Below are positions 1 to 64,000 of a stretch of 64,000 nucleotides of DNA, piece after piece. Made by a program: the position numbers and the translations under genes. The stretch lies in contig CM000433.1 in the NCBI GenBank assembly GCA_000165345.1, positions 32,001 through 96,000 of the forward strand. The letters run 5' to 3'. Position 1 is the first letter of the stretch. Every line of letters starts with the position of its first letter. The notes beneath the pieces are model-generated. The model was not told the origin of the DNA, searched no databases, and saw only the letters and a program-made list of their open reading frames with translations.

Positions 1-2309
1 ATTCTAAAGAGCTGGTTTTATGCCAAAAGTTTATTGTTAGAAGTCACTTTCAGATTGGTAATATATATCAACGCGAGCTAAAGTCTTTAAATTGGGGAGT
101 TAATGGGACAGTATATCGGACAGGAGAAGATGAAGATACTCCCAATTCTAATAATGAAGAAATACCAAATGCTCATTTCAATATAAAATATTCAAGCCCA
201 GAACTCTATTTACCTTTATCTAATACTCCTTTGACATTCATTAAAGAACCTGGAGATTTAAGAAGAATGATAGATGATATTCTGAATTTAATGGAATCTC
301 ACTATAGTCAAAGTAGTATGAATGAAGAAAGTAGTCCTTTTCTCCTTGCTATTGATGTTGAACACCATTCAAATCAAAGCTATAAAGGATTTGTTTCATT
401 AATACAACTAAGCACAAGAACACATGATTACATCATTGATCCTTTTAATTTGTTCAATGAAATTCAAATGCTTAATGAACTAACAGCTAATCCAAAGATT
501 CTGAAAGTTCTCCATGGATCAGATTACGATATAATCTGGTTGCAAAGGGATTTTTCTGTCTATATTGTAAATATGTTTGATACTGGACAAGCAGCTAGAA
601 TTCTTAATACCCCTGGAGGATATTCTCTTAAGAATTTATTGAGTATATATTGCTCCCTAGATATTGATAAACGATTTCAATTAGCAGACTGGAGAGAAAG
701 ACCTTTAAGTAATGAATTAATAGAGTATGCTAGAGGCGATACACACTATTTACTTTATATTTATGATATTATGAAGAACCTTTTGTTATTACATAGGCAT
801 AAAAATACTGAACCTCCTGTACTGGCTTCAGATGCTTTTATGGAGGTAAAAGACAACTTAATAATACTTAAGCCAGACATCATAGAAAGGATGGACTTTG
901 GTAGTTACCATAATTTTTTAATTGAAGGAGAAAATGGAAGTAAATTGGTAAAAGTCACAGATTTGGACCCATCAGCACTGTTAACTGTACTTCACAATAG
1001 TCGCCAGATCTGTCTAAAAGAATACTTTGAAAAGCCATTGGATGTTTGGAGTCTTTGCTATGGAGTTAGAACTAAGATATCCAAGTCAAGTTACAAAACT
1101 CCCATAGATAGTGCAATCGTTACGTTAGTAAGCTATTATTTGTTTATTTGGAGGGATTCTATCGCAAGACTTTTGGATGTTAGTCCTAGTTATGTTCTCA
1201 AAGAGTCAATGATAATAAAAATATGTCAAAAACAGCCAATGAATAGTGTAGAAATTCTTGGATTATATCCAAATATCCCAGTAAATATTAAAAAGCATTC
1301 TGATCATATTTTAAATATTGTTACAACAGTAAAAAATTTCATTACAACAAAATCTGAAGATGATATCTTTGACTTTAATTCCTATATTTCTCACATTTAC
1401 TCTAAAATTGCAAATTCCAGCAATAATGTCAGCAGTGTGAATAAATATATGGTAAACAAAAATTACAAAGTTATTTCTACGTATAACAGTAGTGATTCTG
1501 TTTGTTTAGAAGTAACAAGTGATTCTAATCAAAGCTCTTCAATAAAAGAAAATGAAGTCTCAAGTTCAGAAACACATTTGAATGACAATCAACCACATGA
1601 TACTCCCGCTATTAGTGGAGCCAGGAGGAGGTCTGTTACAATTAAAAAGAACTCTCCTGGCTTTAATGACAAACTTGCAGATAATCTTTTTGGTAACTCT
1701 TATAAAAGCTTTGGAAATGAGTTAAATTCAAGTAATTCACCCCTAAACACTACTGTTGGTAAAATTTCAAGCAGAATCATTCAGGATATTAATAATACTT
1801 TAAATGGAGAGGTACCAAGCGACTTTAGAAATAAAAAATTAAAAGAAATTAAAGAAAATAGTCCAGTACCAGTAAGCAATTCAGAAATTTCTGAAGAAAT
1901 AAATACTAAAAAAGAAATGACATTCGAGGAGTACTATTTAAAAAAAACTAAAGAAGAACTACTCGAAGATGAATGCTTTACTCCTTTAGTTTCAGTCAGG
2001 GATAAATATAATGAAAACGACGACTATCTTTACAAAAAACAGAAAACTTCAAAAAATAAAGCAGAAAATGACCAGGAATCTCAAGATACTAGTCAAAAAT
2101 CTTCAGCCAATATTGAAAAAGAGTATGATAACAATGCTCCTGATATTTCTGATATAATAAAAGAAAATGTTGACATTTTGCCCGCCAGTTTCGCATGCAA
2201 ATCTGATTTACCTGGTTTCATTAAAAATACTCAGAAAGAGGGGGTTGCAAATAAATCGAAAAAATATATTGAGTCAATGAAGACTAAAAAGTGGCACAAG
2301 AAGAGGTAG
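1..2309 (+). CDS. RRP6: Exosome 3'-5' exoribonuclease Rrp6 (PM/Scl-100)-like, 5'-truncated by the window edge. Frame 3 stays open back to base 3, so the listed TTG at 231 is not the start.
   Basis: Translation contains a DEDDy 3'-5' exonuclease core (LLAIDVEHHS...FVSLIQLST, YARGDTHYLLYIYD) followed by an HRDC-like region and a K/E-rich tail. The upstream in-frame sequence (SKELVLCQKFIV...) has no stop back to base 3. Stop is TAG at 2307-2309. Confidence 0.8.
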   Translation, partial: SKELVLCQKFIVRSHFQIGNIYQRELKSLNWGVNGTVYRTGEDEDTPNSNNEEIPNAHFNIKYSSPELYLPLSNTPLTFIKEPGDLRRMIDDILNLMESHYSQSSMNEESSPFLLAIDVEHHSNQSYKGFVSLIQLSTRTHDYIIDPFNLFNEIQMLNELTANPKILKVLHGSDYDIIWLQRDFSVYIVNMFDTGQAARILNTPGGYSLKNLLSIYCSLDIDKRFQLADWRERPLSNELIEYARGDTHYLLYIYDIMKNLLLLHRHKNTEPPVLASDAFMEVKDNLIILKPDIIERMDFGSYHNFLIEGENGSKLVKVTDLDPSALLTVLHNSRQICLKEYFEKPLDVWSLCYGVRTKISKSSYKTPIDSAIVTLVSYYLFIWRDSIARLLDVSPSYVLKESMIIKICQKQPMNSVEILGLYPNIPVNIKKHSDHILNIVTTVKNFITTKSEDDIFDFNSYISHIYSKIANSSNNVSSVNKYMVNKNYKVISTYNSSDSVCLEVTSDSNQSSSIKENEVSSSETHLNDNQPHDTPAISGARRRSVTIKKNSPGFNDKLADNLFGNSYKSFGNELNSSNSPLNTTVGKISSRIIQDINNTLNGEVPSDFRNKKLKEIKENSPVPVSNSEISEEINTKKEMTFEEYYLKKTKEELLEDECFTPLVSVRDKYNENDDYLYKKQKTSKNKAENDQESQDTSQKSSANIEKEYDNNAPDISDIIKENVDILPASFACKSDLPGFIKNTQKEGVANKSKKYIESMKTKKWHKKR

Positions 2310-2403
2310 TTATTTCAAATAAACTTTTTGGAAATTTTTTACTTCTTCTAATCCATACTATTCTCAATACTTTTTTATTTATAATTATTAAACTTATTAT
2401 AAT

Positions 2404-2417
2404 TTAGGCGCCAATTT
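2404..2417. promoter_or_regulatory. E2F-like site TTAGGCGCCAATTT
   Basis: GC-rich GGCGCC core inside >85% AT spacer. Reverse strand reads AATTGGCGCC (cf. E2F consensus TTTSSCGC). Confidence 0.3.
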
Positions 2418-2632
2418 CTATTTGTATTTGCAATTATAAATATTTTAAGTATTTCTAAACATTGTTTGTATTGAACTTAATAAGAACATTTAGGTGCAAT
2501 ACATAAAAGGAAATTCAGTTTGATAAAGAATAGAATAGTTACTCTAGGTTCTATTAGAATATATGTAAATATAAATATATTATAAATGCGAAGAATGTGG
2601 GATAAATATTGTAAATCAAGGAATTATTTCTT

Positions 2633-5035
<2,403 letters not shown>

Positions 5036-5462
5036 TTAGTTTTAATGAATTACTTTCTGCTTCCAAAAAATTTGCATACAAATATATCATAAATATGTTG
5101 GATTGTTATATAGAAGTACATACCATATATTACTTAATACCATATAGTAATGGTTGATACTATAAAATTATATTACTTTCACTATTGAATTATTATTTTT
5201 GTTATTCTTTTGCTTTTCGTTTGTTTTTTTTTCTAGTTTTATTTTTCCTTCTCACAGATTAATTTTTGGCCACATTTGGCGGTAAAAAAGGTAGAATAAT
5301 GAGTTACTGCTTGTATTATTAGACCAAGTATTAAATCTTAGAATATAAAAGAGAATATTGACTAATACTTTTTTTTTGAGAGAAACCAACAAGTGTAGAA
5401 AGAGTAACTATATTAAATTTTAAATAAATAATCAATTTATTGAAAGTTATTAATGCAGAATA

Positions 5463-6494
5463 ATGATATCAAATCCATTACTTGATTTAAATTTGTCTAA
5501 TAATGACATTAAAAAATCTGAAAGTAGCAATAAAAGACTGACAAAAAGTCAAAAAAAGATGATTGCTCGTGAAAATAGGAAATTGAAACTGAAATCACAG
5601 CGAGTTGAAGAGAGAAAAAGACAAAGAAGTCAGGCTTCATCTCAAAGAAAAGAATTTTTAAATTCTATGACTGAAGATGAAAGAAGATCTTATATATTAA
5701 GAGAACGCTTTATAGAAGAGCATAAAAGATTCTTTCTCTCAAAATTCTCTATTTCTCATTTCTCTGATTATAAATTTGAAAAAACAGGTAATCCTCATAT
5801 ATGTTTTAATTTTAGTTTTGAAAATAAAATGACTGAGAAGGAAATGAATTCTTTAATACGACAAATCTCTCTTGCTAATAGCTATATGATGAGGTCATTA
5901 AAGATAGTTGATACAGAAAATCCAGATTCAGACGCAATGAAAACATTGTTGGAGCTAGGCCCAAATTCAGAAACTTCAAAGTCGTACTATAATAGGTTCA
6001 ATTGGAAAGGTTGGGTAGATTTTCACATATCTTCAATTAAATTAAATGATACATTTCACCAAATCGGAATTGAAAAGTACTCTATGAATAAATGGTTCAT
6101 GAAATTACATGAAAAACCATTTTGGGAAGTATTTCCTTTAAGCCAAATCGTAGTTCTTTCTCCTGATTCATCCGAAGAACTTGAAGAATTTGAACCAGAT
6201 AAGGTTTATATTATTGGAGGGCTAGTTGATAGAACTGTTACCAAGTACGAATCTTTAAATCAAGCCTTGGAGAAGAAGTGCGTATGCAAAAAACTGCCTG
6301 TTAAATCATTAATTAGTGGAAGAGCTAATTGTATTCTAAATGTAAATACTGTAGTTGAAATATTAGTCAATAGATATCATCAAAACGATTGGAAGACTTC
6401 TATTTCACAAGCTATTCCTGTTAGAAAAGCTCAAAATCATAGCAGAAGAGCTGTAAAAAAACAAAAACTTTTAAATTCATCAACTAATTGTTAA
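5463..6494 (+). CDS. TRM10: TRM10-type tRNA (guanine/adenine-9-N1)-methyltransferase (SPOUT family)
   Basis: ATG at 5463. A K/R-rich N-terminus is followed by a SPOUT domain with VVLSPDS...KVYIIGGLVDRT...NTVVEILV motifs typical of Trm10/TRMT10. TAA stop. Confidence 0.75.
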   Translation: MISNPLLDLNLSNNDIKKSESSNKRLTKSQKKMIARENRKLKLKSQRVEERKRQRSQASSQRKEFLNSMTEDERRSYILRERFIEEHKRFFLSKFSISHFSDYKFEKTGNPHICFNFSFENKMTEKEMNSLIRQISLANSYMMRSLKIVDTENPDSDAMKTLLELGPNSETSKSYYNRFNWKGWVDFHISSIKLNDTFHQIGIEKYSMNKWFMKLHEKPFWEVFPLSQIVVLSPDSSEELEEFEPDKVYIIGGLVDRTVTKYESLNQALEKKCVCKKLPVKSLISGRANCILNVNTVVEILVNRYHQNDWKTSISQAIPVRKAQNHSRRAVKKQKLLNSSTNC

Positions 6495-6846
6495 ATATAT
6501 ATAGTTAAATCATAAATTAATCTATTTTTATAATATTTTATGTTCATATTTTTTTTTTTAAATATATTATCAAAATTATAATATTACTATTTATTATTAT
6601 TTACTATTTTTTCTTCGACTAATAATTTTATCCACATGAATCAAATAATTTAATAAATTTGCACACACAAAGAAATTAATACAATAACGATTTCAATTTA
6701 TTGTTATTGAAAGAAAACGATAAGCAGATGTTCCGTGTTAATTTTGGATTGAAGTAGGTTTCTATTTTATTGATAAACAATCTTTAATGCAGTAAATTAT
6801 ATTAATTATTTTTATTTATTAAATAAACAATGCATTTGACCATAGA

Positions 6847-6857
6847 CAGGCGGGACG
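6847..6857. promoter_or_regulatory. GGCGGGA (E2F-like) element about 410 bp upstream of the ferlin gene
   Basis: CAGGCGGGACG in AT-rich upstream DNA. Confidence 0.3.
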
Positions 6858-7267
6858 TACACTTGTAAATAATTTAATAAAAAAAAGGATCTTAAAGTAA
6901 AAACAAGACTAAATGGCATAATAACATAGATCATATAAAAAGCAAACAGAAGAAAATAAAGATTAAGTACTAATAAAACCAAGCTTGTTGAATATACTGA
7001 ATGAGATGTTTTTTTTTTGTAAATAAACAAGAGTTAAATTAGTTTTAAGCGAAAATTTAATACTTTAATTTACTTAAAAAGAGAAATAGATTATTTTAAA
7101 AAGTGGGTAAATCAAAATAAAGGATAAACAGGGAAAATTACTATATAATTGTTTATATGTATCATATTTCTAATAATTCAGAAAAATTACAGGAATTTGT
7201 TATTATATTTTATAGTAAAATTTAATATTAATTTGCTTTATTAGTGCTATCATATAAATAAAAAAGG

Positions 7268-10200
7268 ATGCTATGGGGTCATCAACAAGCATACAATGTT
7301 ATTGTGGAAGTATTGGAAGTTCAGAACTTAGTTTGGCCAATAGATATTGCTTTAACAGATAAGAAAACAAAGATTGATGCAAAGCTACCAAATCCAATAG
7401 TGGAGGTAACAATAAGGAATGAGACCTATCATACGGATTCTAAGGAAGCCACCTCATCATGCGCATTTAATCAGACATTTTACTTCCAAAATATGATGTT
7501 GGATTCATTGGAGTTTCAAAGATCAACTGTGGAAATTAGAGTTCTAAATCAAGGTTTTTTTAAACAAGAGTTAATAGGAATGTATACTGGCTCCTTTGAA
7601 AAGATATATAGTCTCCCAAATCATAGGTTACTTAAAACTTTGGTTCCAATAACAATACCTGAAAGGCCATCAATACCTTTAGGATATATTCGATTATCAA
7701 TTTATGTTTTAGGAGAAAATGATTTGGTAGCGCCAGAAGATTCTTTTGGATATAATGATGATGGTGTTGGCAATATATTAACAGTCTCTTCTCACTCAGT
7801 CCCTGCTCCTGAGTTAGCAATAACTTATTATCATTTAAATTTTAATGTCCACTTGGCGAGAGATGTATTGCTTCCAGATTATGCAGATTTATCACACCAA
7901 GAAGCAGATAGTTATCTACCAAGTCCATTTGTAAGAATTGTAGCTTTGGATAACGCTTTAGAAACAGAAATTATCAGATCAACTCCATCACCAGTATGGA
8001 ATGAAACTTTAAAGTTTCCTGTAGGGATTCCATGTCTAGATGATAGAATTGTTTTAGAGCTATGGGATGCTTATGGTGGAGGAGATGGCCCAAGACTAGT
8101 AGCTCAAACAAAGTTGAGTTTGCAAGATATCTTACAATCAGAGTTGGGTCCAACTTGGTTGCATTTCTATGGACAAACAACTGGATTGAGAGGTAGTGCA
8201 ATAGATATTAAAGCTGTGGCTTTAAATTCATTTAATTCTCAAGGTAATGGTGAGCAAAGCCAATTGAGAATTCTTCCAGTAACCATTCCGAACTCAGGAT
8301 TTGGAGTTTTAGGAATGTTTGATACAAAAAATGTAACAACATTTCCTTGTGTTGCATATTTAGGCCGCTTATTGGTTTCAGCAAGCCTTTCAAGAATACC
8401 AAATCCAACTCCCATTAAAACTTCAGCTCAACCTGTTGAGATTCCAAAAACGGATCCATATTTATTTTGGGCTGACATTTATGAAATTAGTGGATTAGGA
8501 CTCCCTTCTGAGGTATATATTGAATTAAGTGTGGGATCATGGACTTATTGGGTGATTCCCAACTTTCAAAAGAAAATCTCTGACTCATTTCCTTTATGTG
8601 ATAAGCTTGGAAGAGTTCCTGATCAGAGTTTTGCTTTGCCAGAAATAGATATGAGCTCAGATTTACTCATTCGAGTATATACAAAAGATGAATCGCATAG
8701 TAAACCTTTGTTTCATTCATATATTCGAATCTCTGCTAATGAAATGCTAAGATATTCTTCTGATAGACCAAGATGGTATCCATTATTATCTGCAGCCCAT
8801 TATGGTATTATGGTAGGACAAGATATACCTTATGATGAAGCTGCTGCTTTATCACATATTAAGCATTATGGAATGTTATTAGGATCTTTCATACTTCGAA
8901 AAAATGATCCAGAAAAACAATTTGAGTATTTTATTCCATCATTATCAAATATTCAAAGACCTCCAAGAATTAAATATAACTTATGTAGATGGATCTGCAG
9001 AGCATATATTTTTCAAGCTATAAGACTTCCTGTTGTTGAATCTACTTTACCAGATTCTTTAGTTATGGTTACTTTAGGAGGTGGTACAGTTTTAACAGAA
9101 ATTATCCCAAATACAGTAAATCCAGATTGGCATGAAGCTTTAGTTTTTGATGCAGCACTTCCTGATGATCTTTCTATTGCACAATGGTTAAATATTGCAA
9201 TTTTACATGAGGATATTGTTTTAGGTTCTGCTGCAATTTCTCCTTTATATATTGGATTCATGAAAAAGAGTAGACCAGAATGGTTTGTATTACAAACCCC
9301 GAGAACACCAGAATGTAAAGCAAGGATATTATGTGCATTTGAACTTGTTAAAATAGGTGATATGATGGGTAATGTCTTATTTTCTTCACTATCTAATCAG
9401 TTTGAGTTGAACAATATTGAAAATGATCCAAATTATGATTTAATTAATAATTTTAAGGCTTGGTCAATTCCAGATGTAACTCCAAAGTATGTTCCATGTG
9501 ATGTACATTTATTTCTAATTGGAATAAGATTAAGAAATCAAAATGATTCAAATAATTCAATATTTTCTATGTCATCTTCATCAAAACCAATAATACAATT
9601 TGAGTTTGGTAGAGATCCAGAAAAACCAGAAAATAGATTATGGGTACAACAAGCAACACAACCAATACATGGTGGTGATTCTGGGAATTATAATTATTTA
9701 AAAAGTTTATGTTTAAAATGTCATATACCAGCCTCTCCAATCTTTCAAACTTATATTGAAATAAGAATTCTTGAGCCAGCAAATGTATTTGGTACAAAAT
9801 GTAAAGAATTTGGAACAGCTTATTTACATTTAAATCATCATCTTCCATGGATTGAAGAATATCATCAAAGATCATTAAAAACAGAATTTCAATATTTACC
9901 TCCAAAATTAGTAAATAAGAAATGGTTAAGTAGTGGTCGAAAATTTTTAAGTAAATATTATAGAGGACCATGGAAATTATGGAAAAATAAGCCTAGAGAA
10001 ATATTATCTCCAAAAATAAGTATTAGAGGTGCTAATTCAGCATCATCAATTATAAAATCTTCTTCAAGATCATCATTAATATCACTACCTAGTGGTGAAA
10101 TTATTGAAAATGTTTCAATAAATGATGATAGTTTTGATTTTGATAATTTACGTAAAGAAATGGGTGATTTTAATGAAATTAATTCTAATAAAGGAATACA

Positions 10201-13033
10201 AAGAAATGGTGGAGGAGTTAATGATAATGATGATGAATTATATTGTACTCCAGAAGAATTAAATAATCGTAATCTTCAACAAAATAATAATGAAAAAAAA
10301 TATGATGATCAATTTGATGATTTTTTTGATGTATTTTATGATCAATCATCATCAGTATTAGCAGATACTGGTCAATTTACTAATAATAAAAATGGTTTAT
10401 TAGTTTCAGAAAATAATAAATTTGATTTAGGTATACCTAATGTATTACAGGATTTATTATTTGGTAATGATAATATAAATAAAAGTGAATCAAGTCAAAA
10501 TAATAATATTAACATTAATAATTTAAATCAATTAAAAGAATTAAAACCTTTTGATTTGATGAATACTGCTGAAATATTATCAAATTGTCTTCATATTGGA
10601 GAGGATGAATCATTTATTAATGATCCAACATTAAATATTCCAATACATGATTTAGAAGCATTAAATTCTTGTATTTCATCAATGGAGGCTTATATTAAAC
10701 CTTTGAAAAACAATCAAAAGAATATTAAAGATTATGAAGATTTAGAGAATATTAATCCATATTTAAATATGGCAAAAAGTATTAATTGGGGTGTAAAGTC
10801 TCAATTATATGATTATTCTAATACAAAAAGATTGTATGGTACAAATAAAGAACAATTGGATTTATTTTTTTCTTATGGATTAAGAAAGAGTTCAAGTAAT
10901 TATAATATGATGGCAGATATAGAAGAGAATATGGATTTTTTTGATAATAATAATAATAATATGAATGATGGATTATTATATGAACTTGATGATGATGAAA
11001 ATGATTATCAAGATGAATTGAATCATGATTATGAAACAGAATTAGATATGGATGAGCTACCTTATGATTCTGTTCCAATTATATCAGCAAATAGAACAGG
11101 TGAAGCAGAAGTTGTTGGATTTATTAAAGTATATTGTAAAATATTATCAAAGTTTTCTTTAAAAAATAAAAATAGTAAAAAATCAAATAATGAAGTTGAA
11201 GATGATAATAATAATAATAATAATAGAAATATTAAAAATAATTCTGAAAATGATAAAGTAAATATTCAAACACCAATACCAAAGTTATTACCATTATCTT
11301 CAAGGGAATTAAAAGAATATAATGAAAGAAGAACAAGTATACAACAATATCAACAGAAACAGATAGAATTAGGAGGAAATAAGAATATAATATCATTATT
11401 AAAAACTGATTCACAATATATAGATAATAATTCTTCAAGACTATCATCAATTTCAATGTCATCATCATCATCATCATCATCATCTCCTTCTTTTTTGACT
11501 AAATTACATAATAGAAGATTTTCATTATCATCTTTTGATGAAGGGGATAGTGTTGTTACATATAAAAGTAGAAATAATAGTATTAATGATGATAATAATA
11601 TTTATAATATAAATAATGGAAATGAAAATAATTATTATATAATGAATAATGATAATAGTTCAATAAGTTCAGTAATGAGTAATGATAGTTATATTTATGA
11701 TCCAATGTTGGAAAGATTAAAACATCAAATATTAGAAATTCCACGTTTTAAAGTACGTGTATATATATTAACAGGACATGGATTTGTTCCACCAAAACAA
11801 TACTCTAGAAATGCATTAATTTCATTAGGTGGAAATTCTGGTGGTAGTAATGAAGCTAATTGGTTTATTAATGTAAAAACAGGTTCAAATACAGTTAATA
11901 ATGCTTTAGATGGATTTGGTGATGGAGGAGGAGATATGCTAATATCAAAAGGAATGTTTGAAATTAATGATTCAGAAAGTATATCAAAAGGTTTTTCACC
12001 AGATTTCTATAAATCTTATGAGTTAGATGCAATTTTACCATTAAATGCTTTATTAACAATAACAGTATTTCATAAGAATAAAAATAATAATATAACAACA
12101 TTATATGGTAGAACATATATAGATATAGAAGATCGCTTCTTTCATCCAATATATCAAAAATTAATATTAAATTCAGAATCATTACAACCAATTGAAATAA
12201 GACAATTATATGGTGTTTTTGCAAATGATTCAAATTGTGGAAATAATTTAATACAAAATTCAGTAGGGAGTTTGAGATGTTGGATTCAGGTATTACCACC
12301 AGAAATAGCAATAATAAGACCAATATATCCATTAAATCCTCCAACAGTGGAAACATGTCAAGTTAGGGTTGTAATATATAGGTTAAAAAATATACCTATT
12401 TCAAAATTAGTCAATAATACAGGTATATTAGCATTTGGTGAACCATCAATATCGTTAATGGTAAAAGGATTAATGTCACCAAATAATAATACAATATTAG
12501 AGCAAGATACAGATACACATTGGAATAGTAGTGATGGTACAGCAATATTTAATTGGAGATTTGTATTTAATATACCAGTACCATGCCATTTTCCAATATT
12601 ACGTTTACAAGTATGGAATAGAGGATTATTAGTATTTGGAGATGCAATATCAGAATGTTCATTTGATTTATCAAGTTATTTAATGAGATCAAGAAAATTG
12701 AATAGTAAAGTAAATATTAGTAGAACTTTAATAAATATGTGTCATCCAGCTAGACCAAATGAAAAGAGAGGAGAGATGGAAATTGAGATATCAATATTAC
12801 CTTTATCATTAGCAGAATCATCACCAGTTGGAATAGGTAGAGAGGAGCCAAATAAAGATCCATATTTACCAGATGTAACAGATCATAGAAATTATATAAC
12901 AACAAGTGCATTTGGTAAAGGATTCTTTTCAGCTACTTCAAATGTGAAATGGGGAGCAAAGTTGATGACTTGGTTAATTACAGCAGTAGTAATAATAACA
13001 ATATTATCATTATTAATAAAACTATTTAAATAG
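7268..13033 (+). CDS. Ferlin-like protein (1921 aa): multiple C2 domains, a long internal N/D/S-rich low-complexity insert, and a C-terminal single transmembrane anchor
   Basis: ATG at 7268. The N-terminal C2-like domain reads PNPIVEVTIRNETYHTDSKEATSSCAFNQTFYF. Further C2-like blocks lie along the protein. The extreme C-terminus, LMTWLITAVVIITILSLLIKLFK, is a tail anchor as in dysferlin, otoferlin and Fer1. The size fits the family. Residues ~900-1450 are N/S/D-rich filler. Confidence 0.55.
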   Translation: MLWGHQQAYNVIVEVLEVQNLVWPIDIALTDKKTKIDAKLPNPIVEVTIRNETYHTDSKEATSSCAFNQTFYFQNMMLDSLEFQRSTVEIRVLNQGFFKQELIGMYTGSFEKIYSLPNHRLLKTLVPITIPERPSIPLGYIRLSIYVLGENDLVAPEDSFGYNDDGVGNILTVSSHSVPAPELAITYYHLNFNVHLARDVLLPDYADLSHQEADSYLPSPFVRIVALDNALETEIIRSTPSPVWNETLKFPVGIPCLDDRIVLELWDAYGGGDGPRLVAQTKLSLQDILQSELGPTWLHFYGQTTGLRGSAIDIKAVALNSFNSQGNGEQSQLRILPVTIPNSGFGVLGMFDTKNVTTFPCVAYLGRLLVSASLSRIPNPTPIKTSAQPVEIPKTDPYLFWADIYEISGLGLPSEVYIELSVGSWTYWVIPNFQKKISDSFPLCDKLGRVPDQSFALPEIDMSSDLLIRVYTKDESHSKPLFHSYIRISANEMLRYSSDRPRWYPLLSAAHYGIMVGQDIPYDEAAALSHIKHYGMLLGSFILRKNDPEKQFEYFIPSLSNIQRPPRIKYNLCRWICRAYIFQAIRLPVVESTLPDSLVMVTLGGGTVLTEIIPNTVNPDWHEALVFDAALPDDLSIAQWLNIAILHEDIVLGSAAISPLYIGFMKKSRPEWFVLQTPRTPECKARILCAFELVKIGDMMGNVLFSSLSNQFELNNIENDPNYDLINNFKAWSIPDVTPKYVPCDVHLFLIGIRLRNQNDSNNSIFSMSSSSKPIIQFEFGRDPEKPENRLWVQQATQPIHGGDSGNYNYLKSLCLKCHIPASPIFQTYIEIRILEPANVFGTKCKEFGTAYLHLNHHLPWIEEYHQRSLKTEFQYLPPKLVNKKWLSSGRKFLSKYYRGPWKLWKNKPREILSPKISIRGANSASSIIKSSSRSSLISLPSGEIIENVSINDDSFDFDNLRKEMGDFNEINSNKGIQRNGGGVNDNDDELYCTPEELNNRNLQQNNNEKKYDDQFDDFFDVFYDQSSSVLADTGQFTNNKNGLLVSENNKFDLGIPNVLQDLLFGNDNINKSESSQNNNININNLNQLKELKPFDLMNTAEILSNCLHIGEDESFINDPTLNIPIHDLEALNSCISSMEAYIKPLKNNQKNIKDYEDLENINPYLNMAKSINWGVKSQLYDYSNTKRLYGTNKEQLDLFFSYGLRKSSSNYNMMADIEENMDFFDNNNNNMNDGLLYELDDDENDYQDELNHDYETELDMDELPYDSVPIISANRTGEAEVVGFIKVYCKILSKFSLKNKNSKKSNNEVEDDNNNNNNRNIKNNSENDKVNIQTPIPKLLPLSSRELKEYNERRTSIQQYQQKQIELGGNKNIISLLKTDSQYIDNNSSRLSSISMSSSSSSSSSPSFLTKLHNRRFSLSSFDEGDSVVTYKSRNNSINDDNNIYNINNGNENNYYIMNNDNSSISSVMSNDSYIYDPMLERLKHQILEIPRFKVRVYILTGHGFVPPKQYSRNALISLGGNSGGSNEANWFINVKTGSNTVNNALDGFGDGGGDMLISKGMFEINDSESISKGFSPDFYKSYELDAILPLNALLTITVFHKNKNNNITTLYGRTYIDIEDRFFHPIYQKLILNSESLQPIEIRQLYGVFANDSNCGNNLIQNSVGSLRCWIQVLPPEIAIIRPIYPLNPPTVETCQVRVVIYRLKNIPISKLVNNTGILAFGEPSISLMVKGLMSPNNNTILEQDTDTHWNSSDGTAIFNWRFVFNIPVPCHFPILRLQVWNRGLLVFGDAISECSFDLSSYLMRSRKLNSKVNISRTLINMCHPARPNEKRGEMEIEISILPLSLAESSPVGIGREEPNKDPYLPDVTDHRNYITTSAFGKGFFSATSNVKWGAKLMTWLITAVVIITILSLLIKLFK

Positions 13034-13070
13034 TAGCATTTGATTAGAGATTAAATAAATTATTTATACA

Positions 13071-13776
13071 CTAGTTAATGAATGAAAAAGGGTTTCTATC
13101 AATGAAGTTTTTTTTAGCATTTAAATTAGAATTGTCGTAATTTTTATGTTCATATTCGGTAATATTATTTGGTTGAAATGTTTTGTATGGATTTTTAGAG
13201 TTATTGGTTTGGGATTTAGGAAGTGAGTCTTGGATTGATGATAAATTTAAATAGTAAAGATTATATAGAGATTGATTAATCCAAATACGATTAATGTATT
13301 TGTTTCTAATAAATTCTTTGAGGATTAAATGATTATTAGAATTTGGTGGAGGTCCTAGAGAATTAAAATCTCTATTTCCAAGAAATGTTAAGAAATCTTT
13401 CTATATAAGTTGAAGTTTAGTGAGTTAATAATTAATAGTTAATTTAAGAAGTACGTAAGCTTACTTTGTTTCCAAGACTACATATAAGTCTTATTTCATC
13501 AAATTTCCATTTAGATAGGGATATTCCTTTAACTTTATGATTAAACTCCCGGCTAAATAAGAAGTTAGTAGCAATTAAGAGCAAAATTTAAAGAATATAG
13601 AAAAAAATGACTTACTGAATACCAGAGCATACTGAGCATACAAATGTTCCAAAATTAATACATACATAATTGGGTCCAATTTCATTACAATTAGCACATT
13701 TTCTATTTTCTATACAACTTTTCTGAAAAGATCTCAATCTTTCAATTAATTCAGTTTCATCAAAGATAAGACTCAT
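13071..13776 (-). CDS. ArfGAP zinc-finger protein, 3 exons (13776..13616, 13552..13465, 13400..13071), about 192 aa. Missed by the ORF track.
   Basis: ATG at 13776. Exon 1 encodes ...KCANCNEIGPNYVCINFGTFVCSVCSGI and ends in CA. The 63-nt intron runs GTAAGT...TTTAG. Exon 2 begins with C, completing CAC, so the spliced product reads CSVCSGIH-REFNHKVKGISLSKWKFDEIRLI. That reconstitutes the ArfGAP CxxCx16CxxCSGxHR finger. The second, 64-nt intron runs GTAAGC...TATAG. Exon 3 carries the FIRNKY box (ArfGAP FIRxKYE). TAG stop at 13071. Confidence 0.7.
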
Positions 13777-14454
13777 AGAAAGAGTGACATTGAATTATTG
13801 GGTATTATTTGTGAAATGGATGATTCTTTAGTAAATAATATTCTAATTTGAGTTATAATTTTAAAAAAATCAAAAATTCTTAGGATGTAGAGTTTATTTC
13901 ATGTATAGGTTGAAGAGATAGATCATAGATTTCCATGAAATTCGACAATTTATATAATAATTTGTAGTCTTAATTTTTTTTTAACTTTTTTTTAAAATTC
14001 CCTTTTATTTTTAAATGAATTATATTTAACTTACATGCGATCAATATAAATAATTACATGCTTAATGGCAAGCGGCAAAGTTTACCGCCAGAACATGAAG
14101 AAGTTAGTGAATTGAATAAAGTAAGGTTAAAGAATAAACAAGAGAAATTGAGGAAGAAAAAAAGAAAATTATTGGTAGCAAATATATTAAATAAGGCAAT
14201 TGTTATTTCAGCAGGATTGATGTATTGTAAGGAGTTGATTGTGATATTATTATAACTATTTACTCAAGTTGATTAAATTTAAAAGTACAAGAAAAAAAAT
14301 TAATTAAATTTAAAAAGTGCAGAATTGGAGGTGTTACTTAAAGTGAGTATAGTAGATTAGATTAATTGAGTTGAGTTTTAAACCGAAGAAATTCTTTAAT
14401 TTTTGGATGTTTTACTATTAATATAGTTTCTGGTATATTATAGGTGGACGTAAT

Positions 14455-17181
14455 ATGAATGTATTAGATGTGGGAAAATATAAAGGTAGGACATTTGAAT
14501 ATATAGAAAAGAATGACCCTGGATATTCAAACTGGGTTCTTAGTTTAGAGTCTCCAACAAATAGAACTTTGGAAGCATTTTCAAAATATTTAAGAAATAA
14601 GATATCAAATGGAAATACAAAGAATGAGTATGGATTTTTAGATAAGGATAATTCTGGTGAGTGTACTATTATTAATAAATCAAAAATAGGGAATAGTTGT
14701 TCGTATTTGGAGTTAAGTAAAGAGGGAGTACCAAACTTAGTAATTGACTGTAAGAGTGAAAATGGTAATTTTAAGAACCAAAGTTTATCTGGAGAATGTG
14801 TGGCAGTTGTAAAGAATTTGAAAATGGATATTATGAAAAGGGATGAGCGGAAATTTGGGCATATTGGGAATGGCTTAGGGACAATTCAATCAAAATCTGA
14901 AGTAATTCAAAAAAAAGATAGTGGATTAGATAGTGCAATATTAGAGAACCATGATGAATTAGAGGATATTTTACAAAAATGTGAAAAAGAGCTTGAATTT
15001 CTGGTTAAAAATACTACAGTTATAGCAAATGGTTTGAATACTATATTATCTTGTAAAATGAAATTAGATTGTGGTATTGTATTTTCATTAGTAAGTCCTA
15101 CTATGTTTAGAATATCATCTGAAAAGAATAATAAATCTCAATTGTCTCTTCCAAAAATACTTGGGGATTATTTAAAAGAGTATAAGTCAAAAGAGAATAT
15201 TACATCAAAGAAGATGAGAACTTTGCATACAGGATTGCAAGGAATAGATTTAAAGCCTTATTCTAGTACATTTACATTTCCAGGTATATATTATGAAAAG
15301 CTAATTAAGAATATTTCAGATAGATTTGAATGTCCAATAATTCCAATACCTGATTTTATATTGGATAGATTTCCAGATTTTAAAAAATATGAGATTGAAG
15401 ATTTTGATGGAGATTTTGAAAGAATATCAAATTTAACTCCTAAATACAATCCAGATACAGTAGATTTACCAGACTGTAATTTATGTAAAGGCTGCATTTA
15501 TGATAGTATTTGTTATAATTCATTAAATCATTTAAAATGTAATTATCCAGGATTATATAGTTCATTAAGACCATTTCAAAAGGTTGGAATTCTTGTGGGT
15601 TTAAAAAAGCATGGAAGAGTATTAATAGGAGATGAAATGGGTTTGGGAAAAACTTTACAAGCTTTGTCAATAATAACATATTTTAGACAAGAGTGGCCAG
15701 TATTAGTAATATGCCCATCTTCAATTAGGTTTCAATGGTATCAACAAGCATTAGATTGGTTATCACCAGAAATTAATAAATCAAATATAACATTAATTCG
15801 TACAAGTAATGATACGTACAGTAGGAAATCAAATATAATAATAATTTCTTATGATTTAATAACTCGAAATGAACACTTTAGATCTTTTTTTGGTAGTGAT
15901 TTCCAGGTAGTAATAGCAGATGAATCTCATTTTCTCAAGAATTCAACAGCAAAAAGAACACAAATGATTGTTCCTTTACTTCATAAAGCAAGAAGAGCAA
16001 TTCTACTGAGCGGAACTCCAGCTTTAAATAATCCAACAGAGTTATATGAACAAATAAATGCAATAGTAAAACCAAATCCTCAATTTTACTCGGAAAAGAA
16101 GAATAAAGCAAAAAGTAATAAGGAAGAATTAGGTACAAGAAAGAAAAGAAAATCAAGAATAAAAAAATTAGCTTCAGATAATGATTTGGATTCAAATTCA
16201 GATATAGATTCAGAAAATTCGGATAATATAAGTTTACTTAAAGCTTTTAATGGAAAAAGATTGATTAAAAATAATCAAGAAATTCAAAAACAGCCACATG
16301 TGGTTTCTCCAAAATTTCCAAGTTATTTAGATTTTGCTCAAAGGTATAGCGATACTAGAATAAATAAATTTAGCCATAGGAAAGAATTCTATGGTAGCAG
16401 AAATACGGAGGAGTTACATTTGTTCATAAGAGAATCAGTAATGATAAGACGTTTAAAAAAACAGGTTTTACATGAACTTCCTCCGAAACAAAGAAGCAAA
16501 ATTCCATTAGAAATTAAAGATAAAGTTGGAATTAAAATGATTAAGGAGCTTCTTGCAGATCCTAATTGTCAAGTAGAGCTGTCAAATTTTGATGAAGATG
16601 ATTCATCTTCATCAATGTGCAATCTTCACAAACTTACTTGTGAAATTAAGATTAACCCTGTGCAAGAATATATTGAATATTTATTAGAATATAACGATGA
16701 AAAATACGTAATATTTGGCCATCACCACGTAATGCTTGATGCTATTGAATCAGTATTATTAAAAAAAAGAAAAACAGCATGCAATTCAGGCGGGCCATTT
16801 TTATTTATTAGAATAGATGGTAAAACTCCAGGAAATAAGAGGGAAGAGTATGTGAAGGAATTTCAAAATAATGAAAATTGTAAAGTTGCTTTGCTTTCAA
16901 TTACAGCTTGTGGCCAAGGTTTGAATTTGACAAGTGCCGGTACTGTAATATTTGCTGAATTATATTGGGTACCAGGTACAATGTTACAGGCTGAAGATAG
17001 ATGTCATAGAATAGGTACTCAATATTCATGCATTAATATACATTATCTTATTGCTGAGGAAACTTTGGATGATAAGATGTGGGGAACTTTATGTAGAAAG
17101 CAGAAGATTATGGCATCAACATTAGATGGAATAGATCAAAGAAAGAATGATATTCAACATTTTCATTTTAAACAGGGTTAA
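14455..17181 (+). CDS. SNF2-family annealing helicase, SMARCAL1/ZRANB3-like (908 aa)
   Basis: ATG at 14455. SNF2_N motifs are present: LRPFQKVGILVGLKKHGRVLIGDEMGLGKTLQALS, DESHFLKN, LLSGTPALNNPTELY. The helicase-C motifs LLSITACGQGLNLTSAGTVIFAELYWVPGTMLQAEDRCHRIGTQ closely parallel the SMARCAL1/ZRANB3 motif V-VI region. An acidic/Ser-rich insert lies between the lobes. TAA stop. Confidence 0.8.
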   Translation: MNVLDVGKYKGRTFEYIEKNDPGYSNWVLSLESPTNRTLEAFSKYLRNKISNGNTKNEYGFLDKDNSGECTIINKSKIGNSCSYLELSKEGVPNLVIDCKSENGNFKNQSLSGECVAVVKNLKMDIMKRDERKFGHIGNGLGTIQSKSEVIQKKDSGLDSAILENHDELEDILQKCEKELEFLVKNTTVIANGLNTILSCKMKLDCGIVFSLVSPTMFRISSEKNNKSQLSLPKILGDYLKEYKSKENITSKKMRTLHTGLQGIDLKPYSSTFTFPGIYYEKLIKNISDRFECPIIPIPDFILDRFPDFKKYEIEDFDGDFERISNLTPKYNPDTVDLPDCNLCKGCIYDSICYNSLNHLKCNYPGLYSSLRPFQKVGILVGLKKHGRVLIGDEMGLGKTLQALSIITYFRQEWPVLVICPSSIRFQWYQQALDWLSPEINKSNITLIRTSNDTYSRKSNIIIISYDLITRNEHFRSFFGSDFQVVIADESHFLKNSTAKRTQMIVPLLHKARRAILLSGTPALNNPTELYEQINAIVKPNPQFYSEKKNKAKSNKEELGTRKKRKSRIKKLASDNDLDSNSDIDSENSDNISLLKAFNGKRLIKNNQEIQKQPHVVSPKFPSYLDFAQRYSDTRINKFSHRKEFYGSRNTEELHLFIRESVMIRRLKKQVLHELPPKQRSKIPLEIKDKVGIKMIKELLADPNCQVELSNFDEDDSSSSMCNLHKLTCEIKINPVQEYIEYLLEYNDEKYVIFGHHHVMLDAIESVLLKKRKTACNSGGPFLFIRIDGKTPGNKREEYVKEFQNNENCKVALLSITACGQGLNLTSAGTVIFAELYWVPGTMLQAEDRCHRIGTQYSCINIHYLIAEETLDDKMWGTLCRKQKIMASTLDGIDQRKNDIQHFHFKQG

Positions 17182-17462
17182 AAATGAATTTTATATAGTA
17201 TATATATTGAAAATTTTTATTTAAAAAAAAAAAAAGAAAACATACATTAAATTTCTTTTATTTTGTAGATTTCTCTCCAACTCTGTCAATTATAATGATA
17301 AAACCTATTAAAAAGAATGATTATAATGTATTTACAATTCTTTTTTTCAACAAATGGTCGAATTATAACTCGATTTTGTGACTGTTTCATTATATTCAAA
17401 TTTGTATTTATAAAGGAATAATTTTCTAACGTCATATTTGAGAAGGTATTTGCACTAAAGTT

Positions 17463-17474
17463 GGGCGGGAAATT
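17463..17474. promoter_or_regulatory. GGGCGGGAAATT (reverse: AATTTCCCGCCC, E2F TTTCCCGC)
   Basis: An identical 11-mer GGGCGGGAAAT recurs at 34813. Confidence 0.35.
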
Positions 17475-17651
17475 AGTGTGAAAAATTATGTTTGTCCACT
17501 TAAAATAAATATAAATGAACGAGAGAGAATAGAAAAATAAATAATAAAGTTAAATTAGTAACTAGTTAATAAATAGATATTCAATTTAAAGTTTAAGTGA
17601 TAATTAATTTGTCATGAAGATATAAATGAATGAGGAAAAAAGAAATAATAG

Positions 17652-18137
17652 TTAATCGGCTCTGTTCTTTCTTCGTCTAATATTGTTTGAAGATATTTTA
17701 CTGTCTTCATTATTTACAGTTGTTTCCTTACTTTTCTCAGAATCACTAGAATTTTTATCAGAACTTGATGTTTGATTTGCTTCTGAAGATCTTAGCTGTT
17801 CCTCTTTTTCTCTTTTTCTTATTGATGAAATAACATANAATGCACCAACAATAGTTAAAACAGTAACAATATACATTGAATAAGTAGTAAAGTCATCCAT
17901 TTCTTCTGGTCTATAGAAATAAGCTTTCCATAATGCAGCTGAAGTTGCTGCTCCAATTGCTACCATACTTACATAATTAATATCATCAGACTCTGTTGAG
18001 GAAAGAGGATCAGCATCAATCATACCGTACAAGTTCCATATATCAGCAGTTCTTGTGTTATTTGTTGTTTGAATTGTTTTTTCTTCAATTTCCTCTGTTT
18101 TACTTTTATTATTATTCTCGTTATTTGAATTTGTCAT
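17652..18137 (-). CDS. Hypothetical small membrane protein (161 aa; one X from an N at 17838)
   Basis: ATG at 18137. The central hydrophobic segments VSMVAIGAATSAALW and YIVTVLTIVGA are flanked by N/S/K-rich low complexity. No recognisable domain. Confidence 0.35.
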   Translation of the reverse strand: MTNSNNENNNKSKTEEIEEKTIQTTNNTRTADIWNLYGMIDADPLSSTESDDINYVSMVAIGAATSAALWKAYFYRPEEMDDFTTYSMYIVTVLTIVGAXYVISSIRKREKEEQLRSSEANQTSSSDKNSSDSEKSKETTVNNEDSKISSNNIRRRKNRAD

Positions 18138-18446
18138 TTTTATTTGATTTAAAATTTAAAAAATTAATAAAAAATAATAAAAACGTATATCGACAACTTG
18201 AACAGAAATCGTATAAATTTGAATTAAATATTCTCTCAAATAAAATTTTTATTTTATATTTTTAAACAGTTAAATACAAAATAAATCTAGAAATAAACTT
18301 TAAACAAAAGAAATATTGATTTAACCGAAATTTAATTAATATATTTTCTCCTTTGTCTACTAATTTTATTCTTATCCAATTCAAAATTTGACATTTTACC
18401 GCTGAAACCTTCATTATTATCTCTCAAAATTTTCCAATTAGTATAA

Positions 18447-18505
18447 ATTCAAAGAGTTGGCGCCGCAAAAATACATGCAATAATCAAAATATGTTGTTGG
18501 CGCTC
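18447..18505. promoter_or_regulatory. Paired E2F-like sites TTGGCGCCGC and TTGGCGCTC in a divergent promoter region
   Basis: Two GGCGC cores 50 bp apart, between the divergent genes 17652..18137 (minus) and 18997..22854 (plus). Confidence 0.35.
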
Positions 18506-18996
18506 AAATTTACACAATATAATTCAGCGCTAATTCGTAATATAATTAATGAGGCTTTTAATTCGTACTAATTCGAAAAGAAAACAAGAAATCTTATTTT
18601 TTCAAACTTATTAAGTATTATTCATATGTTAAATTTGGTATAAACGAGTTTACAAGATTTTAAAAGCTTACCTTTAATCTAATGAATTCATTATTCATTG
18701 CCACAAAATTTATTGAATTCAATTATTGATGGTTTCCCTCATCAAACAACTTAAAAATTATTCAATAAATATATATTGAATAGATATACTTGAATTAAAA
18801 CAATAATTAAATATTTGTAAAAGTTATACATAATAAAATCTATTAATTGAATATTTCATATTGGTTTCAAACTTTAAGTTAAACTTGTGTAACATTAATG
18901 CTATATACATCTATATTTAAGATCTAAAAGTGAAGTATCAAGAGAAGAAGAATAGAGAAAACAGAATATAAAGGTCATAATAATAAAGATAAAAAC

Positions 18997-21900
18997 ATGA
19001 ATCTTTTGAATATTATTAAAGGTTACTTTATTATCTCATTCTTTTACATCTTAAAAAATACAAAATGCGAACCTATTCCATTAATGTATCAAGAATTAAC
19101 CTCGAGGTTTGGAGAACATTTAAAAACTAATACAAATAAAGAACCTCAAATTGATACTTATAAAATTAATAATGTTTGTGATGACCCAAACAATAAGTTA
19201 GAATTTCTTATTCAACATGTACCATTGGTTCATGAAGGTTATATTAACTTGCTATGTAAATGTATGATGATTGAAAGTGAAGGAGTACCAGATTTAAATG
19301 GTAGCCAATTAAGAGGACTCAATTGTACTTCAGAAAATAATCTTATTAATTCAAATTTTGATTTTGAATATGACGAAGACTTAAAAAAACTTAAGATTGA
19401 TCCTAAATTAATTCAGTCATTTAAAAAAGATTATATTGAGCAATCATTAAAATTACAAGTTATATCAAGTATTAATACAGATGATCAAGAAGAATTTTGT
19501 AAAGTGACTATGATCGGATTTAAGAATAACTTGGTATTTTTCCCAAAATTAGATACTGAACATTATTCTTTAATTGAACTTGGAACTTCATTCTGTCATT
19601 ATTTAGGAAAACGTAAAAATATATTCTTTCAACATCCTTCTCCAGTTACAGAAATTTTAGAAGGAGATATTTTTCAAGATGAGTTTTATTTTTATCCTGG
19701 TTACAATCAAATTGAAGAATTTGATAAAGCAAGTAAATACTTTAATGAGAAAGATCTTTTTGAATGGGAATCGTCAGAAGTTAATAATGATTTTGATAAT
19801 CAAGATGTTAAAAAACAAGATAAACTTTATGAAGATGATAATGATGATGAAGATGATTATTATGAAAATAAATATCATTTTATGTTTGAACCATTCTTAA
19901 GATTTTCTTATATAGCAAATAAACCTTATCCAAGAGTATTTATCAAATCAAATGTTCCCTATACAAAATCAATTACTGCATTGGATAGATCTATTAAAAA
20001 TAATTACTATTCAGTTGCTGGAAGATGGCAACTTTCTATTACACCTGGCTATTCTAGAATTAATCAAGAAAATAGTATTTTATCAATATTGGGATCTAAA
20101 TTTCATTCAATTAAAAGAGAAAAATATGTTTATGATAAACTCAAAGATATTGCATTTAGATGGAGAAAATTAACTTTTTCTGATTATCATAATGAATTTA
20201 GGGGTTGTTCAGTTGGAAGAAAGAATTCGATTCCAAGATTTAGAGATTCATTCAAAGTTTTTGATTCCACAAATATTTCTTTTAAAAGGTATCCATCTAA
20301 TTTACAATTTGAAACTGTTTTTGAAGTCATGAATTCATTTTCAATGTTATCTGATCAATTTAATAATGATAAAAATCATTGCTCATATTATGGAAATATA
20401 AGAGAATGTCTTAGATTAATCAGATCTAGAATTAGAGATAAATCAATTAATTTTGTTCTAGGTCATTTGTTAATTAATTTAATATATGAAACTTGGATTA
20501 CTTGGGGTAGTGAAATATGGCATATCTCTTCTCTATTTAATATTGAAAAGATATTTTTGAATTATTCAAATAATGATTATGATAAATATGATCCAATAAA
20601 TTCATTATTAACTCGATTATTTAATGTACAACCTTTAGTTGACGATAAGAATTTGGATATTATATCAGTATTAAAGAATAATCTTATTAATGATAATTTA
20701 GATACTTGTTCATTAGAAATGGATATATTTCAATTTGGTATTTTATCAATAAATCCAATATTAATTGATAAATTCTGGAATTTATTTTCTACAAGTTATT
20801 GTGCGATATCTTCAGATTCTGCTTTTATTACATGGATTGCAAATAAATACTCATTAAAATTATATAATAAAGAAATAAAAAATGATGATCAATTGAAGGA
20901 AAATCAACATCAACTTAAGAATGAAAATAGTAATAACAAAAAGTTAAAATCATGGTTAACAAATCCATTACCAACATATTTTGATGAAATAGATCCAGAA
21001 ATTGAAGTAGATATTGATAATGAAGTTAATGAAGAAATATCATTACCCGAAATTTTTGAATATAATGAATTGTTAGAAATATATACTAAGAATGATCCAG
21101 GAGATGAAAAAGAAAATTCTATTAATAGAAAAAAATTCTTTAATAGTAATTATTTTAGTAAAAAAAATCGATCAAAATGGATTTCGTTTATTGTAAGAAA
21201 TGTACCATTTAGAGACTCAACAAAGAAAAGCCTTGAATTTAAATGTGGTATTGGCTCTTGGCCATATAAAGGTGGAGAATATTCTTGGATGGGACAATAT
21301 TTATGTGAAGTAATATTTTTATCATCAAATTTTTATTATAAAGGATTTGATTTTTCAACTTATAATAATTACTATATTAAGGATAATAATAAAGAAATGA
21401 ACGTACATAGTAAATATGGAATAGCTAGCAAAGATGATATGAATGAACCATATTTAAAGAAGTTAAACAGAAATAGAATGATTGGTATAGAATTTGAAAC
21501 ATCATATCCACATAGATGTGGAATAGGTTATTTAGGGAATGAGTCAATGAAAACATTAACACCAGTGAAAGGAAATCATTTATTAAAGATATCATTAGGA
21601 TTTTGTATTTTGAATGGATTTAAATTACAATGGTTAAGTGATGATTCATTTAATATTTATACAGAGATGTTATATAAATATAGTCAAACATTAGAGAATG
21701 GATTAACATATTATGAAAGAAATGGATTTGAATTATCAGGTTCAGTTCAACAGAGAGTATTTTCAAATAGTACATGTTCTGGTATAATATTAAATGATAA
21801 AGCAATAATTGATGGAGAATTATCAAAATATAGTTTTAAAAGTCAAACAATGGAATGCCAGATATCTTTTGATCCAATAATAGTAACAGATGGAATAAAG

Positions 21901-22854
21901 AAGAATGAATTATTATATATGAGGGATAAATATTTTAATTTATTATATAATTTAAGATTTGGATGTGAACATATGGAATCAAAGAATAAAGGTAATATAG
22001 GAATAGATAATCATTGTTTGAATTTTTATCCATTATTGGAAAAGGTAAAATTAGATTCAAAAAATTATAAGTGTAAATTTGAATTAACAAAAGAATGGAA
22101 ATATTTGAATAGTAAATTTCCAAATGAATGTAAAATAGGATCAAGAATAGGTGATTGTCATAAAAAGTTAAGGAATGAAATAAAATGTAGTAGAAAGCAA
22201 AATATTGGATGTACGATTGATTTATTTTTAACAAATAACTTTATTAAACCAATAAATATAGAAAAGATATCAATACATTTTAATCAAATTTCTTTATTAT
22301 TAATGCATGGTATAAATAAATATACAAAAGATTGGAATAAAGAAAGTGTAGAATCAATACGTGATATAATATCAAATTTAGTTTCAAGTAAAGATTTGAA
22401 TTTTTACTTAGAAAATGGAGTGAATGGAATATTAAAGGATAGATTATCGTTATTTATGGATGAATATTTAAAATATAGTAATGATGATATATTGGAAGAA
22501 GCAAAAGAATTATTTTCATATTCAGGAATATGGTTAGATACGCATTCAATACCATTGTTATGGAGATTAGCAATGTTTAGAATTGAGGATATACCATTAT
22601 TTATAAGTAATTCAGATTTATTTAGTCGTATTTTTAAGAATAATATGTCATCATCAAATAAATCATTTAGAGTAAAATTGAATAACAATATTTCAACAGA
22701 AGATCACTCTTTGAGAGATAAGTATGAAATTTCAACAAGTATTCCACTATATTGTCCTTTAGCTATTGGATATTTTTGGATTGATAAATTTATGTGGCAA
22801 ATGTATAGATTTCCAGGATCTAATTTACAAACTATTTCACCTATTTCAGAATAG
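18997..22854 (+). CDS. Hypothetical large secreted/cysteine-containing protein (1285 aa)
   Basis: ATG at 18997. N-terminal signal-peptide-like segment IISFFYILKNTKC. Long uninterrupted ORF with non-repetitive composition and many conserved-looking Cys/Trp positions. TAG stop. No family recognised. Confidence 0.5.
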   Translation: MNLLNIIKGYFIISFFYILKNTKCEPIPLMYQELTSRFGEHLKTNTNKEPQIDTYKINNVCDDPNNKLEFLIQHVPLVHEGYINLLCKCMMIESEGVPDLNGSQLRGLNCTSENNLINSNFDFEYDEDLKKLKIDPKLIQSFKKDYIEQSLKLQVISSINTDDQEEFCKVTMIGFKNNLVFFPKLDTEHYSLIELGTSFCHYLGKRKNIFFQHPSPVTEILEGDIFQDEFYFYPGYNQIEEFDKASKYFNEKDLFEWESSEVNNDFDNQDVKKQDKLYEDDNDDEDDYYENKYHFMFEPFLRFSYIANKPYPRVFIKSNVPYTKSITALDRSIKNNYYSVAGRWQLSITPGYSRINQENSILSILGSKFHSIKREKYVYDKLKDIAFRWRKLTFSDYHNEFRGCSVGRKNSIPRFRDSFKVFDSTNISFKRYPSNLQFETVFEVMNSFSMLSDQFNNDKNHCSYYGNIRECLRLIRSRIRDKSINFVLGHLLINLIYETWITWGSEIWHISSLFNIEKIFLNYSNNDYDKYDPINSLLTRLFNVQPLVDDKNLDIISVLKNNLINDNLDTCSLEMDIFQFGILSINPILIDKFWNLFSTSYCAISSDSAFITWIANKYSLKLYNKEIKNDDQLKENQHQLKNENSNNKKLKSWLTNPLPTYFDEIDPEIEVDIDNEVNEEISLPEIFEYNELLEIYTKNDPGDEKENSINRKKFFNSNYFSKKNRSKWISFIVRNVPFRDSTKKSLEFKCGIGSWPYKGGEYSWMGQYLCEVIFLSSNFYYKGFDFSTYNNYYIKDNNKEMNVHSKYGIASKDDMNEPYLKKLNRNRMIGIEFETSYPHRCGIGYLGNESMKTLTPVKGNHLLKISLGFCILNGFKLQWLSDDSFNIYTEMLYKYSQTLENGLTYYERNGFELSGSVQQRVFSNSTCSGIILNDKAIIDGELSKYSFKSQTMECQISFDPIIVTDGIKKNELLYMRDKYFNLLYNLRFGCEHMESKNKGNIGIDNHCLNFYPLLEKVKLDSKNYKCKFELTKEWKYLNSKFPNECKIGSRIGDCHKKLRNEIKCSRKQNIGCTIDLFLTNNFIKPINIEKISIHFNQISLLLMHGINKYTKDWNKESVESIRDIISNLVSSKDLNFYLENGVNGILKDRLSLFMDEYLKYSNDDILEEAKELFSYSGIWLDTHSIPLLWRLAMFRIEDIPLFISNSDLFSRIFKNNMSSSNKSFRVKLNNNISTEDHSLRDKYEISTSIPLYCPLAIGYFWIDKFMWQMYRFPGSNLQTISPISE

Positions 22855-23055
22855 AATAATTATATGATTAAAATTAATCGTAGAAAATAGTAATTTAGCG
22901 ATTTATTATGTGTTAAAAATAATATAAATATAAAGATCTAAATATTACTAAATTTTGAATTATTAATTTACTAGTTTTTCTTTTCATTAATTGCTAATTT
23001 AATTACAATTTTACTTATTTATTTTAACAAAAATTAATTAAATGAAGAATTCGAA

Positions 23056-23067
23056 TTTGCCGCCAAA
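23056..23067. promoter_or_regulatory. E2F-like TTTGCCGCCAAA followed by ACGTG
   Basis: Fits TTTSSCGC on the forward strand. Lies about 260 bp upstream of the SelT-like gene. Confidence 0.35.
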
Positions 23068-23320
23068 CGTGTTAAATAATTTTTAAGAGAAAATGTCATG
23101 CCAAAAAAGAGGCGGTAAAAAGAGAGGGAATATGAAATTAATATAGTGATATTAATAATTAGGTACTGTAATTGTAATTCGAGTATAAGCAAAAATATAA
23201 TTAAAATAAAAAAAAATTGTAAAATAACTGGTGATAAAATTAAAAGGGTTTATATATATATATTTTTTTTAATAAAGAAAAATAAAATTAACTAATTTTA
23301 GAAATATCAAAACGTGAACA

Positions 23321-23944
23321 ATGAAGAAGGTTTCTACAATATTTTCGGCAATTATTATATCGTTAATCGCAATAGGGGTTGGATTAGTTAAATTTAATTA
23401 CTTAAATATTAGTGAATATGGACTTTTAGAAAAATTAATAACCCCTCAGAATGAAATACCTGATGATGTAGGCCCAAAAACTATGACAATTCAATATTGT
23501 GACACATGTGGTACACGTAATTTATATCAACAAGTACAAAGTTATTTAAGTTCAAGAGTAACTGATCCAGATTTTCAATTAATAGCAGTTAAATATAAAC
23601 CATCACCATTATATCAAGGATTGAGTTATGCAATAACAGCAAGCCAAGTTGGTTTGGGATTAAGTGCATTTTTATTCCCATCATTATTTACTCCAACAGA
23701 TCAACAGGGTCAACCACAGGGTGGCCCAAGAACTCATTTAATGATGTTGATATTTTTTGGAGGAAATATTTTAAGAGGTTTATTTACTAATTCAAATGCA
23801 TTTGAAATTTATTTAGGTAAAGATTTAGTTTACTCAGCAATTCAGAATAATAGTTCTGGTTATGCCACACCACCAACATTAGAGCAAGTCGTTACAATAT
23901 TAAATGAACATGGAATCAGTGTATTAGAAACTTTGACTGAATAA
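23321..23944 (+). CDS. Selenoprotein T (SelT/Rdx family) homologue with Cys in place of Sec
   Basis: ATG at 23321. N-terminal signal/anchor. The Rdx-family redox motif appears as IQYCDTCGTRNLYQQVQSYL (CxxC, TGT codons, where SelT has CxxU). A central hydrophobic stretch GLGLSAFLFPSLF matches SelT. The ~200 aa length fits. Confidence 0.55.
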   Translation: MKKVSTIFSAIIISLIAIGVGLVKFNYLNISEYGLLEKLITPQNEIPDDVGPKTMTIQYCDTCGTRNLYQQVQSYLSSRVTDPDFQLIAVKYKPSPLYQGLSYAITASQVGLGLSAFLFPSLFTPTDQQGQPQGGPRTHLMMLIFFGGNILRGLFTNSNAFEIYLGKDLVYSAIQNNSSGYATPPTLEQVVTILNEHGISVLETLTE

Positions 23945-24371
23945 GAAAGCCCATTAAAAATATATATATTTTTATTAGCATTAATTAATTGTTAATTCAA
24001 ATTATATTCATTGTTTGTCTGTATAATGCATTATCTTGAAGCTAAATAAGAGCAATTTACGGCTTTATTTATTTCTATATTAATCTATAATTTTAAAACA
24101 TCTATTTATACTACTTCTACTAAATAGCTTGTTATTTTTGTTCTTTTTTTTAAAAGAAGAGGTTCAAATTTACTTTCACAAATAAATCTAGTTTTCAAAA
24201 TTTATCTAAATTAATGTTAATTACTATCTTTCATTCTAATTTGTTTTCGTTTAGTATCTGAATTTTATAGAAATAATTTATTGTCCAGTTTTTTTTTTCT
24301 ATAAATAACAATTAAAAACAAATCATACTAATATGAATTACTTAAATACATTTATTATCATTTAAAAAAAA

Positions 24372-24397
24372 ATAGGCGCCAATTTTTGACACGTAAT
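24372..24397. promoter_or_regulatory. E2F-like ATAGGCGCCAATTTTTGACACGTAAT about 550 bp upstream of RPA2
   Basis: GGCGCC core plus ACGTG half-site. Sits upstream of a replication gene, as expected for E2F targets. Confidence 0.4.
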
Positions 24398-24437
24398 ATA
24401 TTGATTCAATTAAAAAGAGTTAACAATAAAGTAATCG

Positions 24438-24575
24438 AATGAGGGGATGGAAAGAGAGGAGAAGAAGAAGGTAAATAAATAAGGTAGAAAGTAAGGAAAG
24501 GAAAAACGAGAAAAAAGGAAATAAAAAGAAAGAAATAGTACTTATGTATGTGTGTGTATGTATGTGTGCATGAAA
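24438..24575. repeat. Polypurine (GA-rich) tract of about 100 nt followed by a (TG/TATG)n microsatellite
   Basis: GAATGAGGGGATGGAAAGAGAGGAGAAGAAGAAGG...GGAAAGGAAAAACGAGAAAAAAGG, then TATGTATGTGTGTGTATGTATGTGTG at 24544-24572. Intergenic, upstream of RPA2. Confidence 0.7.
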
Positions 24576-24928
24576 GGGAATAATAAATAAAATAGGGTTT
24601 TTTTTTCAAAAAAATCAAATATATATAAATAAATTAGATAAGTATTTAGATTATTTTTTTTTAAATTTTGTTTATGGGTTTATTTTGCAGATCAAAAATA
24701 ATTAATTCAATAATTTATTATTTAAATAGATATTTTTCTCGATTTTTTTTTTTAATTTAAAATGAAAAAAATTGACAAATGTGGGGAATTTTAGGTACTG
24801 AAAATTTCAAGAGATTTAAAATTAAGAGAATAAAACAATAGAAAAAAAAACTTTTTTTTTTTTTTAAAAATAATATAACTGTTTTATTAAATATTATATA
24901 ATCTATTAGATAAAAAGTTAAAGTAACA

Positions 24929-25969
24929 ATGTTTTTCAGTAGTGGTAGTTTTGGAGAATCTCCATTTTCAACAAGAAATGAATGTAATTCAAGTACAAGA
25001 AGTAGTAGTATATCTAAAAGTGAATCAAATAATACATTTAATTATTTTAATAATACAAATAGTGATGGCATAGAAAATCGTTGGAATAATAATAATAATA
25101 GTTTAGTAACACCATCCAGAAGAGTATCAATAACAACAAATAATACAACAATTAATAGTAATAATAGAAATGAAAATATGAATAGAATACAAAGAATGTG
25201 TTTACCTGTAAATATATCAATGATATTAAAAAGTTTAGAATCAAGTCCATCAGTTTTTAAGATGTTTGAAAGAAGAATAAGCTCAGTTACATTAGTTGGT
25301 TGGATAACACATAGAGAAATATTAGCTTCAAGAATGATATTTAGAGTATCTGATGGTACTGGTGGAATAGATGCAAGATTTGATATAGATTCAGAGACAT
25401 TAGGGGATGAAATAAATAGTTATTTAGATAATTTAAGAGAAGGAACAATTGTTAGATTAGTTGGTCAAGTAGTACCAGGTAAAGGAGATATTTCAACTTA
25501 TATTAGTTGTTATACAGTATTAAAAATTGAAGAAATGGGTGAATATGCATATTATCATTCAATAGAAGTAGCTTATGTAACTAATCAATTTGAGCAAGAA
25601 ATAATGGAGAATGAATTAAATATTAAAGAAGAAAATAATACATATTTATCTCCTTATACAATTTCTACTAATAATAGTAATACAAATGAATTAATGAATG
25701 AAGATTTTAATTTAGATTTAATAAAAGATATTAATGTACCAGATGATATTACTAATAAAACACATCAAATTGTATATAAAACTTTATCATATGAAATAAT
25801 GAATTTAAAATCAGAAGAAAAGAAATCGCTAGGTATTAATAAAGATCATATAATAAAAATACTCAGACCATATTATGAACCAAGTACAATATTATCAACA
25901 ATATCAGATTTAGAATCAAAATATGCTGTCATATATGAAACAATGGATAATCATTATTGTATTTTATAA
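24929..25969 (+). CDS. RPA2: Replication protein A 32-kDa subunit (RPA2)-like
   Basis: ATG at 24929. S/N-rich N-terminus (phospho-region-like). The OB fold VTLVGWITHREILASRMIFRVSDGTGGIDARFDID matches the RPA32 DBD-D pattern (VTIVG...I.Y.IDD.TG.I). The C-terminal winged-helix-like end YAVIYETMDNHYCIL resembles RPA32C. An E2F-like site lies about 550 bp upstream. Confidence 0.65.
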   Translation: MFFSSGSFGESPFSTRNECNSSTRSSSISKSESNNTFNYFNNTNSDGIENRWNNNNNSLVTPSRRVSITTNNTTINSNNRNENMNRIQRMCLPVNISMILKSLESSPSVFKMFERRISSVTLVGWITHREILASRMIFRVSDGTGGIDARFDIDSETLGDEINSYLDNLREGTIVRLVGQVVPGKGDISTYISCYTVLKIEEMGEYAYYHSIEVAYVTNQFEQEIMENELNIKEENNTYLSPYTISTNNSNTNELMNEDFNLDLIKDINVPDDITNKTHQIVYKTLSYEIMNLKSEEKKSLGINKDHIIKILRPYYEPSTILSTISDLESKYAVIYETMDNHYCIL

Positions 25970-25989
25970 ATAATTAGATTATATTTAAC

Positions 25990-26521
25990 TTAATTCTTCA
26001 TATTTAATAAAATAGAAGATTTAAGATACATTCTAATATGTTTTGATGGATTTTCAACTTCAGGACAAGTTAATGAATGAATGGATTTTATTGGTATAAA
26101 TAAAGTATTAATATTATTATAATTGGCATTGAAATTGGGGGATTTATTTGATTCTTGAATAATTACAATATTTTTTAATTGAATCATTTTTAATCTTTTA
26201 TTTTTAATACTTTTATATTGTGCTTTACTAAGAAATATTTTTCTATATTCCAAGGTACCTTGAATAGTAGATCCATTAATAAGTGTAATTATTACAATTT
26301 TATAATTTATTGAATTCAGTAATAATTCCATTAAACTATACTTTTCAAAGTATCTTTGTTGTAATATAATTAATAATAATAATAATAATAGTAATTACCT
26401 AGTGCAAATATATTGTTGCTTACCTATAGTCATTTTTATATTCTTTGTTAAAAAGTATATTTGGTATTTCATAACTTTCTTTATCAAATAAATTTTGATT
26501 CTTTTCTTTTTTAAAATTCAT
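25990..26521 (-). CDS. Hypothetical 2-exon gene, possibly an Sm-like (LSm-fold) protein. Exon 1 is 26521..26424. Exon 2 starts at 26356 or 26338 and runs to 25990.
   Basis: ATG at 26521 (MNFKKEKNQNLFDKESYEIPNILFNKEYKNDY-). The donor is AG|GTAAGC at 26423. Acceptors CAAAG| (67-nt intron) and TATAG| (85-nt intron) both join in frame to the listed ORF 25990..26331 (..SLMELLLNSINYKIVIITLINGSTIQGTLEY..), which has weak Sm1-like beta-strand patterning. TAA stop. Confidence 0.35.
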
Positions 26522-26588
26522 TTTAATTTCACATACTTTTATATTAATTGATTTACTTTAGTTTTAATTTTTTTTTTTCATTTTCATA

Positions 26589-26605
26589 GATGGGCGGTGG
26601 GGTGG
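26589..26605. promoter_or_regulatory. GATGGGCGGTGGGGTGG GC-rich element in a divergent promoter
   Basis: Lies between the Sm-like gene start (26521) and the ORF starting at 26702. Confidence 0.3.
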
Positions 26606-26701
26606 TAACGAATATGATTTTTTTTCCTAGTTTTTTTTTAAATAAAAAAAAAGAGGTATCGGATACCCTTAATTTTTTTTTTTAATAAATTAAAAAAAAT
26701 A

Positions 26702-29700
26702 ATGGTGGAAAAAATATGTTGTAGAATAATAAGCCAGATTCCATTAATTAAGTATTCAAAATTGGGAATAATAGTTAGGATTCATGCAAGTAAATATGTT
26801 TCAGAAGATGAACAACAAATTGATTTAGTTTTTGATATTTATATTGATGAATTAGTACCTTCAAAATCAAATATTTTTTTTGATATCTCTGTTAATAATA
26901 ATAAAGGAGATCTTATATTATTAACATCAGAAAGTTGTTGTGTGGTAGCTGAGATACCTTGGGATAGGAATATTGGAGAATTTCAAAGAATCAATAATAT
27001 ATTTAATTCTGGATCTTCTTCCTCATCATCGTCTTCCTCTTCGTCTTCCTCTTCGTCTTCCTCCTCATCATCATCCTCCTCTTCTTCTTCTTCAACTTCC
27101 AATTCCAATTACAATTCTAAATCAGTAATTAACTTAAATTCTTCACTAACTAATACTAATACTAAAGGACAACATCTCATAAAGTTTAAAAGACCCTCTC
27201 ATTCATATGGACTTTTTGAAGAAGATTATGATATTAATAATTATCATCATTTTAATGAAGATAATAAATATAATAAAGAATTCTATTCTGATAATTATTC
27301 TACAAATCATCCAATATTTAATAAATTAATGAATCATCAAAATAATAAATCACAGGTAACCAATGAATCTTCTTCAAAACAAGAAGATAATAACCTATAT
27401 GTATATAATATACCTTTAGTTACTGGTATTATGGTATTTAATACTTTAAAAATAAAAGATGAACATGATCGAATTTTTCATTTAAATAATAATAATAAAT
27501 CAAATATTATTAAATCATTATGGTATCATTTAGATGATTATATTATATTTATATTAATAAAATCCAATCATAATGATAATAAATCCACATCAAAATTAAT
27601 TGTTTTAGATTTAATTTCTATTATTAATTCTAATAAAGAAATTAATTCTCAAACTTTTAATAATATTGAAAATAATTTTATTATTAATTATTTCAATACA
27701 AATAATAATAATAATCATCATCATGATAATCATAAAATTCCTGTTGATTTTGTATTTGGAAGAGGACCAGATATTTGGAATATATTAACAATTTACATAT
27801 TATTTGAAGATAACACAATCTTTTCTATATGTCCAGTAATTATGAATAGAATGAAATTACCTTATTTTGCATATCAATTATTATATACAAATTTACTTGA
27901 ACAAGAATTTTTATTAAATTCAAAAGATGAAATTATTGATCAAACAGATTTTTATTATGATGAAAATCTTCATAATACTTTAAATATTATTCTTGGAGAT
28001 TTAAGAAATCCTATTGATGAATCTGGGAATATTATTGAAGAAATATTACAAGTTAATATATCTAAAGAAAATTTTCAAATAATATCATCAATATTAAAAC
28101 CTATTCCAATTCAACTTTTTATTTCATGGAAATTAGAAAATCATGAATTTAATAATATTAAATCATTAAAATTCATTTCTATAACAAATTATCCATTATC
28201 AGTATTTATTATTTTAGGATCAAATTTAGAAATTGGTGTCTTTATTGCAAGTTATTTATCATTACCAAAATTTCAAGATAATTCTGATCATAATTTAAAT
28301 CCATGTAAAAAGAATATTTTTATAATGAATAATCAAATAGATGATTTTCAATTAGAAGATATTCAAGATGAATTTAATTTCACACTTCAATGTATTCAGA
28401 AATCTAAAATACCTTTAGATTTTGAAATATCAAATAGTAAATATAATAATGATAATACTAGTATTTATGATCTAGACAAATACAAAGATAAAGACAAAGA
28501 AGAAAATAAAGACGAAGAAGAAAAGGAAAAGGAAGAAGAGGAGGAAGAAGAATTAATAAGGAAAATTATCTCAAAATTAAGATTTTATGATGGAGTACAT
28601 TTTTATAATACTATTGGTACCGATACTACTAATATAAACAACAATAAACCATTATTTATTGTTGGTATTTCAACAGAAAATAATTTATTTGTTATATATA
28701 TTGATTGGTTACATTATTTATTCACTTTGTATTCAACAATAGAATCTGATATTAATTATCAAGATGAGGATAATAAAGTATTACCAGTATCTGAAAACTT
28801 GGAAATCATAAGAAAATGTATTAATTCAAATCCAGAACTAAAAATACACAAGTTAATTTCTTTCAATAATATAAAAGATTATTACAATATTAATTTCAAT
28901 AATACTTATTTAACTTTTACTTCAAATTATTGTATTAATAAAACCAATAGTAATAATAAAATTGACAGAAATAAAGTAGAGATTGAATTTATATATAACT
29001 CCAATTCCAATTCCAATAATAATCAGAACAGAAATTCCAAATGTTATATATTATGTAATCCAGATTATGATGAATTACCAGAAATTTCAAATGATGAAAT
29101 ACAAAATACAAAATCCATTAAAAAAGAATTCAATATTAAAGATTTTATAGATTTGGATAATATTGATAATGATAATAATGTTGATAATAATAATATTGAT
29201 AATGAAATTACACAAGTTGATTATCAATTAAATAAATTAAATGAATATACTCAAGAATCATTATTAATTGAAATGAAGAATTATCATAATAAATTTAATT
29301 TACTTGGAAATGAAATAAAATCAATAAAAGATGAAAAAGAGATTTCTGAATATTATTTAAATGTATTAAAATTCTTGAATGAATATAATTCCAATGTTAT
29401 TTTAAAATTAAATAACACAACAAAGCCAATAATTAATTTGATAGAAAATATTAAGCCCAGAATTAATTTAATAAATGAATTAAAAGAAGAGATTGAAAAT
29501 ACCAATAAGGAAATTAAAAAAAGAGAGGATGAAATTCAATTAAAGATAAAAAATACACTTGAATTAAGCGATTCCATTAATGAAAGAATTTTAAGAATAA
29601 AAAATTTATTCATTCAAGAATTAAATAATCACAGAATTCAATATAACCAAGATGTAATAATTCCAGAGCTTTTATTAATGCTATCAAATGTTCAATTAGA

Positions 29701-29959
29701 ACTTTGTTCTGCCATTTTTAACTCATTTAATAGTAATTTGGATAATACTTCAATAAATAATGGAAATGATGATGGTTCACTTGGTAATAATAATGAAAAA
29801 TGTAAGAATTATGATGAATTTGATCAAAATAAAATTAATTCTTTTAATAATGAATTTAATAATTATATGAAATATAATAAATTTGTGATTAGTAAATTCC
29901 AAAACTTACAGAATAAAATTCTTGAACTGAACAGAATAGTATGTAGTTATTCCAAGTAA
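26702..29959 (+). CDS. Hypothetical protein (1085 aa) with a poly-Ser tract and a C-terminal coiled-coil
   Basis: ATG at 26702. The ~35-residue poly-Ser run is encoded by a (TCN)n tract at 27013-27105. The C-terminal 250 aa is heptad-like (EIKSIKDEKEISEYYLNVLKFLNEY...). TAA stop. No family assigned. Confidence 0.5.
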   Translation: MVEKICCRIISQIPLIKYSKLGIIVRIHASKYVSEDEQQIDLVFDIYIDELVPSKSNIFFDISVNNNKGDLILLTSESCCVVAEIPWDRNIGEFQRINNIFNSGSSSSSSSSSSSSSSSSSSSSSSSSSSSTSNSNYNSKSVINLNSSLTNTNTKGQHLIKFKRPSHSYGLFEEDYDINNYHHFNEDNKYNKEFYSDNYSTNHPIFNKLMNHQNNKSQVTNESSSKQEDNNLYVYNIPLVTGIMVFNTLKIKDEHDRIFHLNNNNKSNIIKSLWYHLDDYIIFILIKSNHNDNKSTSKLIVLDLISIINSNKEINSQTFNNIENNFIINYFNTNNNNNHHHDNHKIPVDFVFGRGPDIWNILTIYILFEDNTIFSICPVIMNRMKLPYFAYQLLYTNLLEQEFLLNSKDEIIDQTDFYYDENLHNTLNIILGDLRNPIDESGNIIEEILQVNISKENFQIISSILKPIPIQLFISWKLENHEFNNIKSLKFISITNYPLSVFIILGSNLEIGVFIASYLSLPKFQDNSDHNLNPCKKNIFIMNNQIDDFQLEDIQDEFNFTLQCIQKSKIPLDFEISNSKYNNDNTSIYDLDKYKDKDKEENKDEEEKEKEEEEEEELIRKIISKLRFYDGVHFYNTIGTDTTNINNNKPLFIVGISTENNLFVIYIDWLHYLFTLYSTIESDINYQDEDNKVLPVSENLEIIRKCINSNPELKIHKLISFNNIKDYYNINFNNTYLTFTSNYCINKTNSNNKIDRNKVEIEFIYNSNSNSNNNQNRNSKCYILCNPDYDELPEISNDEIQNTKSIKKEFNIKDFIDLDNIDNDNNVDNNNIDNEITQVDYQLNKLNEYTQESLLIEMKNYHNKFNLLGNEIKSIKDEKEISEYYLNVLKFLNEYNSNVILKLNNTTKPIINLIENIKPRINLINELKEEIENTNKEIKKREDEIQLKIKNTLELSDSINERILRIKNLFIQELNNHRIQYNQDVIIPELLLMLSNVQLELCSAIFNSFNSNLDNTSINNGNDDGSLGNNNEKCKNYDEFDQNKINSFNNEFNNYMKYNKFVISKFQNLQNKILELNRIVCSYSK

Positions 29960-30066
29960 TAGGTTTATATTAATTTCCAAAAAAAAAAAAGAAAAAAATA
30001 GTGATTTCAATATAATTTAATAATATTTGTTTAATAATGGTATTAATGAGGTTATAGTGATAATAA

Positions 30067-32637
<2,571 letters not shown>

Positions 32638-33211
32638 TTATTAATAATTAATTAATTTACTCTGTAATCAACCCGTATACATTAATTCATAGAATGTATG
32701 TAATATTTGAAACTATCTTTTATTTTTTCTTTTATTATTTATTTATTATTTTTTTTAATTAAATTAAAAAAAAACTTGGTATTAATTTTTTTTTATTTGA
32801 ATCATGAGGGGCGCTCTATTTCCTATTTTTATATTACGTGGAGATTATTGAAATTTGCTATTAATAATATACATGCAAATATTAACCCGCTCAAACACGT
32901 AATTATCAAATTTTTACATGTATTTTATAATTTAATTTAGCTATATAATATATAATAATGACTAATAAAGGCTCTAATTAAGTAATTGAACAACGATAAT
33001 TAAAATAATAAAATTAAAGAAAATAAAAACATTTCAAGTGTGAAATAGAATAATTTTACAAAAAAAAAGAAAAAAATTAAATCTATATTTTAGTAATTAA
33101 TGAATAAATTTGATAAGAATTTATGAAGCAAAATTATTAAAACTAACAATAAAGTATTAAGTTCTTTTTTAGATTAAATTTTTGAAAAAAAATTAAGATT
33201 GGTTAAAAAAA

Positions 33212-34606
<1,395 letters not shown>

Positions 34607-34812
34607 TATTGATTAATAATATTGCACTTTTTCACTTGAAATATTAAATTATATATCAGTAATCTTAGTAATAATATTATAAATAATTTTAGAATAAAGA
34701 ATATAATATATTTCTTTATACAGTTTTTTTTTCAATGTTTATTTCACAGCACTTTTCTTTTTCTCTTTTTATTTAATCTTTAAATATTTATTATTAATAT
34801 TTAATTACGAAT

Positions 34813-34823
34813 GGGCGGGAAAT
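34813..34823. promoter_or_regulatory. GGGCGGGAAAT (reverse: ATTTCCCGCCC), E2F-like
   Basis: About 200 bp upstream of the gene starting at 34606 (minus). Identical to the element at 17463. Confidence 0.4.
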
Positions 34824-35021
34824 GGGGTTTCTGCATTTATAATATATTTGTGTGATATTTAGTAATGATATTCTTAAAAATGAATATTTCAATATAAACA
34901 GAAATTTTTATTTATTACAAAAAAAATTCTTTTTCATGTATTCTTTTGTAAAATAAAGTAAATATTTAATTACATAAATTTAAAATTCTAAATAATATAT
35001 TAAAAAATTGTTTTAATTGAA

Positions 35022-35564
35022 TTAAACAGAGTTGCCTTTTGATTTATTCTTATCAGATTTTTTACTTTTCTTATCAGATTTTTCAGTTTTCTTTTTAACT
35101 TTAATTATATCGTCTTTACAAGTGATATTTTCAACATTTGATTCAAACTTTTGTTTTGATTTTGTTTTTTTTTTATCTTTCTTTGAATTGGAAGATTTAC
35201 TACTTTTGCTAGAAATTGATTGACTTTCATCCTCACTATCAGTAGAAAGGTCGTCTGAATTTAAATCTTCATATCTAGAATCATTAATATTTGTTGACAA
35301 TTTATTTGCAACATTATTATATGCATCTTTCCACCAATCTGACCAATCTTGAGAAGATTCTCTTGTAACTTTTGCACCAAGTCCTAAATTATCACTCTTT
35401 TTTTTTATTTGAATACATTCTTGCATTCCTACTTCTTCTTTTCCAAGACCTTTTCCTTCCGTCCAACCCATTTTTTGAAGCAAATTTATACCAATATTTG
35501 AAGAAAATGGAATTGCTGAATGTAATCCTCCACTATTCAATTTATCAAAATAATTCTTTGACAT
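35022..35564 (-). CDS. G-patch domain protein (180 aa)
   Basis: ATG at 35564. The G-patch consensus is visible: GINLLQKMGWTEGKGLGKEEVGMQECIQIKKKSDNLGLGA (the GxxxxxKMGWxxGxGLG...GLG pattern). A Ser/Lys-rich tail follows. TAA stop. Confidence 0.7.
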   Translation of the reverse strand: MSKNYFDKLNSGGLHSAIPFSSNIGINLLQKMGWTEGKGLGKEEVGMQECIQIKKKSDNLGLGAKVTRESSQDWSDWWKDAYNNVANKLSTNINDSRYEDLNSDDLSTDSEDESQSISSKSSKSSNSKKDKKKTKSKQKFESNVENITCKDDIIKVKKKTEKSDKKSKKSDKNKSKGNSV

Positions 35565-35964
35565 TTTACATTTAAATATATCAGCTATAAACTAAATAAT
35601 ATTAACTTATATTAAAATATTATTTTATATCTTCTCCTTCTTACTTAAATTATAAATTTTGTTTAATTAATTACAAATCAATTTTAATAATAACTTTTTT
35701 CTTTCAAAATTAACTTAATTTATATTAATTTTGAACTATATTTATTCTCTTAATATTCTTTACTATAAAATAATTCAAATTTGTATCATGGAGATAAATA
35801 TATGACCGGATTTATAAATAAATTTTCTCAATTCCTTTTAATGTTATTAATTTTAATTTAATTAATCTATTAAGGGAAAAAAAATCATCCAAAATGTAAA
35901 TTTAGACCTTTAATACCTCCAACTATGAAATATTTTTATATTAATAATAAAAATTACTTTAAAA

Positions 35965-35983
35965 TTACGTGTGGCGCCAAAAT
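35965..35983. promoter_or_regulatory. TTACGTGTGGCGCCAAAAT: perfect E2F consensus (reverse: TTTTGGCGCC) fused to an ATTACGTG element
   Basis: About 400 bp upstream of the G-patch gene start (35564, minus). Confidence 0.45.
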
Positions 35984-36166
35984 AAATTAGATAATATTAT
36001 ATAAAATATAAATACAAGTGGAAATAAAACAGAGAAAAAATAATCAAATTGATTAATTAGTGTAATATCATCTAAAATTCCTTCTAATAATAATAATAAA
36101 AAAAAAGAAAAAAAATCAATAATGTAATACCTTGAATTAAAAAAATAATAATAATTTTGTTTCGAA

Positions 36167-38125
36167 TTAAATTTCTTCTTCAAATTTATATCTGAAAAAT
36201 TCATGTCTTAGAGCCATTTCAGGGGTAGGTCTTAAATTAGGATCTGGTCTCAAAATATATCTAATAAATTTGGCCAACATAATATGTTTTTTATGTACTA
36301 AATTCTCAAGAGGTCTACAGTCATTAACTCTTTTAATAGAAGTATTGCTTGAACTTCCTTCTGGCCAATTTAAAATATATTTATACTCTTCACTAGGGTG
36401 GTGGTTATTATTATTACTGATTTTTAATCTATTAACATATTTCTTCCCAGATTTACTACTATTATAAGCTTTTTTAAGCATGTAATCAGGAAATGGTTCA
36501 ATAATCTTTTCAATCATAGCTAAATGTTCCATATGTTCATGTGTTTTAAATAGTAATACACCTGTATAAAGTTCCATTAGAATACAACCAAAACCCCACA
36601 TATCACTAGACATATCCCATCCTAAATCTAAAATTACTTCAGGAGCTCTATATTGTCTTGTATTAATAACACTACCATGATAATCATGTTCATAAGTTGC
36701 TGCACCAAAATCAATCAATCTAATTTCAGGACGTACTGGTCTTCTAATTAATGCACCAGGATGTCTTGGAGCATTTACCCATATATAATTATTATCAGTA
36801 AATAATATATTCTCAAGTTTAAGATCAGTATGAGTTAATTTCATCTTTCTTAAAAAAGATAAAGCTAATAAAAATTGTTCTGAAATATTCTGAATATCAG
36901 CAAGAAAGAAACCTCTTGAACAATTACCATCTAAAAAATCAAATAAACTTGGTCCAAGTTTTTCAAATACAAGACACATATTTGAGTTATTAAATAAAAA
37001 TGCATTATATAACATAACGCAATATGAATATTCACCAAATTTATCTTCCATATTAATATCTCTAAGAATTTCTGCTTCAATTTTTGCTGCTGATGTATAT
37101 CTTTGTACATCTCTTATTACCTTTATTGCAACTTTTCTTTTTCTTTTTAAATCTTCACATTCAAAAACTCTTCCAAAAGTACCTTCTCCTATAATATCTA
37201 ATATACGATATCTTGAAGTTAAATATTGTCCAACATACCATTGAAAATGTTCTATTTCATCTGAATTTGTATTATTATTATTATTATTATTATTATGATA
37301 ATTATTATTCATATTATTATTATTACTATTATTATTATTATTGTTGTTATTTCTATTACGATATTCTCTAGATAATTCATTATCTTGAGAATAATCTAAT
37401 GAATCATCTGAATATCTAACTTTTTTATTAGAATTATTATAATATGTAATTGAAGAACCACGAGAATCATATGATCTATATTCATTAATTCCTATATCTT
37501 TATATTTTAACATTCCACTTGCACTACTTAATCCTCTTCTTTTCTTAATTTCATTATTATCATAATACTTATGATAATAATTACTATTAATATTATTATT
37601 AACATTTTTACTATGTAACATAATATTATATCCAGGTTTTAATCCATAATTTGTTATATCATGATTGTTATCATTATTATTATCACAATTATTAGTATTT
37701 ATATTCATATTCATATTTATATTGTTATTATTATTTCCATAATATCTTTTTTGATAGTAACTATTACCATCATTACTATAATTTATATTGTCTAATTGTT
37801 TTTCTGTTGATGCAACATATAGTGTTTCATATTCATACTCTGGCATTAAATTTATTCTAGAAGTATTAATACCAGAATTTGAATTATTAATAATATTTCT
37901 ATTTCCAACATATGTATTGTTTATTTCATTCTTTCTATGTTTAATTCCTGTTCTTCTACTTTCATAATAAGTTCTTTTTCTATTATTTTGTGGTAAATCT
38001 ACATAATCATCTACATAATAGCTATTCATATATTCATTACCACTCATATTTCTGGATATTTCATTATATTTATTATTAACATTAATATAGTTTAATCCAT
38101 TTCTGAATTTTGTTCTTTGGTCCAT
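36167..38125 (-). CDS. LAMMER/CLK-family dual-specificity protein kinase (CMGC group)
   Basis: ATG at 38125. The kinase domain includes GEGTFGRV, VAIKVIR, HTDLKLENILF, DFGAAT and the diagnostic LAMMER-like motif EHLAMIEKIIEPFP (canonical EHLAMMERILGPLP). The N-terminal 300 aa is N/Y-rich low complexity. TAA stop. Confidence 0.85.
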   Translation of the reverse strand: MDQRTKFRNGLNYINVNNKYNEISRNMSGNEYMNSYYVDDYVDLPQNNRKRTYYESRRTGIKHRKNEINNTYVGNRNIINNSNSGINTSRINLMPEYEYETLYVASTEKQLDNINYSNDGNSYYQKRYYGNNNNNINMNMNINTNNCDNNNDNNHDITNYGLKPGYNIMLHSKNVNNNINSNYYHKYYDNNEIKKRRGLSSASGMLKYKDIGINEYRSYDSRGSSITYYNNSNKKVRYSDDSLDYSQDNELSREYRNRNNNNNNNNSNNNNMNNNYHNNNNNNNNTNSDEIEHFQWYVGQYLTSRYRILDIIGEGTFGRVFECEDLKRKRKVAIKVIRDVQRYTSAAKIEAEILRDINMEDKFGEYSYCVMLYNAFLFNNSNMCLVFEKLGPSLFDFLDGNCSRGFFLADIQNISEQFLLALSFLRKMKLTHTDLKLENILFTDNNYIWVNAPRHPGALIRRPVRPEIRLIDFGAATYEHDYHGSVINTRQYRAPEVILDLGWDMSSDMWGFGCILMELYTGVLLFKTHEHMEHLAMIEKIIEPFPDYMLKKAYNSSKSGKKYVNRLKISNNNNHHPSEEYKYILNWPEGSSSNTSIKRVNDCRPLENLVHKKHIMLAKFIRYILRPDPNLRPTPEMALRHEFFRYKFEEEI

Positions 38126-38911
38126 ATTTAAAAATTTAATTAATTATATGTAATTTACATAATATATTCAAATTATTAATATTATTAGATTCTTTATAAA
38201 TAAAACTTTTAATTTATCTGAATCTTGCATTTATTAGGGTATTTATAATCCCATAATTTTCATTAGCATTAATATAGTCACAATAATACGAGAATTTTTT
38301 TTTTTCTTTTCTTTTTTAATTATATTTCCAAAAAAAAAAAAAAAAAAATATAAATAAAATAATTTAATTAAATTTACCAAATCTTACTTGAATAATTGAT
38401 ATTGCTTAATTTTAATTTGAAATTTTTACAGTAAATGTTAGTATAATTCACTATTGGACTTTACTATATATTCTATTTCGTTTTTAACCCTTACTTCCTT
38501 GTATATTTATCTCAACAAGAATAAATAATAAACTTGGAAGAGAACATATATATATATATTGTTTATACTTGTACTTAAAACTCTAATATATATTTATACA
38601 TTATTATATATAAATATATATTCTTATATAGCATTGTATTTATGATATATTAATTATTATTATATTTATCTTGATTATATCTTTTTTTTGATTTTTAAAT
38701 TGTTTTTAATTTTAATTTTTTTTCTTCAATTATTTTACTTTATTACTATTTATTTTTATAATATAAATTTATTTTATATAATAACAGTCTGGACTGTACA
38801 AAAAGGCGGGAATTATGGGTTAAATTATATTATATACATATATAAATATAATACAATATATTATATATTGTAAATAGTATATTTCTATATATATAATTTT
38901 ACATTATATAA

Positions 38912-39002
38912 TTTTATATTGTATTATTATATATTGTATTATTATATATTGTATTATTTTATATTGTATTATTTTATATTATATTATTTTATATTATATT
39001 AC
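38912..39002. repeat. Degenerate ~15-bp tandem repeat (ATATTGTATTATTAT / ATATTATATTATTTT), about 6 copies
   Basis: Direct reading of 38912-39002 in the 1-kb spacer between the LAMMER kinase gene and the next gene. Confidence 0.6.
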
Positions 39003-39187
39003 ATAAATGTATATATGTATTTTAAATAGATTTTTTAATTGATAGATTAATTAGTGTGATTTAATTATTTGAATGTATAGTAAATAGGATGAAAAAAGAG
39101 AGGAATTGATAAAGCTTTATATTCTTTCATAAACTTTTATACAGAATAATGATATGGTTGCTATTCGACTTGTATTATTATTATTAT

Positions 39188-39985
39188 TTAGCATTCTTGA
39201 GAAAGAATCTCTTTGATACCATCAATTTCATCTTGAGTGAAATAATTAGTACAACTTTGAACATTTGATGTGAGATTACTGCTACTACTCGTGTTGCTAT
39301 TTGCATTTCTATTTGTGTTGATATTTGTATAATAACTTGTAGAGCTACTTGCGTTATATGAAAAAGAAGAAGAAGTGGAATGAATTGAAAGATCTTTAAC
39401 TAATTCATCAATTAGAATGGTGTCTTCTTCAGAAAAGAAATTTTGATTTTGAAAAGAGGAATTATTTATCATCGTATTATTATTATTATTATTATTGTTA
39501 TTTTTTAGATGATTAGAGGAATTTTTGACAGACAATAGTTTGTTTTTAATAATATCAGATAATCTAGTACTTGATACAGATTCATTTGGAGAAAAATTAC
39601 AATAGTTGGTATAATCAGATAATATTTCTTCTTGAATAACTGAATTATCTTCACTGGAAATTGGTTCTTCATTATCACTACAAGTGTCATCATATTTGTT
39701 TAGTTTGTTTAATTGATCATCATTTTGACTAATTAACTTGAGTTCATTTAATTGATTAACCAACCAGATATCATTGTATGAACAAGGTAACAAAAAAACC
39801 TAAAGAAATCATCAATATTAATTTATTATAATAATTATTATCATTATTTTTTAAAAAAAAAATTAATAACTCACTTTATTATTTAAAGTTTCTTGAAGTG
39901 AATCAACTTGTGAATCTTGAGAATTTTCAAAAATACATGAGTAACAAGATTCAAAAGAATCTTGTGTTTTTGTTGAATTTGTCAT
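39188..39985 (-). CDS. Hypothetical 2-exon gene (exon 1 39985..39875, exon 2 39799..39188), about 241 aa, N/S-rich
   Basis: The listed ORF 39188..39793 starts at TTG, not ATG. The true ATG is at 39985 (MTNSTKTQDSFESCYSCIFENSQDSQVDSLQETLNNK). The donor is AAA|GTGAGT at 39874 and the acceptor is CTTTAG|G at 39800 (75-nt intron). Splicing joins in frame to VFLLPCSYNDIWLVNQL.... If unspliced, exon 1 terminates 3 codons after the donor. Confidence 0.5.
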
Positions 39986-41270
39986 TTAATATTTCTTTAA
40001 TTAATTCAAATAATATTTATTTATATATTTAATGAATATAATGTTTATATTAATGCAAAATCATTGTATGATTTTTATAATTACCAAGTTTATAAAATAT
40101 TATCTTGTTTGTTAAGACAAATTCACTTATTTAATTTATATTCATTAGTAGATTTATGACTAACTTTCTTTCTTTTTAATTAAATATATCTATATATTAT
40201 CTATATATATATAGATATATATTTATATACATATATAAATAAATACATATGTATGTACATAAATATATTTCTTATACATATATATACATATATATAATTA
40301 TTACACAAGGTTTTTCAATAACTATACATTATTTGCACAACTTTTCTTCTTTTTTAATCTTGGTAATTATCCTTTTTCTTTAAGAAATATGAAAAAATAT
40401 TAATTATTAAAAAATCAAAATAATAGTATTATTATTATTATTTATTATTTTTCAACACAAATTATTACTAGTGATTTTAAATTGTTTATTTTTCAATTAT
40501 TTATTATATATTTATATAATTTATTTTATTTAATAAATAAATAAATTTATATGTAAATTAAATATATATTTATATATATACATAAACATTTAATTAAATA
40601 ATTGAAAAATAAGTTATAAATATTTTTGTTTATTTTAATGTACATAGTAATTTAATATTTACATGTGATCCCGCCTATAATCAAATTTTACTTTAATATT
40701 AATATCTTCCTCTTAAAAAAAAAACAATTTCAAGAATTATTCCAGTTATTTTTGACTGTTTTTTTTTTAAATTTCCTTTTTATAGAAAAAAAAAATCATT
40801 AAGAATTTTTATTATTAATTAAACTTATTTTCGTATTTTAACTTTCTTCTCTTTTTTTAATATTGCTAATAAATGACAATTATTTTATTAACTATTACAA
40901 TCCAAAACAACGAATAAAAGTTGAATAGGGGAAAAAAAAAACTAATATTACTTTAATGGAATGAAATATCTATTTAGAATGTTTTTAGTAGAACTCAACT
41001 CATTATAAATCTAGAATTCATATATACATATATATATATTTATTTATTTATTTATATTTTTTCTTCGCCCACTTAATTATACTTTAATCATTTTTTTTAC
41101 TTATAATGAAATAAATACACACACACATATACATATTTATATATTTACAAACACACAAAAAAGCCCGCCACAAAATCATTGAATTTTCCGCTTTCCCTTT
41201 CTCTCTCTTAGCATAATCACAACAAGATAAAAATACAAGAATTAATTTAATAAAGTAAATTTATTGCTAC

Positions 41271-41279
41271 TTTCCCGCC
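41271..41279. promoter_or_regulatory. TTTCCCGCC, canonical E2F site about 530 bp upstream of the UNC-45-like gene
   Basis: Additional CCCGCC and TTTTCCGC elements lie at 41161-41195 and 40667-40678. Confidence 0.4.
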
Positions 41280-41517
41280 TTTTATTTCTAATTAATTTAT
41301 TAGATACAAAAAAATGTTAAAAAAAAAGAGAAAAAAATGCATCTAATATTACATATGAACACAATTTCTTTATATTAAAAAACATTTTCAATAGATATCT
41401 ATGAATATTTTCTTTTTATTTGTTATTTAATATATAAAGCAAACATTAGGAAGATAAGAATGACATTCTAAATTAATGATTTTTGTTTATAATTTTTTTT
41501 GTTAGTTTTTCTTAATC

Positions 41518-41571
<54 letters not shown>

Positions 41572-41806
41572 TCAATTAATATTCTAATTAGAAAATTTCA
41601 ATGATAAAATAAATATTTATTTTTATATGATAATTTTTGTGTGCGTATATAATTTTAAATATATTTAGAGGAATTTTTTTTTTTTTTTTTTAACCAAAAT
41701 TATAAATGTGTGAATATAAATTGTATAGTTAATGGATTTTCAATTATAAAAGAAGAATTTAAAGAATTTTAATACAAATTAAAAGAGAGTGAAAGAAATA
41801 AAGAAA

Positions 41807-44800
41807 ATGAGTTCATGCAATAATAATTTTCAAATGCTTGATGATTTGAAAAATAAAGGTAAATTTATTTCATAAAATCATTTTATTATTCTTATTCAAC
41901 CCTTTCTTCATTAATATATTTTTAGGTAACCAATTATTTATATCTGGAGATTATTTACAAAGCATTAAAATATATTCGAAATTCTTAATAATATAAATTC
42001 TCAAGAAACAAATATAAATAATGATTTTACCAAACTTAAATTACAAACTCTACTAAATAGAAGTGCATCTTATATTAAATTAAATGATTTTAATAATGGA
42101 CTTTTAGATTCTAATAATGCCTTAAATATTGATAATAAAAATATTAAAGGATTATTCAGAAAAGCTACTTGTCTTATTAATATAACTACTAATAACAATA
42201 ATGATTCTATTAAAAACTTGGATTTAGCAATTGATGAATTAAAAAAAGCTCTTTATATTGATAATAAAAATAAACCAATTAAAGAATTACTATCTAAAAC
42301 TATTATTCTTAAAAATGAATTAAATGATAAATATGAAACTAATAAATTACCAAGTGAAATACTTAAATATATTAAATGTAATATAATTCCAACCATTAAT
42401 AATAATATTAATTCTTTAAAAGAATTTCATGATAAATGGTTTGAATTCTATAAATATATATTATCCAATGGTACTCATGATATTATTATTAATAATAGTT
42501 GCTGTCAAGATCTTATTTATATACTTGAAAGATTTATTTATATTTCTGATAATATTATTAATATAATTAATAATAATAAATCAGATTCTGAATATAATAA
42601 AAAATTATATTATTATATAATATTTAATTCTTGGAATACTTTATCTTTATTAGTTGAAGAAAATGATATTATTACTGGTATATTTCAAGAAATAGACAAA
42701 GATGATATTAATTCATCATTATTCCAATTAAATAAAATAATCAACTTTAATAATAATAATAATAATCTTAATAAATTCANATCTTTAATTAGAATTAATA
42801 ATGATATTATCAATTTTACCAAAATTAAAGATTTTATTAATAATATTAATCCATTAATTCAAGAAAATCAATTAAAAACCAATTCAAAACAATTATTGAA
42901 TAGTATTTTTAATGTATTATTATGTACATTTAATTATAATTCAATAGATTTGAATGATACCTATCAACACATTAAACTTCTTACTTGTATTATTAATAAC
43001 CAATTAATTCAAGAAATTAATTCAACATTATATTTATTGGTTTTAAGAAATTTATCAATAATATTCCAACAAATCAAATCAAAAGGTACCAAAATTGAAG
43101 CTCTTGATTATAATACAGAAATTGAAAATTTGATTAATTCATTATTTTCTTTATCATATTATTATTTTAAATCTTCATTTAATGATATTTGTGGTAATAA
43201 TGATAATGATAATAAAATTCTACAAAGTTTAGAATTTATATTAACTATCATTTTTTCTTTAATTTCTGAAAAAGAAAGAAATAACCACCAAAATAATATA
43301 ATTGATATTCATAAAATTTCAAATAATCATATAATCTCCAAATATGTATTAAATTCAATCAAAAAATCTGATAATATTTTGGATAATGCTCATAATCAAG
43401 ATGATCATGAACAATCTTCAAATTGGATTGCTTTTGATTTTATTAATTTTATTAATGGATTAATGGGACTTAAAATACTTCATTATTCTAATAGAGAAGT
43501 ACTTAAAGGATTTATATTAAATTATCCACAAATTCTTCATTGTATATTATTAATAGTATTAACCAATTATTCAGAATATTATTCAATATTGAATTATTCA
43601 TTAAAAAATCAAACAAATGATTTTATTATTAGTGAAAAATTATTCAATATTATTATTAAACCTTGGTGTATTGAAATATTATCATTATTAATGGAATTTA
43701 GAGATACCACAAGATCAATTGTTAAAGATGATGATACCATTATTTTAATTTTTAATATTTGTAAGAATATTATTATATCGAATAATAATAATAATAATAA
43801 TAATAATGATACTTTAAATTTGAATGAATTGGATTCTTGTTGTAGACTTTTAAATGGTATTTCCAAAACAACCATGGAAAATAATGATATACTTGATTTA
43901 TTTATTAATCAATTAGATATTTTATCATTACTTGAACATATTTGGATTATTTTTCAAAATTATTATATAAATAATAATATTAATAATAAATTAATATGGT
44001 CTTGTATTCAAAATTCTTTTGAAATCTTTACAATACTTTCAATGCATAATATATTTAAATCCAAATTATTAATTTATAAAATGAAAAAGAATATTTCAAA
44101 TGTTAATGTTAATAATAACCAAAGTTTATTAAAGAATGAGAATTCCAATAAATCATCATCTTGTTGTTCACTTACAGAAAATGAATTATTTATTTTAAAT
44201 ATATTAAATTTACCAGAAATATATAATTATAATAAAAATATTAAATATTTCTCAAATACTTTTCTTTATCTTTATATATCATTCATACAAAATCTTCTTA
44301 CAAGTAATTATTCAGATCCATATTCAGAATCAAATAATAATAATAATTATGATGAATNTAAATCAGTATATTTTTTTAAAAAGGCAAAGATTNTATGGGC
44401 CAATATAATTCAGAAAATCATGTTGATTTTGATCAATCTCATTTAGAACAACTTGAAACATGTATAAACATTTACCAGATATACTCGTAATGAAAGAAAT
44501 GGACATTATGATAGAGGTGATGAAATTCTTGCAAATACTTATAGAAAATTAATGATTGAAAAATCAAATATTATAAGTTTTATGTATATTATTCTTGAAA
44601 AGAATATTTCCAATAATAATATTAATGATAATAATAATAAAAATACAACTTCATCATCATTGCCATTTATATTTAATATTGCAAATAATATTGTTGATTT
44701 AATTGTTAATACAGAAGACTTGAATGAAAAAAATTCAAAAGAAATATTATCTTTAAGAGGAAAAATAATCCAAAAAGGTGGTCTTAAATGTTTACTTGAT

Positions 44801-45607
44801 TCTATTACCATTATTGATAATGAATTATTAAATCTTAAATCAAATAAATCTTCATCTACTAATATATTTTCAATAAATAAAAAATATCTGATTGATAGAT
44901 CCAGAGAATATAAACAAGCCATTAGTAAATTACTGATATATATTTCACCAACACTTATTTCTTATAAATTACTTGTAGAATGTGCAATAAAAATTCAATC
45001 ATTACTTGAAGATGAACATGAACTTTTACAATATGAATCAGCTCTGGCAATTACAAATATACTTAGTAAATCATTTGATAAAATTTCACAAGATTCTGAA
45101 AATGATTCAATTTCTATAAGAATTTATAATAGTGGTCTTGGATGGAGTTTATTAAAAAGTCTTTGTTTTACTGATAATAATTTATTAAGAGCTGCTGGTT
45201 TAGAAGGACTTTGTAATTTTTGTAATAAAGATTATGTTGTTTTAAATCATTTTATTTCAAGTAAATCCAATGGTATTGAAGATTTAAAATTATTTATTGC
45301 TTTTTCACAAGAACAAGATAATAGAATCCAAATTGCAGCTTTAGGTGCTTTAGCTATGTTATCTTCTTATTCTGATGTTTCAAAGATTATTATTGATAAT
45401 TGGAATCAATTTGGAATACAATTAATTCAAGTTTCTGAAGATTTTTATAATAATAATAATAATAATTTAGAAGTTAAAGAAAGGCTTGTTTTTTGTTTAA
45501 ATAATTTATTATTATATATTTCTTCTCAAAATAATAATAATAATAATAATCAAGTATTATTAAATATCCATAAAAGTATTCAAGATTGCATAATATTTTT
45601 AGAATAA
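41807..45607 (+). CDS. TPR + ARM-like repeat protein resembling the UNC-45/Cro1/She4 (UCS) myosin chaperone. The reading frame is fragmented by one intron, at least three apparent frameshifts and N bases. Could alternatively be two genes.
   Basis: ATG at 41807. Exon 1 (MSSCNNNFQMLDDLKNKG) ends at 41858. A 67-nt intron GTAAAT...TTTTAG spans 41859-41925. Exon 2 encodes a TPR helix (GNQLFISGDYLQSIKIYSKFL). It then hits a stop, while an adjacent frame continues the TPR (LLNRSASYIKLNDFNNGLLDSNNALNIDNKNIKGLFRKATCL), matching the UNC-45 N-terminal TPR. That implies a 1-nt indel near 41990. ORFs 42218..44446 and 44552..45607 share one frame, separated by TAG and TAA at 44444-44467. Between them a third frame reads GQYNSENHVDFDQSHLEQLETCINIYQIYS. 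N bases sit at 42780, 44357 and 44393. The C-terminal part has ARM/HEAT-like repeats (LLRAAGLEGLCNFC..., IQIAALGALAMLSS). Confidence 0.4.
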
Positions 45608-45636
45608 TATTAAATAAATTTAATTATTCATTAATA

Positions 45637-47669
45637 TTAATTTTTAATATTACTCATCGATGTATTTTTACTTATATCACCAGAAGAAGGCAGCATTGAA
45701 GATGAGCTTGAATAAGTTGAAATTGTTAGACTATTATTATTATTGTTATTATTATTTTTGTTATTCTTATCAGATTTATCTTTATTTTTAATTTTATCAA
45801 TCAAATTTATTTCACTCATAACTTTTTGAAAATTATTAATATCTTTTTGTAAAATTGTAATATCTTGAGCTATTTTATCAATACCATATTCAATATTTTC
45901 AAATATATTCTTATTATTATTATCATTATTTTCGTCATCTTCAATTGTTTCATCTTGCATTTCATTTTTAATAATACACTTTTTATATAAATATTGAATT
46001 TTATATACAATCATTATTGATAATGGTATTAATGATAGATAACCAATAATTTGTAATGATGTTGTATATTTTTGTGGTGTATTTGCTAATACTAATGATA
46101 ATATCAGATTACCAGGAATTACCATTGAATAACAAAATGAATTAACCAAAGCAAATTCTGTTGGTTTAAATAATGATCTTATATATGATGGAGCAATTGA
46201 ATACATACCAGCATATGAAAATCCTACTCCAAATATTACAACCAACCAATAAGATTTTAAATAATTTATTAATAATAATGATAATGACATTGTTAAAGTT
46301 AAAATAATGGTTTGCGTACTTTTATACATTATTTTATTATTTGCCAATAAATCACTTAAATAACCAGAAATAACTCTTACAAATAATTCAATAACTGTTA
46401 ATATTTGAATCATTCTGATTGATTTTTCTTTTGTAATGTCTGGTATATAATATATTGAAAATCTTGTAATAAAGGTACCACAAGGTTGTCCGGTGCTTAT
46501 GGTAAATAAGTATCCGAATATTATCGATATAGTTTCCAAATTGGATATTAATTTAATACAATTTAATATTGATATTTTTATATGTTGATACGGGTTCATT
46601 TTTGTATGATTTATTAATCAATTTTCTGATTTTTCTAAATATATTGAATTGTTACTGTTACTGTTACTGTTACAGCTACTGTTATGATGATGATGATGAT
46701 GATGATGATGATTATTATTATTATTATTATTACTATCATCAGGCTTGATAATTAATGGCTTTATTGATTTGTTTTTATCATAAGTGATTATCTTATTAAC
46801 TGCTGATTGATTATTGATATTCTCACTTTTATTAGATTCATCAAAATATTTGATCATTACTCATTAATATTTCATCTATATTATTACTTTTTTCTTCAAC
46901 TTTTATATTACTTTCTTCTCATTGTTAATGATTCTCTATCTTCATCATTAATTTCTTTATTATGATTATTACTATCTTCACATAAATTCTCAAAAACTTG
47001 TTGATTATTTAACAGAATTTTTTTTTCTATATTAATAATCATATATATTGATGAAAAACCAATTAATAATGATATAAAAAAACATGTAAGAAAGAAATGT
47101 CTTATTGAACCTGATTCCAAAAAACATAATCTATAAATTTCTGATAATGATAAACCACCAATACTATAAATTGTGAATTGAATTGAAGTAATTAATCCAC
47201 TGTATTTTATTGGCCAATATAATAAATTTATCCATAGTGAACCTAAATTTAAAGTAACTCCTCCTTGTAAAATTAATGCAAAACTAATACCATATAAAAA
47301 AGTGAATATTATTGAATTTGATAAATCATTTAAAACATTTACCATCATATAATAAATACATATTTTTTGTGTTACATATAATGAAATATATCCAAATAAT
47401 GTTATTAAAATTCCATATAATAATACATTTCTTGAAGCATTTGGTTTTGAAAATAATATACCTGAAGGTATAATACAGAATCCAATAATACTTATACTAT
47501 AAATATATGATAATATTGTTTCTTCTTTAAAAATATTCTTCTTAAGGTCTTCTATTATTATACTATATATTTTACTTGTATTTGAAATTAGAGAAATTAA
47601 TGAACCAAAAGTTAATAATAATAACAATAAAAATAATCCACCATTTTGAAATTTTTGTTTCTTCAACAT
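45637..47669 (-). pseudogene. Major-facilitator-superfamily (MFS) transporter split into N-half (46908..47669), central loop (46618..46857) and C-half (45637..46599) by one frameshift and one in-frame TGA. Either a pseudogene or a sequencing error.
   Basis: ATG at 47669. The N-half has 6 predicted TM helices and ends at TAA 46908. The His9/Asn-rich loop ORF (ATG at 46857) lies in a different frame. The C-half (6 more TM helices, ATG at 46599) shares the loop frame but is separated from it by TGA at 46618-46620. TGA is a genuine stop elsewhere in this window (50287, 62611). Confidence 0.5.
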
Positions 47670-48033
47670 ATTCTGTTCTATCTACTTAATCTTCTTAATT
47701 ATCATTATATTATATTTTTCATTGTTTATTCACTACTTGTCATTAATATTTTCTTTTATCAATTTATTCACTTATTATTATTTTTATTATCTTAATTATT
47801 TATTATCAAATATGTAATCTTCAATTCAATTTAAAAAAAAATAATAATAATAATTTAATATTTATTTACGATATTAATTTTTATTATTCAACTTATTCGT
47901 ATTAATAATTATTATTTTTTAACAAAAAAAAAAACTAAGTCATTAAATGTCCAATTTTGACGCTTACTATTGCATGCAATAATAATTAAAATTATTTTTC
48001 TTGTCCACATTAATAATATAATTTTTTTTAAAA

Positions 48034-48095
48034 TATCTATACAATACCGGTATGACTATTAGAAAAAAAAATTACATGTAATTTCCACATGAATA
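48034..48095. promoter_or_regulatory. Three-part motif copy A: ATACCGGTAT ... TTACATGTAA-ATTTCCACATGAATAA
   Basis: Palindromic 10-mer ATACCGGTAT at 48034-48043. Palindromic TTACATGTAA at 48072-48081. ATTTCCACATG at 48081-48091. Located in the 1.2-kb spacer between the MFS gene start (47669, minus) and the F-box gene (48855). Confidence 0.5.
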
Positions 48096-48482
48096 AAATT
48101 AATTATAATTTTTTAAAGTGATTTTATTATTAATTCCAAAAATTTTTAGAAGAAAATTATTTTTTTTTTGATAAAATAAATAACTCATTAATAAAATCTT
48201 TAATGAAACAAACTATGTGTAGATTATAACCTAATTATAAATAGCAATAAATTTATTATTCATTTTTTTTCTTATTTATAATTAGTCATTTTATTAATAT
48301 GTATCAAGTAGCTACAAACTAATCATTGTAAAACAATAATTTAATTTAAATATTCCAAAACTTTATTCACTTTTTATTATGACTTTCATTATCTTTAAAA
48401 AAAAAATCATGTCAACTTCCCCCTCTTTATAAATCTATCTCTTACAATTTAACTTTGACATTTTCCCCACACTATTGCAAAA

Positions 48483-48509
48483 TTGCCGCCCACACTTTTA
48501 GGCGGGAAG
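48483..48509. promoter_or_regulatory. TTGCCGCCCACACTTTTAGGCGGGAAGTGTGG: two E2F-like cores (CCGCCC / GGCGGGAA) in inverted orientation, flanked by a CACACTT/AAGTGTG inverted repeat
   Basis: About 350 bp upstream of the F-box-like gene ATG (48855). Confidence 0.4.
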
Positions 48510-48854
48510 TGTGGATGTATAGTCAGGAAATGCACAAAGTGGTCAGAAAAAGGAGTAAGAGAAATGTTTATTAGATTTGTTTTAATTTACTGCAGATTTA
48601 TTAAAAAAAAAAGAAAATGTGGAAGATCAGAAGATATTTAATTGATTTATTTTAGATTGGTTAAAATTATTAATTTAAAACAAATCAATTATATTATACT
48701 ATGAATTTAAAGGTATTAATAAAGAAAATTTCAGTTAGATCAAATAGTGTAGTGTAAGAAAGTAAAGAGTGAAAAAAATAATAAAAAGAAGTTTCAAGTT
48801 AAGTATTAAACATAAGAGTATAAGGAAGGAAGGAAGGAAAGGAGGAAAAAAAAA

Positions 48855-50294
48855 ATGGCATTTCAGCAATTAAACAAAGATTTAATTGGATTAATTTCAT
48901 CATTTTTACCGTATGATGAAATAATAATCAATTTAAGAAATGTGAATAAACAATGGAAAGATTCAATAAACAGTTCATATGATTGTTGGCTAAATATAGA
49001 TTTAACAGAAACTATGACTGAATTTCAATGTTCCAAAGAGGACATTTCATTAGAAGAAATTAAAATGTATAGTAATATCATTTCAAGCATTAGATTATCA
49101 AATCCAATAAATAATATCAGTGGATTTCTAAGTAAAATGATCCTAATAAATGATAAATCTAATAATTATGAAAGATGTAAGATGTGGAACAAATTAGAAA
49201 ATATAGAAATATATAATAAAAGTTTAATAATACCCATAAAAAATAATAAAAATTATCATCTTCTACCTTTTAAATCTTTATTTCGTCTTGGAATTAATGA
49301 AAATATTTTACAATTATTAAAGTATTATGAGATTTCAAACAAAAAAAGTATGGATGAGTCTGAAAATAATTGTGATATTAAATATTTTATGAATAGTTTT
49401 ACTGATATTATTAATTATTATCCATTCAAATCTGTAAAAAGAATTATTATTGACTATCCAATCAGTACAAAAGAATTAAATATATTAAGCAATTGCTTTC
49501 CGTGCTTGAAAGATATTGTAATTACACGTCTCTTTCATGAAACAAATACTTATAATAGTCATTATGAAGAATTCACTCAAGAAAATAGAAGATTAAGTTT
49601 TGGATCAGAAATTGGTTCAGGTGATGATATATCATCTAGATATGGAAATTTATCTATTGATGATGAAAATGAATTTCATTTTGAAAATGAAATAATCGCT
49701 TGTTGGGAAGCTATTTATAATTTTCTACAAGTTATACCTCCAAATCAGCTTAGAATCCTTCAATTTAATGTTATCCCTTCTCCTAATCCAAAATCAGGAA
49801 AATGGACAACTGATAGTACTATTTCAAGAATTGTTTCAGAAAATACCAAAAATGGTTGTAATTATATTAATCATAACAATAATTATAAAAATGATAATAT
49901 CTGCAATAACCAAAATATATTATATTCTGTTAATGATGACAAAAATGAAAAACAAATTCTCGAGTCTGTTGAAATTTATAAAGCCATAAAAAGAAGTAAT
50001 AGAGAATATATTGATTATAAAAATAAAATCATGAGAACTAATGAGTATTATAATAATAATAGTAATAATGATAATTCTAGTATATTCAATCATTCAAGTT
50101 CAATGATTAACTTTGACGAAGTTGGTGATAAACTTATGAAATATATACTTGATATGCATTCTGAGTCTTTAGTTGCATTATCATGTCCAGATTTAGAAGT
50201 TTCTTATGCTTTATATAAAAGATTACTTAATCAATGTCCAAAACTTAAGCTTTGGGATTTACCAGGATGGAGAATATTTTCATGTATCAATTAA
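48855..50294 (+). CDS. F-box-like / LRR-like protein (479 aa), hypothetical
   Basis: ATG at 48855. The N-terminus LIGLISSFLPYDEIIINLRNVNKQWKD fits the F-box pattern (L..I..FL...-..L..VCK.W). The C-terminal LSCPDLEVSYALYKRLLNQCPKLKLWDL resembles an LRR cap. TAA stop at 50292-50294 overlaps the convergent VTC4 gene end. Confidence 0.35.
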   Translation: MAFQQLNKDLIGLISSFLPYDEIIINLRNVNKQWKDSINSSYDCWLNIDLTETMTEFQCSKEDISLEEIKMYSNIISSIRLSNPINNISGFLSKMILINDKSNNYERCKMWNKLENIEIYNKSLIIPIKNNKNYHLLPFKSLFRLGINENILQLLKYYEISNKKSMDESENNCDIKYFMNSFTDIINYYPFKSVKRIIIDYPISTKELNILSNCFPCLKDIVITRLFHETNTYNSHYEEFTQENRRLSFGSEIGSGDDISSRYGNLSIDDENEFHFENEIIACWEAIYNFLQVIPPNQLRILQFNVIPSPNPKSGKWTTDSTISRIVSENTKNGCNYINHNNNYKNDNICNNQNILYSVNDDKNEKQILESVEIYKAIKRSNREYIDYKNKIMRTNEYYNNNSNNDNSSIFNHSSSMINFDEVGDKLMKYILDMHSESLVALSCPDLEVSYALYKRLLNQCPKLKLWDLPGWRIFSCIN

Positions 50295-62232: not shown

Positions 62233-62391
62233 ATGGCATTAAATACAGATGGTGGAAAGAAGAAGCCTTTGAAGCAAGCAAAAAGTGAGAAGTTTGTGAC
62301 AGAGGAGGATTTAGAATTCAAAAAGAAGCAAGCAGAAGAAAAGAAGAAATTACAACAGATGAGTAAGGACCTTAAAAGTAAAAAGAAATGA
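62233..62391 (+). CDS. TMA7: Translation machinery-associated protein 7 (TMA7/CCDC72) homologue, 52 aa. Missed by the ORF track.
   Basis: ATG at 62233. MALNTDGGKKKPLKQAKSEKFVTEEDLEFKKKQAEEKKKLQQMSKDLKSKKK* parallels TMA7 MSGREGGKKKPLK.PKK....DEDD.AFKQKQKEEQK.L.ELKAKA. TGA stop at 62389-62391. Confidence 0.6.
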   Translation: MALNTDGGKKKPLKQAKSEKFVTEEDLEFKKKQAEEKKKLQQMSKDLKSKKK

Positions 62392-62610
62392 TGAAGTGAA
62401 TTTTAAGGATAGAGATTTTGAATTAGAAGTTGAAAAAAGCGAGAATTATTGAATTAATATATAATTAAGTTAATAGGGATTTCTATAGATTTCTTTGTGA
62501 ATGATAGGAACTATTACATTGTAGATTAGTATAGGAATTTAATATTAAGGTATCATTTTGCGATATATATTGAATTGAATTATTTATTTTTGCTGTAATT
62601 TTATTATTCA

Positions 62611-63807
62611 TCAAGTATTATTCCAGTACAAAAATCTAAAATCTCCAAGAATATTAGTGTTGAATTTATTTCTTATTATATAATATATAGAAAGTAAAAT
62701 GAATAATATACCAGAGATAATATAAAGTATACCAAAATAAGGATTTTTTCCACCAAAAATAGTACTTTGTGAAATAACAATATGCTTTGAACCATTAAAA
62801 AAATGTACAGGATATCTATTTTTAACATGTATTTTAAGAGGTAAAATCAATTTATTTTTTTTTGAATTTAATTTACCATAAATTTTATTAAAAGTTGAGA
62901 ATGCAGAAAGTTTCATCCATACAATAAAATGAGGATTTTCAATTCTACCAGGGAATATATCTTTTGGTAACCAATCATTAAATTTATGATTAAGTAATTC
63001 ATGTTCAGGTATATTTTTATAATTAATTTGATCAGATTTAAAAGTTATAGTATCAATAGAATCATCAATTTCGATTGGATCATTTTGACCATCTAATATT
63101 GTAAAAGTATCATTAAAAATAGTAAGAGTTGCAACACCACATGGGTAAAATATTTTTCCCTGTTTATCTTTAATAACTGGATAGCAGTCTGATAGAGTTT
63201 CTTCATTATATATTAGTTCTCCAGATAGTTGTCTATCACTTCTACTAAAAATAAAACTTTTATTATTTTGATAAAAATTTCTTAATTGATAATATATAAA
63301 AAAATCTCCTTTTAAATATTTTAACTCGTTACCATTAATCATTGAAGGGTTACAATGTTCGCTTTTAATCTCTACTATTGTATCTATAACTTTTCCATTT
63401 CCTGGTGAATCTTCATAATTAATAATACATTCAATCGTATTGTTTGAAAAAATTTGAAGAAAAATTCCAACTGTAATAAATGTAATGCCTACAAAAATAT
63501 ATATTAGAATTAAATAATGTGGAGTATAAAATGGAATCCACCTTTCAATATTATTAATAACTTTATTATTTTTAAGATGAAAATGATTCTTTTCGTTTCT
63601 TTCTTTTTCTTTCTTCATACTAATTTTTGAATAATATTCAGATGATACATTATTATTATTATTATTATTCAAATTGCTTTCATTGTTAGAATTTATCGTA
63701 GCTTCATTGGAACAATATATTAATTCATTATTTGTAAATATTTTTTCCTCATTATCACAAAGTTTTTCCATATTATTTCTTTGTCTTAAACCAGAATTAA
63801 TTTCCAT
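62611..63807 (-). CDS. CDC50: CDC50/LEM3 family protein (P4-ATPase flippase beta subunit)
   Basis: ATG at 63807. An N-terminal cytosolic segment is followed by TM1 (FYTPHYLILIYIFVGITFITVGIFL). The large exoplasmic domain carries conserved Cys and the family motifs FYPCGVATLTIFNDTF and NPHFIVWMKLSAFSTFNKIYG. C-terminal TM2 (YFGILYIISGILFILLSIYYII). TGA stop. Confidence 0.8.
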   Translation of the reverse strand: MEINSGLRQRNNMEKLCDNEEKIFTNNELIYCSNEATINSNNESNLNNNNNNNVSSEYYSKISMKKEKERNEKNHFHLKNNKVINNIERWIPFYTPHYLILIYIFVGITFITVGIFLQIFSNNTIECIINYEDSPGNGKVIDTIVEIKSEHCNPSMINGNELKYLKGDFFIYYQLRNFYQNNKSFIFSRSDRQLSGELIYNEETLSDCYPVIKDKQGKIFYPCGVATLTIFNDTFTILDGQNDPIEIDDSIDTITFKSDQINYKNIPEHELLNHKFNDWLPKDIFPGRIENPHFIVWMKLSAFSTFNKIYGKLNSKKNKLILPLKIHVKNRYPVHFFNGSKHIVISQSTIFGGKNPYFGILYIISGILFILLSIYYIIRNKFNTNILGDFRFLYWNNT

Positions 63808-64000
63808 TTTTTAATATAAAACCGTAGAAAATAATTGTAGGATAATTTTCAGTAATTTATACTTTAATTCTATAGTCTAATCAAAAAAATAACAAACTAT
63901 AGTCAATATATTGTTTTGTTAATCATATACATTAAAATTTGTATGCCCCACTATAAAATCTAGCTTTATTGAATATTATTTTGATATCAATTACTGATAA

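What the first reader, a model, noticed from the sequence alone, without database searches (positions are those of the whole stretch)
13071..13776. A complete 3-exon ArfGAP gene hidden in an apparently empty 1.4-kb spacer
No ORF of 60 aa or more is listed between the ferlin and helicase genes. Minus-strand translation from ATG 13776 gives a C4 ArfGAP finger that is interrupted after CSVCSGI. A GTAAGT...TTTAG intron of 63 nt (13615-13553) restores CSGIH-R in frame. A second GTAAGC...TATAG intron of 64 nt (13464-13401) joins to an exon carrying the FIRNKY box. Both splice junctions reconstitute invariant ArfGAP residues, which is strong internal validation of the splice model. It also calibrates the intron parameters of this genome: about 63-75 nt, GTAAGY donors, YAG acceptors.
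Basis: partly seen in the sequence, partly recalled or inferred. Interest (0 to 1): 0.55.

Follow-up and report, generated by a model that had tools for sequence, protein, structure and literature searches.

The report
Known spliced ArfGAP gene of Cryptosporidium

Summary
The observation and splice model are confirmed base for base. On the minus strand, exons 13776-13616, 13552-13465 and 13400-13071, joined across a 63-nt and a 64-nt GT-AG intron, give a 579-nt CDS and a 192-aa protein. That protein matches Pfam ArfGap at E=1.3e-25 (90 bits; cut-off 28.7).

The exact 192-aa sequence is already in GenBank for Cryptosporidium parvum (EAZ51269.1 "ARF GTPase activating protein", QOY41450.1 and two more). 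The same 706-nt gene range is called in three complete C. parvum assemblies.

All eight Cryptosporidium species examined keep the gene between the SNF2 helicase and the ferlin. Both introns sit at the same codon positions, exon 2 is always 88 nt, and intron lengths drift by non-multiples of three.

The protein is an AGFG/AGD14-type ArfGAP. It has an intact zinc finger and arginine finger, followed by a disordered tail that ends in an invariant NPF motif. It may be the Cryptosporidium counterpart of Toxoplasma AGFG / Plasmodium KIC7, but that was not tested.

The side claim on intron parameters is only partly right. Lengths of 63-75 nt hold for the window, but other donors here are GTGAGT and GTAAAT.

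Verdict: real, correctly read, already known; low interest.

The parts
13616..13776 (-). Exon 1 (161 nt). It holds the start ATG at 13776-13774, the N-terminal helix and the CX2CX16CX2C zinc finger (C27, C30, C47, C50), and ends after 2 nt of codon 54.
   Evidence: exon 1 alone: ArfGap 39.5 bits; the four Cys are invariant in 8 species
13553..13615 (-). Intron 1, 63 nt, phase 2: GTAAGT donor, TACTAAC branch-point-like heptamer 11 nt before the TTTAG acceptor.
   Evidence: The position is conserved in 8 species with lengths 61-85 nt. It is 78% identical to C. meleagridis, against 96-99% for the flanking exons.
13465..13552 (-). Exon 2 (88 nt). It completes His54, then encodes Arg55 (CGG 13551-13549, the arginine finger) and HKVKGISLSKW...GNK.
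   Evidence: It is exactly 88 nt in all 8 species. R55 is invariant.
13401..13464 (-). Intron 2, 64 nt, phase 0: GTAAGC donor, CTCACTAAAC, TATAG acceptor.
   Evidence: The position is conserved in 8 species with lengths 53-77 nt.
13071..13400 (-). Exon 3 (330 nt including TAG at 13073-13071). It encodes the rest of the ArfGAP domain (FIRNKY, W123), a disordered tail and a C-terminal NPF motif.
13086..13094 (-). Codons for N186-P187-F188, a C-terminal NPF motif and candidate EH-domain ligand.
   Evidence: The motif is invariant in 8 Cryptosporidium orthologues although the tail is otherwise divergent. 83 of 136 closest relatives carry NPF in their last 15 residues, against 0.34 expected.
13777..14454 (.). 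Divergent intergenic region of 678 nt shared with the HARP-like SNF2 helicase gene (start 14455, + strand); presumed bidirectional promoter. A conserved block lies at about 14030-14092.
   Evidence: No Rfam family or tRNA was found.
13034..13070 (.). A 37-nt gap between the convergent stop codons of the ferlin gene (stop ends at 13033) and the ArfGAP gene.

Best explanation
This is a genuine, expressed, protein-coding gene of Cryptosporidium parvum. The record is CP044418.1 in the IOWA-ATCC assembly, about 66 kb from one end. Two short spliceosomal GT-AG introns are removed to give a 192-aa protein.

Residues ~7-140 form a canonical ArfGAP domain. It has a Zn-binding CX2CX16CX2C finger and the catalytic arginine four residues after the last Cys. 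Residues ~141-180 are disordered. The last seven residues carry an invariant NPF motif.

Shown here: the gene structure, the domain, the fold, and conservation of the catalytic residues and the NPF motif.

Inferred: the domain stimulates GTP hydrolysis on an Arf-family GTPase through the arginine finger. The NPF tail docks the protein onto an EH-domain scaffold of the Eps15 type, as in AGFG1/Hrb. The protein would then act at sites of vesicle formation or endocytosis.

By sequence signature it belongs to the AGFG/AGD14-type subfamily. It is a minimal version of that type, consisting of the GAP domain plus one NPF.
For: Splice model and product:
- The splice model is verified by hand and by script.
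- Pfam ArfGap scores E=1.3e-25, 90.2 bits against a cut-off of 28.7, in one stretch across both junctions.
- The exact product is already in GenBank for C. parvum under four accessions.
- The same 706-nt gene range is called in three complete assemblies, and the window here is 100% identical to them.
- The IOWA-ATCC annotation states that its introns are 100% supported by RNA-seq (PMC8744675).

Conservation across eight species:
- All eight keep the helicase-ArfGAP-ferlin order and both intron positions. Exon 2 is always 88 nt, and intron lengths are 61-85 and 53-77 nt.
- Introns diverge faster than exons.
- All 7 differences between C. parvum and C. hominis in the domain are third-position and synonymous in the spliced frame.

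Fold:
- The AlphaFold model has pLDDT >94 for residues 11-130 and a disordered tail.
- Foldseek matches SMAP1L (TM 0.91, rmsd 1.4 A) and AGFG1 (33% identity).
- By phmmer the best solved relative is AGFG1/RIP.

Subfamily:
- The Cryptosporidium profile scores plant AGD14 proteins at ~125 bits, against AGD15/AGE2 at 60-78 bits.
- 133 of 136 closest relatives share the short R-x3-H[KR]xK loop, and 83 of 136 end in NPF.
Against: - RNA support rests on the published statement about the annotation as a whole.
- No biochemical evidence exists here for GAP activity. To my knowledge human AGFG1, the closest solved relative, has no demonstrated GAP activity.
- The tail has no FG repeats, so it is not an AGFG in the strict metazoan sense.
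- Several database names call close relatives 'stromal membrane-associated protein'.
- The presence of an EH-domain partner in Cryptosporidium was not checked.
Confidence: 0.88

Rival explanations
1. It is a SMAP-type ArfGAP (yeast Age2 / human SMAP1/2 / plant AGD15 type) that works with clathrin at the trans-Golgi or endosomes, rather than an AGFG/AGD14-type protein.
For: - The best Foldseek hit is SMAP1L.
- phmmer scores for SMAP1 (51 bits) are close to those for AGFG1 (55.7 bits).
- Automated names on the chipmunk-genotype, Perkinsus and Entamoeba relatives say 'stromal membrane-associated'.
Against: - SMAP-type proteins, including a separate Cryptosporidium paralogue (P0118, C. serpentis), AGD15 and AGE2, carry the longer HRxLGxHISxVKS loop. 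This protein has HREFNHKVKG, like AGD14.
- The family profile scores AGD14 about 50 bits above AGD15/AGE2.
- No clathrin-box motif occurs in any orthologue's tail, whereas NPF is invariant.
Confidence: 0.08
2. The gene model is incomplete or wrong: a different start, an extra upstream exon, other splice sites, or only the unspliced 54-aa peptide is made.
For: - GenBank EAZ51269.1 is labelled 'partial'.
- No transcript data were read directly here.
Against: - An in-frame TAA lies 21 nt upstream of the ATG.
- All 8 orthologues start at the aligned Met, and the ArfGAP domain begins at residue ~7, as in relatives.
- Only this donor/acceptor pairing restores the invariant H54-R55 and keeps the Pfam match continuous.
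- Four independent C. parvum annotations give the same product.
Confidence: 0.03
3. It is a decaying pseudogene, and the 'introns' are simply frame-breaking insertions.
For: None beyond the absence of a long ORF.
Against: - Both interruptions have GT...AG ends and branch-point-like CTAAC motifs in the close species.
- They are conserved in position back to the C. andersoni split, while their lengths change freely and exon 2 stays at 88 nt.
- Substitutions are synonymous-biased.
- Catalytic residues are invariant.
Confidence: 0.01

Closest known systems
C. parvum annotated gene product EAZ51269.1 / QOY41450.1 (CPATCC_002005), 'ARF GTPase activating protein'
   Same: Identical in all 192 residues, with an identical 706-nt genomic range and the same two introns.
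   Different: Nothing. The finding is a rediscovery of this gene.
Human AGFG1 (Hrb / RIP; PDB 2olm, 2d9l) and plant AGD14
   Same: - An N-terminal ArfGAP domain with a zinc finger and Arg finger.
- An H[KR]VK[SG]IS segment directly after the finger, without the 'LGxHIS' insert.
- C-terminal NPF motif(s). In AGFG1 these bind Eps15 EH domains (Doria et al. 1999, as cited in PMC10105704).
- AGFG1 is the best PDB sequence hit, at E=4.8e-14 and 33% identity.
   Different: - It is much shorter: 192 aa against about 560 aa for AGFG1 (length recalled, not checked here) and ~500-800 aa for most of the closest relatives.
- It has no FG repeats.
- It has a single NPF instead of several.
- The loop between Arg55 and His59 is 2 residues shorter than in AGFG1.
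Toxoplasma AGFG (TGME49_257070) / Plasmodium KIC7
   Same: Both are described as ArfGAP-domain, AGFG-like apicomplexan proteins with NPF motifs. They sit in the K13 micropore/cytostome endocytic complex together with Eps15L (PMC10105704; PMC10718435). The window protein has the same domain, the same motif and an apicomplexan origin.
   Different: - TgAGFG is 484 aa, against 192 aa here.
- Orthology was not tested because neither sequence could be retrieved with the tools.
- The localisation of the Cryptosporidium protein is unknown.
SMAP1/SMAP2/Age2/AGD15
   Same: The fold of the GAP domain is the same (TM 0.91 to SMAP1L), as is the FI..KY/W motif at the domain's end.
   Different: SMAP-type proteins have the HRxLGxHISxVKS loop and clathrin-binding motifs. 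This protein has neither.

Membership tests
ArfGAP domain proteins (Pfam PF01412) | Profile match above the curated gathering score | tested here: met
   90.2 bits against a cut-off of 28.7, E=1.3e-25, residues 17-126 = profile positions 7-116 of 117
ArfGAP domain proteins (Pfam PF01412) | CX2CX16CX2C zinc finger | tested here: met
   C27-ANC-C30, 16 residues, C47-SVC-C50. All four Cys are invariant in 8 orthologues and in 27 diverse relatives.
ArfGAP domain proteins (Pfam PF01412) | Catalytic arginine finger, CX4R after the last Cys | tested here: met
   C50-SGIH-R55. R55 is invariant. It is the first complete codon of exon 2.
ArfGAP domain proteins (Pfam PF01412) | ArfGAP fold | tested here: met
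   The AF2 model has pLDDT >94 over residues 11-130. The top 43 Foldseek PDB hits are all ArfGAP domains, with a best TM of 0.91.
ArfGAP domain proteins (Pfam PF01412) | Stimulates GTP hydrolysis on an Arf GTPase | not testable with these tools
   Needs a biochemical assay.
AGFG / AGD14-type ArfGAP subfamily | N-terminal GAP domain with the short R-x3-H[KR]xK[SG] loop (no LGxHIS insert) | tested here: met
   The sequence is HREFNHKVKGIS. 133 of 136 closest relatives share the loop, while SMAP-type P0118, AGD15 and AGE2 do not. The profile scores AGD14 about 50 bits above AGD15/AGE2.
AGFG / AGD14-type ArfGAP subfamily | NPF motif(s) in the C-terminal region | tested here: met
   N186-P187-F188 is invariant in 8 species. 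83 of 136 relatives have a terminal NPF, against 0.34 expected.
AGFG / AGD14-type ArfGAP subfamily | FG repeats (the metazoan AGFG definition) | tested here: not met
   No FG dipeptide occurs in the tail of any of the 8 orthologues.
AGFG / AGD14-type ArfGAP subfamily | Binds EH domains of Eps15-type proteins | not testable with these tools
   Inferred from the NPF motif only.
K13-compartment AGFG (TgAGFG / PfKIC7) orthologue | Reciprocal best match to TGME49_257070 / KIC7 | not tested
   The sequences could not be obtained. Homologue searches returned no coccidian or haemosporidian hits among the rows listed or named, and afdb50 was unavailable.
K13-compartment AGFG (TgAGFG / PfKIC7) orthologue | Localises with K13/Eps15L at an endocytic structure | not testable with these tools
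   Needs tagging in the parasite.
Spliceosomal GT-AG introns | GT...AG ends, branch-point-like motif, and removal restores the frame | tested here: met
   GTAAGT...TACTAAC...TAG (63 nt) and GTAAGC...CACTAAAC...TAG (64 nt). Their removal gives a 579-nt ORF.
Spliceosomal GT-AG introns | Position conserved in orthologues while sequence and length drift | tested here: met
   Seen in 8 species.
Spliceosomal GT-AG introns | Spliced junctions seen in RNA | not tested
   No RNA data were reachable. A search for the exon1-exon2 junction in metagenome contigs gave 0 hits. The published statement that CpIA introns are 100% RNA-seq supported is indirect.

The most novel reading that the evidence does not exclude
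This 192-aa protein is the Cryptosporidium orthologue of Toxoplasma AGFG / Plasmodium KIC7, stripped down to a GAP domain plus one EH-binding NPF motif. That would make it a handle on a K13/Eps15-type endocytic apparatus in Cryptosporidium, a parasite for which it was noted in 2021 that an ingestion pathway was not known (PMC7911406). It would also define the minimal functional core of KIC7, a protein needed for host-cytosol uptake and linked to artemisinin susceptibility in Plasmodium (PMC10718435).
Probability: 0.45. Interest if true: 0.35.

Novelty: already known. Interest (0 to 1): 0.1.

Why it matters
As a discovery it does not matter. The gene, its two introns and its ArfGAP name are already in GenBank for C. 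parvum and at least seven other Cryptosporidium species or genotypes.

It is useful in two ways:
- It is a positive control. A reader working from raw sequence alone recovered an annotated spliced gene base-perfectly.
- It shows that an ORF list misses short-exon genes in this compact genome. Exon 3 has 109 sense codons but no ATG, GTG or TTG.

The one forward-looking point is functional. The protein looks like a minimal AGFG/AGD14-type ArfGAP with a conserved terminal NPF motif, which suggests a testable link to Eps15/K13-type endocytosis in Cryptosporidium.

Tried and rejected
1. The 65-aa + strand ORF at 14058-14255, considered as a second hidden gene. Rejected: it is frame-shifted in C. 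meleagridis and replaced by an unrelated ORF in the chipmunk genotype.
2. An ncRNA or tRNA in the spacer. Rfam at E<=1 and ARAGORN found nothing.
3. A direct test of orthology to TgAGFG / PfKIC7. This failed for several reasons:
   - The single-sequence and profile homologue searches listed no Toxoplasma or Plasmodium proteins.
   - A search seeded with the Cardiosporidium homologue gave only two unnamed hits.
   - The exhaustive HMM search has no names.
   - Name look-ups of 20 top hits gave Perkinsus, Selenidium, Lankesteria and Anaeramoeba but no coccidian or haemosporidian.
   - The AlphaFold-database fold library was not available.
   - Paper supplements hold no Cryptosporidium identifiers.
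4. Transcript evidence, sought by scanning metagenome contigs for the exon1-exon2 junction. There were 0 hits, which is uninformative.
5. The pseudogene reading and alternative-model readings. Rejected on conservation and on the substitution pattern.

Full report
**What is in the sequence.**
- The ATG is at 13776 and is preceded by an in-frame TAA 21 nt upstream.
- Exon 1 (13776-13616, 161 nt) encodes MSLIFDE...CANC...CSVCSGI plus two bases (CA) of codon 54.
- Intron 1 (13615-13553, 63 nt) reads GTAAGT...GCTACTAACTTCTTATTTAG. It contains a perfect TACTAAC 11 nt before the acceptor.
- Exon 2 (13552-13465, 88 nt) starts with C, which completes CAC = His54. It then gives CGG = Arg55 and EFNHKVKGISLSKW...GNK.
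- Intron 2 (13464-13401, 64 nt) reads GTAAGC...CTCACTAAAC...TATAG.
- Exon 3 (13400-13071, 330 nt with TAG) carries KEFIRNKYINRIW and a low-complexity tail.

Two details of the description need correction. First, a 65-aa ORF does exist in the spacer, on the + strand at 14058-14255. Second, exon 3 is invisible to an ORF list because its 109 sense codons contain no ATG, GTG or TTG. Its length is not the reason.

**Is it more than chance?** The spliced product matches Pfam ArfGap (PF01412) at E=1.3e-25 and 90.2 bits, against a gathering score of 28.7. The match is a single stretch covering profile positions 7-116 of 117, so it runs straight through both junctions. Exon 1 alone gives 39.5 bits, exon 2 alone 17.2 bits, and exon 3 alone gives nothing.

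**It is already annotated.** An exact-sequence look-up found the 192-aa product in GenBank as EAZ51269.1 ('ARF GTPase activating protein, partial', C. parvum Iowa II), QOY41450.1 (CPATCC_002005), WKS77669.1 and KAL5368446.1.
- The flanking ORFs are the annotated ferlin-like protein EAK88195.1 and the HARP-like SWI/SNF ATPase EAK88194.1. The window is therefore Cryptosporidium parvum.
- Three complete C. parvum assemblies (CP044418.1, CP141122.1, CM109965.1) call a gene of 192 residues over a 706-nt range. That is the length of 13071-13776.
- Window 12771-14476 is 1706/1706 identical to two of these assemblies and 1705/1706 to the third.
[quoted passage not shown] This is indirect transcript support. 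I could not look at reads myself, and a scan of metagenome contigs for the spliced junction found nothing.

**Comparative test of the introns.** I fetched the orthologous loci of C. hominis, C. meleagridis, Cryptosporidium sp. chipmunk genotype I, C. felis, C. xiaoi, C. ryanae and C. andersoni.
- All have the same gene order: SNF2 helicase, ArfGAP, ferlin.
- Mapping each annotated protein back on its DNA gives two introns at the same codon positions in every species.
- Exon 1 is 161 or 164 nt and exon 2 is exactly 88 nt in all eight.
- Intron 1 is 61-85 nt and intron 2 is 53-77 nt, and these lengths change by non-multiples of three.
- Against C. meleagridis the exons are 93-99% identical and the introns 78-79%. 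Against the chipmunk genotype the figures are 85-94% for exons and 60-82% for introns.
- In the spliced frame, all 7 nucleotide differences between C. parvum and C. hominis in the first 126 codons are third-position and synonymous.

Together these findings exclude the pseudogene reading and the chance reading.

**What the protein is.** The zinc finger C27-x2-C30-x16-C47-x2-C50 and the arginine finger R55 (CX4R) are invariant in the eight orthologues and in a 27-sequence alignment of diverse relatives.
- An AlphaFold2 model built on that alignment has pLDDT >94 for residues 11-130. It shows a disordered stretch at 142-180 and a partial recovery of confidence at the extreme C-terminus.
- Foldseek against the PDB returns only ArfGAP domains among its 43 significant hits. 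The best are SMAP1L (TM 0.91, rmsd 1.4 A) and AGFG1/RIP (33% identity).
- By sequence the best solved relative is AGFG1 (E=4.8e-14), followed by SMAP1.

**Which subfamily.** A profile of the Cryptosporidium orthologues scores plant AGD14 proteins at about 122-128 bits. It scores AGD15 and fungal AGE2 proteins at only 60-78 bits.
- The reason is visible in the sequence. This protein and its relatives have a short loop, HREFNHKVKGIS, after the finger.
- SMAP-type proteins carry HRxLGxHISxVKS instead. They include a separate Cryptosporidium paralogue (P0118, C. serpentis).
- An exhaustive HMM search of 1.84 billion representatives found 7274 ArfGAP relatives. Of the 136 closest new ones, 133 share the short loop and 83 carry an NPF motif within their last 15 residues, against 0.34 expected from composition.
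- The closest named non-Cryptosporidium relatives are from Perkinsus marinus, the gregarines Selenidium and Lankesteria, and Cardiosporidium.
- In Cryptosporidium the tail is poorly conserved except for [DNK]-R/K-N-P-F-S, where N186, P187, F188 and S189 are invariant.
- No tail contains an FG dipeptide or a clathrin box.

I therefore file the protein as a minimal AGFG/AGD14-type ArfGAP, not as a SMAP and not as a strict metazoan-style AGFG. The equation of AGD14 with the AGFG subfamily is from my memory of the ArfGAP classification literature and was not checked here.

**How it most likely works.**
- Shown: an intact ArfGAP domain and a conserved terminal NPF on a flexible linker.
- Inferred from established knowledge of the family: the Arg finger completes the active site of a GTP-bound Arf and triggers hydrolysis.
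- Inferred by analogy with AGFG1: its NPF motifs bind the EH domains of Eps15 (cited in PMC10105704). The NPF here would tether the GAP to an Eps15-like scaffold.

In Toxoplasma and Plasmodium an AGFG-like ArfGAP with NPF motifs (TgAGFG, PfKIC7) sits in the K13/Eps15L endocytic complex, and KIC7 is required for host-cytosol uptake. The window gene is a plausible Cryptosporidium counterpart, but I could not obtain those sequences. The orthology remains untested; I put it at roughly 45%.

**The side claim on intron rules.** The three C. parvum gene tables covering the window show only three intron-bearing genes in 64 kb:
- this gene, with introns of 63 and 64 nt;
- a 240-aa gene at about 39189-39985 (-), with one 75-nt intron (GTGAGT...TTTAG);
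- a 1244-aa gene starting at 41807 (+), with one 67-nt intron (GTAAAT...TTTAG).

The 63-75 nt range is therefore accurate locally, and all four acceptors are TAG. 'GTAAGY donors' is too narrow. In other species the orthologous introns also use GTATGT donors and, in the annotated C. xiaoi and C. ryanae models, an AAG acceptor. Genome-wide, Isaza et al. report 688 introns with a mean of 99 nt and 22% GC, in 10.8% of genes (PMC4637869).

**Surroundings.** Only 37 nt separate the convergent stop codons of the ferlin gene and the ArfGAP gene. The 678-nt divergent region shared with the helicase gene has no Rfam or tRNA match. Its 65-aa ORF is not conserved. It does contain a block at about 14030-14092 that is well conserved among the four closest species and is probably regulatory.

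**Verdict.** The feature is an already annotated gene, so novelty is nil and interest is low. The only open, mildly interesting question is whether this minimal NPF-bearing ArfGAP marks a K13/Eps15-type endocytic apparatus in Cryptosporidium.

Noticed in passing
window 14058-14255 (+) and 14030-14092: A 65-aa ORF sits in the divergent promoter region. It is intact in C. hominis but frame-shifted in C. meleagridis and absent in the chipmunk genotype, so it is probably not a gene. Its 5' part overlaps a block that is well conserved among four species: two TACATGC copies and GGCAAGCGGCAAAGTTTACCGCC. This looks like a shared regulatory element for the ArfGAP/helicase gene pair.
   Followed up: partly
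window ~39189-39985 (-) and 41807 onward (+): These are the two other intron-bearing genes of the window according to the IOWA-ATCC gene table. One is a 240-aa Ser/Asn-rich protein with a 75-nt intron (GTGAGT...TTTAG). The other is a 1244-aa protein with a 67-nt intron 52 nt after its ATG (GTAAAT...TTTAG).
   Followed up: partly
whole window, especially 38001-44000: G+C falls steadily from about 29% in the first 8 kb to about 20% in the second half, with 1-kb bins as low as 14% at 38-42 kb. The window as a whole is 23.3% GC, well below the ~30% reported for the genome.
   Followed up: no
window 60126-60168, plus single bases at 17838, 42780, 44358, 44393, 61242: There are 18 ambiguous bases (N), 13 of them clustered in 43 nt inside an ORF. 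This suggests the window comes from an older, lower-quality assembly. Two overlapping ORFs, 59222-60199 and 60105-61136, may be one gene split by this patch.
   Followed up: no
window 13034-13070: Only 37 nt lie between the stop codons of the convergent ferlin and ArfGAP genes, so their 3' UTRs or terminators must overlap or be extremely short.
   Followed up: no
window 17652-18137 (-): A 161-aa ORF with no Pfam hit is called as a gene in two C. parvum assemblies (CP141122.1, CM109965.1) but not in the IOWA-ATCC record CP044418.1.
   Followed up: no
L006 (C. xiaoi) and L007 (C. ryanae), intron 1 of the orthologue: The annotated models use an AAG acceptor (…TTTAAAG|) and an 85-nt intron 1, and exon 1 is 3 nt longer (164 nt). 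C. andersoni uses GTATGT at intron 2. The splice-signal consensus is therefore looser across the genus than in C. parvum.
   Followed up: partly
PDB 2owa; P0118: Cryptosporidium has other ArfGAP paralogues. One is a solved C. parvum structure (2owa, also from a cgd5 locus, 17-19% identical). Another is a SMAP-type 383-aa protein seen in C. serpentis. The window gene is thus one member of a small family.
   Followed up: no
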